Below, piece by piece: positions 1 through 64,000 of a stretch of 64,000 nucleotides of DNA. Location of the stretch: NCBI GenBank assembly GCA_963662405.2, contig CAXXKT010000003.1:499956-563955 (forward strand), read 5' to 3'. Position 1 is the stretch's first letter. Each line of letters begins with the position of its first letter. The position numbers and the translations under genes are program-made. The notes beneath the pieces were generated by a model. It had not been told where the DNA came from. It searched no databases and saw nothing but the letters and a program-made list of their open reading frames with translations. Origin of the DNA: Syntrophales bacterium. GTDB taxonomy: Bacteria; Desulfobacterota; Syntrophia; Syntrophales; UBA2210.

Positions 1-3
1 CAT
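1..3 (-). CDS. Start codon of a gene that runs off the left edge; product unknown
   Basis: CAT at 1-3 preceded on the minus strand by a strong AAGGAGG Shine-Dalgarno (plus-strand cctcctt at 9-15). Confidence 0.55.
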
Positions 4-68
4 GGTGGCCTCCTTTTTCGGTATGTCGATAGAAAATACCCCGTGTTGCCGGGGTAATAACCGTATTT

Positions 69-1058
69 TTACCTTTTGTTTAAGATCAGGCCGATCGCCT
101 TTTCAAGTGCCTTATTGAACTCGTCGGGTCGGTTCATCATCAGGAAATGATCCGCCCCCTTCAGGACGATGGCGTCATAGGACGACATGTGGCGCCGGTT
201 CGCCTCGTAGTTGATCGGCCACAGGTCGCCGTTCACGGTGACCACCGGCACGCGGATCGTGTCGAATACGGTGGCCGCCTCCCCGGTAACGAACTGCGAA
301 ACCATTTCTTCCATTGCGCTGAGGGCGACGGTCGGGGGCGCGGCCGCCATGTCGGAGAGAATCCATTCACGGAGCTGGGGATTAGTACTATCATTAAGCA
401 TATCCGCCACGAAGCGGCGCGCCGCCGTGGGGAAATCCTGCTTCAGGGGGGCGATCATTGAGGCACGCTCTTTCTCCGTCATCCGATATTCGACGTTTTC
501 GAGTGTGTCGATACCGATGAGACCGATGACGCGATCCGGCATGAGCCGGGCCGCCTCGGCGATCACGGGACCGCCCATGGAATGACCGATCAGGATAATG
601 CGGTGGCTCCCGGTCGCCTCCGCGACCGCTCGGACATCCTCTCCGAAGGAGCGCATGGTGTAGCGCGAACGGGTCATTCCCGAATGGCCGTGCCCCGCGA
701 GATCGAGAAGGACGACACGGTGACTCCGGGAGAAGTGGGGTACCTGGGCGCGCCAGTAGCGGGCATCGCAGCTCCATCCGTGGATGAAGATGAGGGTCGG
801 TTCACCGGTGCCGTGGATCTCGTACGAGATGGGGTTGCCGTCTCCGGAGGGGACGACATGGGGCCACTGGGCGTTGGCATCCGTTGTTCCAAAAAGGAGA
901 AACAAGATCATCAGGCAAACGGCCGCTCCAATCAACTGCTCGGTGGCGAGGTTGCGCTTATGTCTGCTGTCTGTTCCGACTGTCGTGTTTGTATCTCGTA
1001 TCATCGTTGTTCTCTCTCTTCGTCGAATTATTTTGTATGCTGGGTGAAGTGACTGCAC
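69..1058 (-). CDS. Alpha/beta-fold hydrolase, probably secreted; true start may be about 1004 or later
   Basis: HGWS oxyanion motif, GHSMGG nucleophile elbow, GADH catalytic His, hydrophobic signal-like segment ending ANA-Q. Confidence 0.85.
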   Translation of the reverse strand: MQSLHPAYKIIRRRERTTMIRDTNTTVGTDSRHKRNLATEQLIGAAVCLMILFLLFGTTDANAQWPHVVPSGDGNPISYEIHGTGEPTLIFIHGWSCDARYWRAQVPHFSRSHRVVLLDLAGHGHSGMTRSRYTMRSFGEDVRAVAEATGSHRIILIGHSMGGPVIAEAARLMPDRVIGLIGIDTLENVEYRMTEKERASMIAPLKQDFPTAARRFVADMLNDSTNPQLREWILSDMAAAPPTVALSAMEEMVSQFVTGEAATVFDTIRVPVVTVNGDLWPINYEANRRHMSSYDAIVLKGADHFLMMNRPDEFNKALEKAIGLILNKR

Positions 1059-1162
1059 GCAGGAAGCGCCGCCCCTGTTCTCCGGGATTCTCTTTTCATT
1101 TCTCCCCCCTTTGTCCGTGGCACCCGGACACGATGAGTCATCCCCGGTAAGGGACGTTAAGA

Positions 1163-1190
1163 ATCATACACACTGAACATATTTTGTCAA
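1163..1190 (-). promoter_or_regulatory. Sigma70-like promoter for the hydrolase
   Basis: Minus strand TTGACA-N16-TATGAT with TG-rich sequence before the -10. Confidence 0.5.
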
Positions 1191-1264
1191 CTGATTGTCA
1201 GTGGTTAATAACAGGAGGCAGGAGCGGATGTATTGTGATCGGTTCTCCCTGAGAGCGTATGCCG

Positions 1265-1302
1265 AAAAAAACAGGGTGCCTTTCCCGGGAAAGGCACCCT
1301 GT
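1265..1302 (-). terminator. Rho-independent terminator after prxU
   Basis: Perfect 32-bp palindrome ACAGGGTGCCTTTCCC/GGGAAAGGCACCCTGT (1271-1302) followed by a T-run on the minus strand. Confidence 0.85.
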
Positions 1303-1331
1303 CTGGATCAGTCTTACGCTGTGGTTGTCCC

Positions 1332-2057
1332 TTAGTCGAAGGCCATCTCCGTCTTCCATTCCTTCCAGACGTTCCCGACCAGGTCTGGACCGGGTTTGAG
1401 TGTCTTCTTCCCCGGCCGCCAGCCGGAGGGGGTGGCCTCTGTCCCCTTCGACGCCCTGACGAGCTGGAAGGCCTGAACCTGACGGAGCGATTCATTGACG
1501 TTCCGCCCGACGGGGGGTGTCAGGACCTCGTAGCCCTGGATCACGCCGTCCGGGTCGATGATAAACCGCCCACGTGTCTCGACCCCCGCGTCCTCGTCGT
1601 AGATGCCGAAGATCGTGCCGACCTTGCCTCCGGCATCGGACAGCATGGGGAAGGGGACGCCCCCATTTACCATCTTCGACAGTTCGTTATCGTTCCACAT
1701 CTTGTGGACGAATACGCTGTCGATACTCATGGAGAGGATGTCCACGCCCAGCTTCTGGAATTCGGGGTATTTTTCAGCAACTGCTGAAATTTCGGTTGCT
1801 CAGACGAATGTGAAATCACCCGGGTAGAAGCAGAGGAGGACCCACTTGCCGAGGTGTTCCGAGAGCTGCACGTTGACGAATTTTCCCTTGTGATACGCTG
1901 GAGCCACAAAATCCGGTGCCTTCTTTCCGACCTGTATCATACTCCTCACCTCCTTCTGGACGGTTGGTTGTTCGAATTTCTCTTCGCTGACGGGTTCTCC
2001 CACCGGTCCACCCGTCGGTCGGGCGCATCCCGCCTTGATTTCCTCCGGCATAGGCAC
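1332..2057 (-). CDS. prxU: Selenocysteine-containing peroxiredoxin (AhpC/Prx1 family, PrxU-type), about 241 aa with UGA read-through
   Basis: ORFs 1800..2057 and 1332..1745 are one frame joined by TGA at 1802-1800. Reads [14 protein letters not shown], so Sec sits at the peroxidatic Cys position of the PxDFTFVCPTE motif. SECIS follows. Resolving-Cys motif is replaced by TPSGW. Confidence 0.93.
1772..1789 (-). promoter_or_regulatory. Bacterial SECIS element of prxU
   Basis: mRNA UUUCAGC-AGUU-GCUGAAA hairpin starting 10 nt after the UGA, with G as second loop base. Confidence 0.8.
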
Positions 2058-2259
2058 GAACCTCCTTTCACCGTATTGTGTTGGTCAGTAACCGTTTTTT
2101 TGGACCGGGGCGGATACCGTCCCGCGGCCAACTTATAACCATAATCTATATTTGCCGGAAAATTATAGCGTATACTGTCAGGCAAAACAAGGAGAGATGC
2201 AACCGCTCTGAGCGAATGACGGTGTTTTAGAAAGGGATATGAATGGTCCGGCCGATGCG

Positions 2260-4149
2260 TCAGGCTTTCTTCTTTGCCGGTGTGGTCTCCTCTTCCGAGA
2301 AGGGAATGGTCAGTTCGTACGTTCCACCCTTGACCACCGCGTGCAGGGGGAATGGTGCCTTTTCGAAGACCTTCAACATCGGTTTGTTCTCGATGAGGAT
2401 GTCCGCTGTGAAACCTTCCACGCCGCGCTTTCGGGCGATGCTGATCAGCAGATTCAAGAGAAACGATCCGATCCCCAGGCCCTGAAATTTTTCATCGATA
2501 ACGAAGGCCACGTCGGCATAGGGGCGGTCCTTCGAGAGGACGTACCGCCCTTCGGCGATGATCCGCAGCCGTCCCGCATCTTGAGCGAGACCGACGATCG
2601 ACATGATATGTCCGTAGTCGACATTCACGTACTCCTGCATCTTCATGTGAGGCATGGTCTTGATGGGACTGAAATAGCGATAGTAGACCGTCTTGTCGGA
2701 AAACCGGTAAAACAGTTTCCGCATATCCTCTTCATCGGAGGGCTTGATCGCGCGGAACCGGACGGAGACAGTTCCCGGAAAGACATGGGTATGCAGGATG
2801 TCGGCCGGGTACAGGTGTCCGTATTCAGTGAGGTATATCTGGTCGGAGTACAGAAGGTTTGCCTTTTTGGCCATCTTGACCAGTTCTCCCCGGTCGTCCG
2901 GATGGGCGACATCGATCAGCGCGAGCGCCCGTTCACGGAGACTCCTTCCCCTCATCGAGGCGACGCCGAACTCCGTTACGATCAGGTCGAGGGATTCGCG
3001 GTTCGTAAACTGGTGAGGGAGGTTCTCCACCGAGAGCAGGATATTCGATTTTCCCTCGAGGTTTCGGCTCGGGAGGGCGAAGATCGCCCGTCCTCCCTGT
3101 GAGAAGTTGGCCCCGGCAAATGCCTCATGCGCCTCGCCGGAACCGGGGCTGACGTTTCCTTTCCCGACGTGAAGGGTGATGTTCCCGGTCAGGTCGACCT
3201 TCCGGGCGGGAAGGACGGTAATGAACCGGTCATTCTGGCTCATGCTGTCCGGGTCGGTGGTCACGTCGATCCCCTGAAATTCGACGAGGGGATTATCGTT
3301 CAGCCAGGTCATCAGTTCCGGCGTCCCCATGGTATAGGAGGCCACGCTCTTGTATCGGAAGTGGGCCTTGTACCGGTTCGTGACGGCACCGGATTTGATG
3401 AGATCCATGAGGGCGTCCGTCATCATGAGGGAGTGGACACCCAGGTTCTTCTTGCGCGCGAGGTGCCTGGCGAGCGCCTCGAAAAGGGGACCGATAAAGA
3501 ATGCGACGCAACTCCCGTCTTCGATAACGGAGGCCACATTTTCCGCTACCCCGTCGAAGACCTTGTCGATGGGCCACCGGGGGAAATAGATGGGGGGGTC
3601 GGTGGAGTAGACAAGATGGGTGAAATCATTGACATGGACAACGGTGTCCCCGTGGGTGCGAGGGGTATGCTCATTGATCTCTCCGACGATGAGCGATGCG
3701 CGTTCCATGGCGTACCGGGCCACATCCACCGATGCGCCGAAGCTGGCGAATCCCGCCTCATCGGGAGGGGATATTTGGACAAAGGCCGCGTCGATGTCGG
3801 TACTCCCCGATTTAAACAGCGCGGGTATCCGGGAGGTCCTGCTGGGTATCAGGTCAACCCTCCCGGCGGTGATGGCCTCGTCGGCAACCCATCGGGAGAA
3901 GAATGTCCTGAGGCGGTATTTCTTGGCGTATCGTTCATCGATGGGGAGGGCATCTCCCAGACTCAGAAGCTGTATCAGCTCGAGATCCCGCAGGTTGCTG
4001 GCATTCGAAGCCGTCAGGTGCTTGATAAGGGTGCGCGGCTCGGCCGCCCCGGTCCCCACGAAGATATTCATCCCCGGCCGGATGTTATCGAGAATCTCCT
4101 CCGGTGAGGCGATCTTGTCTTTCCACTGGGATGAGATTGTATATGACAT
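2260..4149 (-). CDS. Acetyl-CoA hydrolase/transferase-like domains fused to a C-terminal Pat-type GNAT acyltransferase
   Basis: N-terminal 4-hydroxybutyrate CoA-transferase-like signatures (GTGAAEP, VQISPPDEAG, IVTEFGVASMRG, RERALALIDVAHPD). C-terminal GNAT (RAIKPSDE...VYYRYF...AFVIDEKFQGLGIG). Confidence 0.85.
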   Translation of the reverse strand: MSYTISSQWKDKIASPEEILDNIRPGMNIFVGTGAAEPRTLIKHLTASNASNLRDLELIQLLSLGDALPIDERYAKKYRLRTFFSRWVADEAITAGRVDLIPSRTSRIPALFKSGSTDIDAAFVQISPPDEAGFASFGASVDVARYAMERASLIVGEINEHTPRTHGDTVVHVNDFTHLVYSTDPPIYFPRWPIDKVFDGVAENVASVIEDGSCVAFFIGPLFEALARHLARKKNLGVHSLMMTDALMDLIKSGAVTNRYKAHFRYKSVASYTMGTPELMTWLNDNPLVEFQGIDVTTDPDSMSQNDRFITVLPARKVDLTGNITLHVGKGNVSPGSGEAHEAFAGANFSQGGRAIFALPSRNLEGKSNILLSVENLPHQFTNRESLDLIVTEFGVASMRGRSLRERALALIDVAHPDDRGELVKMAKKANLLYSDQIYLTEYGHLYPADILHTHVFPGTVSVRFRAIKPSDEEDMRKLFYRFSDKTVYYRYFSPIKTMPHMKMQEYVNVDYGHIMSIVGLAQDAGRLRIIAEGRYVLSKDRPYADVAFVIDEKFQGLGIGSFLLNLLISIARKRGVEGFTADILIENKPMLKVFEKAPFPLHAVVKGGTYELTIPFSEEETTPAKKKA

Positions 4150-4499
4150 AGCGCTTCCTGTTGATATGAATCAGTTGCCTTCCGATGTATCGAAGCAACA
4201 GTGCCTCCTCATACCACGTAGATGCTTGAAACACCACCGATATTTCCGGGGCATATCGAGGGACAGAGAGCTCTCACCGATTTTTTTCTGAAACCGCCCT
4301 CCTGGTCGAACTCGATGGACCAACAGTCGCTGTTGCTGTTTGAGAAGGTCGTCGGACGTTCGTGTGTAGCCCCCGCTGTTCTTCGAGCCCCTTGCCTGTG
4401 CATTCGGTAGAGGGTGTGATATACGAAAATGCGGGTACCGCTCCTGTACCGAAAAATTCAAGATCCTCCTTGCACGAAAGGATACGAAACAGAAGCACC

Positions 4500-4895
4500 G
4501 TATTTCAGGGCCTGCTCACCAAGAGCGTTGACCATTACCTTACGGAGCAGGCCGAAATGAATCATTCGTCCGGGACCGTGGTGAGTGCCGACTATTACGC
4601 GGTCCCCTGCTCGTTCGCGACCGGGAATCTGTCTGCGACAATCGATGATTGCCAGAGATGGTCGCGGATACTGGTCGATCTCCTGATCGTTTCCTCCGTG
4701 TCCCTTCAAGAGATGGTGGCGCCGCGCGAAGGTATCGTCAATGCGTTCGGTTATGGATACGGATGGGTCGCAGCCGAGCGATACGACCAGCCCTGTATCA
4801 TCTCTGCCGGCGCCGTCAATGGATTCAACCCGGCGATCCTGCTTCAGGGAGAGTGACATCACGATTCTCGTCCTTCGCAACCGGAAACCTTTAAG
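4500..4895 (+). pseudogene. Remnant of a serine hydrolase (beta-lactamase/PBP family) with internal deletion and frameshift
   Basis: VDHYLTEQAEMNHSSGTVV (family N-terminus) is joined directly to FATGNLSATIDD...LQEMVAP...GYGYGW...GAVNGF, then SDITILVLRN in another frame. SxxK and YxN motifs are absent. Confidence 0.6.
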
Positions 4896-5109
4896 TAAGC
4901 AGGATGATGTCTCTCCGGACTATCGCCCTCGATATCGCGGGCATCATCTGTGCGGGGAGGGGCGATCGATTGAAAGGGTGCCACGAGCCCGTGAGAAGGG
5001 AGCCTGCGCCGTTACGTCCCCATTGTGTGCAACCGCGCGAGGAACGTCTCCGCTTTCTCGCTGACAAGCGGTATCAATTCATTGCATTCATCTTGCCGTC
5101 GTTGAATCG

Positions 5110-5250
5110 CCACAGGAGGCTGTGCACCAGTTCCGACGAGATGTCCATGAATATCGAGACAAATCCGAGCACCCAGATACCCCCCGGCAACGCGCGGTAG
5201 GTGCGTGCCCCGGAAGTGTCCGATGCTGATGTGCCCGGTCCCGATGTCAT
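5110..5250 (-). pseudogene. 5' fragment of an MFS transporter
   Basis: ATG overlaps the upstream stop (ATGA, 5250-5247). LPGGIWVLGFVSIFMDISSELVHSLL matches the first TM helix of a common MFS subfamily, then similarity is lost and the frame stops at 5074. Confidence 0.65.
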
Positions 5251-6443
5251 ATCAGCCGCTTTCGTCTCATCATCCACAGAGAGGACACCAACAGCAGTAT
5301 CGCCATGGTGATGATCCCCCACTCGCTGAGCGTCGGGATCGATGATGGCATGGCAAATACGACATCACTGCCGTAAGAAGCTCCTCTGCCGTTCACGGCA
5401 TAGGCCCGCACGTAATAGGAGGTGCCGGGCGCCAGGCCGGTGAGGGCGCTGGCGAATGACCCGGTTCCCGTGCCGTCGGTGGTATGGCTGTAGGAGGCAA
5501 GGGGATGAGGGGATGTACTCCAACACACCCCTCGTTCCGTGACCGGATCACCGCCGTCACTGGAGACAGTGCCGCCGCCGGAAGCGGTGGTCGCCGTGAG
5601 AGCGGTAGTGGCTGTGGTCGTAACGACGGGAACGGTAACCGCGGGTCCGTTCTGGATGGTAAAGTATCGCGCACCGATGCCGTCACTGTTTCCGCCATTA
5701 TCCATTGCAACCCATTGAATGGTATGCACCCCGTCGGGGTAAAGGGTTGTATCGAAAGTATAATATCCTCCCGCACCGTTACTGTTGTTGAAGCCCGGCA
5801 GCAAACTTGAAAGATCTGCCCGGTATATATTGTAATTGGGATGCCCGACAAGAGCGCCATCAATATAGACGTGAATGGTGGAACCGTTGGTCGGAATCGT
5901 GTTTGGTTGTGGTGTCAACACCCAACCCCGGTTCATATAAGCGGAACCTGAAACGGTGGCGCCATGAGCAGGGGTGTCAAACGTCCCGAACGGCTTCACG
6001 GCATTGTTGTTGTCGCAATGGATGGTCTTTGTGCCCAGGGTTGTTTGGTTTCCTTCATTGTCAGTAGCTATGACCTGGAGGGTATAGGAGCTGTTTCCTC
6101 CGTCCGGCAGAAGATTACTGACCAGCGAATACCCCCAGCCCGCTTTCCGGCTATGAGGATAATAGGGAAAAGTGGCTGCCACATCCGGCCGCGCCCCTTC
6201 CACAAAAGCGCCGTCGGCTATATAGACCCGGTTTGTCCCGTCCATACGGTAGATCCTGACGCTTGCAACCTCCACATCGTCCAGCGCCCATCCGGTTACC
6301 ATGACGGTGCCACGCACCGTGGAACCATTGATGGGGGTATCGAAGGAACCGAAGGGACCCGCGCCCAGCGCCTGTTGTGAAAGAACCATCAGGAGCGTGA
6401 TTCCCGCAATCGTGAACCAGCCGACCCTTTTTGCAGAAGACAT
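5247..6443 (-). CDS. Secreted IPTL-CTERM sorting-domain protein with two Ig-like repeats and an FN3-like domain
   Basis: Signal peptide, repeats PFGSFDTP..GWAL / PFGTFDTP..GWVL, FN3-like VTERGVCWS..LTGLAPGTSYYVRAYA, C-terminal IPTLSEWG + TM helix + RRKR. Confidence 0.85.
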   Translation of the reverse strand: MSSAKRVGWFTIAGITLLMVLSQQALGAGPFGSFDTPINGSTVRGTVMVTGWALDDVEVASVRIYRMDGTNRVYIADGAFVEGARPDVAATFPYYPHSRKAGWGYSLVSNLLPDGGNSSYTLQVIATDNEGNQTTLGTKTIHCDNNNAVKPFGTFDTPAHGATVSGSAYMNRGWVLTPQPNTIPTNGSTIHVYIDGALVGHPNYNIYRADLSSLLPGFNNSNGAGGYYTFDTTLYPDGVHTIQWVAMDNGGNSDGIGARYFTIQNGPAVTVPVVTTTATTALTATTASGGGTVSSDGGDPVTERGVCWSTSPHPLASYSHTTDGTGTGSFASALTGLAPGTSYYVRAYAVNGRGASYGSDVVFAMPSSIPTLSEWGIITMAILLLVSSLWMMRRKRLI

Positions 6444-6560
6444 ATGGACACCTCCTTTTTGGAACGTCCGTGTGGATCAACCTGGCAACAACTTCTTTTC
6501 ACGGGATGATCCCGTATCAATGTTGAGCCGAAGCTCTCTATCACCTTACCGCGAGGGGGG

Positions 6561-7247
6561 CTATTCCTTCAACGGTTTCTCAAAATGCTGATAATCCTTC
6601 AGCGAGGTCCAGTCGCCCCCCCACTCCCAGCCGAGCCCCACAAAGGTGCGCACGATGGGATGGTCCGCCGTCAGCGTTCCCGCGATGTTCGGATCGTACG
6701 CTGATCCCGGGGGGAGGATGGTCGTCCCCTTGATGTAGGGGTTCAGAAAAGGATTGATGTCAATCGCCCTACCGTACGCGTGTTTCGATAGGCGGGTGCC
6801 GCCCGTGATCACCCGGTAGTTGAAGGCGGAGGTATTGTTGGCCGCCATGGAGAGATCGTCGTCCCAGCGGCCGTTTTTGCGAAACCGCTTGTCTGAGATC
6901 GGAATGACGGAGGAGATGGGAAAGCGCTCACGGAGCGCCACTTCAAAGACGGTCCTGACGTCATCCGCCACCTCACTGTCAATGACCAGCTGCCCCTCGT
7001 GCACCTTCCTGTCGAAGGAGTAGTAGGTGACCGTGACGACCTTCTGCCGTGCGCGGATATCCGCCGGGCATGTTTCATCCAGGCCGTCAAAGGCTTCCTC
7101 CCGGGTCATTCGGCTGTCAATGATCGGTTCTCCCGGAGCCCCGGCATAGGCCGAAGGGTCGACGGAAAAACCGGTAAGAACGAGCAAAAGGAAAAAGAAC
7201 AACAGGAACACAAGACGGATGTGCTTCATTATTAAAATGACCTCCAA
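6561..7247 (-). CDS. M15-family metallopeptidase (cell-wall peptidase), secreted or membrane-anchored
   Basis: NNTSAFNYR, LSKHAYGRAIDINP and WEWGGDW..KDYQHFE zinc motifs; N-terminal hydrophobic segment. Confidence 0.85.
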   Translation of the reverse strand: MEVILIMKHIRLVFLLFFFLLLVLTGFSVDPSAYAGAPGEPIIDSRMTREEAFDGLDETCPADIRARQKVVTVTYYSFDRKVHEGQLVIDSEVADDVRTVFEVALRERFPISSVIPISDKRFRKNGRWDDDLSMAANNTSAFNYRVITGGTRLSKHAYGRAIDINPFLNPYIKGTTILPPGSAYDPNIAGTLTADHPIVRTFVGLGWEWGGDWTSLKDYQHFEKPLKE

Positions 7248-8350
7248 TCAAGGTATGAATACCGATTTCTGGTTCGGCCGAAGGCGTCAGCCGCTCTGAA
7301 CGCGGAAAAGACCATTTCCGCCGTCACCGGCATCGGTTCGTTGTGCATGGTCTCGCCTTCCTTGCAGGCCGCCTCCGCCACCTTCATGAGGGAATCATCG
7401 AGGATATCCGCCAGACCGATATCAGCAAGCGTTGTCGGCAAGCCGACGGCCTGGCAGAACGAAAAAACCTGTTCGATCACATCCATCGGTTTGTCCGTCA
7501 GGAAAAGCGACACCAGCGTGCCGATGGCGACCTTTTCGCCGTGAAAATAGCTCCTCGTTTGTGGCAGTACGGTCAGACCGTTATGGATGGCATGCGCGGC
7601 GGCGAGCCCGCCACTCTCGAATCCCAGCCCGCTCAATAGGGTATTCGCCTCCACGATATGTTCCAGGGCCGGCGTTGTGACCTGCGCTTCGCACGCCAGC
7701 CTGGCGGAAAGGCCGTATTCCATGAGCGCCTTGTAGCACAGTTCGGCCAATGCCAGGGCGGCCATAGAGCCGATGTCTCCCGCCATATTCGCGGCATAGT
7801 TTGCTCTGCACGATTCCGCTTCGAACCATGTGGCGAGGGCGTCCCCCATACCGGACACCAGAAACCGGACGGGGGCGTGCGCGATGATGGCCGTGTCGAC
7901 CAGTACAAGCTCCGGATTCCGGGGAAAGAACAGATAGCGCTTGAATGTCCCCGCCTGTGTGTAGATCACCGATAGCGCGCTGCAGGGGGCATCGGTAGAG
8001 GCGATCGTCGGCACAATGGCGACGGGGAGTTGTAATGAGTCAGCGACCGCCTTTGCCGTGTCCAGGGTCTTCCCCCCGCCGATCCCGACGATGATGTCGG
8101 ACTTCCCCCTCTCTGCCAGGGAGGACAGTCTGTCTATCTCTTCATCCGAACATTCCCGTTGAAACGCCTCTGCGGTAAAGTGGATATGCTCTTGAATGGT
8201 GCCCCGGAGGGCAGGCAGTAGGTTCTCAAAAACAAAAGGGGTGCAGATACCGAAGAGATTTTGGCCGAACCGGGATATCTCGGAACCGAGTCTCTGAATG
8301 GCATGAGGACCCTGGACGTACCGACCGGGGAACAGCGTCGTACTGATCAT
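7232..8350 (-). CDS. gldA: Glycerol dehydrogenase
   Basis: FPGRYVQG start with GAGGAG RBS; GIGGGKTLD, PTIASTDAPCSALSV, GLAAAHAIHNGLT, HGEKVA. Confidence 0.92.
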   Translation of the reverse strand: MISTTLFPGRYVQGPHAIQRLGSEISRFGQNLFGICTPFVFENLLPALRGTIQEHIHFTAEAFQRECSDEEIDRLSSLAERGKSDIIVGIGGGKTLDTAKAVADSLQLPVAIVPTIASTDAPCSALSVIYTQAGTFKRYLFFPRNPELVLVDTAIIAHAPVRFLVSGMGDALATWFEAESCRANYAANMAGDIGSMAALALAELCYKALMEYGLSARLACEAQVTTPALEHIVEANTLLSGLGFESGGLAAAHAIHNGLTVLPQTRSYFHGEKVAIGTLVSLFLTDKPMDVIEQVFSFCQAVGLPTTLADIGLADILDDSLMKVAEAACKEGETMHNEPMPVTAEMVFSAFRAADAFGRTRNRYSYLDWRSF

Positions 8351-8484
8351 TCGACTCCTCTTTCTTCTTAATAGGGTAACACCGCTTATAATGTGTGGAC
8401 TCGCAATAATCAATGACAAAAATCCGGTAAGCGAACCTTCGGTGAGCCTCGGTTGAAGCTTTGGGAGAAATGTTCAGGAGCGTG

Positions 8485-9456
8485 TCACGCTCCCTGGATT
8501 ACGCGCACCCAATCAAGCGTATACCTCTGCGCCTTGTAGGCGTCGGGAGCCACGAAGAAACCGATATGCGACGCCTTGTCGATCCACAGTAACTGAGATC
8601 CTACAATGGCTTCATGGGCATAGGAGGCGTCGCGCGGCGGGACGTCGTTATCGGCGTCGCCGTGGATGATCAACGTCGGCGCACTGACCGTGTCGAGCGG
8701 CAGTTTGTCGATAGCCGCGCCAAGGGCGATATCGTTCTCCGCACCCGCTTTGCGCTCATCAAAGCGGTCACTCATGGTTTTGAACATGGCATCGATGAAG
8801 GCGAACTTGTTTTCATCGCTCACGATCTCCTTGACGCGCCGGCCCAGATCGTGTTTCTCTAGGGTGCTTTCGGTCCGCAGGAAACCTTTGACGACCGATG
8901 CCGGGAAATGCTTGAAGAAGTATCCCATCAACCATTGCCCCGGCCTGCTGAGATACATCCATTCCTCGACCTTGTTGATGTCGTCACCCTTGGTATAGTG
9001 CATGCTGATCCCGTCCATGATCACCAAGGCCTTCACCTTCTCCGGGTGGCGCTGTGCCAGTTGATATCCTGCCGGGCCTCCCCCGGAGGCACCGAATACG
9101 ATTGCCCGGGGTATATGCAGGGCGTCCAGAAGGGCGGCCAACAGATCCCCCTGTTCCTCGGCCCTCTTTCCGCATTGCGACGGTGTGTCGAGATATCCCG
9201 GCCGTGACGGCGCGATGATCGTGAAACCATTCTTGCGGAACAGTTCGCCCAGGACCAGTGCCTGGTCGTAGCCGCCGGGCCCGCCGTGGGCAACCAGGAC
9301 CTCCGGTCCTTTACCCCTGACGGCGTATTCAACGGGACCGGAGGCCGTCTCGATGGTTTGCGACGGATAGGTCAAACAGGCCCGAAGATCATCCGCCGTA
9401 ACGATCTGATTTTCAGGCAAAGACTCTGTGAGATCACGAGACAATAAAACGGTCAT
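8485..9456 (-). CDS. Alpha/beta-fold hydrolase
   Basis: HGGPGG, SRPGY, GASGGG nucleophile, HGDAD, catalytic His in ASH. Confidence 0.85.
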   Translation of the reverse strand: MTVLLSRDLTESLPENQIVTADDLRACLTYPSQTIETASGPVEYAVRGKGPEVLVAHGGPGGYDQALVLGELFRKNGFTIIAPSRPGYLDTPSQCGKRAEEQGDLLAALLDALHIPRAIVFGASGGGPAGYQLAQRHPEKVKALVIMDGISMHYTKGDDINKVEEWMYLSRPGQWLMGYFFKHFPASVVKGFLRTESTLEKHDLGRRVKEIVSDENKFAFIDAMFKTMSDRFDERKAGAENDIALGAAIDKLPLDTVSAPTLIIHGDADNDVPPRDASYAHEAIVGSQLLWIDKASHIGFFVAPDAYKAQRYTLDWVRVIQGA

Positions 9457-9791
9457 AGATACGCCCCTTCAATGATTATATGATACCTTAGCACAGGACG
9501 GAAAGCAGATGCACGCCGATCAAACAATATCTCATCTGTGCCGGCATAACTCAAATTCCGGCTCATTTTCCTGCGGCGTTGTATCTTTTGTATCCGGTGA
9601 AGGATACGCATCGGCTCCCCTTGATGATTCATGAAAGCCAACCATCCTGGACATGGTATCGACCAAAGAGGCGACACCTTGAGGAACATCTTCGGTTTTC
9701 TGCTTTTCAATAGTCTGTGCCCTTGAAATATGCATAAGAATGATTAATTTGAAGGGTGTCTCAAGACTTTGGAAAGGAGATAGTGCACGCT

Positions 9792-10364
9792 ATGCTGAAG
9801 ATGATGGCCGTCGGTCCGATCCAGGCCAACTGTTATATTCTGGGATGCAAAGAGACTCTGGATGGTGCCGTCATCGACCCCGGGGGCGAGGCGCTTCGCA
9901 TCGCGAAGGTGATAACCGATGCCGGTCTCAGAATCAAATATATCCTGATTACGCACGGACACCCGGATCATACCGGCGCCGCCCGGGAACTGAAAGGTAT
10001 TGTCAAGGCCCCGGTGTGGATACACCGGCTGGATGCCTCTGGGCTGGGGTTTCCCCCCGACGGGGAACTCTTTGACGGCCAGGAGATCGAAGTCGGCACC
10101 TACCGGCTCACGGTGCTCCATACCCCCGGACATTCTCCCGGCGGTGTGAGCCTGTCCGCGCCGGGCGCGGTCTTTACGGGTGACACCCTTTTTTACGGTT
10201 CCATCGGACGCACCGACTTTCCGGGCGGCGACTACAACGGACTGATCGATGGGGTGAGGGAAAAGATATTCCCCCTGGGGGACGATATCCGCGTCTATCC
10301 GGGGCACGGACCCGTCACCACCATCGGGCGGGAACGGCGGACGAATCCGTTTTTCAGGCAGTGA
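9792..10364 (+). CDS. MBL-fold metallo-hydrolase (glyoxalase II/YcbL-like)
   Basis: THGHPDH, HTPGHSPG, FTGDTLF..SIGRTD, YPGHG, ERRTNPF. Confidence 0.9.
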   Translation: MLKMMAVGPIQANCYILGCKETLDGAVIDPGGEALRIAKVITDAGLRIKYILITHGHPDHTGAARELKGIVKAPVWIHRLDASGLGFPPDGELFDGQEIEVGTYRLTVLHTPGHSPGGVSLSAPGAVFTGDTLFYGSIGRTDFPGGDYNGLIDGVREKIFPLGDDIRVYPGHGPVTTIGRERRTNPFFRQ

Positions 10365-10759
10365 CGGGTGAGATCAGGTGCCCAGGAGCGGCGACTCTCG
10401 GTACGAGGGTTAAATGCGCTTCATCTGAACCGGACACCCGGATACCAAGAATAGGCAAGATGGCCTCCTAATTCCGCTCAGGATCTCATCGCCTTCAAGA
10501 CCGCACGGCTCAAAGAAATCCGCTGCTCCGGAGGCGAGGGAATGGGGATGTTTCTAACGGAAACGCGAGGCTATACGTGAACGATGAAGAGCGGTTACAG
10601 TAGATAAAAACACGCAAGCCAACACCGTGTGTGACTGTATGATACCGGGCCTCGGCGCCTTCTCCGGTGATCGTCAGGCCTCTGACACCCTTTCGGGTCG
10701 CCGGGTTCCCCCGCGATCATCAGCACCCCGCCCGCCCTGGTTCGGGAGGGGGGGTGCGC

Positions 10760-11248
10760 CTAGAGATCATAGAGGGTTTCGTCCACGCGGGGGGCCGGAC
10801 GTTTCCCCCCCCGTGCGCTGGTATCTTCCAGTGAGAAGGGGTTTTCGTTGTCGAAGAGGTCGCCCATCTCCTCCTCGATCTTTTCGGGGTCCTCCCCCCG
10901 TTCCATCCTGCTGAGGGCGTCTTCCAGCTCCGGTTTGAGTCTGAGCCCGGTTGCCTCGGAGAGCTTTCTCATCATCGCTGCGGCCTGACGGGGATCGTCC
11001 TCGTCCATCCGTTCCGCCTCTCTCCCCAGCATCTCCATGGCACGGGCCATCTTTGCCTCGTCGATCGGGGGGAGGTTGTCTTCCGCTTCACCCTTTTGCC
11101 CGGAGACGACGGAGAAGATCGACATCCGGCGCTCCAGCTTTTTCGTCTTGCATTGGGGGCAGGAGGGGATCTTCTCGGTATTGACCGATTTTGAAAAGAA
11201 ATTAAAGATAGTATTGCATCGTGCGCAGTAAAATTCATAGATGGGCAT
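10760..11248 (-). CDS. FmdB-family zinc-ribbon protein
   Basis: MPIYEFYCxxC...CPQC N-terminus with an acidic helical C-terminal region. Confidence 0.85.
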   Translation of the reverse strand: MPIYEFYCARCNTIFNFFSKSVNTEKIPSCPQCKTKKLERRMSIFSVVSGQKGEAEDNLPPIDEAKMARAMEMLGREAERMDEDDPRQAAAMMRKLSEATGLRLKPELEDALSRMERGEDPEKIEEEMGDLFDNENPFSLEDTSARGGKRPAPRVDETLYDL

Positions 11249-11272
11249 AGCGTACCTCGTATTCAGGAAGAT

Positions 11273-14107
11273 TTATACTGATAAACGATCGTTCTGATCC
11301 GCGAGGATCCCTTTCAGAAAGCTCCCGGTGAGTGATTTTTCAGCGCGGGCTACCTCTTCCGGGGTCCCGGCGGCGACGATCTGTCCCCCCCCGTCTCCTC
11401 CTTCCGGACCCATGTCGATGATGTAGTCCGCCGACTTGATGACATCAAGGTTGTGCTCTATCACCACGACGGTGTTCCCCATGTCAACCAGCCGTGAGAG
11501 GACGATGAGAAGCCGCTCGATATCGGCGAAGTGGAGGCCTATCGTCGGTTCGTCGAGGATGTAGAGTGTCCCGGTGGTCAGTCGTTTTCCCAGCTCCCGT
11601 GCCAGTTTGATCCGTTGTGCTTCTCCACCCGAGAAGGTTGTGGCCGACTGCCCCAGCTTGATGTATCCCATCCCCACGTCGAAGAGGAGCTGGAGCTTCG
11701 ATCGTATCGGGGGGATATTGTCAAAGAAGGCAAGGGCCTGGTTGACCGTCATGTCGAGGACATCGGCGATACTGCTCCCCTTGTAGCGTACCTCCAGGGT
11801 ATCCCGGTTGAACCGTTTCCCGTGGCAGGCATCGCAGGTGATGTACACATCGGGGAGAAAGTGCATCTCGATCTTTTTGACGCCTTCTCCCTGGCACGCC
11901 TCGCATCGTCCCCCTCTGACGTTGAAGCTGAAACGTCCCGGTTTATAGCCCCGCACCCGCGCTTCGGGGAGCTGGCTGAAGAGATCGCGGATATGGGTCA
12001 GCACCCCCGTGTAGGTAGCGGGGTTCGATCGGGGGGTGCGCCCGATCGGTTGCTGATCCATAGTGATGACCCGTTCTATGCCTCCAAAATCGCTCACCCT
12101 GCTTATCTTCCCCGACTTACCCCGGTACTGGTTCAGACGACGGCGAAGCGCTTTGTACAGGGTCTCGATGACCAGGGTACTCTTCCCCGACCCGGAGACA
12201 CCGGTAACACAGGTAAAGACATTCGTGGGGACCCTGATATCGATATCCTTGAGGTTGTTCTCCGATGCCCCCTCTATGACGATAAAACGACCCGAGGTCG
12301 GGCGTCGCTCCTCGGGGATGGGGATGGATAAGCGCCCCGAGAGGTATTGCCCGGTGAGTGAAACATCCGATCTGAGGATCTCTTCCGGTGTCCCCTGAAA
12401 GATGATTTCCCCCCCATGAACCCCCGCCCCGGGGCCGACGTCGATGATGTTATCGGCGCAGTTCATGATATCGGTGTCGTGTTCGACGACGAGGACGGTG
12501 TTTCCCATATCGCGGAGACGTTTCAGCGTGGCTGCGAGTCGCATGCTGTCTCGCGGATGAAGGCCGATTGTTGGTTCGTCCAGGACATAGAGGACGCCGA
12601 CGAGGCCGGATCCGATCTGTGTGGCGAGACGAATCCGTTGCGCCTCTCCTCCCGAGAGGGTGCCGGATGATCGGGCGAGGCTGAGATAGTCCATACCAAC
12701 GTCGATGAGGAAGGCCAGTCGTTCACGAATCTCCTTCCGTATCCGCTGGGAGATCAGTTCATCGGTATGCGAGAGGGAGAGACCATCGAAGAAGTGCATG
12801 CATTGCCGGATCGACAGCCGGCATATCTCGTCGATATTTTTCCCCCCCACCGTTACGGCAAGACTTTCTCTCTTCAGCCGTCCCCCTTCGCAGAGAGGGC
12901 AGTCGTTGACATTCATGTAGTGGGCCAGTTCCATGCGGGCACTGCCGTTTGCATCCTCCCGGTATGTCTCCTCCAGCTTTTCGAGGATGCCGACAAAACG
13001 TCGCTGATAGAAGTGTCGCCTCCCGCCCCGGTCGAAATAGAAGCCGATCTTCTCGTCACCCGAACCATGCAGAAGGACATGCCTGACCCGCTCGGGAAGT
13101 TTATTGAATGGGGTGTTGATGTCGAATTGGTAGTGGCGTGAAAGGGCTTCGAGCATCTGATGAAAGTAGATCGAGTCCTTACGCTCCCACGGGGCGATCG
13201 CCCCCTCCCGTATGGAGAGCCCGGGATCGGGAACGATCAGATTTTCATCGAAATAGATCTGTGTCCCCAGACCGCCGCACTCGGGGCAGGCCCCATACGG
13301 GCTGTTGAAGGAAAATATACGCGGGGCCAGTTCCGGCATGCTGATGCCGCAGACGGGGCAGGCGTAATTTTCACTAAACACCATCTCCTCTTCGTCAAGG
13401 GCCTGAACGGTGACCAGTCCTTCCGAGAGTTTCAGGGCGATCTCGAATGAATCTCTCAGGCGTCTGCCGATATCGGCCTTGATGATCAGGCGGTCGACCA
13501 CTACCTCGATGTTGTGGCGCTTGTTCTTTTCCAAGGGGATTTCTTCGGCAAGGTCTCTCACCATTCCATCGACGCGTACGCGGGCGAATCCCTCTTTACG
13601 AAGTGTTGTCAGTTCCTTATGAAACTCCCCCTTTTTCCCCCGGACGATCGGGGACATGACGTTGATCTTCGTCCCTTCGGGGAGGGCCTGCACCCGGTCA
13701 GCCATCATGTCGACGGTCTGTGCCTCGATCGGCCGTCCGCAGTTGTAACAGTGGGGGATTCCCACCCGGGCGAAGAGGAGACGGAGATAGTCATATATCT
13801 CGGTGACTGTGCCGACCGTGGAACGAGGATTGCGGCTTGCCGTTCTTTGCTCAATGGCGATCGCGGGGGAAAGCCCCTCGATCGATTCGACCTCCGGCTT
13901 GTCCATCTGGCCGATGAACTGGCGCGCATATGTCGAGAGTGACTCCACATACCGCCGCTGTCCTTCGGCGTAGATGGTATCGAAGGCCAAAGAAGACTTC
14001 CCTGAACCGGAAACGCCGGTAATGACGACTAGTTGATCCCTTGGGATGTCAAGATTGATATTCCTGAGGTTGTGTTGATTTGCACCTCGTATCTTAATAT
14101 AATTCAT
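11273..14107 (-). CDS. uvrA: Excinuclease ABC subunit A
   Basis: Two GVSGSGKS Walker A motifs, [12 protein letters not shown], zinc fingers, SGGEAQR signatures. Confidence 0.98.
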
Positions 14108-14132
14108 AGGTGATGTTGATGCCGGTCAAGTG

Positions 14133-15095
14133 TTACAATCGTATCTCGATAAGGGATTTTGCCCTCACTTCATCCATCCATTCTGCGAACTTTTTTTTCA
14201 TTTTTTCGTTCCCTATCTTTCCGACAATCTCTTCCCGTACCTCTTGAATGGGTTTGATCCCCGCCCCCCTGCAGTCGATGATTTTGATGATGTGGAACCC
14301 GATGGGAGATTCGATGACGTCACTGACCTCGCCCTTTCGCAAGCTGAAGGCCGCCTTATCCACTGCGGGGAACATCAGCCCCTTTTCGACAAAACCCAGG
14401 TCTCCACCGCTCTCGGCGGCGGGTCCTTGAGAGTGTTTGCCGACCATGATGGTGAACGATGTGCCACCCTTTATCTGGTGCAGGATTTCTTCTGACTGTG
14501 CCCGCAGCTTTTCTATGTCTCCGCTTTGGGCACCCTTCGGTTTCATGATCAATATCTGCTGGAGTCTGTTTGCCTCTTTTCCTTCATATTCATCCCGGTG
14601 CTTGGCGTAATACGCCCCTATTTCCTCCTCGCCGACAGACACCTTCGATTTTACCGTTTTGTCTATCAGTCTTCGTTTGAGGCGCTCGCGTCTGATCTCA
14701 TCTCTGTAATCCTTCATCGTCCCCCCTTCTCTTGCGAGGGCTTCCCTGAATTGTTCAGTCGTCAGGTTTTTGTCTTCCAGAATACTCTCAAAGATTGTTT
14801 CAACTTCTTTGTCGGTCACGTCGATCTTAAGCTTCGCCGCTTCCTGTGTGATGATCATACGCTCTATCATCTGTTTCACGATAGTTGTCCGTGCCTGACT
14901 CATCACCTTTGCACGTTTCTCCTCAGGGATCTGCTCAATACGCTCCATAACAGGCTGGAGGGCGGTCTCCAGCTCGGAAAGGGTGATGACGTCGTCATTT
15001 ACAACGGCGATGATCCTGTCCTCGAAGGCAGCTGAGATCATCGTCGAGAAAAAAAGAAGCGCAATACCAACGATGCACGACATTAGTGATTTCAT
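14133..15095 (-). CDS. SurA-like parvulin peptidyl-prolyl isomerase
   Basis: Signal peptide, DRIIAVVNDDVITLSEL SurA N-terminus, GGDLG..GEVS..IESPIGFHIIK parvulin domain. Confidence 0.88.
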   Translation of the reverse strand: MKSLMSCIVGIALLFFSTMISAAFEDRIIAVVNDDVITLSELETALQPVMERIEQIPEEKRAKVMSQARTTIVKQMIERMIITQEAAKLKIDVTDKEVETIFESILEDKNLTTEQFREALAREGGTMKDYRDEIRRERLKRRLIDKTVKSKVSVGEEEIGAYYAKHRDEYEGKEANRLQQILIMKPKGAQSGDIEKLRAQSEEILHQIKGGTSFTIMVGKHSQGPAAESGGDLGFVEKGLMFPAVDKAAFSLRKGEVSDVIESPIGFHIIKIIDCRGAGIKPIQEVREEIVGKIGNEKMKKKFAEWMDEVRAKSLIEIRL

Positions 15096-15134
15096 GTTTT
15101 ATTCCCCCACGGCGTTCGAAACTCATTCACGTTA

Positions 15135-18100
15135 TCAGAATGTTCCGCCTTCTTCAATCTTAAGTTCTTCGAGGAGTTCGAAGACCTGGGTAATGATCGC
15201 TTTTCCCCCGAGGTCCGGCATGGAGACAAGTAAGCGGTTGTCGGGTGTGAAGCGAACTTCTCCTGGTCGTTCCTGCGAGAGGGTGATGACCTTGGCAGGA
15301 TCGAAGGAGCTGTCTCCCCGGAAGGCGATGGAGAGCTCCGAGCCGTTGTAGTCCATTTTTGTGCTCAGGATCCTTCGGAGTCGGTTCTTGATCCGCATGA
15401 TATCCATCAGGGTGTCCACTTCGGGAGGGACCGGACCGTAACAGTCGGCGAGCCCTTCCCTGATCCCCGGCAGGTCGCTGTCAGAAGAGACCATCGATAT
15501 CCTCTTGTAGGTCATCAGTCGGGTATGCGTGTCCGGGATGAAATCGTCCGGAATGAATGCCGGGACGCCGAGATTGATCTCGGGATCGATCTCCTCTCCG
15601 GGGTATCGCTCTCCTTTCAAGTCACGGATGGTCTTTTCCATCATCTCCGTGTAGAGCTCGTAGCCGATGGCGGATACATGCCCTGATTGGGATATACCCA
15701 GGACGCTCCCGCCCCCGCGGATTGTCAGATCGTGTGTCGCCACCTTGAACCCCGACCCCGGCTCCGAAAACTCCCGTGCGATCTCGAGCCGTTTCCGCGC
15801 GTCGCGTGAGAGGATGGATTCCTCGGGGATGAGGAGATAGGCATAGGCATGTTCATTGCCCCGTCCGACCCGTCCCCGCAATTGATAGAGCTGAGAGAGG
15901 CCGAACCGGTCGGCCCGGTTGATGATGATGGTGTTGGTCGCCGGTATGTCGACGCCGGAGCTTATGATCGTGGTGGAGACAAGGATATCGAAGTCCCGGC
16001 GGACGAATCCGACCATGATGTCTTCGAGTTCCTTGGCTTTCATCTGGCCGTGGGCAACGGCGATCTTTGCCGAGGGAACCAGTTTCCCGATCAGACGCGC
16101 GACGCTGTATATGGACCGAACGCGGTCATGAATAAAGAAGATCTGCCCCCCCCGAGCGAGTTCACGCTCGATTGCTTTCCTGACAAGGTCCTCGTTGAAT
16201 TCGGCCAGGTGAACCTCGACGGGACGACGTTCCTGCGGAGGGGTTTCGATAATGGACAGGTCTCGTATCCCGATAAGAGAAAGCTGAAGGGTCCTCGGTA
16301 TGGGGGTTGCTGTCAGGGTGAGGACGTCGACAAGCGTCCGGAGCTTCTTCAGCCTTTCCTTGTGCGTGACACCGAACCGTTGTTCCTCGTCTATCACCAC
16401 CAGGCCGAGATCCTTGAATCCGACATCTTTCTGCAGGAGCCGGTGTGTGCCGATAACGATGTCCACGAGGCCGCTCCGTATATCGGCGACGATTTTTTTC
16501 TGTTCGGCACTTGTCTTGTACCGGTTCAGGACCTCGATGCGGACGGGATATGGTATGAATCGTTCGGTAAAGGTCCGGTAGTGCTGTTCCGCGAGGATGG
16601 TCGTGGGGACGAGGACCGCCACCTGCCTGCCATCCATCGAGGCCCTGAAGGAGGCCCGCAGTATCACCTCTGTCTTTCCGAACCCGGCATCGCCGCAGAC
16701 GAGCCGGTCCATCGGCTTCGCATCGCTCATGTCGTGGTAGACATCTTCGATCGCCCGCGCCTGGTCGGGGGTCTCCTCGAATGGGAATGACGACGAAAAT
16801 TCTTCATAATCCCTACCCGTGGAGGAAAAGCGGTGTCCCTGCATCACCTCCCTGGCGGCGTAGATCGCGACCAGTTCCTCGGCGATCACCCGTACCGACT
16901 CCTTGACCTTCTTCTTGACCGCCTCCCAGGAGGTGCCACCCAGTTTATCCACCGGGGGGGTGTGACCGTCGGGACCGATATACCGCTGTATCTGGTTCAA
17001 GCGGTCAACCGGGATATAGAGTCGGTCTTGGTCACGGTACTCAAGGAGGAGAAAGTCGCTCTCCACGGTGCCGAAGGTCAACCGCTCGAGTCCCTGGTAC
17101 CGGCCGATACCGTGATCCACGTGGACGACGAAATCGCCCTTTTCCAATTCTCCAAAGGATCTGAGGAAATACCCTTCCCGAGCACTCCCTTTGCGTCTCC
17201 TGCGGATTTTTTTCCCGAATATTTCCTCTTCGCTGACGATGACCGTCTTCAGCGGGGGATAGGAAAATCCATTGCTAATCCGCCCTTCTCTGATGAGGAG
17301 ACGCCCCTCTGCGCCGGATGTGAGATCAGCAAAAAGAGGACCGTCCGGCCGGTAGACGGGAAGTGCGTATTCTTCCAGGAGACGTTCCATCTTGTCGATG
17401 CTTCCCTCAGCGCAGAGGAAGTGCACCCGTGTGCCTTCGGCGATCCATGACCGGGCCCTCTCCGCGAGGGGGGCGAGGATGCCATCCTGCTGTGCGTGAT
17501 GCTCGGCATCGGTCTTCAGTGTGAGGTCATTCGTCTCGAATGAGATCGGATCCATGGCCTGCAGCCGACCGGTATAGACCTTTTGCAGGGGGTATATCTT
17601 TCGGGAAAGTTCATCCCACGATGCCAGGAATCGTTCCTTTTCGAGGAAAAACCTCCCCTCGTCTTCGGCCTTCCGCGCAATCCGATCCGCATTGTTTATG
17701 GCTTCCTCCGCGGCCTTCTCCATCACGCCGGGACTCTCACAGATGACCACCGGATTCCCGGGATGATAATCCAAGAGGGTGCTCAGACCGTTTGACATAC
17801 CATCTGTTTCCGGATCTTCGTAAAATAGAGGCAGGAGTTGCAGGTTTGTCAGGGAGAGCACGTCTTGCTCGATACCTTCGATAAGCCGGCTCCTCCGCGA
17901 CTGTGATATCCCCGATTCATTGAACCGGCTCCTCAGGTTTCGCAGTACCCGTCTCTTCGATTTTTCGGACAGAATCACCTCTCCCGCGGGGGCCAGGGTG
18001 AAATCGACAACCTCTTGCAGGGATCGCTGTGTTGCGGGATCAAATTGCCTGATTGATTCGATCTCGTCACCGATCAGTTCCAACCGGAAGGGAGAAGAAT

Positions 18101-18671
18101 ACGCGGGCGGGAAGATGTCAACGATATTTCCCCGCAGGCTGAATTCTCCCGCCTTTTCGACCAGCGGGGTCCGCTGATAGCCGCCCGCGATTAGCTCGTC
18201 TGCCAGGAGGCCCCGATCTCTCATGTCCCCGATGGAGATGTTCTCCATATAGTGCTCGAATATTCCCACCGGGACGACCCTCTGCATCAAGGCGCTCAGG
18301 GGGGTTACCACCACGGTCGCTTGTCCCACCAGGATACGCGATAGGACACCTGCTCGTCCTGCGGCGATCTCTTCCTGTCGGGAGAAGGTATCGCCCGGGG
18401 TGACGATCTCCCAGGGGGGGAAGAATAGGGCATTCCCTTCGCCGAGGAAGAAGGTCACATCACGGAAGACATTGAGGGCCTCGCGGTGGGAAGTGGTAAC
18501 AAGGAGGAGGGATCTTCCGGTGTTTTTGGAGAGGAGTGAGAGGATGAAGGCCTGCGCGGAGCCTCTGAGGCCACAGATATCCACCTCATCATCCCCCCGT
18601 TGAATCGTGCTGATAAGGGCACGGAGGGAGGAATCCGCAAGGGATGTGTCTGCGTAAACTCGTTTCCTCAC
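15135..18671 (-). CDS. mfd: Transcription-repair coupling factor; probable GTG start near 18671
   Basis: GEFSLRGNIVDIFP, VVHVDHGIGRY (RID), CGDAGFGKTEV, DEEQRFGV, TATPIPRT, QLRGRVGR, TRCF C-terminus. Confidence 0.96.
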   Translation of the reverse strand: MRKRVYADTSLADSSLRALISTIQRGDDEVDICGLRGSAQAFILSLLSKNTGRSLLLVTTSHREALNVFRDVTFFLGEGNALFFPPWEIVTPGDTFSRQEEIAAGRAGVLSRILVGQATVVVTPLSALMQRVVPVGIFEHYMENISIGDMRDRGLLADELIAGGYQRTPLVEKAGEFSLRGNIVDIFPPAYSSPFRLELIGDEIESIRQFDPATQRSLQEVVDFTLAPAGEVILSEKSKRRVLRNLRSRFNESGISQSRRSRLIEGIEQDVLSLTNLQLLPLFYEDPETDGMSNGLSTLLDYHPGNPVVICESPGVMEKAAEEAINNADRIARKAEDEGRFFLEKERFLASWDELSRKIYPLQKVYTGRLQAMDPISFETNDLTLKTDAEHHAQQDGILAPLAERARSWIAEGTRVHFLCAEGSIDKMERLLEEYALPVYRPDGPLFADLTSGAEGRLLIREGRISNGFSYPPLKTVIVSEEEIFGKKIRRRRKGSAREGYFLRSFGELEKGDFVVHVDHGIGRYQGLERLTFGTVESDFLLLEYRDQDRLYIPVDRLNQIQRYIGPDGHTPPVDKLGGTSWEAVKKKVKESVRVIAEELVAIYAAREVMQGHRFSSTGRDYEEFSSSFPFEETPDQARAIEDVYHDMSDAKPMDRLVCGDAGFGKTEVILRASFRASMDGRQVAVLVPTTILAEQHYRTFTERFIPYPVRIEVLNRYKTSAEQKKIVADIRSGLVDIVIGTHRLLQKDVGFKDLGLVVIDEEQRFGVTHKERLKKLRTLVDVLTLTATPIPRTLQLSLIGIRDLSIIETPPQERRPVEVHLAEFNEDLVRKAIERELARGGQIFFIHDRVRSIYSVARLIGKLVPSAKIAVAHGQMKAKELEDIMVGFVRRDFDILVSTTIISSGVDIPATNTIIINRADRFGLSQLYQLRGRVGRGNEHAYAYLLIPEESILSRDARKRLEIAREFSEPGSGFKVATHDLTIRGGGSVLGISQSGHVSAIGYELYTEMMEKTIRDLKGERYPGEEIDPEINLGVPAFIPDDFIPDTHTRLMTYKRISMVSSDSDLPGIREGLADCYGPVPPEVDTLMDIMRIKNRLRRILSTKMDYNGSELSIAFRGDSSFDPAKVITLSQERPGEVRFTPDNRLLVSMPDLGGKAIITQVFELLEELKIEEGGTF

Positions 18672-18690
18672 TAAAAAGCGGTTTCTTGTC

Positions 18691-19602
18691 CTATTTCGAC
18701 ACTTCCAGCATCCTGTCCAGGGCCAGCTTTGCGGGGACACGCATCTCTGCAGGGACCTGCACTTTGTGTTTCATCTCCAGCAGGGCGTCGAGGATGTCGT
18801 CAAGGGTCATACGTTTCATGTCCAGACAGACCAGATCTTCCGATGCCGGGATGAAGGTCTTGTCGGGGTTTTCCTTGTGCAGTTGGTGCATAATCCCCCG
18901 TTCGGTCCCGATAATGACTTCCCGGGCATCCGTCTCACGGGCGAATTTCAGAATCCCTCCGGTGCTTCCGACAAAATCAGCCATTGCGGTAACCTCCGGG
19001 CGACATTCCGGGTGGACGGCGACGGGGGCTTCGGGATGTGCGTTCTTCACCCCCCGGACCTTGTCCGGTGACAGGTTGTTGTGCACGTAACAGAACCCTT
19101 TCCACGGAATGATCTTTTTGTCGGTAAACTGTGCGGTGTACCGTGCGAGATTTCCGTCGGGGACCATGAGGACGGTATCGGTGCCGAGGCTGTTCACAAC
19201 CTTCACGGCGTTGGCGGAGGTGCAACAGATATCGCTGTGGGCTTTGATCTCTGCCGATGAATTGACGTACGTTACGACCTTCGCCTCGGGGTACTGCTCC
19301 TTTGTTCGCTTCAGTTCTTCGACGGTGATCGTGTCGGCGAGGGGGCAGCCCGCCTCGGGACGGGGGAGAAGGACCGTCTTTTCAGGCGAGAGGATCGAGG
19401 CACTTTCCGCCATAAACCGCACCCCGGCAAAGATGATGAGCGGTGCCTGTGTCTCGGCGGCCTCCATGCTCAGGGCCAGCGAATCTCCCAGGATGTCGGC
19501 AATATCCTGGATCTCGTCGGGCTGATAGTAGTGGGCAAGGAGGACGGCATTGTTTTCTTCCAGCAATTTTCTGATCTGATCCTGTTTTTGTATGATGCTC
19601 AT
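18691..19602 (-). CDS. nadA: Quinolinate synthase A
   Basis: LAHYYQ, GDSLAL, GVRFMAE, AGCPLA, YVNSSA, CCTSANA, CYVH, HPEC. Confidence 0.96.
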   Translation of the reverse strand: MSIIQKQDQIRKLLEENNAVLLAHYYQPDEIQDIADILGDSLALSMEAAETQAPLIIFAGVRFMAESASILSPEKTVLLPRPEAGCPLADTITVEELKRTKEQYPEAKVVTYVNSSAEIKAHSDICCTSANAVKVVNSLGTDTVLMVPDGNLARYTAQFTDKKIIPWKGFCYVHNNLSPDKVRGVKNAHPEAPVAVHPECRPEVTAMADFVGSTGGILKFARETDAREVIIGTERGIMHQLHKENPDKTFIPASEDLVCLDMKRMTLDDILDALLEMKHKVQVPAEMRVPAKLALDRMLEVSK

Positions 19603-19774
19603 GTTATTCCCTCTCCGGGAGCGGGGCCCATCTCCCGATACGGAGAATGAATATATCATTGATCATATTTATTCAAGGCAGAAATATTGACAAGATTACG
19701 GGATTCATATAGTAAGGATCATTCACGCGTGACTCCGGGGCCTTATCGGCTCTCCGGGGTCGAGGAGTCGACCC

Positions 19775-21025
19775 ATGATATCAGTGAAAGAGGCCTTGGA
19801 TCATATCCTTGATTCCATTTCCCCCCTCGATTTCGAGAAGACGGATATCCTGAGCGCTCAGGGAAGGGTGATCGGTGAGGATGTCTATGCCCTCCGAGAC
19901 ATCCCCCCCCGAGACAACTCGGCGATGGACGGTTATGCGGTCAGATCGGAAGATATCGCAGATGCGGGGGCTGAAGCCCCTGTTTATCTAAAGATCATCG
20001 AAGAAATCCCAGCGGGTAAAATTCCACAACGGGTGGTTGGCCTTGGTGAGGCAACACGAATTATGACCGGCGCCCCCCTTCCGGAGGGGGCCGACGCCGT
20101 TGTGAAGGTGGAGGATACGATATCTGATGAAGACGGTGTGTCTATATCCGTTCCCCTCGCTCACGGCGAGAACGTCAGGTATGCCGGAGAGGATGTGAAA
20201 GCCGGGAATCTGATCATCGGTACGGGAGCGCTGCTTCGCCCCTCGGAGGTTGGCATGCTGGCGTCCCTCGGCCGCTCCTTCGTGAAGGTGTACCGGCGAC
20301 CCCTGGTGGCGATCATATCCACCGGCGATGAACTGGTCGACATCGATGCGGCGGCGACATCGCCCGGAAGGATTGTCAGCAGCAACAGTTACTCCCTTGC
20401 GGCGCAGGTGATGGCGTGTGGCGGCGTGCCGTTCCAACTCGGGATTGCGAAGGATACCAGAGAAGATCTGACCGAGAAGTTCAGGGCCGCGCTCCGCGCC
20501 GATGTCATTATTTCGTCTGCCGGGGTGTCGGTCGGGGATTATGATTTCGTGAAAGAGGTGATGGAGGATATCGGTATCACCATCGAATTCTGGCAGATCT
20601 CCCAACGTCCCGGTAAACCGATGGTTTTTGGATTCAAGGAAGACGTGCCGGTCTTTGGGCTTCCCGGAAATCCCGTTTCGTCGATGATTACCTTCGAACA
20701 GTACGTTCGTCCCGCGATACTGAAGATGACCGGCCACCGGAACATCTTTCGCAGGACCGTCTGCGCGACCCTGACCCAAAGCATAAGGAAGAAACGGGGG
20801 CTCCGGTATTTTTTCAGGTCACAGGTGAAAAGTAAGGCGGACGGTTTTGTCGTCGAGATTACCGGAGAGCAGGGTTCCGGGATTCTCAGCTCCATGGTTC
20901 ATGCAAACGGGATCATGGTTATCCCCGAGGATGTCGAGTTCGTCAGGGCGGGAGAAGGTGTCATGGTGCAACTGATCGACGATTCACATAATTCTTCGGA
21001 TGAGCCACGATATTTGAAGGATTGA
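19775..21025 (+). CDS. moeA: Molybdopterin molybdotransferase (gephyrin-like)
   Basis: SAMDGYAV, IMTGAPLPEGADAV, STGDEL, GVSVGDYD, PGKP, GLPGNPVS. Confidence 0.95.
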   Translation: MISVKEALDHILDSISPLDFEKTDILSAQGRVIGEDVYALRDIPPRDNSAMDGYAVRSEDIADAGAEAPVYLKIIEEIPAGKIPQRVVGLGEATRIMTGAPLPEGADAVVKVEDTISDEDGVSISVPLAHGENVRYAGEDVKAGNLIIGTGALLRPSEVGMLASLGRSFVKVYRRPLVAIISTGDELVDIDAAATSPGRIVSSNSYSLAAQVMACGGVPFQLGIAKDTREDLTEKFRAALRADVIISSAGVSVGDYDFVKEVMEDIGITIEFWQISQRPGKPMVFGFKEDVPVFGLPGNPVSSMITFEQYVRPAILKMTGHRNIFRRTVCATLTQSIRKKRGLRYFFRSQVKSKADGFVVEITGEQGSGILSSMVHANGIMVIPEDVEFVRAGEGVMVQLIDDSHNSSDEPRYLKD

Positions 21026-21050
21026 CAACCGGCAGGGAAAGAGATATCAA
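21022..21050 (+). promoter_or_regulatory. Probable sigma70 promoter for selC, overlapping the moeA stop codon
   Basis: TTGACA (21022-21027)-N17-TATCAA, ending 18 nt before the tRNA 5' end. Confidence 0.45.
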
Positions 21051-21068
21051 GAGGTTGCTGGATCATGC

Positions 21069-21166
21069 GGAAGTGCCAAGGTCACTGGTGGGCCTCCCGG
21101 ACTTCAAATCCGGTGTGGGGCGCTAGAACCGTCCCGGGTGGGTTCGATTCCCATGCACTTCCGCCA
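21069..21166 (+). tRNA. selC: tRNA-Sec (anticodon UCA)
   Basis: 8-bp acceptor GGAAGTGC/GCACTTCC + G + CCA; anticodon arm CCGGA-CTTCAAA-TCCGG (TCA at 21104-21106); long variable arm GGGGCG/CGTCCC; T-arm GTGGG-TTCGATT-CCCAT. Confidence 0.97.
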
Positions 21167-21481
21167 TTTTGTTCTTATCAAGTTCAATAGCCTGCCGAGA
21201 TGCCGACAAAGGCCCGGATCACAGAGAGCGGGTTGCATGCCGGATCCAATACGGAATGATGGCACGTTTTGATAGGGTGCCTCTTGCGGTGAGGCACTGT
21301 GTAGGTGATCTATATGTGGAGATTGTGCCGTTTCCCCTTTCCGGGAGGATGTCCTCTGCCGGGGGTTCAGTGCGGGATAGGACGAAGGAGCGGGAGACAG
21401 GTTCTTCATCACGGTTAGATGTACTATACTCAATAATACAGGTAATATTAAATATCTATTTTCCAAGGAGGTATCTATTCA

Positions 21482-21763
21482 ATGGCCCTGAAAAAGACAG
21501 ACATAATCAAATCGATCCAAGACCGGCTTGGCTTTTCGAAGGAACAAGCCGCCGCTCTATTCGAATCCACCCTTGAACTTATAAAGCAATCGCTTGAGAA
21601 GGGTGAAGAGGTCAAGATCAGCGGATTCGGAAAATTTTACGTGATCGAAAAGAAGGCAAGAAATGGGAGAAACCCCCAAACCGGAAAACCTATGATTATC
21701 GCGCCAAGAAGGGTTGTCTCTTTCCGATATTCTTCCCGTGCACGGGATGGCCTCAATAATTGA
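21482..21763 (+). CDS. Integration host factor alpha-like / HU-family DNA-binding protein
   Basis: VKISGFGKF..KKARNGRNPQTG..RRVVSFR; AAGGAGG RBS. Confidence 0.9.
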   Translation: MALKKTDIIKSIQDRLGFSKEQAAALFESTLELIKQSLEKGEEVKISGFGKFYVIEKKARNGRNPQTGKPMIIAPRRVVSFRYSSRARDGLNN

Positions 21764-22440
21764 CGGGGCCGTTGTGTTATCTTCTATGCCGGTATGGAAC
21801 AGAAGGAAATACTTTTCATGGCCGGAAATCGGTGACTTCCGGTGAGGGAATTGCATATATGATTGACGGATAGTATTTCAGAACGAGCAGTTACTTCGTC
21901 TTTTCACGTGACAGCAGGCCGATCGTGAAGGCGGAGCTTGATATTTTTCTTACTGTCAGGAGATAATATATATCTCCCACCCTCGCACCACGGAAAAAAC
22001 GCCAAGCTCCATCTGCCGTCTTGTCACAAACGGAGCAGCCCCGTTCGCGGTGTCGTGTCCATCGTGCCGCCGCTTAAATCTTGAGGAAACAAACCACGAT
22101 AGATGATCCTTAACGAATACCGCGTTGATGCGATGCGCCCTATTGGTGCGAGGAATACAATGAAAAAGGTGCCATCAGGAGAGCGGCAGCGATGAACGCA
22201 CATCCCGAATAAACGTGAAACATGGATGCTCCCGAAAGTCCCGATAATGGAAAAACCCAAGAAACCGAAGACTCGAAACCCTCTGATTTCCGCATGTTCG
22301 GTAACGGTATAAAAGGGGAATCCCGTTCTGAAGTGAATTGATCGTTTCTCCCTCGCCTCTCCGATGCGTATTGAAGCTGCTCTCAGGAAGAAAGAGCCAA
22401 GAGGGTTATAGACAATTCAAATCATAAAGAGGCCTTCTGT

Positions 22441-24513
22441 TCAACCTTCCGTCACGATCCGTGAAAAATCGGCGATCCGGTAGAAGAGGCGCGCCATCTC
22501 CTCCAAAAGAGAAAGTCGGTTGAAGCGGATCTTTCCATCTTTTGCCATTACCATCACCTCGTCGAAGAAGGTATCGACCGGTTTCCTGAGCCGCGCCATT
22601 TCGGAGAGGGCCTCCGCGTAGCTGCCGTCGTCGATGAATGTATCGGCCTTTCCCCGTATCTCGTTGAAGACGCGGAAGAGGTCCTCTTCGGCAGGGTCGT
22701 CGAAGAGGGATGGGTCGACGGCGCCTCCTTCGAATCCCTTGAGGATGTTGACAACGCGCTTGAAAGCGACCGCCAGCGGTTCAAAGTCGGGATGTGCCTT
22801 AAACGTTTCCATGGCCTCTGTTTTTTTCAAGGACTGAACGATGTCCGATATGCCCTGTGCGAGGACCGCGTCGACCACGTCATTCGGGTGTCCCTGTGAG
22901 AGGAGCTGGTTTTCAAATCTTCCCTTCAGGAAGTTCATGACATCCGACCGGGTCTCTCCCTTCGCTCGTTTCAGCTTCCCGTCGAGGATATCGAGGCTCT
23001 TGTCCACCAGTTTCTCAATATCAAGGGAGTAGTTTTTATCGAGAATGATATTGATAATCCCGAGGGCCTGGCGTCTCAGGGCGTAGGGATCGGCGGTTCC
23101 CGTGGGGATCAGCTTCACGCCGAAGCACCCCGCAATGGAGTCCATCTTGTCGGCGATGCTGACGATCGCTCCTTCGTCCGTCTCCGGAAGTTGTCCCCCT
23201 GCGCCAAGGGGCATATAGTGCTCGTAGATCGCCTGTGCGATGACGGGCTCTTCTCCCTGCAAGAGGGCGTACTCCCTTCCCATCACCCCCTGAAGCTCGG
23301 TGAATTCGTACACCATCTGGGTCTCGAGGTCCGCCTTGCACAGGAGGGCGACCCGGTCGACCGACGGCGCGAGCTCGGGGCGTATCGTCTCGGCGATATA
23401 TGCCGCCAGTTCCCTGAACTGCATCACTTTTTCGTACGACGTCCCCAGGAGACTGTGGAATATGACCTCTTTCAGATCCTCCAGGTGGTCTTCGAGGGGG
23501 GTCTTCCGGTCTTCCTCAAAGAAAAAGCGGGCATCGGCGAGACGGGCCCGTATTACCTTCTCGTTGCCCCGCGCCACGACCGCAGGATCACGGGCCAGGG
23601 TGTTGTTCACGGTGATGAAGTGGGGGAGGAGTTTCCCCTGTGCATCGACGACGGGGAAGTATTTCTGGTGTTTTATCATCGCGGTTGTCAGCACCTCTTT
23701 GGGGAGGGCGAGGTATTCCCGGTCGAAGGTCCCGCAGACGACGGAGGGATATTCGATCAGAAAGCTGACCTCCCCGAGAAGATCCTCGTTTTCGAGAACG
23801 ATCCCCGCGACGGCCGCGGCTGCTTTTCGTGCCTCCCCTTGTATAATCGCCCGTCTTCTCTCCGGATCCGCGATGACGAACCGTTCTTCGGTCTTTTTGA
23901 GGTAGTCTTCAATTCCGCTGACGGCAAAGGACTCCGGGGACATGAAACGGTGACCGCGGCTCATGTTCGAACTGGTTATGTTCTCTATGGAGAAGGGAAT
24001 GATATCATCCCCGAAGAGGGCCACGATCCAATGAATCGGGCGGGCAAAGCGGATATTCAGATCCATCCAGCGCATCGATTTCTTAAAGGGGATCGAGAGG
24101 ATGAAGCGGGGGAGAAGCTCCGCCAGGACGGCCTTTGTGCCCTGCCCGACGATTTTTTTGCGCGAACAGATCTGTTTCCCCTTCGGTGTTTCAACAATTT
24201 CCAGTTCGGAAACGTCCATCCCCTGTCCCCGGGCGAATCCGAGGGCGGCCTTGGTGGGTTTCCCCTCTTCGTCAAATGCAACGGTGGTCGAAGGCCCCAT
24301 TTTTTCGATAACCTGGTCCTCCTGCCTCTCGCTGACATCCGTGACCGACAGGAGCAATCGTCGGGGTGTCCCCATTGTTCGGATCGAGCAGTGTCCGATG
24401 CGGTGCTCGGAAAACTCGCCGGTAATGATTCGCTCCATATCCTTCAGCGTCTTCGGCAGGAAGGCGGCCGGGATCTCTTCCGTCCCTATCTCCAACAACA
24501 ATTCTTTGCCCAT
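22441..24513 (-). CDS. glyS: Glycine--tRNA ligase beta subunit
   Basis: MGKELLLEIGTEEIP start, TPRRL, FARPIHW, EFTELQGVMG, PTGTADPYALRR. Confidence 0.97.
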   Translation of the reverse strand: MGKELLLEIGTEEIPAAFLPKTLKDMERIITGEFSEHRIGHCSIRTMGTPRRLLLSVTDVSERQEDQVIEKMGPSTTVAFDEEGKPTKAALGFARGQGMDVSELEIVETPKGKQICSRKKIVGQGTKAVLAELLPRFILSIPFKKSMRWMDLNIRFARPIHWIVALFGDDIIPFSIENITSSNMSRGHRFMSPESFAVSGIEDYLKKTEERFVIADPERRRAIIQGEARKAAAAVAGIVLENEDLLGEVSFLIEYPSVVCGTFDREYLALPKEVLTTAMIKHQKYFPVVDAQGKLLPHFITVNNTLARDPAVVARGNEKVIRARLADARFFFEEDRKTPLEDHLEDLKEVIFHSLLGTSYEKVMQFRELAAYIAETIRPELAPSVDRVALLCKADLETQMVYEFTELQGVMGREYALLQGEEPVIAQAIYEHYMPLGAGGQLPETDEGAIVSIADKMDSIAGCFGVKLIPTGTADPYALRRQALGIINIILDKNYSLDIEKLVDKSLDILDGKLKRAKGETRSDVMNFLKGRFENQLLSQGHPNDVVDAVLAQGISDIVQSLKKTEAMETFKAHPDFEPLAVAFKRVVNILKGFEGGAVDPSLFDDPAEEDLFRVFNEIRGKADTFIDDGSYAEALSEMARLRKPVDTFFDEVMVMAKDGKIRFNRLSLLEEMARLFYRIADFSRIVTEG

Positions 24514-24532
24514 GAGAACAATAGCTCCTCTT

Positions 24533-25414
<882 letters not shown>

Positions 25415-25520
25415 GATTGCCTCCTTCACGTGTACGCTGTGCGGCGGTATTGAAACTCAGGGACGCTATCACTCCCGGCGGGGCCTGTCAAGGCGTAATC
25501 ATTCGCCGGGCCCCACACGG

Positions 25521-26291
25521 TCAGGTCATTCTTTTGATTTCATCGAGGACCTGCAGGGACTTGGGCTCTCTCCCCAGGATGTGCCGTATGAAGTGTCTGA
25601 GGATCCGGGCGCTTTCCCCGAGGGCGTTCTCCGAGAGGACCAGTCTGCCTATTCGGTCAGGCTCCATTTCTCTGCCCATCAGGAGCGTTTTGACCGTTCC
25701 CTGTGAGAGGGGGATGCCGTTCTGATCGTTTTCCCGGTTACACCGTGAGCAGCGGATTCCTCCCCGGATCGCATCAAAGAGGATGGTACCGGTCTTGTCG
25801 AGCGGTCTGTCGCAGAGGACGCATCGTTCCAGCATCGGTTCGTATCCCGAGAGCGTGAGGAGGCGCAGTTCAAAGAATCGCATCGTCTCCTCCACGCCGT
25901 TTTCCCTCTCCAGAAGTCCCAGAAAATCCTCCAGCAGGGTGAAGGTGGCGAGACTTCGTTTCTCCTCCACGGTGAACCGGTCTACCAACTCGATCATATA
26001 TGACGCGGCCATGGTCCGTTCCAGGTTTGACCTGATCACCGGATAGTGGTCCAGGACGTCACAGTTTTCGATGATGGCCAGGCTGCTCTCGTCCCGTCGG
26101 GAAAAGAGGAGCGAAGAACAGGAGAAAGGCTCTATGGCGTTGGAGAAGCGTTTCCGACTCCGCCGCGCTCCCTTGGCAATCCCCTTGATCTTACCGAAGT
26201 TCCGGGTAAAAAAGGTGACGATCCGGTCGGATTCGCCGTAGTTGAGGAAGTGCAGGACAAACGCCGGTGTCTTGAGGGGAGGCCTTCTCAT
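25521..26291 (-). CDS. recO: DNA repair protein RecO
   Basis: YGESDRIVTFFT..GKIKGIAKGARRS, CxxC...CxxC zinc finger; ATGA overlap with the mgtE stop. Confidence 0.92.
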   Translation of the reverse strand: MRRPPLKTPAFVLHFLNYGESDRIVTFFTRNFGKIKGIAKGARRSRKRFSNAIEPFSCSSLLFSRRDESSLAIIENCDVLDHYPVIRSNLERTMAASYMIELVDRFTVEEKRSLATFTLLEDFLGLLERENGVEETMRFFELRLLTLSGYEPMLERCVLCDRPLDKTGTILFDAIRGGIRCSRCNRENDQNGIPLSQGTVKTLLMGREMEPDRIGRLVLSENALGESARILRHFIRHILGREPKSLQVLDEIKRMT

Positions 26292-27649
26292 ACCAACAGC
26301 TTCAGGAAGATGGTTGCCAGACCCAGGAAGGAAAGAAAACCGAAGGCATCCGTGAAGGCGGTGACGAAGATGTGAGAGCCCAAGGCGGGATCCGCCTTTA
26401 TCCATTTGAGGCTCAGCGGGATGAGGGTTCCGATGAGGGTTCCCACGAATACATTGATGATCATGGCGAGGCCGAGGACCACTCCCAGAATCGGCATTCC
26501 CTTCCAGAGGGCGGCAATGAGTCCGATCACGACCCCCACGGCCACGCCGTTGACGACTCCCACGACGACCTGTTTGTAGAGTGCTTTTTTTGCATTGTCG
26601 AAGGTGACCTCGCCGAGGGCCAACCCCCTGACGATCAGGGTCAGGGTCTGGCTGCCCGCATTTCCTCCGATCGCCGCCACCACCGGCATGAAGACGGTAA
26701 GGACAATGACCATCTGGATTGTGTTCTCGAAGAAGCCGATGACCAACGCCGAGGCGAGGGCCGTCAGGAGATTGAGATACAACCAGGGAAGCCTCCGCTT
26801 GACGGATTCCATCGGCTCGTTGAAGACGGTATCGTCTTCACCGAGACCGGCGATGCGGTAGATATCCTCTGATGATTCCTCCTCCATAACGTCGACGATA
26901 TCGTCCACCGTGATCCGGCCGAGCAAGTGGTTGCCGGCGTCGACGACGGGGAGTGAAACGAGATCGTACTTCTCGAACATCCGCGCGACCTCCTCCTGGT
27001 CGATATCCGTCTGAACGGAGGGGATCGTCTTGTCGATAGACTCCAATGCAGGGCTGGTTCGTTTTGCCGTAATCAGTTTCTGGAGGGGGATGGTCCCGAT
27101 GAGGGCATTGACCTTATCCACGAGGAAAACATTATAGACATGCTCAATCTCGTCGGAGGCCTGTATCACGGCCTTGATACCATCATTGATTGTGGAGTCG
27201 GAGGGGATGGAGACCAACTCGGATTGCATAATCCCGCCGGCCGTGTCTTCTTCGTATCTCAGGAGGTTTTTGAGTTCCTGCGATCCCTCGGGTTCTATCC
27301 CTGCGAGGACTGCCCGGGCCTGGTCTTCGGGAAGCTCGGCGATAACGTCCGCCGCGTCGTCCGAATCCATCTCATCGATGATCTCGGCGAGTTTCTTGTC
27401 CGATATGTCTTCGAGGATCTGTTCGCGGGAGACGTCACTCAACTCGGGGATGACGTCGGATGCCTTCTCCACATCGAGGAGCGAAAAGAGGTGGATCTTC
27501 TCCTGCTCGGCGAGATTGTCGATGAGGTCGGCGATGTCGGCCGGGTGGAGCTCGGAGAAGAGATCAATGATTGCGAACTCCCTGTTCAGGCGGATCCACT
27601 TCTTCAGTTGGCCGAGGTGCGGTATCTCTTCTTCCCGTCGTCTTTTCAT
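26288..27649 (-). CDS. mgtE: Magnesium transporter MgtE
   Basis: LHPADIAD N-domain, YEEDTAGGIM + CBS pair, RLPWL, GGNAGSQ, DPAL...TD. Confidence 0.95.
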   Translation of the reverse strand: MKRRREEEIPHLGQLKKWIRLNREFAIIDLFSELHPADIADLIDNLAEQEKIHLFSLLDVEKASDVIPELSDVSREQILEDISDKKLAEIIDEMDSDDAADVIAELPEDQARAVLAGIEPEGSQELKNLLRYEEDTAGGIMQSELVSIPSDSTINDGIKAVIQASDEIEHVYNVFLVDKVNALIGTIPLQKLITAKRTSPALESIDKTIPSVQTDIDQEEVARMFEKYDLVSLPVVDAGNHLLGRITVDDIVDVMEEESSEDIYRIAGLGEDDTVFNEPMESVKRRLPWLYLNLLTALASALVIGFFENTIQMVIVLTVFMPVVAAIGGNAGSQTLTLIVRGLALGEVTFDNAKKALYKQVVVGVVNGVAVGVVIGLIAALWKGMPILGVVLGLAMIINVFVGTLIGTLIPLSLKWIKADPALGSHIFVTAFTDAFGFLSFLGLATIFLKLLV

Positions 27650-27798
27650 GGCACATCCCCGTTGGCAAACAAAAACAACTTTCATTACCACGTCTTAGGA
27701 GAGAGGGCAAGGATGAAATCGAACAGAACTCACCCTGTCGGAGAGGTGGACGATGGGAATCGGGAAATTTGTGAGGGGAAATACGCCAGGTCCGGGCC

Positions 27799-29094
27799 CT
27801 AGGCCTTGCCCCCGAGATCCGCGTATTTAACCTCCCCGCCAACGATGGTCATGACCGCCCTTCCGACGAGTTCCCAGCCGTGAAAAGGACAGTTACGACC
27901 CTTTGAGCGGAATGCCCCTGTGTCGACCGTCCATGCGTTCTCCGTGTCGATGACGGTGATATCGGCGTCGAGGCCCGGCTTCAGCGAACCCTTGGGTATC
28001 TTCAGGATACGTGCGGGGTTTGTGCTCATCCTCTCGATCAGTTGCGGGAGGGAGAGGATGCCGTCATGCACCAGTTTCAGCGAGAGGGCGAGGGATGTCT
28101 CCAGACCGACGATCCCGTTCGCGGCGTATGCGAATTCGACTTCCTTCTCAATGGATGAGTGGGGGGCATGGTCGCTGGCTATGACGTCGATCGTGCCGTC
28201 CCCGAGCCCTTCTTTGATCGCCTCTATGTCATCCGCACCCCGCAGGGGGGGGTACATCTTGCAGTCCGTAGAGAAGCCCCTGAGCGCCTCATCGGTCAGG
28301 GTAAAGTAATGAGGCGCCGTCTCGGCGGTCACCTGTATCCCCGCTGCCTTGGCCTCTCTCACGATCCGGACGGAGCCGGCCGTGCTTACGTGAGCGATGT
28401 GCACGCTCGTCTCCGTGAAACGGGCAAGGGCGATGTCGCGTGCCACCATGATCTCTTCCGCGACGGCCGGAATCCCGGGAAGACCCAGCTGCGTGGACAC
28501 GAACCCCTCGTGCATCAGGCCGTCCTCGGACAGCCCCCGGTCTTCGCAGTGCGAAAGCACGGGCATATCGAACGAGTGGGCGTATTCGAGGGCACGCCGC
28601 ATCAGACCGCTGTCCGTGACCGGATTACCGTCGTCTGAAAAGGCCACGGCCCCGGCCCCTTTGAGGTCGCCGAATTCAGTCAGCGCCGTTCCCTTTTGAC
28701 CCTTGCTGAGGGCTGCAACCGGATATACCTTCGCCAGTGAGGCCAGGCGTGCCTGATTCAGTATGAATTCCGTTACCGAGCGGTTGTCATTGACCGGATC
28801 GGTATTCGCCATGCAGGCGATGGCGGTGAACCCCCCGGCGACCGCGGCCTCGCACCCTGTTCGAACCGTTTCCTTGTACTCGAAGCCCGGTTCACGGAGG
28901 TGGACATGCATGTCGATCAGGCCGGGCGCAACGATCTTTCCCTTCAGATCGATGACCTGGGTGGCCTCGGCCTTGGAGAGCGGGATATCCTTTTCGATAC
29001 GGGAGATTATTCCGTCTTCTATCAGGATATCAGCGACCGTATCCATCCCCTGCGAGGGGTCTACAATCCTGCCACCCTTGAGTAACAGCTTCAT
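27799..29094 (-). CDS. pyrC: Dihydroorotase
   Basis: [29 protein letters not shown]; follows pyrB. Confidence 0.95.
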
Positions 29095-30017
29095 TTTGTT
29101 CCTCCTGACAAGAGGTAGAGAAGGGCCATTCTCACGGCGACGCCGTTGGTCACCTGTTCCAGGATAACGGAGTGGGGGCCATCGGCTATCTCCGAAGTGA
29201 TCTCGACCCCCCGGTTGATCGGCCCCGGGTGCATGACGATCACATCATCTTTCGCCTGTTTGAGGTTGCCTCGGTTCAGTGAGAACTGCTGTGCGTATTC
29301 GCGGAGGGAGGGGAAGAGATCCTCATGCTGCCGCTCGAGCTGCATCCGGAGCATCATGATGACGTCCGCATCCTGCAGGGCATCGCTCATGGTGCGGTGA
29401 ACGGTGACGCCCATCCGTTCGATGTCCCGTGGGATCATCATCGCGGGGCCGCATATCACCACCCGCGCCCCCATCGTGATCAGCCCATATATATTGGAAC
29501 GAGCCACCCTGCTGTGGGCGATATCGCCGATGATGGCGACGGTAAGGCCTTCGATCCGTCCCTTCTTTTCCCGTATCGTGAGCATATCGAGGAGGGCCTG
29601 GGTGGGGTGCTCGTGCGCCCCGTCTCCCGCGTTGATAATCGACTGTTTCTTCAGGAGATCGGCGAGAATCTGTGCCGCTCCGGCGGCGCTGTGTCGAATG
29701 ACGATGGTATCCGGATTCATCGATTCCAAGTTACGGGCGGTGTCGATCAGTGTCTCCCCTTTGACGACGCTGCTGGTGGATGCGGAGATGTTGATGGTGT
29801 CCGCGCTGAGTCTCTTTGCAGCGATTTCAAAGGATGTTCGTGTCCGGGTACTCGCCTCGAAGAAGAGGGTGATGACCGTTTTCCCCCTGAGGGTGGGGAC
29901 CTTCTTGATCGTCCTGTCGGAGATCTCCTTGAAGGACGCAGCGGTGTCGAGGATGAGATCGATTTCCCCCCGGGAGAGATCCTGTATCCCCAACATGTCT
30001 TTTCTCGATAATTTCAT
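29091..30017 (-). CDS. pyrB: Aspartate carbamoyltransferase catalytic subunit
   Basis: [43 protein letters not shown]. Confidence 0.97.
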
Positions 30018-30099
30018 GATATCTTCCACTCTCCGGTCGGACAGATGGCTCTCGATCCTTCAGCTGTCCGTTCCCCTGAATCCCCGCAGGTACGGTTTG

Positions 30100-30636
30100 C
30101 TACCCCTCTTCGATAACGACCTCGTCCATGTTCCTGTCATCGGTCAGATTGACGCTGACGCTTTCCCACAGGGCTGACGGGAGGGTTTCTCCTATGAAAT
30201 CGGCCCTGATCGGAAACTCCCGGTGTCCCCTGTCGATGAGAACGGCCAGTTGGATACGCTCGGGTCTTCCGAAGTCCATCAGCGCGTCCATGGCGGCCCG
30301 TATCGTCCTTCCGGTAAAGAGGACATCGTCCACCAGGACGACTTGCTTGTGATCAAGGGGGAAGGGAATATACGTGTTCTCGATCGGCGGTCTCCTCCCC
30401 GTGGTCAGCACATCATCCCGGTAGAGGGTTATGTCGAGAGTCCCCGACAGGACCTCGGTTCCTTCGATGGTGGAGATCTTTTTACGGAGTCTTTCCGCCA
30501 AGAGGACGCCTCCCTTCCGGATGCCGATAATGATCAGATTCGCCGTCCCCTTGTTTCGTTCCAGGATCTCGTGGGCGATTCTCGTAAGGGACCGCTCTAT
30601 GCCCTCCGCGTCCATTACGACCTTCTTCTGTTCCAT
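30100..30636 (-). CDS. pyrR: Bifunctional pyr attenuation regulator / uracil PRTase
   Basis: RIAHEILERN, LDITLYRDD, VLVDDVLFTGRTIRAA, DRGHREFPIRAD. Confidence 0.96.
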   Translation of the reverse strand: MEQKKVVMDAEGIERSLTRIAHEILERNKGTANLIIIGIRKGGVLLAERLRKKISTIEGTEVLSGTLDITLYRDDVLTTGRRPPIENTYIPFPLDHKQVVLVDDVLFTGRTIRAAMDALMDFGRPERIQLAVLIDRGHREFPIRADFIGETLPSALWESVSVNLTDDRNMDEVVIEEG

Positions 30637-30686
30637 GTGCGTGTTCCTTCCGTCAATCCAGGAGAACGGCCCCAGGCACGTTCCTC

Positions 30687-30720
30687 AAAAAAAAGGCCTT
30701 CCCATGACTATGAGAAGGCC
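30687..30720 (-). terminator. Attenuator terminator in the pyrR leader
   Basis: mRNA GGCCUUCUCAU-AGUC-AUGGGAAGGCC followed by U8, about 50 nt before the pyrR start. Confidence 0.85.
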
Positions 30721-30728
30721 CTGTGGCA

Positions 30729-30768
30729 CCTTTTTGCGCTGACGTCTCGAAAATCATTGAAAGCCCTT
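30729..30768 (-). promoter_or_regulatory. Putative PyrR-binding (anti-antiterminator) RNA hairpin
   Basis: mRNA CUUUCAA-UGAU-UUUCGAGAC-GUCA-GCGCAAAAAGG resembles the PyrR loop layout and lies just upstream of the terminator. Confidence 0.55.
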
Positions 30769-30828
30769 GTTTTATAAACCTATTTAGGTACGAAACATAC
30801 CAGTTCTTCTGCTTTGTGTCAAGGGGTT

Positions 30829-31476
30829 TTAACGGAGGAGACTCCCCATCCTGCTCCACCTGACGTCATGGTCCTCCTTATTCCAGGACCAGTATATGAT
30901 GAAGGCCTTTCCCAAGACGTCTTCCAGATTTACGAATCCCCAGAATCGGCTGTCGTAACTCTGATCCCGGTTGTCTCCCATAACGAACAGGCGCCCCTCC
31001 GGGACCGTGACGGGGCCGAAATTGTCTCGTGGTTGCATTGATGCCGGGAATACCAGGCTGTCGGTATAGACACCATGGCCGTCATCGTAGAGGGATCCGT
31101 TCAGATATATCTTTTTGTCTCTGATCGCGATCGTATCCCCCGCAATGCCGACCACCCGTTTTATAAAATCCTTCTTCCTGTCCACCGGGTATATGAAGAC
31201 GACGATGTCACCCCTCTGGGGATCACCGATGGGCATCAGTGTCTTGCGGATGAAGGGGATTTTGATCCCGTAGGTAAATTTATTGACAAGGAGATGATCC
31301 CCTATCAGGAGGGTTGGCTTCATCGAGCCGGAGGGTATCTTGAATGCCTGAACGACAAAGGTCCTGATAAAGAGGGCTATCAGTATCGCTATGATGATCG
31401 CTTCCGCATATTCCCTGATTGCGCTTTTCCTGTTCGTGCCCATATCGTTTCCCGGTTTCTTGTGCGTCCGTTTCAT
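30829..31476 (-). CDS. lepB: Signal peptidase I
   Basis: AFKIPSGSMKPTL..GD, FIKRVVG, MGDNRDQSYDSRFWG. Confidence 0.96.
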   Translation of the reverse strand: MKRTHKKPGNDMGTNRKSAIREYAEAIIIAILIALFIRTFVVQAFKIPSGSMKPTLLIGDHLLVNKFTYGIKIPFIRKTLMPIGDPQRGDIVVFIYPVDRKKDFIKRVVGIAGDTIAIRDKKIYLNGSLYDDGHGVYTDSLVFPASMQPRDNFGPVTVPEGRLFVMGDNRDQSYDSRFWGFVNLEDVLGKAFIIYWSWNKEDHDVRWSRMGSLLR

Positions 31477-31482
31477 ATCTTC

Positions 31483-31995
31483 TCAGAAATAGAGCGCCGA
31501 CATCGTGATTACGATCATGACGATCGCCAGAGAGCCCTTGACCAGTACGCCAGCAATCTTCCCCATCAGAGCCCCATACCCCGCCCTGAATGACGGTTTC
31601 AGCTTTCGCTCTTCGAAATATTCTCCCAGAAAGGCCCCGACAAAGCCTCCGAGAAAGACACCTATGACGGCACCCAGTCCCATGAGAAGGGGGACCATTA
31701 AGATGGCCCCGATGATCCCCCCTATGATGGAGAGGACGATCCCGGTCTTTGAAGAGCCATACTTTCGGACCCCGGCGATTCCCATCAGAAAATCAACCAC
31801 CTCCGCCAGGAGGGAAAGAACGACAAGGGTGACAATAATCTTCCAGCCGATCTTCTCGAACCCGGTAATCAGGGCGTAGGCAACAACATCCCCCAGGATC
31901 AGAAAGGTTCCCGGGAAGCCGAATATGATGGAGAAGACGCCAATGAACAGTATGATAACAAATATCGTCAGCCCGGTTGCTTCCAGGAGAGGCAC
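31483..31995 (-). CDS. DUF456-family membrane protein
   Basis: Gly-rich TM helices, PGT motif, GVRKYGSSK..GGIIG..GAFLGE. Confidence 0.8.
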   Translation of the reverse strand: MPLLEATGLTIFVIILFIGVFSIIFGFPGTFLILGDVVAYALITGFEKIGWKIIVTLVVLSLLAEVVDFLMGIAGVRKYGSSKTGIVLSIIGGIIGAILMVPLLMGLGAVIGVFLGGFVGAFLGEYFEERKLKPSFRAGYGALMGKIAGVLVKGSLAIVMIVITMSALYF

Positions 31996-31999
31996 CGTA

Positions 32000-32917
32000 T
32001 CATTTCCTCTTTTCCTTTGAAGGCCAGATGGATTCCCAGGCCAGGACCGTGGGACTGGCTACGAATACGGAGGAATAGGTACCGACGACCACTCCCACCA
32101 GGAGGGCGAAGGCAAAGTCATGGATCACCGCACCACCCAGGAAATACAGGGCAAGGACGACCAGGAGTGTCGTAGCCGATGTCAAGACCGTCCTGCTCAG
32201 CACCTGATTGATGCTCGTATTGACGAGGTCTCGCAGGGGCTGTTTCCGTTCCGCTTTGATATTTTCCCGTATACGATCATATACGACGATGGTGTCGTTG
32301 AGGGAGTAACCGATGATCGTCAGCAGGGCGGCGATAATCGGGAGCGTGAATTCTTTCCCCAAGAGGGAAAAGATCCCAACGGTAATGACGACGTCGTGGA
32401 TCAGGGCGGCGATTGCACCGACGGCGTAGCGGAGCTCGAATCGCCAGGTGACGTAGATCAGGATACCGATCACTGCGTACAGCATCGCGAGCATTCCCTT
32501 TTCTCTCAAGTCCTTTCCCACTTTTGGTCCTACGACCTCAACCCTTCGAATCTCGGTGTTTTCCTTGCCGTATCTTGTCCCCAGCGCCTCGGCTATCTTG
32601 TCCGATAACCCCTCGAGTTCTGAACTGGATCGCTCCGTCTTGATCAGAAACTCGTTGTTGGCGCGGTACCCGAACCGCTGGATGATGCTGTTTCCGAGGC
32701 CGATGGCCGCGAGGGAATCCCGGATCCCCTCGGCGGTTGCTTCCTGGGAAAATTTGACCTGCACCTGTGTCCCTCCGGCGAAATCGATACCCAGGTTGGG
32801 TCCGCCATGCAGCAGTAAAGACAAGATGCTGATGATGATCACAATGAGCGATCCTCCTATTGCCACCTTCATCTTTCCGACAAGATCAATATTGATTCCG
32901 GGCCGTATTATTTCCAT
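32000..32917 (-). CDS. secF: Protein translocase subunit SecF
   Basis: LGIDFAGG, VGPKVG, HDV, GYSLNDTIVVYDRIRE, GTYSS. Confidence 0.97.
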   Translation of the reverse strand: MEIIRPGINIDLVGKMKVAIGGSLIVIIISILSLLLHGGPNLGIDFAGGTQVQVKFSQEATAEGIRDSLAAIGLGNSIIQRFGYRANNEFLIKTERSSSELEGLSDKIAEALGTRYGKENTEIRRVEVVGPKVGKDLREKGMLAMLYAVIGILIYVTWRFELRYAVGAIAALIHDVVITVGIFSLLGKEFTLPIIAALLTIIGYSLNDTIVVYDRIRENIKAERKQPLRDLVNTSINQVLSRTVLTSATTLLVVLALYFLGGAVIHDFAFALLVGVVVGTYSSVFVASPTVLAWESIWPSKEKRK

Positions 32918-32954
32918 TCCTATCTCCGTTCCAGTCAGGATTATGGTTCTGTAA

Positions 32955-34553
32955 TTATATCTTTATCCTCTTGATATTTCTATCCCACACAAAATAGTCG
33001 TAGATGGTCCTCGTTACAAAAATAGCGGTGAACATGCTGCATACGATACCGATGCTGAGGGTCACCGCAAACCCCTTGACCGGACCCGTCCCGAACTGGA
33101 AGAGCACCAAAGCGGCGATCAGTGTGGTCACATTGGCATCGACAATGGTGCTCAGGGCCTTCGAATACCCTCCTGCTATCGATGCCCGGGGAGATTTCCC
33201 CAATCTCAGTTCTTCCCGGACCCGCTCGAATATAAGGACATTCGCATCCACGGCCATACCGATGGTGAGGACGATGCCGGCGATTCCGGGGAGGGTGAGC
33301 GTTGCCCTGAATGCCGCAAGGGCTCCCATGATGAGGACTATATTCAGGAATAGCGCCACATCGGCGACGATTCCTGAAAGATTATAGTATACGACCATAA
33401 AGAGAATAACCAGGATGCTCCCCACGATGATAGAGAGAACTCCCTTGTCGATGGAGTCCTGACCGAGAGAGGGACCGACGGTCCTTTGCTCCAGGATCCT
33501 GACGGGGGCCGGCAGGGCGCCTGCCCTCAGAACGATGGCAAGGTCGTGTGCCTCCTCCATCGTGAATGATCCGGTAATCTGAGCATTACCCCCTGAGATT
33601 CGCTCCTGTATGACGGGTGCGGAGTGAACGATGCCGTCCAGAACGATAGCCAGTCGCTTCTTGACATTTTGGGCCGTTATACGCTCGAAGTCGCGTGCGC
33701 CTTGAGAATCGAACTTCAGAGAGACATAGGGTTCGCCGAATCGGTTGCTGATAGTCACCTTGGCATCCTCCAAGGATTCACCCGTCAGGAGGGTCTTTCT
33801 CTTGAGGAGATACGGGGTCTTGATCCTTCGTCCCGTTTCCCTCTCCTCCTTATATCCGTAGGCAACTACGTCACCGGGGGGAACCTTTCCGCCCAGGGCA
33901 TCATCCAAGCTGTGCTCCTCGTCCAGGAGTTTGAACTCGAGAAGCGCTGTTTTCCCGATCAGGTTGATTGCCCTTTGGGGATCCTTGATCCCGGGGAGCT
34001 GGATCAGAATCCGATCCTTTCCCTGAGGGATAATCTCCGGCTCGGAGACGCCGAACTCGTCCACCCGGTTCCGGATGGTCTCGAGGCTTTGCTCGAGGGC
34101 GAACTTTTCTATCGAATCGATCTGTTTGTCTTTCAGCTCCAGCCAGATTTTTTCTCTCCCCTCGGTGATCTGCGAAGACTTGATGGCAAGATTAGGGAAG
34201 GTATCCTTGAGGACCTTTTCGAATTGGATACGCGACTGACTGTCGGCCAGTTCGAGGGTCGTGAAGGTTCCCCCCTCACGGTCCAGATGCTTGAACCTGA
34301 CGCGCTCCTCCATGAGCACCTCTTTCAGGTTGTTTGAGATTCGCTCCATGGCGCTCTCGATCGCCTTTTGGGTCTCTACCTCCAGGACCAAGTGCATTCC
34401 CCCCTGGAGATCGAGACCCAGGTGAATCTTGTCCGTGTTGTCCTTCCAGAGGGAGGGAAGCTTGTCCGTGATGGAGGGCATGAGAAAGAAGAGTGCGGAT
34501 GCAACGACAACGAGCGTGACAATGGTCCGTGCCTTGATGTTTTTCCCTGACAT
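32955..34553 (-). CDS. secD: Protein translocase subunit SecD
   Basis: LGLDLQGG, RNRVDEFGVSEP, LRAGALPAP, VGPSLG, GMAVDANVLIFER. Confidence 0.98.
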   Translation of the reverse strand: MSGKNIKARTIVTLVVVASALFFLMPSITDKLPSLWKDNTDKIHLGLDLQGGMHLVLEVETQKAIESAMERISNNLKEVLMEERVRFKHLDREGGTFTTLELADSQSRIQFEKVLKDTFPNLAIKSSQITEGREKIWLELKDKQIDSIEKFALEQSLETIRNRVDEFGVSEPEIIPQGKDRILIQLPGIKDPQRAINLIGKTALLEFKLLDEEHSLDDALGGKVPPGDVVAYGYKEERETGRRIKTPYLLKRKTLLTGESLEDAKVTISNRFGEPYVSLKFDSQGARDFERITAQNVKKRLAIVLDGIVHSAPVIQERISGGNAQITGSFTMEEAHDLAIVLRAGALPAPVRILEQRTVGPSLGQDSIDKGVLSIIVGSILVILFMVVYYNLSGIVADVALFLNIVLIMGALAAFRATLTLPGIAGIVLTIGMAVDANVLIFERVREELRLGKSPRASIAGGYSKALSTIVDANVTTLIAALVLFQFGTGPVKGFAVTLSIGIVCSMFTAIFVTRTIYDYFVWDRNIKRIKI

Positions 34554-34574
34554 GTGAGTTCCTTTCGCTCTTCC

Positions 34575-34898
34575 CTACGAAGTTGCCTTTTGCGTAACAC
34601 CTGCAATGTGACTCCGGGAAACCTTGACCTTGATCTTGTCGGCGACTTCCAGGGTTACAATTTGTTCGGTGATGGCGGAAATCTTCCCGTGCAGCCCGCC
34701 TGCGGTGACGACCATATCCCCATGAGCGAGGTTGTCGAGCATCGCTTTCGTCTCTTTCTGCTTCTTCTGTTGTGGTCTGATAAGAAGAAAATAGAAAATA
34801 GCGAAGATCGCGATCATGACAAAGATGAAGTTCATGTCGCCTCCGGCGGCTCCTCCTCCGCCTCCGCCTGCTCCCATCGCGTATGCTATACCGGTCAT
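34575..34898 (-). CDS. yajC: Preprotein translocase subunit YajC
   Basis: FYFLLIRPQQKKQK..GDMVVTAGGLHG; lies between tgt and secD. Confidence 0.96.
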   Translation of the reverse strand: MTGIAYAMGAGGGGGGAAGGDMNFIFVMIAIFAIFYFLLIRPQQKKQKETKAMLDNLAHGDMVVTAGGLHGKISAITEQIVTLEVADKIKVKVSRSHIAGVTQKATS

Positions 34899-34922
34899 TG
34901 TATTCGATCCTCCTTGCAGTTG

Positions 34923-37126
<2,204 letters not shown>

Positions 37127-37217
37127 GCCGAATCCGGGGAGATAATCAGAAAGAACGGGGAAAGTCAATAGGGAATTGAAAGATGTAGCGCTTCGTTATT
37201 GCAAGAAATTTTTGATA

Positions 37218-37403
37218 TCAGTTTTTCCCGAGGTAGACGAGGACAAGACCGGCAATGACCGATGCCAGTCCTATCATCCTGAGTGCGCTCTCAGGGGTGT
37301 CGAGGACCTTCAGGAGATATGACTTGATCTTGTCGGGGAAGGCAAAATAGGGGAGGCCTTCTATGACCAGTACCATCCCGATGACACAGAGGAAAAACTT
37401 CAT
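37218..37403 (-). CDS. DUF2065 (YjeT-like) small membrane protein
   Basis: MKFFLCVIGMVLVIEGLPYFAFP...LRMIGL; ATGA overlap with mazG. Confidence 0.85.
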   Translation of the reverse strand: MKFFLCVIGMVLVIEGLPYFAFPDKIKSYLLKVLDTPESALRMIGLASVIAGLVLVYLGKN

Positions 37404-38212
37404 CGCGTGCTCTCCCTGTCCATTTCTGTTTCCTTTGCCGCTTCCCAAAGAGCGTCCATTTCTTCCATCGATGCGTCCTGGGGAAACACCCCCTTTTCTT
37501 TCAGCTTCTCCTCGATATAGGAGAATCGAGTGACGAATTTATCCAGTGAGGCGCGGAGGGCCTCTTCCGGGTCCGTCTCGACGAAACGGCACAGATTGAC
37601 GAGCGAGAGGAACATATCACCGATTTCTCCCTGTATATGCTCCGCCTGTTTCTTCTCAATGGCTTCCTTCAGTTCTCCCAGTTCCTCTTCGATCTTCTCC
37701 ACGACGCCGGCGGTTTCTTTCCAGTCGAAGCCTCTTCGTGCCGCCCGGTCGGCGATCTTGTGCGCCGCCCTGAGGAGGGGCATGGCACGCGGGACGGCAT
37801 TGATCGGTGCGCTTTCGTTTTCCCCCCTGCCTCGCTCGCGATTCTTGATGCGCTCCCAGTTGGTACGGACCTCTTCGACCTCGATATCCCGTTGGTTTTT
37901 AAAGACGTGGGGATGGCGGAGGATCATTTTTTCCGATACGTCGTTCGCAACTGCCGAGAGGGTAAATTCCCCTGCTTCCTCCGCCATCTTCGCCAGAAAG
38001 ACGATCTGGAAGAGGACATCGCCGAGTTCCTCCTTTATCCCCGCCGTGGAGCCACGATCTATTTCGTCAATCAGTTCGTAGACCTCATCAAGGAGGTATC
38101 TCCCTATATCCTCCCTTCGCTGCCGACGATCCCAAGGACACCCATCCGGTCCCCGCAGCCGTTCAATGGCCTCCTCGATCAGCTGGATGCCGTTTCCCCT
38201 GAGTTCTTCCAA
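37400..38212 (-). CDS. mazG: Nucleoside triphosphate pyrophosphohydrolase (tandem-domain MazG)
   Basis: LRGPDGCPWD, EELGDVLFQ, RHPHVF, GFDW, EIGD. Confidence 0.94.
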   Translation of the reverse strand: MEELRGNGIQLIEEAIERLRGPDGCPWDRRQRREDIGRYLLDEVYELIDEIDRGSTAGIKEELGDVLFQIVFLAKMAEEAGEFTLSAVANDVSEKMILRHPHVFKNQRDIEVEEVRTNWERIKNRERGRGENESAPINAVPRAMPLLRAAHKIADRAARRGFDWKETAGVVEKIEEELGELKEAIEKKQAEHIQGEIGDMFLSLVNLCRFVETDPEEALRASLDKFVTRFSYIEEKLKEKGVFPQDASMEEMDALWEAAKETEMDRESTR

Positions 38213-38221
38213 TGGTTCTCC

Positions 38222-39532
38222 TTATCTTACCAGGAATACATCCCGGTCTCTGTCTTGAAAGTAACGGTAGTGATAGGTGTCTTTATCGGTTGCCTCGAAG
38301 AGTTCCTCTCCCCGTTTTCTGCATGCGGGGCACCCCTGGCCCGGGACGATAACCGCGAAGATCCGGTTGCCCGTGCTTGCCTCGGAATCGATGGTGATGA
38401 GACCGCCGCACTCATCGCAGATACGCACCGTCTCTTCCTGGTGCTCGGTAATCATATCGGTGTCATAGAAGATGCTCCGGTCGCGATGCAGGACCTCTTT
38501 CCCCTTGACGAGGGCGGTCCTTCGGGATTCTCGGTTTTTCCACAGATCGTAGATGGCGGTAATCTGCTGCTCGATATAGCGGCTTGTCTGCGGTGTCTGT
38601 CTCGTGGTGTCCGGGTCGTAGTCCGGTTCCCTGACCTGACTGTAGTCGATCCCGGCCATGGCGAGGATGATCCCCACGTTGACATAGGGCAGGGCGCTTT
38701 CTATGGAGTAGCCCCCCTCGAGGACGGCGATGTCGGGGGAGAGCCGGTCGTTCAGGATCGCATATCCCTGAGCGGAAAATGACATATTGGTAATCGGATC
38801 GCTGTAGTGATTGTCTTGCCCCGCCGAATTGATGACCAGGTCCGGCTTGAATTCGTCCAGTATGGGGAGGATCAGGTTATCCAGGGTGAAGAGGAAGCCC
38901 TCGTCCGATGTGTTCGGAGGGAGCGGTACGTTAATGGTGGTGCCGAGGGCATTCGGTCCCCCGAATTCGTCCGTGAACCCTGAACCCGGGTAGAGTGTTC
39001 TCCCGTCCTGGTGGATCGATATGAAGAGGGTGTCGGGGTCATGCCAGAAGATGTCCTGGGATCCGTCGCCGTGGTGACAGTCGGTATCAACGATGGCGAT
39101 CCTTTTGGGGCCGTACCGGCGGCGGATGTATTCGATCATGATCGCTTCGATGTTGATGTTGCAGAACCCCCTGGCACCGTGGACGACCCGCATGGCGTGG
39201 TGCCCGGGAGGGCGCACCAGCGCGAAGGCGTTATCGACTTCTTTCCGCATTACCTTCTCGGCGGCCGTAATTGCTCCACCGGCCGAAATCAGGTGCGATT
39301 GGGTGATGACGCTCGGGGCGTCCGGGACACAGATATGGATGCGGTTGATGTCCTCGACGGTGGCAAGCCCCGGTTTGAATTCAATGATATTCTCCAGGTC
39401 CAAGAGCCCCTCCTCGACGACTTGATCCTGCGTGTAGAGGAGCCGTTCCTCTCGTTCAGGGTGAGTCGCCGATATCGCCCAGTCGAAGGCGGGGAAAAAT
39501 ACCAGGCCGGTTTTTTTTCTGTTATCTGCCAT
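38222..39532 (-). CDS. Histone-deacetylase-family amidohydrolase with a C-terminal CxxC...CxxC region
   Basis: HPE, RPPGHHA, GFC, DTDCHHGDG, SAGQD, LEGGY; CDECG/CPAC. Confidence 0.9.
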   Translation of the reverse strand: MADNRKKTGLVFFPAFDWAISATHPEREERLLYTQDQVVEEGLLDLENIIEFKPGLATVEDINRIHICVPDAPSVITQSHLISAGGAITAAEKVMRKEVDNAFALVRPPGHHAMRVVHGARGFCNINIEAIMIEYIRRRYGPKRIAIVDTDCHHGDGSQDIFWHDPDTLFISIHQDGRTLYPGSGFTDEFGGPNALGTTINVPLPPNTSDEGFLFTLDNLILPILDEFKPDLVINSAGQDNHYSDPITNMSFSAQGYAILNDRLSPDIAVLEGGYSIESALPYVNVGIILAMAGIDYSQVREPDYDPDTTRQTPQTSRYIEQQITAIYDLWKNRESRRTALVKGKEVLHRDRSIFYDTDMITEHQEETVRICDECGGLITIDSEASTGNRIFAVIVPGQGCPACRKRGEELFEATDKDTYHYRYFQDRDRDVFLVR

Positions 39533-41204
39533 CGGATACCTCCTGTCTGAACCCCGCAATAAGTCCCGGTTTCACCTGGGCCTTGATCCGTATGTTCTTC
39601 CCGGTCGTGGATCCCATCCCCCTGACCATGTTGAAGACCTGGTCTTCGATGATCTCCATCTCGAGGTCGTCTTCTGCGGCTCCCATCCTGAGTGCCCTTG
39701 TTCGGAGGGTAGTATCGCACAGATCGATCGCCTCCTGGTGACTGAAGGTGCGGGGGATGTCGTTTTGTATTCCCTCCTCAGGGATGATCACCTCGCCCCT
39801 TTCCGTGTCGGCCAGGAGGGTTACCTCGGTCGTTACCCGGGCGAGGGCGGCTCCGATTGCGTTGGCGACCTCGGCGTGTACGGGGACACGGGCAGGAATG
39901 CCGAATAATTCTTCCAGGTGTGGCGCCATCGGTCCGGCGGGTCCTCCGACGACATAGACTACCGAGGGGGTGATCCGCTTTCCCTCAAATATCTCATGAA
40001 CGGTATAGACCGGTTTGTTATTGATTTCTTCGAGCATCTCCCGAACTGCGGAGGAGATCATATGGCAGGTCAGGTCGAATATCTCCTGAGCTGTGCTCTC
40101 AACGGCACCTCCCCGGAGTTCGGCTATCTTCCGGATGGCCTCGCTCGCCTGCTCCCGATTTCCGATCTCCGTGAGGCCGAGGACGATCATGGCGTCCGTC
40201 GGTGTTGGGGACGGACCGCCGAAGGCTGCCGCCGGTCCGTCGCGTTCGGGGCCGATGGTAAGCACGCCATCGCCATACCCGACCCTGCTGTCTCCGCCCA
40301 CCCCGATGGAATGGGTCAGAAGCCCCCGGATGAGCGTTTTGTGCCCCCCGATAGTCACCCCCAAAGGTTCAAGGAGAGGAACGCCGTCGGCGAGGATTGC
40401 TATGTCCGTGGTCGTTCCACCGATATCAAGGGCCACGGCATCCTCTTTGCCGTCTGTTAGGCTCAGGATTCCCATGATACTGGCGGCGGGCCCGGAGAGG
40501 ATCGAACCAACGGGATAACCCGTGGACTGGCTGATTCTGGAGGTGCCTCCGTCCGCTTTCAGGATGTAGACGGGGGCGGTGACGTGCATATGGTTCACGA
40601 AGTCAGTCACGTTAGTGCCGAAGGCGTTGTAGGTGTCCCATATTGCGGCATTGAGATAGGTGGTTGCAATTCGCCGGGGGAAATTGAGGTTTCCCGACAT
40701 GCGGTGCCCAAAAGACAGGTGCCTGAACCTGTCGCCCAGCATATTGCCGATGCCGGTCTCCAGGGCGGGATTTCGCGTGGAAAATTTTCCGACGATCCCC
40801 ACGTGTTCGATGTGTTCCTTTTCAAAGATATCGACGATGCAGGCAATCTCGCCATGGTCCGTTCCGGCGATCTCGATCCCCCGGTGGTTGACATAGCCGG
40901 AACTAAAATGGGTGTCTTCGCCGATCCTGAGCAATGCGGGGGAAAGACCGGGACCTCCCGCCAGGATCATTCCGACCCGGCTGGTCTTCCCCTGTACGAT
41001 GGCATTGGTCGATATCGTCGTGCTGAGGACGATTCGGTCGATTGAGGCGGGATCCTCACCACCGAAGAGTTCTTTCGTCACGGCGATGAGCGATTCTATC
41101 AGGTTTCCCTGGTTTGTGGCGACTTTCGCTTTTTTCCTGATACGGAGTGCGTCCAGCAGGACCGCATCGGTGTGTGTTCCCCCAACATCAATCCCTATGA
41201 TCAT
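39522..41204 (-). CDS. Hydantoinase A / oxoprolinase-family ATPase
   Basis: GIDVGGTHTD, STTISTNAI, SILSGPAAS, DIGGTTTD, GPAAFGG..PTPTDA, ANAIGAA. Confidence 0.9.
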   Translation of the reverse strand: MIIGIDVGGTHTDAVLLDALRIRKKAKVATNQGNLIESLIAVTKELFGGEDPASIDRIVLSTTISTNAIVQGKTSRVGMILAGGPGLSPALLRIGEDTHFSSGYVNHRGIEIAGTDHGEIACIVDIFEKEHIEHVGIVGKFSTRNPALETGIGNMLGDRFRHLSFGHRMSGNLNFPRRIATTYLNAAIWDTYNAFGTNVTDFVNHMHVTAPVYILKADGGTSRISQSTGYPVGSILSGPAASIMGILSLTDGKEDAVALDIGGTTTDIAILADGVPLLEPLGVTIGGHKTLIRGLLTHSIGVGGDSRVGYGDGVLTIGPERDGPAAAFGGPSPTPTDAMIVLGLTEIGNREQASEAIRKIAELRGGAVESTAQEIFDLTCHMISSAVREMLEEINNKPVYTVHEIFEGKRITPSVVYVVGGPAGPMAPHLEELFGIPARVPVHAEVANAIGAALARVTTEVTLLADTERGEVIIPEEGIQNDIPRTFSHQEAIDLCDTTLRTRALRMGAAEDDLEMEIIEDQVFNMVRGMGSTTGKNIRIKAQVKPGLIAGFRQEVSDGR

Positions 41205-41329
41205 AGCCTCTCCCCGTACCCTGATTTATCAAAAATGCCTATCACAGGGCGCTATCCCCAGTCAATTTATCATTTGCCGCCGTTGCCTCGGGAGGGGAAC
41301 GGCGACATGTGTGGCGGCGTTCGATCCGT

Positions 41330-41371
41330 GATTACATAATCGTAATTTAGATTACACGATTTCACGTAATC
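41330..41371. promoter_or_regulatory. Candidate enhancer (UAS) made of alternating GATTAC/GTAAT(C) half-sites
   Basis: GATTAC 41330, GTAAT 41342, GATTAC 41350, GTAATC 41366; about 160-200 bp upstream of a sigma54 motif. Confidence 0.5.
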
Positions 41372-41528
41372 TCCTCCATGCGGCGAGGGAGCTGTCTTTA
41401 TCCCGCCGGTTTTCAGGGGTAGGGACCGAGACATCCTGCAATCATAAATGCATGAGATAAGAGAACATATTCTGCCAGATTTTTTGCTTTTTCCTGGTGA
41501 ACCCCATGCAGCTGCTCTTCGGTCCCCC

Positions 41529-41543
41529 TGGCCTGTTTCTTGC
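41529..41543 (+). promoter_or_regulatory. Sigma54 (-24/-12) promoter of the PEP-CTERM gene
   Basis: TGGC-CTGTTTC-TTGC (GG-N10-GC), 79 nt before the ATG. Confidence 0.65.
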
Positions 41544-41621
41544 CCCTACAAACTATGGGTGCTGGCGTCCGGAGTACTGATCCGGTCGATTCTATCGATA
41601 TCCGGCTTGGAGGAAAGAACA

Positions 41622-42266
41622 ATGAAGAGAATGCTGGTGGGGGTCATATTACTGTTGTGTGTTGCAACGAACGGCTGGGCAACGTACACGGGGAGTCTTG
41701 ATGGCTCTTCCACCTTATCCGGGACGGGGAGCTGGGAAAGTGCATCCCTGAGCTGGAATGTCAGTGTATTTGAGGATATCTGGACCTACCATTACAACTT
41801 CTCCGTGCCGGAGAAGGGGATCAGTCATCTGATCTTTGAGGTCTCCAGCACCTTTGATAGCAGGAATATCTATGCGGGAACGACCGAAGGGTATCAGCTT
41901 GATAGTTATGGCGATAACGGGAATCCCGGCATCCTCGGCTCGATCTATGGCCTGAAATGGGATCTTGGAATCGACACGACTTCGGCATCAATTACCATCG
42001 TCACCGATCGGGCTCCCATGTGGGGTGATTTCTACGCGAAGGATGGTGTCGAGAAGATAGATGGCGTCAAGACAAATATCTTCGCGTACAACACGCAGTT
42101 CGGAAGCGACACCACCGCCTCAATCGGCAACGGTAACGCCGGAGGATGGGCGCTGGTACCCGATACCCATTCGGGTTCTGCCCCTGTGCCGGAACCGGGG
42201 ACGATGCTCCTCTTCGGTTTTGGTCTGATCGGCTTAGTGGGCGTGGGGGGAAAGCGGCTGCGGTAA
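41622..42266 (+). CDS. PEP-CTERM sorting-domain surface protein
   Basis: GGAGG RBS, signal peptide, Ser/Thr/Gly-rich body, PVPEPGTMLLFGFGLIGLVGVGGKRLR. Confidence 0.93.
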   Translation: MKRMLVGVILLLCVATNGWATYTGSLDGSSTLSGTGSWESASLSWNVSVFEDIWTYHYNFSVPEKGISHLIFEVSSTFDSRNIYAGTTEGYQLDSYGDNGNPGILGSIYGLKWDLGIDTTSASITIVTDRAPMWGDFYAKDGVEKIDGVKTNIFAYNTQFGSDTTASIGNGNAGGWALVPDTHSGSAPVPEPGTMLLFGFGLIGLVGVGGKRLR

Positions 42267-42367
42267 GGATTTCTCTGAGCCGGGAGGGTCTTGTCTGTCT
42301 GGGTTCAACACCACATTCATTCCCGACACCGGAGATATCCCGGTTATGCGGAAAAGCGGGGACGCGA

Positions 42368-43731
42368 TTATCGGTTTTTCAGCCAGCCGGGATGTTTAAT
42401 TCCGAATCTTTTGATTTTGTAATTCAGGGCACGGGGACTGATCCCGAGAAGTCGTGCCGCATCTTTTTGAACCCAGAGACTTTTCTGAAGTGCATCCAAG
42501 ATTAATCTTTTCTCACCCGTCTCAAGGGGTTTTGGCGCATCGCTTACCGAAGGAGATTGTGGGGGGTTACCCAGTGTCGGTATGAACAGATTTTCTTTGT
42601 GGATGACCGAGCCCTCTTCCAGGATGACGGCCCGTTCGATGGCATTGGCGAGCTGCCGGATATTTCCCGGCCATTCGTAAGCCTTGATCCACGCAATACT
42701 TGCTGGTGAAAATGCCGCGATTTTTTTCTTCAACGTTGCAGCCGCTTTTTCAAGGAGCCACGATGCGAGGGGGGCGATGCATTCTTTCCGCTCGCGAAGG
42801 GGGGGAAGCTGTACCGACAGGATGTTTATCCGGTAGTAGAGATCTTCCCTGAATCGGCCCGCGGCGATCTGCTCTTCCAGGTTCCTGTTTGTGGCGACGA
42901 TCACTCGAACGTCGGAACGGATCGTCTGATTGCCCCCCACCCGCTCGAAGGCCTTTTCATCCAGTACCCGGAGCAGCTTTGCCTGGAGAGAGAGGCTGAT
43001 CTCCCCGATCTCGTCGAGAAAGAGGCTTCCCCCCCGTGCCTGTTCAAACCTGCCGATCCGTAGTTTTTCCGCACCGGTAAACGCCCCCCTCTCGTGGCCG
43101 AACAATTCACTCTCAAGGAGGGTCTCCGGGATGTTGGCGCAGTTAATCGGACGAAGGGTCTGCTTTTCCTGGCGCTGTTGAAGTGGATTGTCCCCGCCAA
43201 GAAACTCTTTCCCGTCCCCGTTTCTCCTGTCATCAGGATGGTCGCATCCGTCTGCGAGAATTTCTTGAGGGTCTTGATGATCCCTTTCATGATCGGGCTG
43301 AATGCAATAATTCTGTCAAAATCATAGATGATGTCTTGCTCGTGTCGCAGATAGGCGATCTCATGCTTCAGATTCGCCTGCTCGATCGCCTGTTTGACGA
43401 CGTGCCCGATCTTGACTGCTGAAAAGGGTTTGGTGATGAAATCGAAACTCCCCTCCTTGATCGCCCGTACCACCAGGGAGGCCTTTTCGATCTGGCTTGT
43501 AATGATCACCGGGGTATGGGGGAATGTAGATTTGACCCACGTGAGGAGGTCGAACGGGTCGATCTCTTGTATCTGCAGATCAAGGACGATTACATCACAT
43601 GGATGGAGCTTCAATTCGTTGAAGACATCGTTCCCCGGTGTCCAGGAATATGTTGTGTACGATGTGGCGAGGGCATCTCGGAGAAACTGTCGCCATTTCC
43701 CGTCTGGTTCTACGATGTATATTCTACGCAT
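42368..43731 (-). CDS. Sigma54-dependent response regulator (REC-AAA+-HTH, PrsR/NtrC-like); frameshifted as sequenced at about 43149
   Basis: ORF 42901..43731 (REC, GETGTGKS) and ORF 42368..43105 (GAFTGA, FLDEIGE, WPGNIRQL, HTH) join with one added base: PFV-(P)-INCANIPETLLESELFGH, about 454 aa. Confidence 0.88.
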
Positions 43732-43835
43732 GAATACGGCTTCCTACCTTGAAAGAGGGCAACCGCACAGTATGTGGGATTTCACCCAACCGCGGGGAAA
43801 AGACCCCTCTCGCCCGTTTGGTCGCGTTGCTGCTC

Positions 43836-46265
43836 CTAGCTCTCTGCGCCCATCTTTTCGATCATCCGTTCCACCTGAGCCGAATCTTTCTTTCCCAGCC
43901 CCAGTTTTATGGCTTGACGGAACTCCTCCCGTGCCTGGGGAAAGTCTTGTTCCCGATAATAAACCAATCCAAGATGGTAGTGGAATACCGGATGCTTGGG
44001 GGCCATCCCGATCGCCGCTTTGAATTGGTTCTTGGCCATGAGGAGAGAATCCCTTTTGAAATAGACCCACCCCAGGGTATCGATCACGTCGGCACTTTCG
44101 GGAATGAGTTTTTTTGCCTCGATCGCCAACGACAGGGCGCGATCGAGATCCCGGCCCAATTCGGCGTACAGGTAGGCCAGGTCGTTTGCCGCAGGGCCGT
44201 ACGATGCATTGACCTTCAGGAGGCTTTCATATGAATCGATGGCCTTGCCCATGTCTCCCATGGAGCGGTAGATATGTGCCATCCGTATGTAGGCCGGGTA
44301 ATTGTGGGCATTCAGTTGTATGACCTTCCGGTACATCTCCAGCGCGGAATCGTAATCCCGCTCTGCCAAAGATGCCGTGGCCATCAACCTCAGGGGAAGC
44401 GCGGATTCGGGATATCTCGAGATCATATCGGAGAGAAGACTTTTTGCCTTTCCCATTTGTTTCTGGTCGATAAAGACCCCGGCCTTTATGAGGGATGCAC
44501 GCAGGTCATGCGGTCTTTTTTTGAGATATTCGTCGCACAGATCCAGGGCCTCCCGGTACTGTTTCCTTTCCATATAGATCTCAACCATTCCCTGGAGGGG
44601 CCTGGATGGGTCCGAATAGGAATAGAGAATCTCACGAAGATCGCTCAGGGCCTCATCCAATTTCCCCTGGGCCCGATACACGACCGCCAACTGCATCCTG
44701 ATCTGAGGCTGATCGGGGTTGCGCTTCAGGATCGATCTATAGTCTGCGACAGCCGCTTCATACTGTTTGGATTGAGCGTAGGCGATTGCTCGGAGGACGA
44801 GGGCCTCGTCATTGTCCGGGTGTTCCTTCAGTACCTTGTCGATTTCTTCCAGTGCTAAAGACGCCTTGCCTGTTTTTACATAGACATAGGAGAGAGTCAG
44901 TCGCATCTTAACGGAGGTGGGATCCTTTTCAAGGGCCTGCAGGATCTCCGACAGAGATATATCATACTGTTGATCATCCAGAAATGTCAGGCCGTAGTAA
45001 TAGTGACCCTCCGCCGATTTTGGATCCAGAACCCGGGCCATCGAAAACTCTTCCCTGGCCTCGGAGATCTTGCCTTCCTTCCTGAGAAGGATTCCCTTCA
45101 GCAGATGCCCCTTGGCGTATTCCGGTTCTTCTTTTAAAATTTCCTCGATATGCTTGAGGGCTTGATCTTCTTGCCTTTCGGCAAGAAGGAGTTCGGCGAT
45201 CTTTGATTTCACCGGCAGGAGCTTGGGCCATTTCTCGATGATCCGTTCATATGTTTCCAAGGCCTCAGGATATTGCTTCAAAAGGACATGGTAGTCAGCC
45301 AGGAGAATCAAGCTGTTCTGATCATCCGGCGAGAGGGCAACGGCGTCCTTGAAACTCTGGAGGGCGCCAGCCCGATCATTTCGTCTGTGCTGAACGACAG
45401 CCAGTGCTTGATATAATGCCGGTTGCTTCAGTCCGTGCTCCATTCCCTCGCGAAGCGCGGCTTCCGCATCCTCCAATTGGTTCCTGTTCAGATAGTGCCG
45501 TGCGAGAGTCAGGTAGGAAACCGGGTTGTCCGGAAAATCGCTTTTAATGTCGAGAAGAGTCCCTTCGGCAAGGTCGTACAGGCGAATCGCGGTATAGAAA
45601 TCGGCGAGAGACAGACGAGTGATGATATTATCGTAATCGATCGCGACCGCCGCTTCCATCATCCTTCGCGCTTCTTCCGGTTGATTGTTCCGGAGGAATG
45701 CACGGCCCAACTGTATCTTCGGATTCGGCTTGTCTGGGTGGACTCGAACCGCTTCCGACAGCACCTGTATCGCATCGTCTATCTTTTCGGTGTTTATCAA
45801 AGAGATTCCCAAGGGTATCAGGGTTTCAAGGTCTGCGCCGAGACGTTCCTTCAGCTCGGTGTACACCTGAATCGCCTGGGGATAGGCGCGGCTTCGGAAG
45901 TATAAGAGGGCCAAGAGCTTCCTCGCCTCGTTCAAACCGGGATCATATTTGATGGCCTGCTTCAGTTCTTTTTCCGCCTGGTGCGGACGTCGGGCCTCAA
46001 TAAAAAGGGATCCGAGCTGATAATGGGCCTGGGCATGGTAAGGGTTTTTCTGTACCGCGTTTCTGAAGTGGATTATGGCGGCATCGCTCTTTTGCTCCTC
46101 CAAGGCTTTTATCCCTGCCTGGTAATAGCGTTCGGCCCTCTTTTCATCCCCCTCAAAGAAGGAACACCCGGTGCCCAGGAACCCTGAGGTCATAATAGAT
46201 AAAAGAATCAATATCTTAATCAATCTTGCGTTCTTCACACCTTTTTCCCTTCCGGATACGATCAT
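43836..46265 (-). CDS. Large TPR-repeat lipoprotein (PrsT-like, PEP-CTERM associated)
   Basis: Lipobox-like LGTG-C, many TPRs, C-terminal AANDLAY..DTLGWVYFK..HYHLG; adjacent to a PEP-CTERM gene. Confidence 0.85.
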   Translation of the reverse strand: MIVSGREKGVKNARLIKILILLSIMTSGFLGTGCSFFEGDEKRAERYYQAGIKALEEQKSDAAIIHFRNAVQKNPYHAQAHYQLGSLFIEARRPHQAEKELKQAIKYDPGLNEARKLLALLYFRSRAYPQAIQVYTELKERLGADLETLIPLGISLINTEKIDDAIQVLSEAVRVHPDKPNPKIQLGRAFLRNNQPEEARRMMEAAVAIDYDNIITRLSLADFYTAIRLYDLAEGTLLDIKSDFPDNPVSYLTLARHYLNRNQLEDAEAALREGMEHGLKQPALYQALAVVQHRRNDRAGALQSFKDAVALSPDDQNSLILLADYHVLLKQYPEALETYERIIEKWPKLLPVKSKIAELLLAERQEDQALKHIEEILKEEPEYAKGHLLKGILLRKEGKISEAREEFSMARVLDPKSAEGHYYYGLTFLDDQQYDISLSEILQALEKDPTSVKMRLTLSYVYVKTGKASLALEEIDKVLKEHPDNDEALVLRAIAYAQSKQYEAAVADYRSILKRNPDQPQIRMQLAVVYRAQGKLDEALSDLREILYSYSDPSRPLQGMVEIYMERKQYREALDLCDEYLKKRPHDLRASLIKAGVFIDQKQMGKAKSLLSDMISRYPESALPLRLMATASLAERDYDSALEMYRKVIQLNAHNYPAYIRMAHIYRSMGDMGKAIDSYESLLKVNASYGPAANDLAYLYAELGRDLDRALSLAIEAKKLIPESADVIDTLGWVYFKRDSLLMAKNQFKAAIGMAPKHPVFHYHLGLVYYREQDFPQAREEFRQAIKLGLGKKDSAQVERMIEKMGAES

Positions 46266-46454
46266 TGATCGGTTTTTGAGTACACCAGATTATTCTGTAT
46301 GACATTTTATTATGAAATCAATGGGTTGTCAATGAAATAACCATTCCGTCAGAGTTTATCCCTTGTTGACAGGGACCGTATAGTGCTACAAAATGGACCA
46401 GCAGGCAGACCCATGATTGCTGTGGTTGTTATTCTATCTGGGGAGAGGAGAGGC

Positions 46455-48110
46455 ATGAAGCGACAAACCGTCAGTGGATCGGTTCACCGCATCGCGGCGA
46501 TTATAATCATCAGCGTGCTCCTCTCTGCTTGTGGGGGTGGGGGCGAGGAACACGCCGATGTAGAGATGCCGTCCGCTGATATCCCCGCCTACGGAGATAT
46601 TATTGTCGAGGGCTCAATCGGCGATGCATCGAATCTGATCCCCATCCTCTCTTCGGATAGTACCTCTCATGAGATTGCGTCCTTGGTTTTCAACGGTCTC
46701 GTGAAGTATGACCGGGACATGAAGGTGGTGGGTGATCTGGCGGAGTCGTGGGATATATCGGAGGACGGTCTCGAGATTACCTTCTACTTGAAAAAAGGGG
46801 TCCGGTGGCACGACGGGCACCCCTTTTCCGCCGAGGATGTCCTCTTCACCTACCGTCTGACCATCGACCCCAAGACACCGACCGCATACGCGGGAGACTT
46901 TTTGAGGGTAAAGGAGGTCGAGGTCCTCGATCCCCACACCATTCGCGTTACCTACCCCGAACCGTTCGCCCCGGCCCTGATGAGTTGGGGGGCCGCCGTT
47001 CTCCCCCGACACCTGTTGGAGGGGAAGGACATTACGCGGGTCCCTTCCGCCCGTCACCCGATCGGGACGGGACCGTACCTTTTCAAGGAGTGGAAGACCG
47101 GACAGAAGATCGTCCTCGTTTCCAACCCGGACTATTTCGAGGGGAGGCCCTATATCGACGGGTACATCATGCGGATCATCCCCGACACGGCCACCATGTT
47201 TCTGGAACTCCGCGCGAAGGGGATCGACCGGATGGGACTGACGCCCCTGCAGTACACCCGGCAGACGGAAAACAACCTGTTTCGGAATAACTTCAATAAA
47301 TACAAATATCTTTCATTCTCCTATTCCTATCTCGGCTACAACCTGGATCATCCCCTGTTTCGGGATCGGCGGGTCAGGCAGGCCATCAGCTACGCGATAA
47401 ACAAGGAGGAGATTGTCGAGGGGGTCTTGCTCGGCCTGGGGCAGGAGGCGATCGGCCCCTTCAAACCGGGGACATGGCCGTACAATCCCGATGTGAGGCG
47501 ATACCCTTATGATCCTGCCCGGGCAAGAGAACTCCTCGCCCGGGCGGGGTGGCAAGACTCGGACGGGGATGGTCTCCTGGATCGCGACGGCAGTCCCTTT
47601 GCATTCGAGATCATCACGAACCAGGGGAATGAAGTCAGGGCGAAATGTGCCGAGATCATCCAGCGACGGCTTGCCGATATCGGTATTACGGTCAAGATCA
47701 GGGTCATCGAATGGGCCGCCTTTATCAACGAATTTATCAATAAAAAGCGATTCGACGCGACGATCCTCGGGTGGACCATCACCCTTGATCCCGACCTGTA
47801 TGATGTGTGGCATTCGAGCAAGACGCGGCCCGGCGAGCTGAATTTTGTCTCTTTTAAAAACAATGAGGTGGATGAACTGCTGGAGAAGGGGCGGGGGACC
47901 TTCGACCGGAAGGAACGGAAACGGTGTTATGACCGGATCCAGGAGATCCTTGCCGAGGAGCAGCCCTATACCTTCCTGTATGTCCCGGACGCACTCCCCA
48001 TCATCGGCAGCCGGTTCCGGGGCATCGATCCCGCCCCCATCGGGATCGGCCATAACTTCATTCGATGGTATGTCCCGAAGGGTGAGCAACGATATGTGAT
48101 GACGCGGTAG
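46455..48110 (+). CDS. ABC transporter peptide-binding lipoprotein (family 5, AppA-like)
   Basis: LLSAC lipobox, GDLAESW, GVRWHDG.PFSAEDVLFT, PIGTGPY, VRQAISYAIN. Confidence 0.92.
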   Translation: MKRQTVSGSVHRIAAIIIISVLLSACGGGGEEHADVEMPSADIPAYGDIIVEGSIGDASNLIPILSSDSTSHEIASLVFNGLVKYDRDMKVVGDLAESWDISEDGLEITFYLKKGVRWHDGHPFSAEDVLFTYRLTIDPKTPTAYAGDFLRVKEVEVLDPHTIRVTYPEPFAPALMSWGAAVLPRHLLEGKDITRVPSARHPIGTGPYLFKEWKTGQKIVLVSNPDYFEGRPYIDGYIMRIIPDTATMFLELRAKGIDRMGLTPLQYTRQTENNLFRNNFNKYKYLSFSYSYLGYNLDHPLFRDRRVRQAISYAINKEEIVEGVLLGLGQEAIGPFKPGTWPYNPDVRRYPYDPARARELLARAGWQDSDGDGLLDRDGSPFAFEIITNQGNEVRAKCAEIIQRRLADIGITVKIRVIEWAAFINEFINKKRFDATILGWTITLDPDLYDVWHSSKTRPGELNFVSFKNNEVDELLEKGRGTFDRKERKRCYDRIQEILAEEQPYTFLYVPDALPIIGSRFRGIDPAPIGIGHNFIRWYVPKGEQRYVMTR

Positions 48111-48116
48111 GACCGG

Positions 48117-49538
48117 TTACTCAAATTGAAACGTTCCCTCCGTCAGGAGGGAAAGGCACACATCCACCACCGCGGAATCGTACAGTGTCCCCTTGTTGTT
48201 TGAGATTTCCTCGATGGCCTTGTCGAATCCCATGGCCGAACGGTACGGCCGATGGGACACCATCGCCTCGACGACATCGGCCACGGCGAGGATCTTTGCC
48301 CCGATGCACATCTTCTCTTCGTCGATACCTTTGGGATACCCTGAACCGTCCAGTCTCCCGTGGTGCTGGAGGATAATCTCCGCTATCGGCCAGGGGAATT
48401 GGATTTCCTTCAATATGCTGCTGCCGACCTCCGGGTGGGTCTTGATCAGATCCATCTCATTTATACTGAGGGGACCGGGTTTGTTCAGGATCTCTCCGGG
48501 GATCTGGACCTTGCCGACATCATGTATCAGCGCCGCCATCCGTATGCCGATCGCCTCTACCTCGGGAAGTTTCATTTCCCGGGAGATGGCGTCGGCAAGT
48601 TGTGCCACGCGACGCTGATGACCCGCGGTATAGGGGTCCCGTATCTCGACGGTAAATGCCAGTGTCCGCACGGTCTCTTCCAGCATATGCTGGAGGTTAT
48701 CGTAGCTCTCCTTCAGCTGTCGCTCCCGTTGCTCGTGCTCGGTAACATCGCGGGCGACCCCCCTGAATCCTACCGGATTCCCGGACGCATCCAGTATCAG
48801 GGAGGCGGACATATCATGGATCCGAATGCCCCCGTTTTTCCGTATCACCTCATACCCATTCATCTGTGCGGGGTTCCCCCCGGCGTGAATCTGCCTGAAT
48901 GTCTCAGAGAGCTGTTGTGCCGTTTCCGGGCTGGTGTACCGCCGGTTGCTCATCCCCAGGAGTTCTGCGGGTGAGTAACCGGTCATCCTGCACAGGGCGT
49001 CATTAAAAAAGGTGAAATTGCCCGCAAGGTCAAGCTCGAAGTACCCTTCCTCAATACTCTCGAGTATGTTCCGGTACCGTTCTTCGCTTTTTTCCAGAAC
49101 CTCCCGGTTTTCTTTTCGCTTGCTGATATCTCTGGCGATAGCGATAAAACCCGACTGTTGCCCGTTGCCATCGGTCAGGAAGCTGGTTTTAATCTCCGTC
49201 CACACCGTGGAGCCGTCCTTCCTGATCATCTCGATCTCTGCGGGGACGTTCCGTTCGGCGTCGCTCCGTTGCAAGCATTCTTTCATCCATTGACCCGTTT
49301 CGGCGAGAAAGGCGTCTAGAGATCCGGGCGCAATGATACGCTCCAGTCCCGAGCGACCGGTGTTATCAAAGACACTCATCAGTTCTGCCTCTGTGTACCC
49401 GAGAAGGTGTTCGACGGACGGATTTGCATAGATGAGTCTCAGTCTCATGTCCCAGACGGTAATCATATCCGGTACCGTCTCGGTTATGACCCGGTAGAGA
49501 TCGTCTTTTTTTGAGAGATTCCTGATCGTGTTTTTCAT
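48117..49538 (-). CDS. Two-PAS HD-GYP domain protein (putative c-di-GMP phosphodiesterase)
   Basis: Two PAS/PAC domains; RDPYTAGHQRRV, HDVGK, HHGRLDGSGYP, ADVVEAM.SHRPYR. Confidence 0.9.
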   Translation of the reverse strand: MKNTIRNLSKKDDLYRVITETVPDMITVWDMRLRLIYANPSVEHLLGYTEAELMSVFDNTGRSGLERIIAPGSLDAFLAETGQWMKECLQRSDAERNVPAEIEMIRKDGSTVWTEIKTSFLTDGNGQQSGFIAIARDISKRKENREVLEKSEERYRNILESIEEGYFELDLAGNFTFFNDALCRMTGYSPAELLGMSNRRYTSPETAQQLSETFRQIHAGGNPAQMNGYEVIRKNGGIRIHDMSASLILDASGNPVGFRGVARDVTEHEQRERQLKESYDNLQHMLEETVRTLAFTVEIRDPYTAGHQRRVAQLADAISREMKLPEVEAIGIRMAALIHDVGKVQIPGEILNKPGPLSINEMDLIKTHPEVGSSILKEIQFPWPIAEIILQHHGRLDGSGYPKGIDEEKMCIGAKILAVADVVEAMVSHRPYRSAMGFDKAIEEISNNKGTLYDSAVVDVCLSLLTEGTFQFE

Positions 49539-49588
49539 GGGTGACGGCCTTTTTCAGATGTCCCGGGTTCGATGCCCGGTCCATCCTG

Positions 49589-50980
49589 CTATGCTTCTGA
49601 TTTCAGGTTGTCCCGGAGGTACTCCTTGAACAGGGGATAGTCAGCGGGGAGGAGGGCCGGTTCGCCTCTTCGTTTGTCAATTCCTTTCATGCTGTCCGGC
49701 ATCTCAGGGGTGATGCCAAGGAGAGCTTCGATCTCATCCGGGAATTTTGCCGGATGCGCAGTCTCTATCGAAACGCAGAGGGGAGCATTACCGTACCGGT
49801 CAAGGTAGATCTCAAGCCCCCGCCATCCCACCGCCCCGTGGGGCTCCAGGATGACGCCGTATCGCTTGTAGGTGTCTTTGATACAGGTCCTCGTCTCATC
49901 ATCCGAGACGCTGACGGAGAAGATATTGCGGCGCATCGTCTCTCTATCGGGATAGCTGTGAACCTTTCCCGTTCTGTCCACGGTACCGCCGTACAGATCG
50001 AAAAAGCGGGCGAGGTTGCTCGGGTGTCCCACATTCATGGCGTTCGAGAGACATGCCAGCGAAGGAGACACCTTCTCATAGGTCCCCTCGTGGAGGAAGC
50101 GGGGGAACTCGTTATTTTCGTTGGTCGGCATGAGCAGTTTTTTGACGGGGAGTCCCATCCGCCGCGCATATTCGCAACCCAGGGCGTTGCCGAAATTTCC
50201 CGAAGGGACCGATACAACGATCTCTTCTCCCCTTTCCCGGAAGAGTTGAGCGTAGGCGTAGACGTAGTAGACCATCTGGGGGAGGATCCTGCCGAAATTG
50301 ATGGAATTTGCCGACGTGAAAGAAAGGGGGGCAAGATCGGGATCGGCGAAGGCCTCCTTGACCAGGTTCTGACAGTCGTCGAATTTTCCGTCGATGGAGA
50401 TCGCCCGGACATTGTCACCGATGGTGTCGAGCTGTTTCTTCTGCCGTTCGCTGACCTCTCTCCGAGGGTACAGGATATGGACATCGATTCCCTCGACTCC
50501 CTTGAATGCCTCGCCGACCGCGCTCCCCGTATCCCCGGAGGTCGCGACCAGGACGTTCAAACGCCGCTTCCGGTCGCGGAAATGCCCCATCAGGCGTGCC
50601 ATCATCCGTGCGGCAAAGTCCTTGAAGGATGCCGTCGGCCCCTGGTCGAGGCGCATGATGAAGGTGTGATCGGTGACCTGCTCCAGGGGAACGGAAAAGG
50701 GATATGAATCTTCGATGATTGTCCGGAGGGTCACGGTGTCAATCTCGGTACGTAGGAAGAACTCGGCGATCAACATCCCCGCCTCGGGATACGGTTTTCC
50801 CTTCAGCGAGACGATATCTTCGTAGGGTATCGTCGGTATCCGGTCCGGCATGAACAATCCCTCGTCCGGTGCCTGTCCTCGGAGGAGGGCTTCCTTGAAG
50901 GAGACAACTCCCGTGAAGGGAGTGATTCCCTTCTCGCCCCTCAGATTTCTGTTGGTGCTGTAGTAGCGTATCGCTTCCAT
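49589..50980 (-). CDS. thrC: Threonine synthase
   Basis: GPTASFKDF PLP-lysine motif, ATSGDTG, SANSINFGR, VPSGNFGN, ETAHPAKF. Confidence 0.92.
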   Translation of the reverse strand: MEAIRYYSTNRNLRGEKGITPFTGVVSFKEALLRGQAPDEGLFMPDRIPTIPYEDIVSLKGKPYPEAGMLIAEFFLRTEIDTVTLRTIIEDSYPFSVPLEQVTDHTFIMRLDQGPTASFKDFAARMMARLMGHFRDRKRRLNVLVATSGDTGSAVGEAFKGVEGIDVHILYPRREVSERQKKQLDTIGDNVRAISIDGKFDDCQNLVKEAFADPDLAPLSFTSANSINFGRILPQMVYYVYAYAQLFRERGEEIVVSVPSGNFGNALGCEYARRMGLPVKKLLMPTNENNEFPRFLHEGTYEKVSPSLACLSNAMNVGHPSNLARFFDLYGGTVDRTGKVHSYPDRETMRRNIFSVSVSDDETRTCIKDTYKRYGVILEPHGAVGWRGLEIYLDRYGNAPLCVSIETAHPAKFPDEIEALLGITPEMPDSMKGIDKRRGEPALLPADYPLFKEYLRDNLKSEA

Positions 50981-51027
50981 ACGTTTTGGTTCCCGTTCAA
51001 TATCGTGTATGTCGTTTCATGAGGACT

Positions 51028-51960
51028 TCAATGAGAATCGAGATATTCCGAACCCTTCACGGAACGCATGAACAATTCGTGGTGACGCATCAAGTTGAAT
51101 TGCTTCTTGTAGATCAAGTAGAAGTTTCTTTCAATCGTACAGCCGTCGACCGGTTCTTCTACGAGGAAACCGTTCGCCAGTTCCCGAGCCACGGCGCGGA
51201 ACGAAAGGATGGAGACCCCCAGACCGGCGATGACCGCCTCCTTGACGGCCTCGGAGCTTCCCAGCTCGGCGACGATATTAAACCGGGACAGCTGTTTGCT
51301 CATGTTACGCTGGAGGTACTCTTCAAGGACCGATCGGGTGGCGGAGCCGCGCTCTCTCATGATAAAGGGTTCCCGAGACAGGTCATCAATGGATACGGAT
51401 GATTCCGTGCTCCACCGATGTCCTTCAGGGATGACCAGGATCAGTCGATCTTTCCAGATCGCTTCGACGTGCAGCTTCCTGTCGGATACCTCCTTGCCGA
51501 TAAAGCCAACCTCCGCCCGGTTATCGAGAATGAGATCCACGGTTGCATCGCTGTCGTTCGTTTGAGCATAACAGCGGATGCGGGGATACATTGCATTGAA
51601 GGCCCTCAATACGTGCGGGAGGATATAGGTGGCGGGGATGGTGCTGGCGCTGATGAAGATACTGCCCGAATCGTCTTCCTGAGTCCGGGCGATCTTATCC
51701 TTCGCCTCATCCACCAGCTTGAATACACGGCGGGCGTATTCGTAGAGAATCCTTCCCTCCGGTGTCAGGGATATCCCCGAACTCTTGCGGTCGACCAGGA
51801 GGGTTCCGATTGTTTCTTCCAGGTTCTTTATGTGTTTCGTCAGGGAAGGTTGTGTCAGATACATCTTCTTGGCCGCCCGGCTGAAACCCTGCTCCTCGAC
51901 CAGCCTGATCAATGCCTCCATCTGCTGGAGGGTGATATTCTTGAATGTGTTGTTTTTCAT
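51028..51960 (-). CDS. LysR-family regulator (CysL-like, selenium-metabolism-associated), divergent from selD
   Basis: FSRAAKKMYLTQPSLT HTH; ASTIPATYILP, RERGSATR, GSSEAVKEAVIAGLG. Confidence 0.92.
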   Translation of the reverse strand: MKNNTFKNITLQQMEALIRLVEEQGFSRAAKKMYLTQPSLTKHIKNLEETIGTLLVDRKSSGISLTPEGRILYEYARRVFKLVDEAKDKIARTQEDDSGSIFISASTIPATYILPHVLRAFNAMYPRIRCYAQTNDSDATVDLILDNRAEVGFIGKEVSDRKLHVEAIWKDRLILVIPEGHRWSTESSVSIDDLSREPFIMRERGSATRSVLEEYLQRNMSKQLSRFNIVAELGSSEAVKEAVIAGLGVSILSFRAVARELANGFLVEEPVDGCTIERNFYLIYKKQFNLMRHHELFMRSVKGSEYLDSH

Positions 51961-51974
51961 GGGGATCGAATATC

Positions 51975-52048
51975 ATAAGAGGTGGCTATAATCAATCATG
52001 ATTCATAGCGACAATGAATTTGACACATTCAGTGAATTCAGATAGAAG
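51975..52048 (+). promoter_or_regulatory. selD promoter with two LysR-type boxes
   Basis: ATAAGAGGTGGCTAT (51975), perfect dyad ATTCAT-N7-ATGAAT (52001-52019), TTGACA (52020)-N17-TAGAAG. Confidence 0.75.
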
Positions 52049-52155
52049 GCAGGCATACTGTGCGTGACAGTAAGGATTGTGATTCTGTGAAGCGCCTTCC
52101 GACAAATCCTCATTGATGGTTCGTGAACCCGAGAGAGGAAAGAAAGGGGTCCGAC

Positions 52156-53212
52156 ATGGTGGAAGACAGGGAAAAGATCCGTCTGACGGAGACGGTGCAT
52201 GGTGCCGGGTGAGCCTGTAAGATAGGTCCGGGCGACCTGAATCAGGCATTATGCGGTCTTCCGCTTATATCCGATCCGAACCTGATCGCGGGAATCGAGA
52301 ATTCGGATGACGCCGGGGTCTATCGTCTGAATGATGACATGGCGATCATCCAGACCCTCGATTTTTTCACGCCCATCGTTGACGATCCGTACACCTTCGG
52401 CCAGGTGGCCGTGGCGAATTCCCTCTCCGATGTCTACGCCATGGGAGGCGTTCCGGTCACCGCGATGAATATCATCTGTTTTCCCATCAATACCATGGAG
52501 ATTTCCATTCTGAGAGAGATTCTCCTCGGGGGACTGGACAAGATGCGCGAGGCGGGTGTTCTCCTGGTCGGCGGTCACAGCGTCGAGGACAACGAATTGA
52601 AATACGGTCTTTCGGTCACCGGGGACGGTTCATCCCGATCGTGTTCTCCTCAACCGGGGTGCCCGGGCGGGAGACGTCTTGATCCTGACGAAACCCCTCG
52701 GGACGGGGATCATCAACACCGTCCTCAAGGGGAATCTGGCGAGCACCGAACTCGTTGAGAAATCCATCCGCTGTATGTCGCAGTTAAACAAGGCGGCGGC
52801 CGAACTGATGGCGACGCGTACCACGATCCATGCCTGCACCGACGTGACCGGTTTCGGCCTCATCGGTCATGCCGCCGAGATGATCGAGGGGAGCGACGTC
52901 GGCATGGTGATCCGTTCCTCAGCGGTTCCGGTCTTCCATGAGATCCGGGAATTCGTCGAGATGGGGATCATCCCGGGAGGGTTGAACCGGAACCGAAAGT
53001 ACCGGATGCCGATGGTGGATGTCCAATCTACCTGCCCGGGGTGGCTGGCCGATGTCTTCTTCGATCCCCAGACATCGGGGGGGCTCCTTATCTCTCTTGC
53101 TGCCGATGAGGCGGAGGCGCTGGTAATCGCGCTGCACGAGCAGGGAATTCCCGAGGCCGCCGTTATCGGTGAGGTTGCAGAGGCACCCGCAGGACGGATC
53201 GTTATTTCGTAG
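52156..53212 (+). CDS. selD: Selenide,water dikinase (selenophosphate synthetase), Sec-containing; one extra G at 52621-52624 as sequenced
   Basis: [17 protein letters not shown] (TGA at 52210-52212), [32 protein letters not shown]; after the +1 shift [32 protein letters not shown]; about 351 aa when corrected. Confidence 0.95.
52213..52247 (+). promoter_or_regulatory. Bacterial SECIS element of selD
   Basis: Upper stem AGGUC-CGGGC-GACCU starting 11 nt after the UGA; lower stem GCCUG/CAGGC. Confidence 0.8.
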
Positions 53213-53289
53213 TGGAAGCCTTCTTCAATCCATCGCACGGTTGCAGTGGAAGCGCCCGGAGCCTCTGCACAAAGCCATTATTGCAACCC

Positions 53290-53365
53290 ATCAACAAAAC
53301 CTATCTCCGCCACCCGTGTTATTCTGAATATGAATTTGATATAAAGCTAAGATTCAATATATAGT
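53290..53365 (+). promoter_or_regulatory. Second copy of the LysR-box promoter, before the CxCC small gene
   Basis: ATCAACAAAACCTAT (53290), TGTTAT-N7-ATGAAT (53317-53335), TTGATA (53336)-N18-TATAGT. Confidence 0.65.
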
Positions 53366-53416
53366 GCCTCATGCTATCAGATTGGCGAACACCAATGAAG
53401 AGGAGCCGACCAACCT

Positions 53417-53650
53417 ATGACCGATGATGCGTTCATACTCACTCCCGAAACATCCGTTTTGGATGTCGTATCCCGGTTCCGGCAAACTGAACGCGTTTTC
53501 AAGGAATACGACAAGATTGCCGGTGAGTGTATCTGTTGTCAGGCCCTCTTTGAACCGCTGGGAGATGTTGCACGGCGGTACGGTTTCGATCCCGATCAAC
53601 TGCTGTCCGATCTCGAAGCTGCTATCAATAACAGCAATCCCCCCTATTGA
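53417..53650 (+). CDS. Small Cys-rich protein (DUF1858 / ScdA-N-like redox domain) with a CxCC motif
   Basis: GAGGAG RBS; TPETSVLDVV...VF...ECICCQALFEPL..VA..YGFD...LLSDL. Confidence 0.75.
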   Translation: MTDDAFILTPETSVLDVVSRFRQTERVFKEYDKIAGECICCQALFEPLGDVARRYGFDPDQLLSDLEAAINNSNPPY

Positions 53651-53720
53651 TAAAGGATATTTCACCGCCAATATATATTCCTATTATGAATTTGACTTAT
53701 AGGATTAGTTGATTTAGAAA
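53646..53720 (+). promoter_or_regulatory. Third copy of the LysR-box promoter, before yedE
   Basis: ATTGATAAAGGATAT (53646), ATATAT-N7-ATGAAT (53673-53691), TTGACT (53692)-N17-TAGAAA. Confidence 0.7.
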
Positions 53721-53766
53721 AGTGTGGTTTTGCAAATCATATGCGAGTAATTGGAAAGGGGTATCT

Positions 53767-54858
53767 ATGCGAGTGAAAAATTTCTTTGCCAGTCGCTGGG
53801 GGATTATCGCCGTGGGGGTCGTGATCGGCATCCTTGCCGCCCTCCTGCAGAAACTGGGAAACCCGGGTAATATGGGGATCTGTGTGGCCTGTTTTGAGCG
53901 GGATATCGCCGGCGCCCTCGGTCTGCACCGCGCGGGGGTTGTCCAGTATATCCGTCCCGAGATTATCGGTTTTGTCCTGGGATCGCTCGGTGCCGCCTAT
54001 CTCTTCAGGGAATTTCGTCCCCGCCTCGGTTCCGCGCCTATTGTCCGTTTTGTCCTGGGTGTCTTTGCGATGATCGGGGCGCTTGTCTTTCTGGGGTGTC
54101 CCTGGCGTGCCGTGCTCCGTCTCGCCGGGGGGGACGGAAACGCCATCCTCGGTCTCCTGGGACTGATTTTCGGGATCTGGATCGGGACGCTCTTCTTCAG
54201 GAAGGGGTACAACCTGGGGCGGACCCAGGCGACGCATACGGCGGCGGGGTGGATCATGCCGCTCATCATGCTCGGCTTTCTGGCTCTTCTCCTGGCTTTC
54301 CCCCAGATTAACGGGGAGGCGAAGAGCGGTGTCCTCTTCTACAGCCTGAAGGGACCGGGAGCCATGCATGCCCCCCTCCTGATCTCTCTGGTGATCGGCC
54401 TCGCCGTTGGCTTCATCGCCCAGCGGAGCCGTTTCTGTACCATGGGGGCGATTCGTGACTTTGTCCTCTTCCGCCAGACCCATCTCCTCTTCGGGTTTAT
54501 CGCCCTGGTCGTCGCGGCCTTTGTGACGAACCTCATTGTCGGTCAGTTCCATCCCGGCTTTACGGGACAGCCCGTCGCCCATACCATGCATGTCTGGAAT
54601 TTTGCGGGGATGATGCTGGCCGGTCTGGCCTTCGCCCTCGCGGGCGGGTGTCCCGGGCGTCAACTGTTCCTTTCGGGCGAGGGTGACGGAGATGCCGCCG
54701 TCTTCGTGTTGGGAATGATCGTCGGGGCGGGATTCGCCCACAATTTCGGTCTGGCCAGTTCGCCGAAGGGGGTTGGGCCGTATGGCGTCGAGGCCGTGAT
54801 TATCGGCATGATCGTCTGTCTGTTCATCGGGTTCACGATGAGAAAACGCATTGTATAA
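53767..54858 (+). CDS. yedE: YeeE/YedE-family putative selenium transporter
   Basis: GNPGNMGICVACFERDIAGALGLH, FLGCPWR, RSRFC, GGCPGRQ; about 10 TM helices; next to selD. Confidence 0.92.
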   Translation: MRVKNFFASRWGIIAVGVVIGILAALLQKLGNPGNMGICVACFERDIAGALGLHRAGVVQYIRPEIIGFVLGSLGAAYLFREFRPRLGSAPIVRFVLGVFAMIGALVFLGCPWRAVLRLAGGDGNAILGLLGLIFGIWIGTLFFRKGYNLGRTQATHTAAGWIMPLIMLGFLALLLAFPQINGEAKSGVLFYSLKGPGAMHAPLLISLVIGLAVGFIAQRSRFCTMGAIRDFVLFRQTHLLFGFIALVVAAFVTNLIVGQFHPGFTGQPVAHTMHVWNFAGMMLAGLAFALAGGCPGRQLFLSGEGDGDAAVFVLGMIVGAGFAHNFGLASSPKGVGPYGVEAVIIGMIVCLFIGFTMRKRIV

Positions 54859-54871
54859 TAAGGAGTACGAT

Positions 54872-55090
54872 ATGAGTACACAGGTTGATGCACGGGGTCT
54901 GTCCTGTCCCCAGCCGGTCCTGATGACCATCGATACGATCAAGGCCGGGAAGGCGGACGAAATAGAGGTGTTGGTGGATACGGAGACATCAAAGGAAAAC
55001 GTTTCCCGCGCCGCCGAAAATCAGGGATGGACGGTGGCGAATGTTACAGAAAGAGATGGTGTTTTCAGCATCACGATCACCAAGGCGTAA
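54872..55090 (+). CDS. SirA/TusA/YedF-family S/Se carrier
   Basis: VDARGLSCPQPV motif; AAGGAG RBS. Confidence 0.92.
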   Translation: MSTQVDARGLSCPQPVLMTIDTIKAGKADEIEVLVDTETSKENVSRAAENQGWTVANVTERDGVFSITITKA

Positions 55091-55093
55091 GAC

Positions 55094-55651
55094 GTGTCCC
55101 TTTTCGGTATTTTCACAAGAAAGAAAGAAGAGGAATCGCCGGGGAATAACGGCAACGCCGACCGCGGGATCATGATCTTCGAGCAAACCGGCGAGGTCAT
55201 CCAGGCGGAAGACATTCTCAAGAAGGAAGGGTGGGAGGTCCGCGTTATGGGCCCTCCCCCCGAGGTCCGAAGCGGCTGCGACCTGGTCATCGAGTTTCCC
55301 CTTATTGAAGAGTTGAATATCCTCAGGACCCTTGAAGAGAAGGGTGTTATTCCTCTCCAGGTGGTTCCCGTCACGGGGTCCCTCCTGCAGCCGGTCGACC
55401 TGTTCCATGTCAAGGACTTCGGCGCCTATACCATGATCCGGGCGGCTAACATGAAACTGACCGTTGAGAAGGAAACAGGAATGATCGTGAATGTTTCAGG
55501 TGGGGGATGCCCAGATGTTCCTTACCTTGCCTGTGAGATGGTGGGTAGGTCTCTCGATACGGCCCCCAGCCCGCGTGCGATCGGTCATACCCTGTGCGGA
55601 TACGCGTTGCAGCTTGCGTACGAGGAGGCGAGACGCCGATGCTCGGAATAG
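55094..55651 (+). CDS. DUF3343-domain protein with an extra Cys-containing C-terminal domain
   Basis: F..T.EVIQAE..LK..G..VRVMGPP.EVRSGC.LVI (DUF3343 pattern); C-terminal GGGCPD...HTLCG. Confidence 0.8.
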   Translation: MSLFGIFTRKKEEESPGNNGNADRGIMIFEQTGEVIQAEDILKKEGWEVRVMGPPPEVRSGCDLVIEFPLIEELNILRTLEEKGVIPLQVVPVTGSLLQPVDLFHVKDFGAYTMIRAANMKLTVEKETGMIVNVSGGGCPDVPYLACEMVGRSLDTAPSPRAIGHTLCGYALQLAYEEARRRCSE

Positions 55652-56514
55652 CCGGAACAGTACCCCTCGAAGAGATCCCTCTCCTCGTGGGCGGAGTGGC
55701 GATGGATGGCGATTCCCTCCGTATCGAAGGGAGGTGCGTCCCCGCGGACCGGGGGACGGCGGCCCTGATCGGTGCGGCCGTGAAGACCACGGAGGTGCTC
55801 GGCACACCGCCCCCCGTTGCATATATCGCCGGTGACGTCGGACGGGGGGTGGGGAGCAGAAACCTCTACAAGCATCTGGTTGATACCTTTGTCGAATCCG
55901 CCTTTCATACCGTCACGTTTCACTACCTGCAGCCGATTGTCCACTGGCATAACCGCCTGCAACAGGTCATCCATGATATGGAGCAGAGGCCCCTCCTGAT
56001 TGCCGATGCCGGGTTCATGTACGTGGCGAAGATGAGCGGACATGCCCCGATGTATGATCTTTTCACTCCGGATATGGGTGAACTGGCATTCCTGGCGGAT
56101 GAGACGGCGCCTCATCCCTTCTACACCCGGGGGTTCATCCTCCATGATGAGAACCGGGTGCCGGATCTGATCAACCGTGCATACGAACACAACAACGCGG
56201 CTCGCCTCCTCGTGGTTAAAGGGAAAACGGATTATCTCGCCGACCGGGGGGGGATACGCTGCGAGGTGGCGAATCCTTCCGAGGAGGTGATGGAGGCGAT
56301 CGGGGGGACCGGGGATACGCTGGCCGGGATCCTCTCAGCGCTGATCTCGTCAGGGATGGAGATGGAACGGGCCGCGTCTGTTGCGATGAAGGCGAACCGT
56401 CTCGCCGGTTCCTATGCGCGGCCGACACCGGCGACACAGATTATCGATATTATCCATCACATACCGAAGGCCCTGGAAGATGTCCTCAAGGAGGAGAACG
56501 GACACTCCGGTTGA
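55639..56514 (+). CDS. Ribokinase-superfamily protein (NnrD/carbohydrate kinase-like) of unknown substrate
   Basis: IADAG, FTPDMGEL, VVKG, GGTGDTLAG anion hole; overlaps the upstream gene and has a GAGGAGG RBS. Confidence 0.82.
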   Translation: MLGIAGTVPLEEIPLLVGGVAMDGDSLRIEGRCVPADRGTAALIGAAVKTTEVLGTPPPVAYIAGDVGRGVGSRNLYKHLVDTFVESAFHTVTFHYLQPIVHWHNRLQQVIHDMEQRPLLIADAGFMYVAKMSGHAPMYDLFTPDMGELAFLADETAPHPFYTRGFILHDENRVPDLINRAYEHNNAARLLVVKGKTDYLADRGGIRCEVANPSEEVMEAIGGTGDTLAGILSALISSGMEMERAASVAMKANRLAGSYARPTPATQIIDIIHHIPKALEDVLKEENGHSG

Positions 56515-56899
56515 TCCAATCGCCTCATCCAATTGCTTTCTTTCTGATATCGGGACGATAATCCCGTTCGATAAAAAGCCTCGGAAGCCGCTCTCCACCG
56601 AACGGTGCGGAAACCGTGTTTCTCTCCTGTGTAAGCGCATCGCTGGCACGTTGGTATCGATGGGGGAGGACATCTTCCCGCCCAGGGTCGATTCATCGAA
56701 ATCGACGCAATTCCCCCGGAAATCGTACGCATAGACAAACTCAAGAATGTGCGCCCGGTAGGAACGGATTCTGCTCGGAGAAGCGATTCCCTCCCCTGTT
56801 CGCCCCCTTCAGTCGATCTCCCTTTTGGTTTTACTCGAATGACCGCACAGATCGGTTCTGTCTCGATGAAGATTTCGTGAAGAGAAGGACGGATCTGGT

Positions 56900-56914
56900 T
56901 GGCATGGAAATTGT
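56900..56914 (+). promoter_or_regulatory. Possible sigma54-like promoter (non-consensus -12)
   Basis: TGGCAT-GGAAA-TTGT upstream of the multi-PAS activator. Confidence 0.35.
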
Positions 56915-57041
56915 ATTAACTGGGCACGGGACACGTCGGGGTTGATAGTGAAGAAAGATGAATCCCGTATCTTCCGAAGAAGGGAAAAGGATCAAAAAGC
57001 GGTAACTACTGAGAGATATAGCAAGTAAGAGTCCTTTTTGA

Positions 57042-60000
57042 TTGAAAGAAAGCATGGGAACGTTACGGTCAATAGAGAAAGAAAGCGGGATACCCCCGTC
57101 AAAATCCAGTCGTCTGAATAATCATACGATCTTCGATATCCTTCGATATATAGTTGATTTTATTCCGGATGCTGTCTTTGCCGTCGATTCGATGAAGGTG
57201 ATTGTCGCTTGGAACCGGGCCATGGAACACATGACCGAGATCCCACGGGAAACGGTCATCGGCCAGGACCTGCAGACACTTGCTGAGACACTATACGGAA
57301 GACCGCGCCATACTCTCATCGATCTTCTCCTCGAAGACGATCCGAAAAATAAACAACGATATCATATCATACAAGAAGACGATTCAATTTCAGGGGAATC
57401 CTTTGTCCCCTGGGTCTATAGCGATACAGGAGCCCATTTATGGGCGAAGGCGTCTCTCTTGCGGGACATCTCGGGTTGTGTCATCGGGGCGGTTGAAACC
57501 ATTCGTGACGTAACTGAATGGAAACAGGCGAAGACCTCGCTGTGTGACAGCGAGGAAAAACACCAGAAACTGATCGCGATGTTGCGCGATGTCGTTTATA
57601 CGACGGACCGTGACGGAAAATTGACGTATCTCAGCCCAGGATTCGAGGAAGTGACCGGCTATTCCCTCGACGATGTAATCGGTCGTCCCTTTACGGATTT
57701 TTTACTCCCTCAGTATCGAGAGGAGGCACTGCGCCTGTTTAGCGGTCTCGTCAAGCGAGGTGAAACGAGTTCCTTTGATGCCGCCATAAGAGGGAAGGTT
57801 GGCAACGTTATACCGGTGGAGTTGCGGGGAGTGCCCCTCTTTGATCGTGACGGAGAGAACATCGGCAGGATTGGCATTGCACGCGATATTACGGATCGAA
57901 AACGAGCCGAAAAGGCACTGGAAGAGAGTGAGGCAAACTATCGACAACTTTTTGAGAATGCCCCTGCGGGAATATATCGGGTCGATTTCAAGACAGGGAA
58001 ATTCTTAAAGGCGAATGACGTTTTTCGGGAATACCTTTGCTGCAGCAAGGAAGAGCTGAACTCTCTGAGCCCCTACGATATACTGACGGAAGAGAGCAGG
58101 GGACTTTTCCTGGAGCGTGTGGAGAAAATGGCTCGGGGTGAAGATGTCCCCGAGATCGTAGAATATGAAATCGTCAATAAACGCGGCAGGCGATACTGGG
58201 TCCATCTGCACAGTAATAATATTTACGATGCGGAAGGGGCTGTGGTCGCTTCAGATGTCATTGCCCATGATATCACCGAACGGAAAGAGACCGAGAGGGC
58301 CCTCAGGGAGAGCGAAGAGCGCTACCGGATGATCGTCGAGAATATGCATGAGATTATCTGGACCATGGATCTGGATTTCAATTACACCTACCGCAGCCCG
58401 GCCAATATCCGCATAACCGGCTACAGCCCGGAAGAGATAACCACCCTTCCCGTGAGCGATCAGATCGTTCCGGAATCGTATGCCCTGGTGGAAAAAATCC
58501 TGGCGGAGGAACTGGAGAACGAGTTCGGACAGGGTCCCGTCGACCTTCACCGGTCGAGAACACTGGAAATAGAGGTTTACCACAAGGACGGGGGAACGGT
58601 CTGGATTGAGGTGACAGGAACATTTATCCGTGATGACGGCGGTCAGCCTGTCGAAATCCTCCTGACCGCCAGAGATATTACCGAACGCAAACGGCTCGAG
58701 GGTGAACTGGAAGAGAGTGAACGACTCTACCGGACGATCTTTGAGACAACCGGGACCGCTACGATGATCATCGAGGAAGATGCTACCATATCTCTGGTCA
58801 ACAAAGAGTTTGAGCGCCTTTCCGGATATGCCAAGGAAGAGGTCGAAGGCAAAAAACGGTGGATGGATTTCGTGTATGAACCGGATCTTGACCGGATGCT
58901 GCACGAAAATCGGAAGAGAAAGGTGAGGGATCCTTCGGTCTTTCGAAGTTACGAATTCCGAGCCCTGCACAAAGGAGGGACGATCAGAGATGCCTTATTG
59001 AATGTTTCGATGATCCCCGATTCAGGACGGATGGTTGCCTCGCTTCACGATATCACCGAGCAAAAACAGTCGGAGGTCTTGACCAGAAGCCAGCGCGATC
59101 TTGCGGAGCGGCTCAATATGCTGACGCGGTTGGACGATGTCTTGCGGACCTGCGCGGAAACGGCGATGCATATATCTTGGATGGAGTGCGGAGGCATATA
59201 CCTGGTCGATGAAGAAACGGGAGGATTGCATCTCATCTATCACGAAGGATTATCGGACGAGTTCGTCGAACAGATATCGTATTACCCTCCCGATTCTGAC
59301 AATGTCCGATTGGTCGAACAGGGCGGTCCGGTTTATTGCCGGTACGGGGATCTGGAGGCTGATCTTTCTCCGTTGGATGTGGATGAACATCTCACGTCCG
59401 TTGCCGTTGTTCCCATCCACTTCGAGGGCCGGCCCATCGCGTGCCTCAATGTCGCATCACGTACCATTGAAACGATTCCTGATTTTACACGGACCGCCCT
59501 CGAGTCGATCTCCTCGCAGGTGGGGGTAGCCGTCGCCCGGGTCAAGGCCGAAGAGGCTTCGAGGAAGAGCGAAGAGATGTTCCGCGCCCTCGCGGAAAAT
59601 TCCTCTGATGTCATAATGAGATTTGATCGCCAGTTCCGTCATCTGTACGCAAGTTCCGGAGTTGAAAAAGAAACAGGAATCCCGTCCAGGGAATTTATCG
59701 GTAAGACCCACCATGAACTCGGATTTCCCGAAGATCTGGTCAATATGGCGGAAGCGGCTATACAGAAGGTCTTCGAGACCGGGCAGCCGAACCGTGTAGA
59801 ATTCATGCTTCCCAGTGCGATATGGTTGGATTGGCTGCTGGTTCCGGAATTTGCTGGGAACGGCGGCGTCAAGGCGGTCATGACCTCATCGCGTGACATT
59901 ACCGGCAGGAAACTCAGGGAAATCCGTGAGAAGGAAGAAAAAGACCGTCTGGCGCGGGAGAACGTACATCTCAGGTCATCGATGAAGGACCGCTGGCGTT

Positions 60001-60932
60001 TCGGTGGAATCATCGGAAAGAGCGGCGTCATGCAGGAGGTGTACGACCTGATGGAGAAGGCGGCCGCCTCGGATGCGAGTGTCATTATCTATGGCGAATC
60101 CGGGACAGGCAAGGAACTGGTGGCCAGGGCCATCCATGATATGAGCGCCAGGAAAAAAGGAGAGTTTGTCCCGGTCAACTGCGGAGCAATCCCGGAAAAT
60201 CTGCTGGAGAGTGAGTTTTTTGGACACAGAAAGGGGGCGTATACCGGGGCCCATATCGATAAACACGGGTATCTGGACCTGGCAGATGGAGGGAGCCTGT
60301 TTCTTGACGAGATCGGGGAACTTGGTTTGAACATCCAGGTAAAGCTCCTCAGGGCACTCGAAGGGGGAGGGTACACTCCCCTCGGGAGCGCACGTGAAAA
60401 ACATTCTGATTTTCGTATTATCGCCGCAACGAACAGGGATCTCGCCGATCATGTCAAGCGGGGAGTCATGAGGGAGGATTTTTTCTACCGGATACACATC
60501 GTGCCGATCACCCTCCCCCCCCTCAGAGACCGCCGAGAAGACATTCCTCTCCTTATTGAACATTTTTTGAAACAAAACGCTTCGGAAAACGGAACGATTA
60601 AACTGTCCGGCAAGGCAATGGAAACCCTGTACTACCATGACTGGCCGGGTAATGTCAGGGAGTTGCAGAACGTCCTTCATCGATATCTGACGATCCGGAG
60701 TCTCGATTTCATGTCTCCCTCCTCCAATCGCTCACCGATCGTTACGGGACCTGGGTGGGACGACGGGGATGATGCCGATATCGATCTGGCGACCGCCCTT
60801 GAGAGGCACGAAAAAGAGATTATTGTACGGGTGCTTGAAGCGAAGAAATGGCATCGCATAAGGGCGGCGGAGGCCTTGGGAATCTCCCGGCATACCCTTT
60901 TCCGTAAGATGAAAAATTATGAATTACTCTAG
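57042..60932 (+). CDS. Sigma54-dependent activator with 5 PAS - GAF - PAS - AAA+ - Fis HTH
   Basis: Six PAS/PAC units ending RDxT/HDIT, a GAF segment, GESGTGKE, NCGAIPENLLESEFFGH..GAYTGA, WPGNVREL, AAEALGISR. Confidence 0.92.
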   Translation: MKESMGTLRSIEKESGIPPSKSSRLNNHTIFDILRYIVDFIPDAVFAVDSMKVIVAWNRAMEHMTEIPRETVIGQDLQTLAETLYGRPRHTLIDLLLEDDPKNKQRYHIIQEDDSISGESFVPWVYSDTGAHLWAKASLLRDISGCVIGAVETIRDVTEWKQAKTSLCDSEEKHQKLIAMLRDVVYTTDRDGKLTYLSPGFEEVTGYSLDDVIGRPFTDFLLPQYREEALRLFSGLVKRGETSSFDAAIRGKVGNVIPVELRGVPLFDRDGENIGRIGIARDITDRKRAEKALEESEANYRQLFENAPAGIYRVDFKTGKFLKANDVFREYLCCSKEELNSLSPYDILTEESRGLFLERVEKMARGEDVPEIVEYEIVNKRGRRYWVHLHSNNIYDAEGAVVASDVIAHDITERKETERALRESEERYRMIVENMHEIIWTMDLDFNYTYRSPANIRITGYSPEEITTLPVSDQIVPESYALVEKILAEELENEFGQGPVDLHRSRTLEIEVYHKDGGTVWIEVTGTFIRDDGGQPVEILLTARDITERKRLEGELEESERLYRTIFETTGTATMIIEEDATISLVNKEFERLSGYAKEEVEGKKRWMDFVYEPDLDRMLHENRKRKVRDPSVFRSYEFRALHKGGTIRDALLNVSMIPDSGRMVASLHDITEQKQSEVLTRSQRDLAERLNMLTRLDDVLRTCAETAMHISWMECGGIYLVDEETGGLHLIYHEGLSDEFVEQISYYPPDSDNVRLVEQGGPVYCRYGDLEADLSPLDVDEHLTSVAVVPIHFEGRPIACLNVASRTIETIPDFTRTALESISSQVGVAVARVKAEEASRKSEEMFRALAENSSDVIMRFDRQFRHLYASSGVEKETGIPSREFIGKTHHELGFPEDLVNMAEAAIQKVFETGQPNRVEFMLPSAIWLDWLLVPEFAGNGGVKAVMTSSRDITGRKLREIREKEEKDRLARENVHLRSSMKDRWRFGGIIGKSGVMQEVYDLMEKAAASDASVIIYGESGTGKELVARAIHDMSARKKGEFVPVNCGAIPENLLESEFFGHRKGAYTGAHIDKHGYLDLADGGSLFLDEIGELGLNIQVKLLRALEGGGYTPLGSAREKHSDFRIIAATNRDLADHVKRGVMREDFFYRIHIVPITLPPLRDRREDIPLLIEHFLKQNASENGTIKLSGKAMETLYYHDWPGNVRELQNVLHRYLTIRSLDFMSPSSNRSPIVTGPGWDDGDDADIDLATALERHEKEIIVRVLEAKKWHRIRAAEALGISRHTLFRKMKNYELL

Positions 60933-60940
60933 CACCAGAA

Positions 60941-60958
60941 TGTATCATTTCTGCAACA
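60941..60958. promoter_or_regulatory. Candidate bEBP upstream activating sequence
   Basis: TGTATCATTTCTGCAACA (TGT-N12-ACA dyad), about 160 bp upstream of a sigma54 promoter. Confidence 0.55.
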
Positions 60959-61115
60959 CCTCAAAGATTTGAATAGTTTCATATTGTTAAACAATGTTTC
61001 TCCCCTGTCGTGTCACAGGTATGATCCATCCGGTTCATTTCGTTATCGGGCCGATCAGAACGAAAACCAATAATTGTCCATATATTTCGGACGGATACAC
61101 GCCTTTGGGTGCGTG

Positions 61116-61130
61116 TGGCACACCCTTTGC
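61116..61130 (+). promoter_or_regulatory. Sigma54 promoter of the RR-MCP-cheW operon
   Basis: Consensus TGGCAC-ACCCT-TTGC. Confidence 0.8.
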
Positions 61131-61188
61131 CACATCCTCCCCGTGTAAAGCTCTGATTGAGCAGCGCATGAAAGGAAGATGAAGCTCG

Positions 61189-61548
61189 ATGACCATTCTT
61201 ATTGTTGAAGATGATCTGTCCTTCTCCATGGTACTCGAAGAGGCCTTCGCCCTGTGGGGATACCGGGCCGAATGGGTTACGGCGGGAGATATGGCGCTGA
61301 AAAGGATGGAGGCACAACCCTTCGACTTGATATTGCTCGATATCTATCTCCCGGATGGCCCGGGGTATCGGTTGATCCCTGACCTGAAGCGGATTAATCC
61401 CAAGGTTCATATTGTTGCGATGACCGGTCACAATTCACGAGAGTTGGAGATGAAGGTCAGGAGGCAGGGGATCACGTATTATATGATTAAACCGTTCGAG
61501 ATCGATCAACTGAAGAGCGTGCTCGACTATATGAATAGTAGAGCTTGA
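61189..61548 (+). CDS. Stand-alone response regulator receiver protein
   Basis: ILIVEDD, LLDIYLPDGPG, AMTG, IKPF. Confidence 0.9.
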   Translation: MTILIVEDDLSFSMVLEEAFALWGYRAEWVTAGDMALKRMEAQPFDLILLDIYLPDGPGYRLIPDLKRINPKVHIVAMTGHNSRELEMKVRRQGITYYMIKPFEIDQLKSVLDYMNSRA

Positions 61549-61567
61549 AAAAAGGAGGAATTGATTA

Positions 61568-63496
61568 ATGGGTGTGAAGAAGAAATCGCTTGGTTTCAAG
61601 CTTGTTGCGGGAGGAATCATTGTTGTCTTGGTTCCCCTTATTGTCGTGGGTCTGTTTTCAATCATGAAGTCGTCAAGAGCCCTCGACACCATTGCAAAGG
61701 AACGGGCCGTTAACGTCGCGCGGGATATCGCCGCCATGGCAGAGCTGGTCATGGTGGAGGAAATCAAGATCATATCGCAGCTGTCCGTCAATACGGCTAT
61801 TGTCGATACGGCCACAAAAGTAGCTGATCAGAGTGCAGAGACCGCTTTCGAAGAGGTCAAGAGAGTGAACGATATACTGGGCAGCGTGATGAAGAAACTG
61901 GGGAGCGACTATGAGGATCTTTTTCTTGCCGGTACCGACGGTGTCATCTTTGCCGATGGGAAAGGGAGGCTTACCGGGATTTCGGTGGCGGAGCGGGATT
62001 ATATCCGGAGCGCGAAAGCGGGGAAGACAAATATCGGTAAGGTGATCATTTCCAAGGCAACGGGCAATCCCACGGTCCCGATCTGTGCACCGGTCTATGC
62101 GGGAGATGGCAGAATTATTGGTGAAGTTGCTGCAATACTGAATGTAAACTTTCTGACGGCGAATATCACGAACATCAAACTCGGGGAGACCGGATACCCC
62201 TTTATGGTGAACAATGAGGGGGTGGTTATTGCCCATCCCAACAAAGATTTTATCCTGAAGATGAATCTGGCGACCCAGGATGGAATGACCATGATTATGG
62301 AGAAGATGCTGGGACAGCAGACCGGGACCGAGTCGTATACCTTCAAGGGGGTCGATAAGATGGCGGCCTTTGCCCCGGTGAAGCTGACCGGGTGGTCCGT
62401 GGGTGCCACGCAGGACGAGGCGGAGTTTCTCGCCGCGGCGCGTTCCATGCGGAACTTCATCCTGCTTATCGGCGGGATCTTTCTGGCGTTGACCATCCTC
62501 GCCGTGTTCTACTTTTCCCGGAGCATCACCCGTCCGATCACGGAGGCGGTGGCGATGCTGAACAGCGCGGCTGACCAGGTGGCCGCGGCCTCGACCCAGG
62601 TCTCGTCGGCGAGTCAGTCCCTGGCGGAGGGGTCGGCGGAGTCCGCCTCGGCGATCGAAGAGACCTCGTCATCCCTGGAGGAGATATCGTCCATGACGCG
62701 TCAGAACGCGGACAACGCCGGTCAGGCGGACGGTCTGATGAAGGAGGCCAACCAGGTGGTGATCCGGGCCGACCAGTCGATGACGGAACTGACCGGCTCT
62801 ATGGGAGAGATCTCCCACGCGAGCGAGGAGACCTCGAAGATCATCAAGACGATCGACGAGATTGCCTTCCAGACGAACCTTCTGGCCCTGAACGCGGCGG
62901 TTGAGGCGGCCCGGGCGGGCGAGGCGGGCGCGGGATTCGCGGTGGTGGCCGACGAGGTACGGAACCTGGCGATGCGGGCGGCCGAGGCGGCGAAGAACAC
63001 GGCGGACCTGATCGAAGGGTCGGTGAAGAAGATCAAGGAAGGCTCGGAGCTGGTGGAGAAGACCAATACGGCCTTCGAAGAGGTGACGAAGAGCAGTGCC
63101 AAGGTGGGGCAACTGGTGGGAGAGATTGCCGCGGCGTCGTCTGAGCAGGCGCAGGGGATCGACCAGGTGAACAAGGCGATCGGCGAGATGGACAAGGTGA
63201 CCCAGCAGAATGCCGCGAACGCGGAAGAGAGCGCCTCCGCCTCGGAAGAGATGAATGCCCAGGCGGCCCAGCTGAAGGATATTGCCGCTCAGCTCCTGGC
63301 GGCCATCGGTGGCGACGGTGCGGGGAGTCACAACGGCGACGGTGGCGTCGAGATGCGGCGGGTGCAGCGATCCTCGCGATCCGCGGCGAAGCCCCTCCCC
63401 ACCTCGGTGCGGGATGTTGCCCTCTCCGCGCGGAAGCGAGAGGTGAGCCCGAATCAGGTCATTCCCCTGGATGACGGCGAGTTCCGTGACTTTTAG
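61568..63496 (+). CDS. Methyl-accepting chemotaxis protein with a dCache-like sensor
   Basis: Two TM helices, Cache motif [50 protein letters not shown]-terminal EFRDF pentapeptide. Confidence 0.95.
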
Positions 63497-63511
63497 AGAG
63501 GAGGTGACCTG

Positions 63512-64000
63512 ATGAGCGAACAGACGGAAACGACCCGGAAAGAGATGGCACAGGAAGGGAAATACCTCACCTTCTCCTTGTCCGGCGAGGAATATGGGAT
63601 CGGTATCCTGAAGGTGAAGGAGATTATCGGGATGATGACGGTGACCTCGGTACCGCAGACCCCGTCCTTTATCAAGGGTGTGATCAATCTTCGGGGGAAG
63701 GTGATCCCCGTGGTGGACCTCAGGTTGAAGTTCGGGATGGAGGAGTTGGCCTACACGGAGCGGACCTGCATCATCGTGGTTGAGGTAACGAACCGGCGGG
63801 GCCGGATCCAGATCGGGATCATTGTGGATGGTGTTTCGGAGGTCCTGAACATCAAGGCGGGCGACATCGAAGAGACGCCGACCTTCGGGACGCGCTTCGA
63901 CAGCGACTTTATCCTGGGGATGGCGAAGATCGAGGGGTCGGTCAAGATCCTCCTCGACATCGACCGTATCCTGAGCCGGGACGAGGTGACACTCCTGGAA
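63512..64000 (+). CDS. cheW: Chemotaxis coupling protein CheW (runs off the right edge)
   Basis: GGAGG RBS; KYLTFSL..EEYGI.ILKVKEIIG..VP.TP.FIKGVINLRGKVIPVVDLR..GIIVD.VSEV. Confidence 0.93.
   Translation, partial: MSEQTETTRKEMAQEGKYLTFSLSGEEYGIGILKVKEIIGMMTVTSVPQTPSFIKGVINLRGKVIPVVDLRLKFGMEELAYTERTCIIVVEVTNRRGRIQIGIIVDGVSEVLNIKAGDIEETPTFGTRFDSDFILGMAKIEGSVKILLDIDRILSRDEVTLLE

Follow-up and report, generated by a model that had tools for sequence, protein, structure and literature searches.

A putative selenium uptake and hand-over cluster beside selD in a Syntrophales bacterium pairs a three-cysteine carrier with an NnrD-like enzyme

The gene cluster described here, located in a 64,000-nt stretch of DNA from a Syntrophales bacterium (the window), is probably a regulon for selenium uptake and hand-over lying beside the genome's only selD, and likely feeds SelD. 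Its last two genes, encoding a three-cysteine DUF3343 carrier and a divergent NnrD-like enzyme, likely provide a still undescribed nucleotide-dependent step in the hand-over of selenium to SelD; no paper on this carrier-enzyme pair was found in the literature. Profile matches and coordinates confirmed that all seven genes named in an earlier reading based on the letters and ORF translations (the sequence-only reading) are present with the spacing it had claimed (Table 1): the LysR gene is divergent from selD, the gaps between yedE and the TusA gene and between the TusA gene and the carrier gene are 13 bp and 3 bp, respectively, and the carrier and enzyme genes overlap by 13 bp.

Table 1. Features of the cluster (positions in the window)
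Feature	Position	Strand	Evidence or remarks
LysR-type regulator, LysR_Sec_metab / LysR_Se subfamily	51028..51960	-	NF040786, 287.3 bits (cut-off 250); PF00126 and PF03466
Box ATGAATTTGA, copy 1	52014..52023	+	142 nt 5' of selD start; overlaps -35-like TTGACA; candidate LysR operator
selD, selenophosphate synthetase, Sec type	52156..53212	+	TIGR00476 (cut-off 125)
Box ATGAATTTGA, copy 2	53330..53339	+	87 nt 5' of CxxC gene; overlaps promoter-like TTGATA-18-TATAGT
CxxC protein, 77 aa, DUF1858-like, motif ECICCQ	53417..53650	+	PF08984 and TIGR03980, both below cut-off
Box ATGAATTTGA, copy 3	53686..53695	+	81 nt 5' of yedE
YedE-family putative selenium transporter (seleno_YedE)	53767..54858	+	TIGR04112, 496.9 bits (cut-off 200)
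TusA/SirA-like protein, 72 aa, Cys-Pro-x-Pro motif	54872..55090	+	PF01206, 71.1 bits (gathering cut-off 28.6)
Carrier: DUF3343/Se_S_carrier domain (C62) and conserved C-domain (GGGC139PDVP, TLC168xYAL)	55094..55651	+	PF11823
Divergent NnrD-like ribokinase-fold enzyme	55639..56514	+	PF01256, 38.5 bits (cut-off 27); TIGR00196, 37.8 bits (cut-off 129.85)

The link to selenium, also proposed in that reading, is supported by the regulator and YedE, both of which score above curated selenium-specific cut-offs, and by the position of selD, which in 17 of the 60 related loci lies no more than 8 kb from the kinase-like gene (directly downstream of it in 9). The second-best family for the LysR protein in the profile search, after NF040786, reached 168.7 bits, and YedE scored 24–35 bits with the thiosulfate transporter models, far below their cut-offs (34.8 bits with NF052577). 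The cargo is thus probably selenium rather than sulfur. The TusA-like protein retains the conserved Cys (ARGLSCPQP in the translation) and is the counterpart of the N-terminal domain of YedF only, with 57.5 bits for TIGR03527 (cut-off 110) over profile positions 1–68 of 194. Its identity as a full-length YedF was ruled out, the DsrE-like C-terminal domain being unmatched. In 9 related loci, a gene for full-length YedF (TusA plus DsrE) lies 3' of selD.

The three transcription units carry a common box upstream. Copies of the 10-mer ATGAATTTGA occur in the window only upstream of selD, the CxxC gene and yedE, amounting to 3 in 64 kb compared with 0.19 expected, and 3 copies were reached in 0 of 100 shuffles. 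The box was also found at equivalent places in two relatives, before both selD and yedE in one (L037) and before yedE in the other (L006). The LysR protein may bind these boxes.

SelD proteins are characterized by Sec or Cys in an N-terminal Gly-rich loop, followed by Lys. In the selD of the cluster, an in-frame TGA (52210–52212) lies in the context HGAG-U-ACK, and one TGA is present in nearly all selD matches listed for the phylum. In the window, a +1 frameshift within a run of G (52620–52623, extra G at 52621) interrupts the reading frame, and the two halves match TIGR00476 separately, with 209.5 bits for the N half (profile 1–151) and 163.1 bits for the C half (profile 153–310). Since base 52621 is missing from the contigs of four public runs (X1–X4, of which X1 and X2 possibly represent the assembly's own sample), the frameshift is an assembly error and the gene is intact. 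The sequence-only reading had identified the Sec-type SelD correctly but overlooked the split frame. A hairpin 3' of the TGA was no better than those of shuffled sequences (z -1.29), and an Rfam search gave no match.

A genome search showed that the cluster copy is the single selD. The genome has a complete Sec pathway, with selA, selB and tRNA-Sec encoded elsewhere, and no other known selenophosphate consumer was found, none of selU, yqeB, yqeC and SenB reaching its cut-off in the genome profile search. The reported absence of known selenophosphate consumers therefore holds for the cluster but not for the genome, and the unknown selenium metabolite that had been offered as one option need not be assumed, since ordinary Sec synthesis suffices as a sink.

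In the carrier, PF11823 (77.5 bits, gathering cut-off 25) covers residues 25–91 and is followed by a 90-residue Cys-bearing extension; C62, C139 and C168 are invariant in 29 sequences. The C-domain of the structure model (pLDDT 87.6) gave weak structural matches, the best with Z 5.9, including IscU (1q48, Z 5.8, rmsd 3.0, 79 residues aligned; 4eb5_C, Z 5.5), and a Z below 8 may mean merely a shared arrangement of elements. No Foldseek match was obtained for this domain at E ≤ 0.001. PF26554 (DUF8182) did not match the carrier in a local Pfam search; Atlas clusters in which PF26554 and PF11823 occur together (scores 0.81–0.84) are a lead only.

The families found here beside selD are those of the candidate selenium genes YedE, YedF, DUF3343 and LysR_Se (Lin et al. 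2015, Genome Biol Evol, PMC5322559; TIGR04112, TIGR03527, NF040786). In the available portion of that paper, YedE is a putative importer, SirA/TusA-like and DUF3343 proteins are putative carriers, and the LysR protein is a regulator. The present cluster differs from that set in that i) YedF is cut to its TusA domain, ii) DUF3343 carries an extra two-Cys domain, and iii) DUF3343 is constantly paired with a kinase-fold enzyme; no kinase, YjeF or dehydratase partner of DUF3343 was found in that portion of the text. The same portion states that a selenium-specific DUF3343 subfamily was not found, which leaves room for a sulfur cargo.

The enzyme exceeds the threshold for PF01256 but misses that for TIGR00196, indicating that it belongs to the superfamily only. 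Its structure model (pLDDT 93.7) is most similar to the NnrD domain of TM0922 (Z 20.5, rmsd 3.1, 228 residues aligned), with pyridoxal kinase coming to within about 1 Z of this match, and its best sequence match among solved structures is ThiM (E 3.1e-07). GGxGD is the anion-hole motif, with the catalytic Asp, of NnrD/YjeF_C. The corresponding residues G222, G223, T224, G225 and D226 (GGTGD) are invariant in 28 enzyme sequences and align to GGSGD of TM0922; K194-G195 and D198 are also invariant in these sequences, down to 35% identity, and no invariant Cys is present in the family. The enzyme is probably nucleotide-dependent, the only signs of this being its fold and the invariance of GGTGD. 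It thus resembles the NnrD/YjeF C-terminal domain, the ADP/ATP-dependent NAD(P)HX dehydratase (PDB 2ax3, 3rph, 1kyh), in its ribokinase-like fold and GGxGD motif, but shares only 18–19% identity with it, scores far below the TIGR00196 cut-off and is paired not with NnrE but with a Cys carrier, the loops of which fill the substrate cleft in the predicted complex. The description of this enzyme as an orphan had to be abandoned, as it is one member of a large family: 4916 of the 8000 scored candidates reached E ≤ 0.001.

Among 401 sampled genomes of the phylum, the enzyme and the carrier C-domain were each found in 103, with both in 102. In the 60 loci examined, which come from many families of the phylum, the enzyme is adjacent to the carrier C-domain (60 loci), the DUF3343 domain (59), TusA (56) and YedE (55), and 55 to 60 of them preserve the order YedE-TusA-carrier-enzyme; no other enzyme beside the pair is conserved in more than 7. 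All 5 scanned representatives of 514–588 aa are Se_S_carrier and Carb_kinase fusions, and the two fusion proteins compared contain the entire carrier, which they match at 52–54% identity. Complex predictions for carrier and enzyme gave ipSAE values of 0.85, 0.88 and 0.85, compared with 0.00 for the best of 3 controls; of 157 solved complexes, 116 attained this mark, as did 2 of 215 mismatched pairs, counts that are valid only roughly here, as our own alignments were used. The runs had at least 68% of contacts in common, with a partner pLDDT of at least 75. The predicted interface comprises 9 of 18 invariant enzyme residues (G39, Y96, A124, G125, D145, E219, G222-T224) and 20 of 33 invariant carrier residues, including C139 and C168, and sets the invariant Cys loops of the carrier against the invariant active-site motifs of the enzyme. 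From these predictions and their controls, the two proteins probably bind each other. The conserved order, the fusions and the predicted binding support the earlier idea of a module for import, Cys relay and an enzymatic step.

The pair is missing from 75 of the 163 YedE-bearing genomes, and of 20 YedE loci without the kinase, 18 have a short TusA alone after YedE, indicating that the pair is dispensable for the core system. Conversely, 15 of the 103 enzyme-bearing genomes showed no YedE at E ≤ 1e-40, with some of these matches lying at contig ends. As for whether the cassette is common in genomes lacking selD, 101 of the 103 enzyme-bearing genomes have selD, but this says little because selD is carried by 372 of the 401 sampled genomes.

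We propose that the YedE channel likely brings in a selenium species, that the TusA-like protein and the three-cysteine carrier likely pass it on in Cys-bound form, and that the NnrD-like enzyme, which is predicted to dock on the carrier, likely spends ATP or ADP in processing the carrier-bound selenium for transfer to SelD. The enzyme would act on the Cys-bound chalcogen of the carrier and not on a free small molecule. The particular chemistry, nucleotide-driven activation followed by reductive release, is offered as a tentative possibility: C139 or C168 would bring its selenium into the active-site cleft, where phosphorylation or some other activation would consume the nucleotide, and the selenium would then be released towards SelD, the thiol partners being the second Cys of the carrier and the CxxC protein, which may re-reduce the carrier. 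Selenium or sulfur is known to be displayed on flexible Cys loops, as in the Gly-rich Sec/Cys loop of SelD and the persulfide transfer of IscS-IscU. The Gly-rich loop SGGGC139PD of the carrier is similarly predicted to lie beside a nucleotide-dependent active site, but the pair has no sequence relation to the AIR-synthase fold of SelD, its loop and active site are on two separate proteins, and the resemblance to IscU is weak. It is unlikely that carrier and kinase-fold protein form a second, SelD-independent selenium-activating enzyme, in which the ribokinase-fold subunit would phosphorylate a perselenide on the GGGC loop, the second Cys would free an Se-P species, yielding selenophosphate from Se(0) and not from free selenide, and the CxxC protein would reset the carrier. 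If true, such activation would let Sec synthesis restart after selenium starvation where the only SelD is itself a selenoprotein.

Activation by ATP followed by attack of a chalcogen is a common logic, and the pair might instead make or salvage a small selenium metabolite, the enzyme phosphorylating a hydroxyl of a free molecule and the carrier perselenide displacing the phosphate, which would create a C-Se bond. The characterised fold relatives (NnrD, ThiM, ThiD and PdxK; Z 18–20.5) all act on small molecules, and ThiM is the best sequence match noted above. We consider this rather unlikely, as the Cys loops of the carrier occupy the cleft in the predicted interface, Sec synthesis is a plain sink in a genome with no other known consumer, the recurrent neighbour is selD rather than a biosynthetic gene, and the loci offer no further conserved enzyme. 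An improbable explanation is that a metal, an Fe-S cluster or a selenium species is bound on an IscU-like domain by the three Cys together with H165 and D141, with the kinase-fold protein merely capping or releasing the cargo and nucleotide binding being optional. The weak IscU matches, the Cys-Pro-Asp and His-x-x-Cys motifs of the carrier, which resemble the ligand motifs of IscU, and the 75 genomes that run YedE-TusA without the pair are consistent with it; however, the Z values fall in the range of a mere common arrangement, and the invariance of GGTGD with its Asp, K194-G195 and D198 argues for catalysis by the enzyme.

A sulfur relay is quite improbable, although TusA and DsrE relatives are sulfur carriers, YedE weakly matches a thiosulfate transporter model (NF052577), and the available portion of Lin et al. 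2015 (PMC5322559) leaves a sulfur role of DUF3343 open. The cluster would then import and traffic thiosulfate or persulfide in the manner of YeeE-YeeD, lying beside selD by chance or through shared regulation. YeeE-YeeD (TsuA-TsuB) is a thiosulfate uptake pair consisting of a YeeE/YedE-family channel and a small TusA-like protein, the same two-gene core as in the kinase-less YedE loci, but this system has neither a DUF3343 carrier nor a kinase-fold enzyme nor a link to selD. Against sulfur are also the score of YedE on the selenium equivalog, the nearby selD in loci from many families of the phylum, the selenium subfamily of the LysR protein and the box common to selD and yedE. That the last gene encodes a second NAD(P)HX dehydratase with no role in selenium is extremely unlikely. 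Its PF01256 score and the source annotations of its relatives ('NAD(P)H-hydrate dehydratase' or 'sugar kinase') would fit such a function, but TIGR00196 is missed by a wide margin, and a canonical Nnr (185.6 bits) is encoded elsewhere in the genome, indicating that the cluster enzyme is not the housekeeping repair copy. Moreover, enzyme and carrier domain are almost always found together and in some proteins fused, and a search of 1.84 billion proteins reached only 319 representative clusters, indicating a small separate family.

The small protein encoded between selD and yedE scored 20.2 bits with PF08984 (cut-off 32.2) and 29.6 bits with TIGR03980 (cut-off 44.95), and was not assigned full membership of the DUF1858 or prismane-associated redox disulfide families. 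It had been read as a CxCC protein; the small Cys protein is indeed present, but its conserved motif is CxxC, with C38 and C41 conserved and the middle Cys variable among 24 family members. Its gene was found in 23 of the 60 related loci, immediately 3' of the kinase-like gene in 21, and is read in frame with the kinase-like gene in 2 (L042 and L047).

The last two genes of the cluster encode a carrier, i.e. a DUF3343/Se_S_carrier protein with a conserved Cys-bearing C-terminal domain (C-domain), and an NnrD-like enzyme of the ribokinase fold, which form a fixed, sometimes fused pair that is predicted to bind. This pair sits between a selenium-type YedE-TusA unit (YedE being a putative selenium importer) and, often, the gene for selenophosphate synthetase (selD), under a common box beside a selenium-type LysR gene. 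All genes named in a sequence-only reading were present in the ORF list and family scans, and the spacing which it reported, with gaps of 13 bp and 3 bp followed by an overlap of the last two genes (13 bp), was borne out. No curated RNA element was found with Rfam over 48000–60000 (E ≤ 1, zero matches). Judged from their translations only, the flanks (48117–50980, minus strand; 57042–60932, plus strand) encode proteins resembling a PAS/HD-domain signalling protein, threonine synthase and a 1296-aa multi-PAS sigma-54-type activator; none of these genes recurs beside the cassette in 60 related loci at the clustering level used.

Features of the selenium cluster and the tRNA-Sec gene (window coordinates)
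Feature	Position	Strand	Remarks
tRNA-Sec, anticodon tca	21069-21166	+	~30 kb upstream of cluster
LysR regulator, selenium-associated subfamily	51028-51960	-	NF040786, 287.3 bits (cut-off 250)
selD	52156-53212	+	divergent from LysR, 195 bp apart; TGA at 52210-52212 in HGAG-U-ACK
Small Cys protein, 77 residues	53417-53650	+	motif ECICCQ
YedE	53767-54858	+	TIGR04112, 496.9 bits (cut-off 200)
TusA, 72 residues	54872-55090	+	short TusA protein
Carrier, 185 residues	55094-55651	+	Se_S_carrier/DUF3343 at residues 25-91, 77.5 bits
Enzyme, 291 residues	55639-56514	+	weak Carb_kinase/NnrD match: PF01256, 38.5 (cut-off 27); TIGR00196, 37.8 (cut-off 129.85)

The selD of the window is read in two frames, its N half ending with GLSVTG and its C half (TVHPDRVL...) resuming one base on, with the switch at a run of four G; the halves cover positions 1–151 and 153–310 of the TIGR00476 profile. 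When 52100–53300 was compared with contigs of four public sequencing runs (X1 to X4), base 52621 was missing from all four. X1 and X2 come from one sample, which may be the assembly's own source, and each has a single record that spans the entire stretch and otherwise agrees with it. From each of the marine sediment metagenomes X3 and X4 comes one short record with the same deletion and with 2 or 3 further letter differences. Since all four runs lack the extra base, an error of the assembly accounts for the frameshift, and selD is intact and of the Sec type. A true pseudogene and programmed frameshifting were considered and rejected in view of these runs and of the intact selA, selB and tRNA-Sec. 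The hairpin following the Sec TGA (-18.8 kcal/mol, z -1.29) is equalled by 23 of 200 shuffles and is thus unusable as SECIS evidence. This selD is the sole copy in the 3.8-Mb genome (three contigs), a third search match (33.7 bits) being another AIR-synthase-type protein. The genome also contains selA (606.6 bits) and selB (363.3 bits; same contig, about 45 kb before the window start). The one other genome of this genus in our sample (G149; 1.8 Mb vs 3.8 Mb, completeness given as 100) has no selD, YedE, carrier domain or kinase-like gene at the thresholds used, and the whole selenium trait may differ within the genus.

Of 401 genomes drawn evenly from the one phylum, 103 have the enzyme (92 of the 340 high-quality genomes and 74 of the 254 genera), 103 have the carrier C-domain and 102 have both; of the two exceptions, one match sits at the start of a contig and the other is partial. 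YedE was present in 163 genomes (159 above the cut-off), including 88 of the 103 with the enzyme and 75 without it. Profiling of the enzyme against selD, which the earlier reading had proposed, was run and placed selD in 101 of the 103 enzyme-bearing genomes (tables compared by eye; the two others are 84% and 80% complete), but it had little power: since selD is nearly universal in the phylum (372/401), such profiling is uninformative there.

Gene context was analyzed in 60 of the 103 enzyme genomes, over about 8 kb to either side of the enzyme gene. These loci were picked from the top of the E-value-ranked enzyme table down to E 1.3e-76, with several matches skipped on the way, most of them near the start of a contig; neighbours were called by tblastn with the window's proteins and by longest ORFs. 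(A related-locus search with a single protein gave 2 loci, L005 and L006.) The C-domain lay directly upstream of the enzyme in 60/60 loci, with adjoining DUF3343 domain in 59, TusA in 56 and YedE in 55 (57 anywhere in the locus). The gene for the small Cys protein (CxxC gene) was present in 23/60, directly downstream in 21, and selD was within the fetched stretch in 17/60, directly downstream in 9; a LysR gene at ≥ 50% identity was found in 1/60. For comparison, 20 of the 75 genomes with YedE but no enzyme were taken from the top of the YedE match table. YedE was followed by a short TusA in 18 of these 20 loci, and neither the carrier nor the enzyme was found in any of them. YedE-TusA is therefore the core, to which the carrier-enzyme pair is an add-on module.

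The enzyme also occurs fused to the carrier. All five scanned representatives of 514–588 residues have Se_S_carrier at the N-terminus and Carb_kinase at the C-terminus; in the two that were compared the carrier is complete, including both Cys motifs (52–54% identity), and a linker follows it. In two related loci, L042 (371 residues) and L047 (365), the enzyme ORF continues in frame into the CxxC domain; judging from the reading frames, this looks like a natural enzyme-CxxC fusion, an assembly artefact being possible. The small protein had been described as a CxCC protein: the protein and its ECICCQ are present, but the middle Cys varies across 24 sequences, in which G-x-C-x-x-C-x-x-L-F is kept at ≥ 90%. 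It falls below the cut-offs of DUF1858 and the prismane-associated redox disulfide domain, and may have a thiol-disulfide role.

The carrier has three invariant cysteines in 29 sequences, C62 in the DUF3343 domain, C139 (SGGGCPDVP) and C168 (TLCxYAL), with a frequent fourth Cys near the C terminus; by tblastn the C-domain is more conserved than the DUF3343 domain. Its model (pLDDT 87.6) has a four-stranded sheet and then helices. Foldseek against the PDB gave zero matches at E ≤ 0.001, and no NCBIfam family was found for it. A wide structural search with residues 106–185 gave weak rows throughout (Z < 8), including IscU (1q48, Z 5.8; 4eb5_C, Z 5.5) and dimerisation domains of pyridine nucleotide-disulfide and persulfide reductases; these model-based rows are a lead for the C-domain, short of a fold assignment. 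Another lead is the protein Atlas, with clusters carrying PF26554 (DUF8182) and PF11823 (scores 0.81–0.84), for which the Pfam scan gave no match.

The enzyme had been called an orphan, a description that does not hold, as 4916 of 8000 scored candidates had E ≤ 0.001. The best 120 relatives (59–100% identity, about 285–295 residues) carry the source names 'sugar kinase', 'NAD(P)H-hydrate dehydratase' and 'hypothetical protein', and a search of 1.84 billion representatives delimited a compact family, with 319 members at E ≤ 0.001 and 67 at E ≤ 1e-30. Eighteen residues are invariant in a 28-member alignment (identity down to 35%), among them H95-Y96, D123-A124-G125, P144-D145, K194-G195, D198, E219, G222-G223-T224-G225-D226 and R254; none is a Cys. 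The model (pLDDT 93.7, pTM 0.93) has a ribokinase-like fold and best matches the NnrD domain of TM0922 (Z 20.5, rmsd 3.1, 228 residues aligned, 18–19% identity), closely followed by pyridoxal kinase (19.9), then ThiD and ribokinase; Foldseek TM-scores were 0.5–0.6. Among relatives of solved structure, ThiM (E 3.1e-07) and TM0922 score best by sequence.

Prediction of the carrier-enzyme complex with both alignments gave ipSAE values, which are model confidence and not a measurement, of 0.85, 0.88 and 0.85, the best of three controls reaching 0.00. Among solved complexes 116 of 157 reach this mark, as against 2 of 215 among mismatched pairs; these counts apply roughly here, as the prediction was made with our own alignments. 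The runs agree in at least 68% of their contacts, and the partner has pLDDT ≥ 75. The confident interface takes in 9 of the 18 enzyme invariants (G39, Y96, A124, G125, D145, E219 and G222-T224, beside D226) and 20 of the 33 carrier invariants, including D63, the entire V132-P143 with C139, and C168 with Y170. The carrier Cys loops are thus placed by the model in the cleft where the enzyme's relatives bind their small substrate, and because the predicted complex puts them there, the enzyme may work on a carrier-bound species.

Three copies of the 10-mer ATGAATTTGA, all on the plus strand, are present in the 64-kb window (expected 0.19; 0 of 100 shuffles reach three). One copy precedes selD by 142 nt, another the CxxC gene by 87 nt and the third yedE by 81 nt. 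With their flanks the copies read TAT-TC-N-ATGAATTTGAC/T-TA-AG in alignment, and the box overlaps a -35-like TTGAC/T. One copy (box 2) overlaps a promoter-like site, the promoter scan being no richer than shuffles (3 sites vs a mean of 3.1). Outside this genome, exact copies were found in only three of 116 fetched loci: L037 (between LysR and selD, and 72 nt before yedE), L006 (91 nt before yedE, and just after selD) and L042 (a single copy, minus strand). The LysR protein may bind the box; the predicted selenium regulator gains a concrete candidate DNA site.

We propose that YedE would import a selenium species, TusA would accept the selenium on its Cys, the carrier would take it over from TusA, and the enzyme would spend a nucleotide to activate or release it, with thiols from the carrier's second Cys and the CxxC protein; SelD would receive the selenium at the relay end. 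That the genes form a regulon with a role in selenium hand-over is on balance probable, while the particular chemistry proposed for the pair is tentative. Production of a small selenium metabolite by the pair is unlikely. With selA, selB and tRNA-Sec present, and with selU, yqeB and yqeC giving zero matches in the genome and SenB none above the cut-off, selenocysteine synthesis is the only known selenophosphate use found, and it suffices to explain a selenium supply cluster.

Somewhat less probable still is a scaffold or gate without chemistry; the GGTGD of the enzyme aligns with GGSGD of TM0922, and GGxGD is, we assume, the motif with the catalytic Asp of the superfamily. We give equally little weight to the boldest reading, in which Cys-bound Se(0) would be turned into a Se-P species by a route independent of SelD. 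That the cluster is a sulfur relay is quite improbable; both the transport unit and the regulator are of selenium type. Plain NAD(P)HX repair by the enzyme is hardly credible; a canonical Nnr is encoded at another genome site (185.6 bits). The preferred hand-over role bears on how selenium reaches selenophosphate synthetase in cells, a question that is open: in a 2026 review (PMC13188914), the in vivo selenium form for SelD and the donor system are described as incompletely elucidated. A kinase-fold partner was not found by term search in Lin et al. (PMC5322559), nor was any paper describing the pair found in the open-access literature. The cluster puts between putative importer and SelD a fixed two-protein module that pairs a Cys carrier with a kinase-fold enzyme whose catalytic motif is intact; about one in four of the genomes sampled from a large anaerobic phylum has it. 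The module allows selenium delivery to be tested on two small soluble proteins in which three cysteines and one aspartate are named, and corrects the widespread annotations 'sugar kinase' and 'NAD(P)H-hydrate dehydratase'. New here are i) the resolution of the selD frameshift, ii) the three boxes in the window, iii) the apparent enzyme-CxxC fusions, iv) the enzyme-less comparison set, and v) the overlap of the interface with invariant residues.

Some related loci differ in their gene content. The transporter gene next to those for TusA, carrier and enzyme in L088 (genome G158) encodes a protein with only 31% identity to YedE of the window, which does not reach E 1e-40 on TIGR04112; the pair can thus accompany a channel of the YedE/YeeE type that is more distant. 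Two further proteins recur 1–3 kb downstream of the kinase-like gene in 6–7 of the 60 loci (e.g. L041:6097-7377 and L043:2322-3236, both minus strand) and are absent from the window's cluster: one resembles the D component of 2-hydroxyglutaryl-CoA dehydratase (PF06050, 422.7 bits), and the other is an activase-type BcrAD_BadFG ATPase (PF01869, 172.2 bits). In nine loci, L089, L090 and L092 among them, selD is followed by a full-length YedF (197 aa; TusA, PF01206, 77.4 bits, and DsrE-like domain, PF02635, 31 bits) about 1.9 kb past the kinase-like gene, so that some cassettes hold both a short TusA and a complete YedF.
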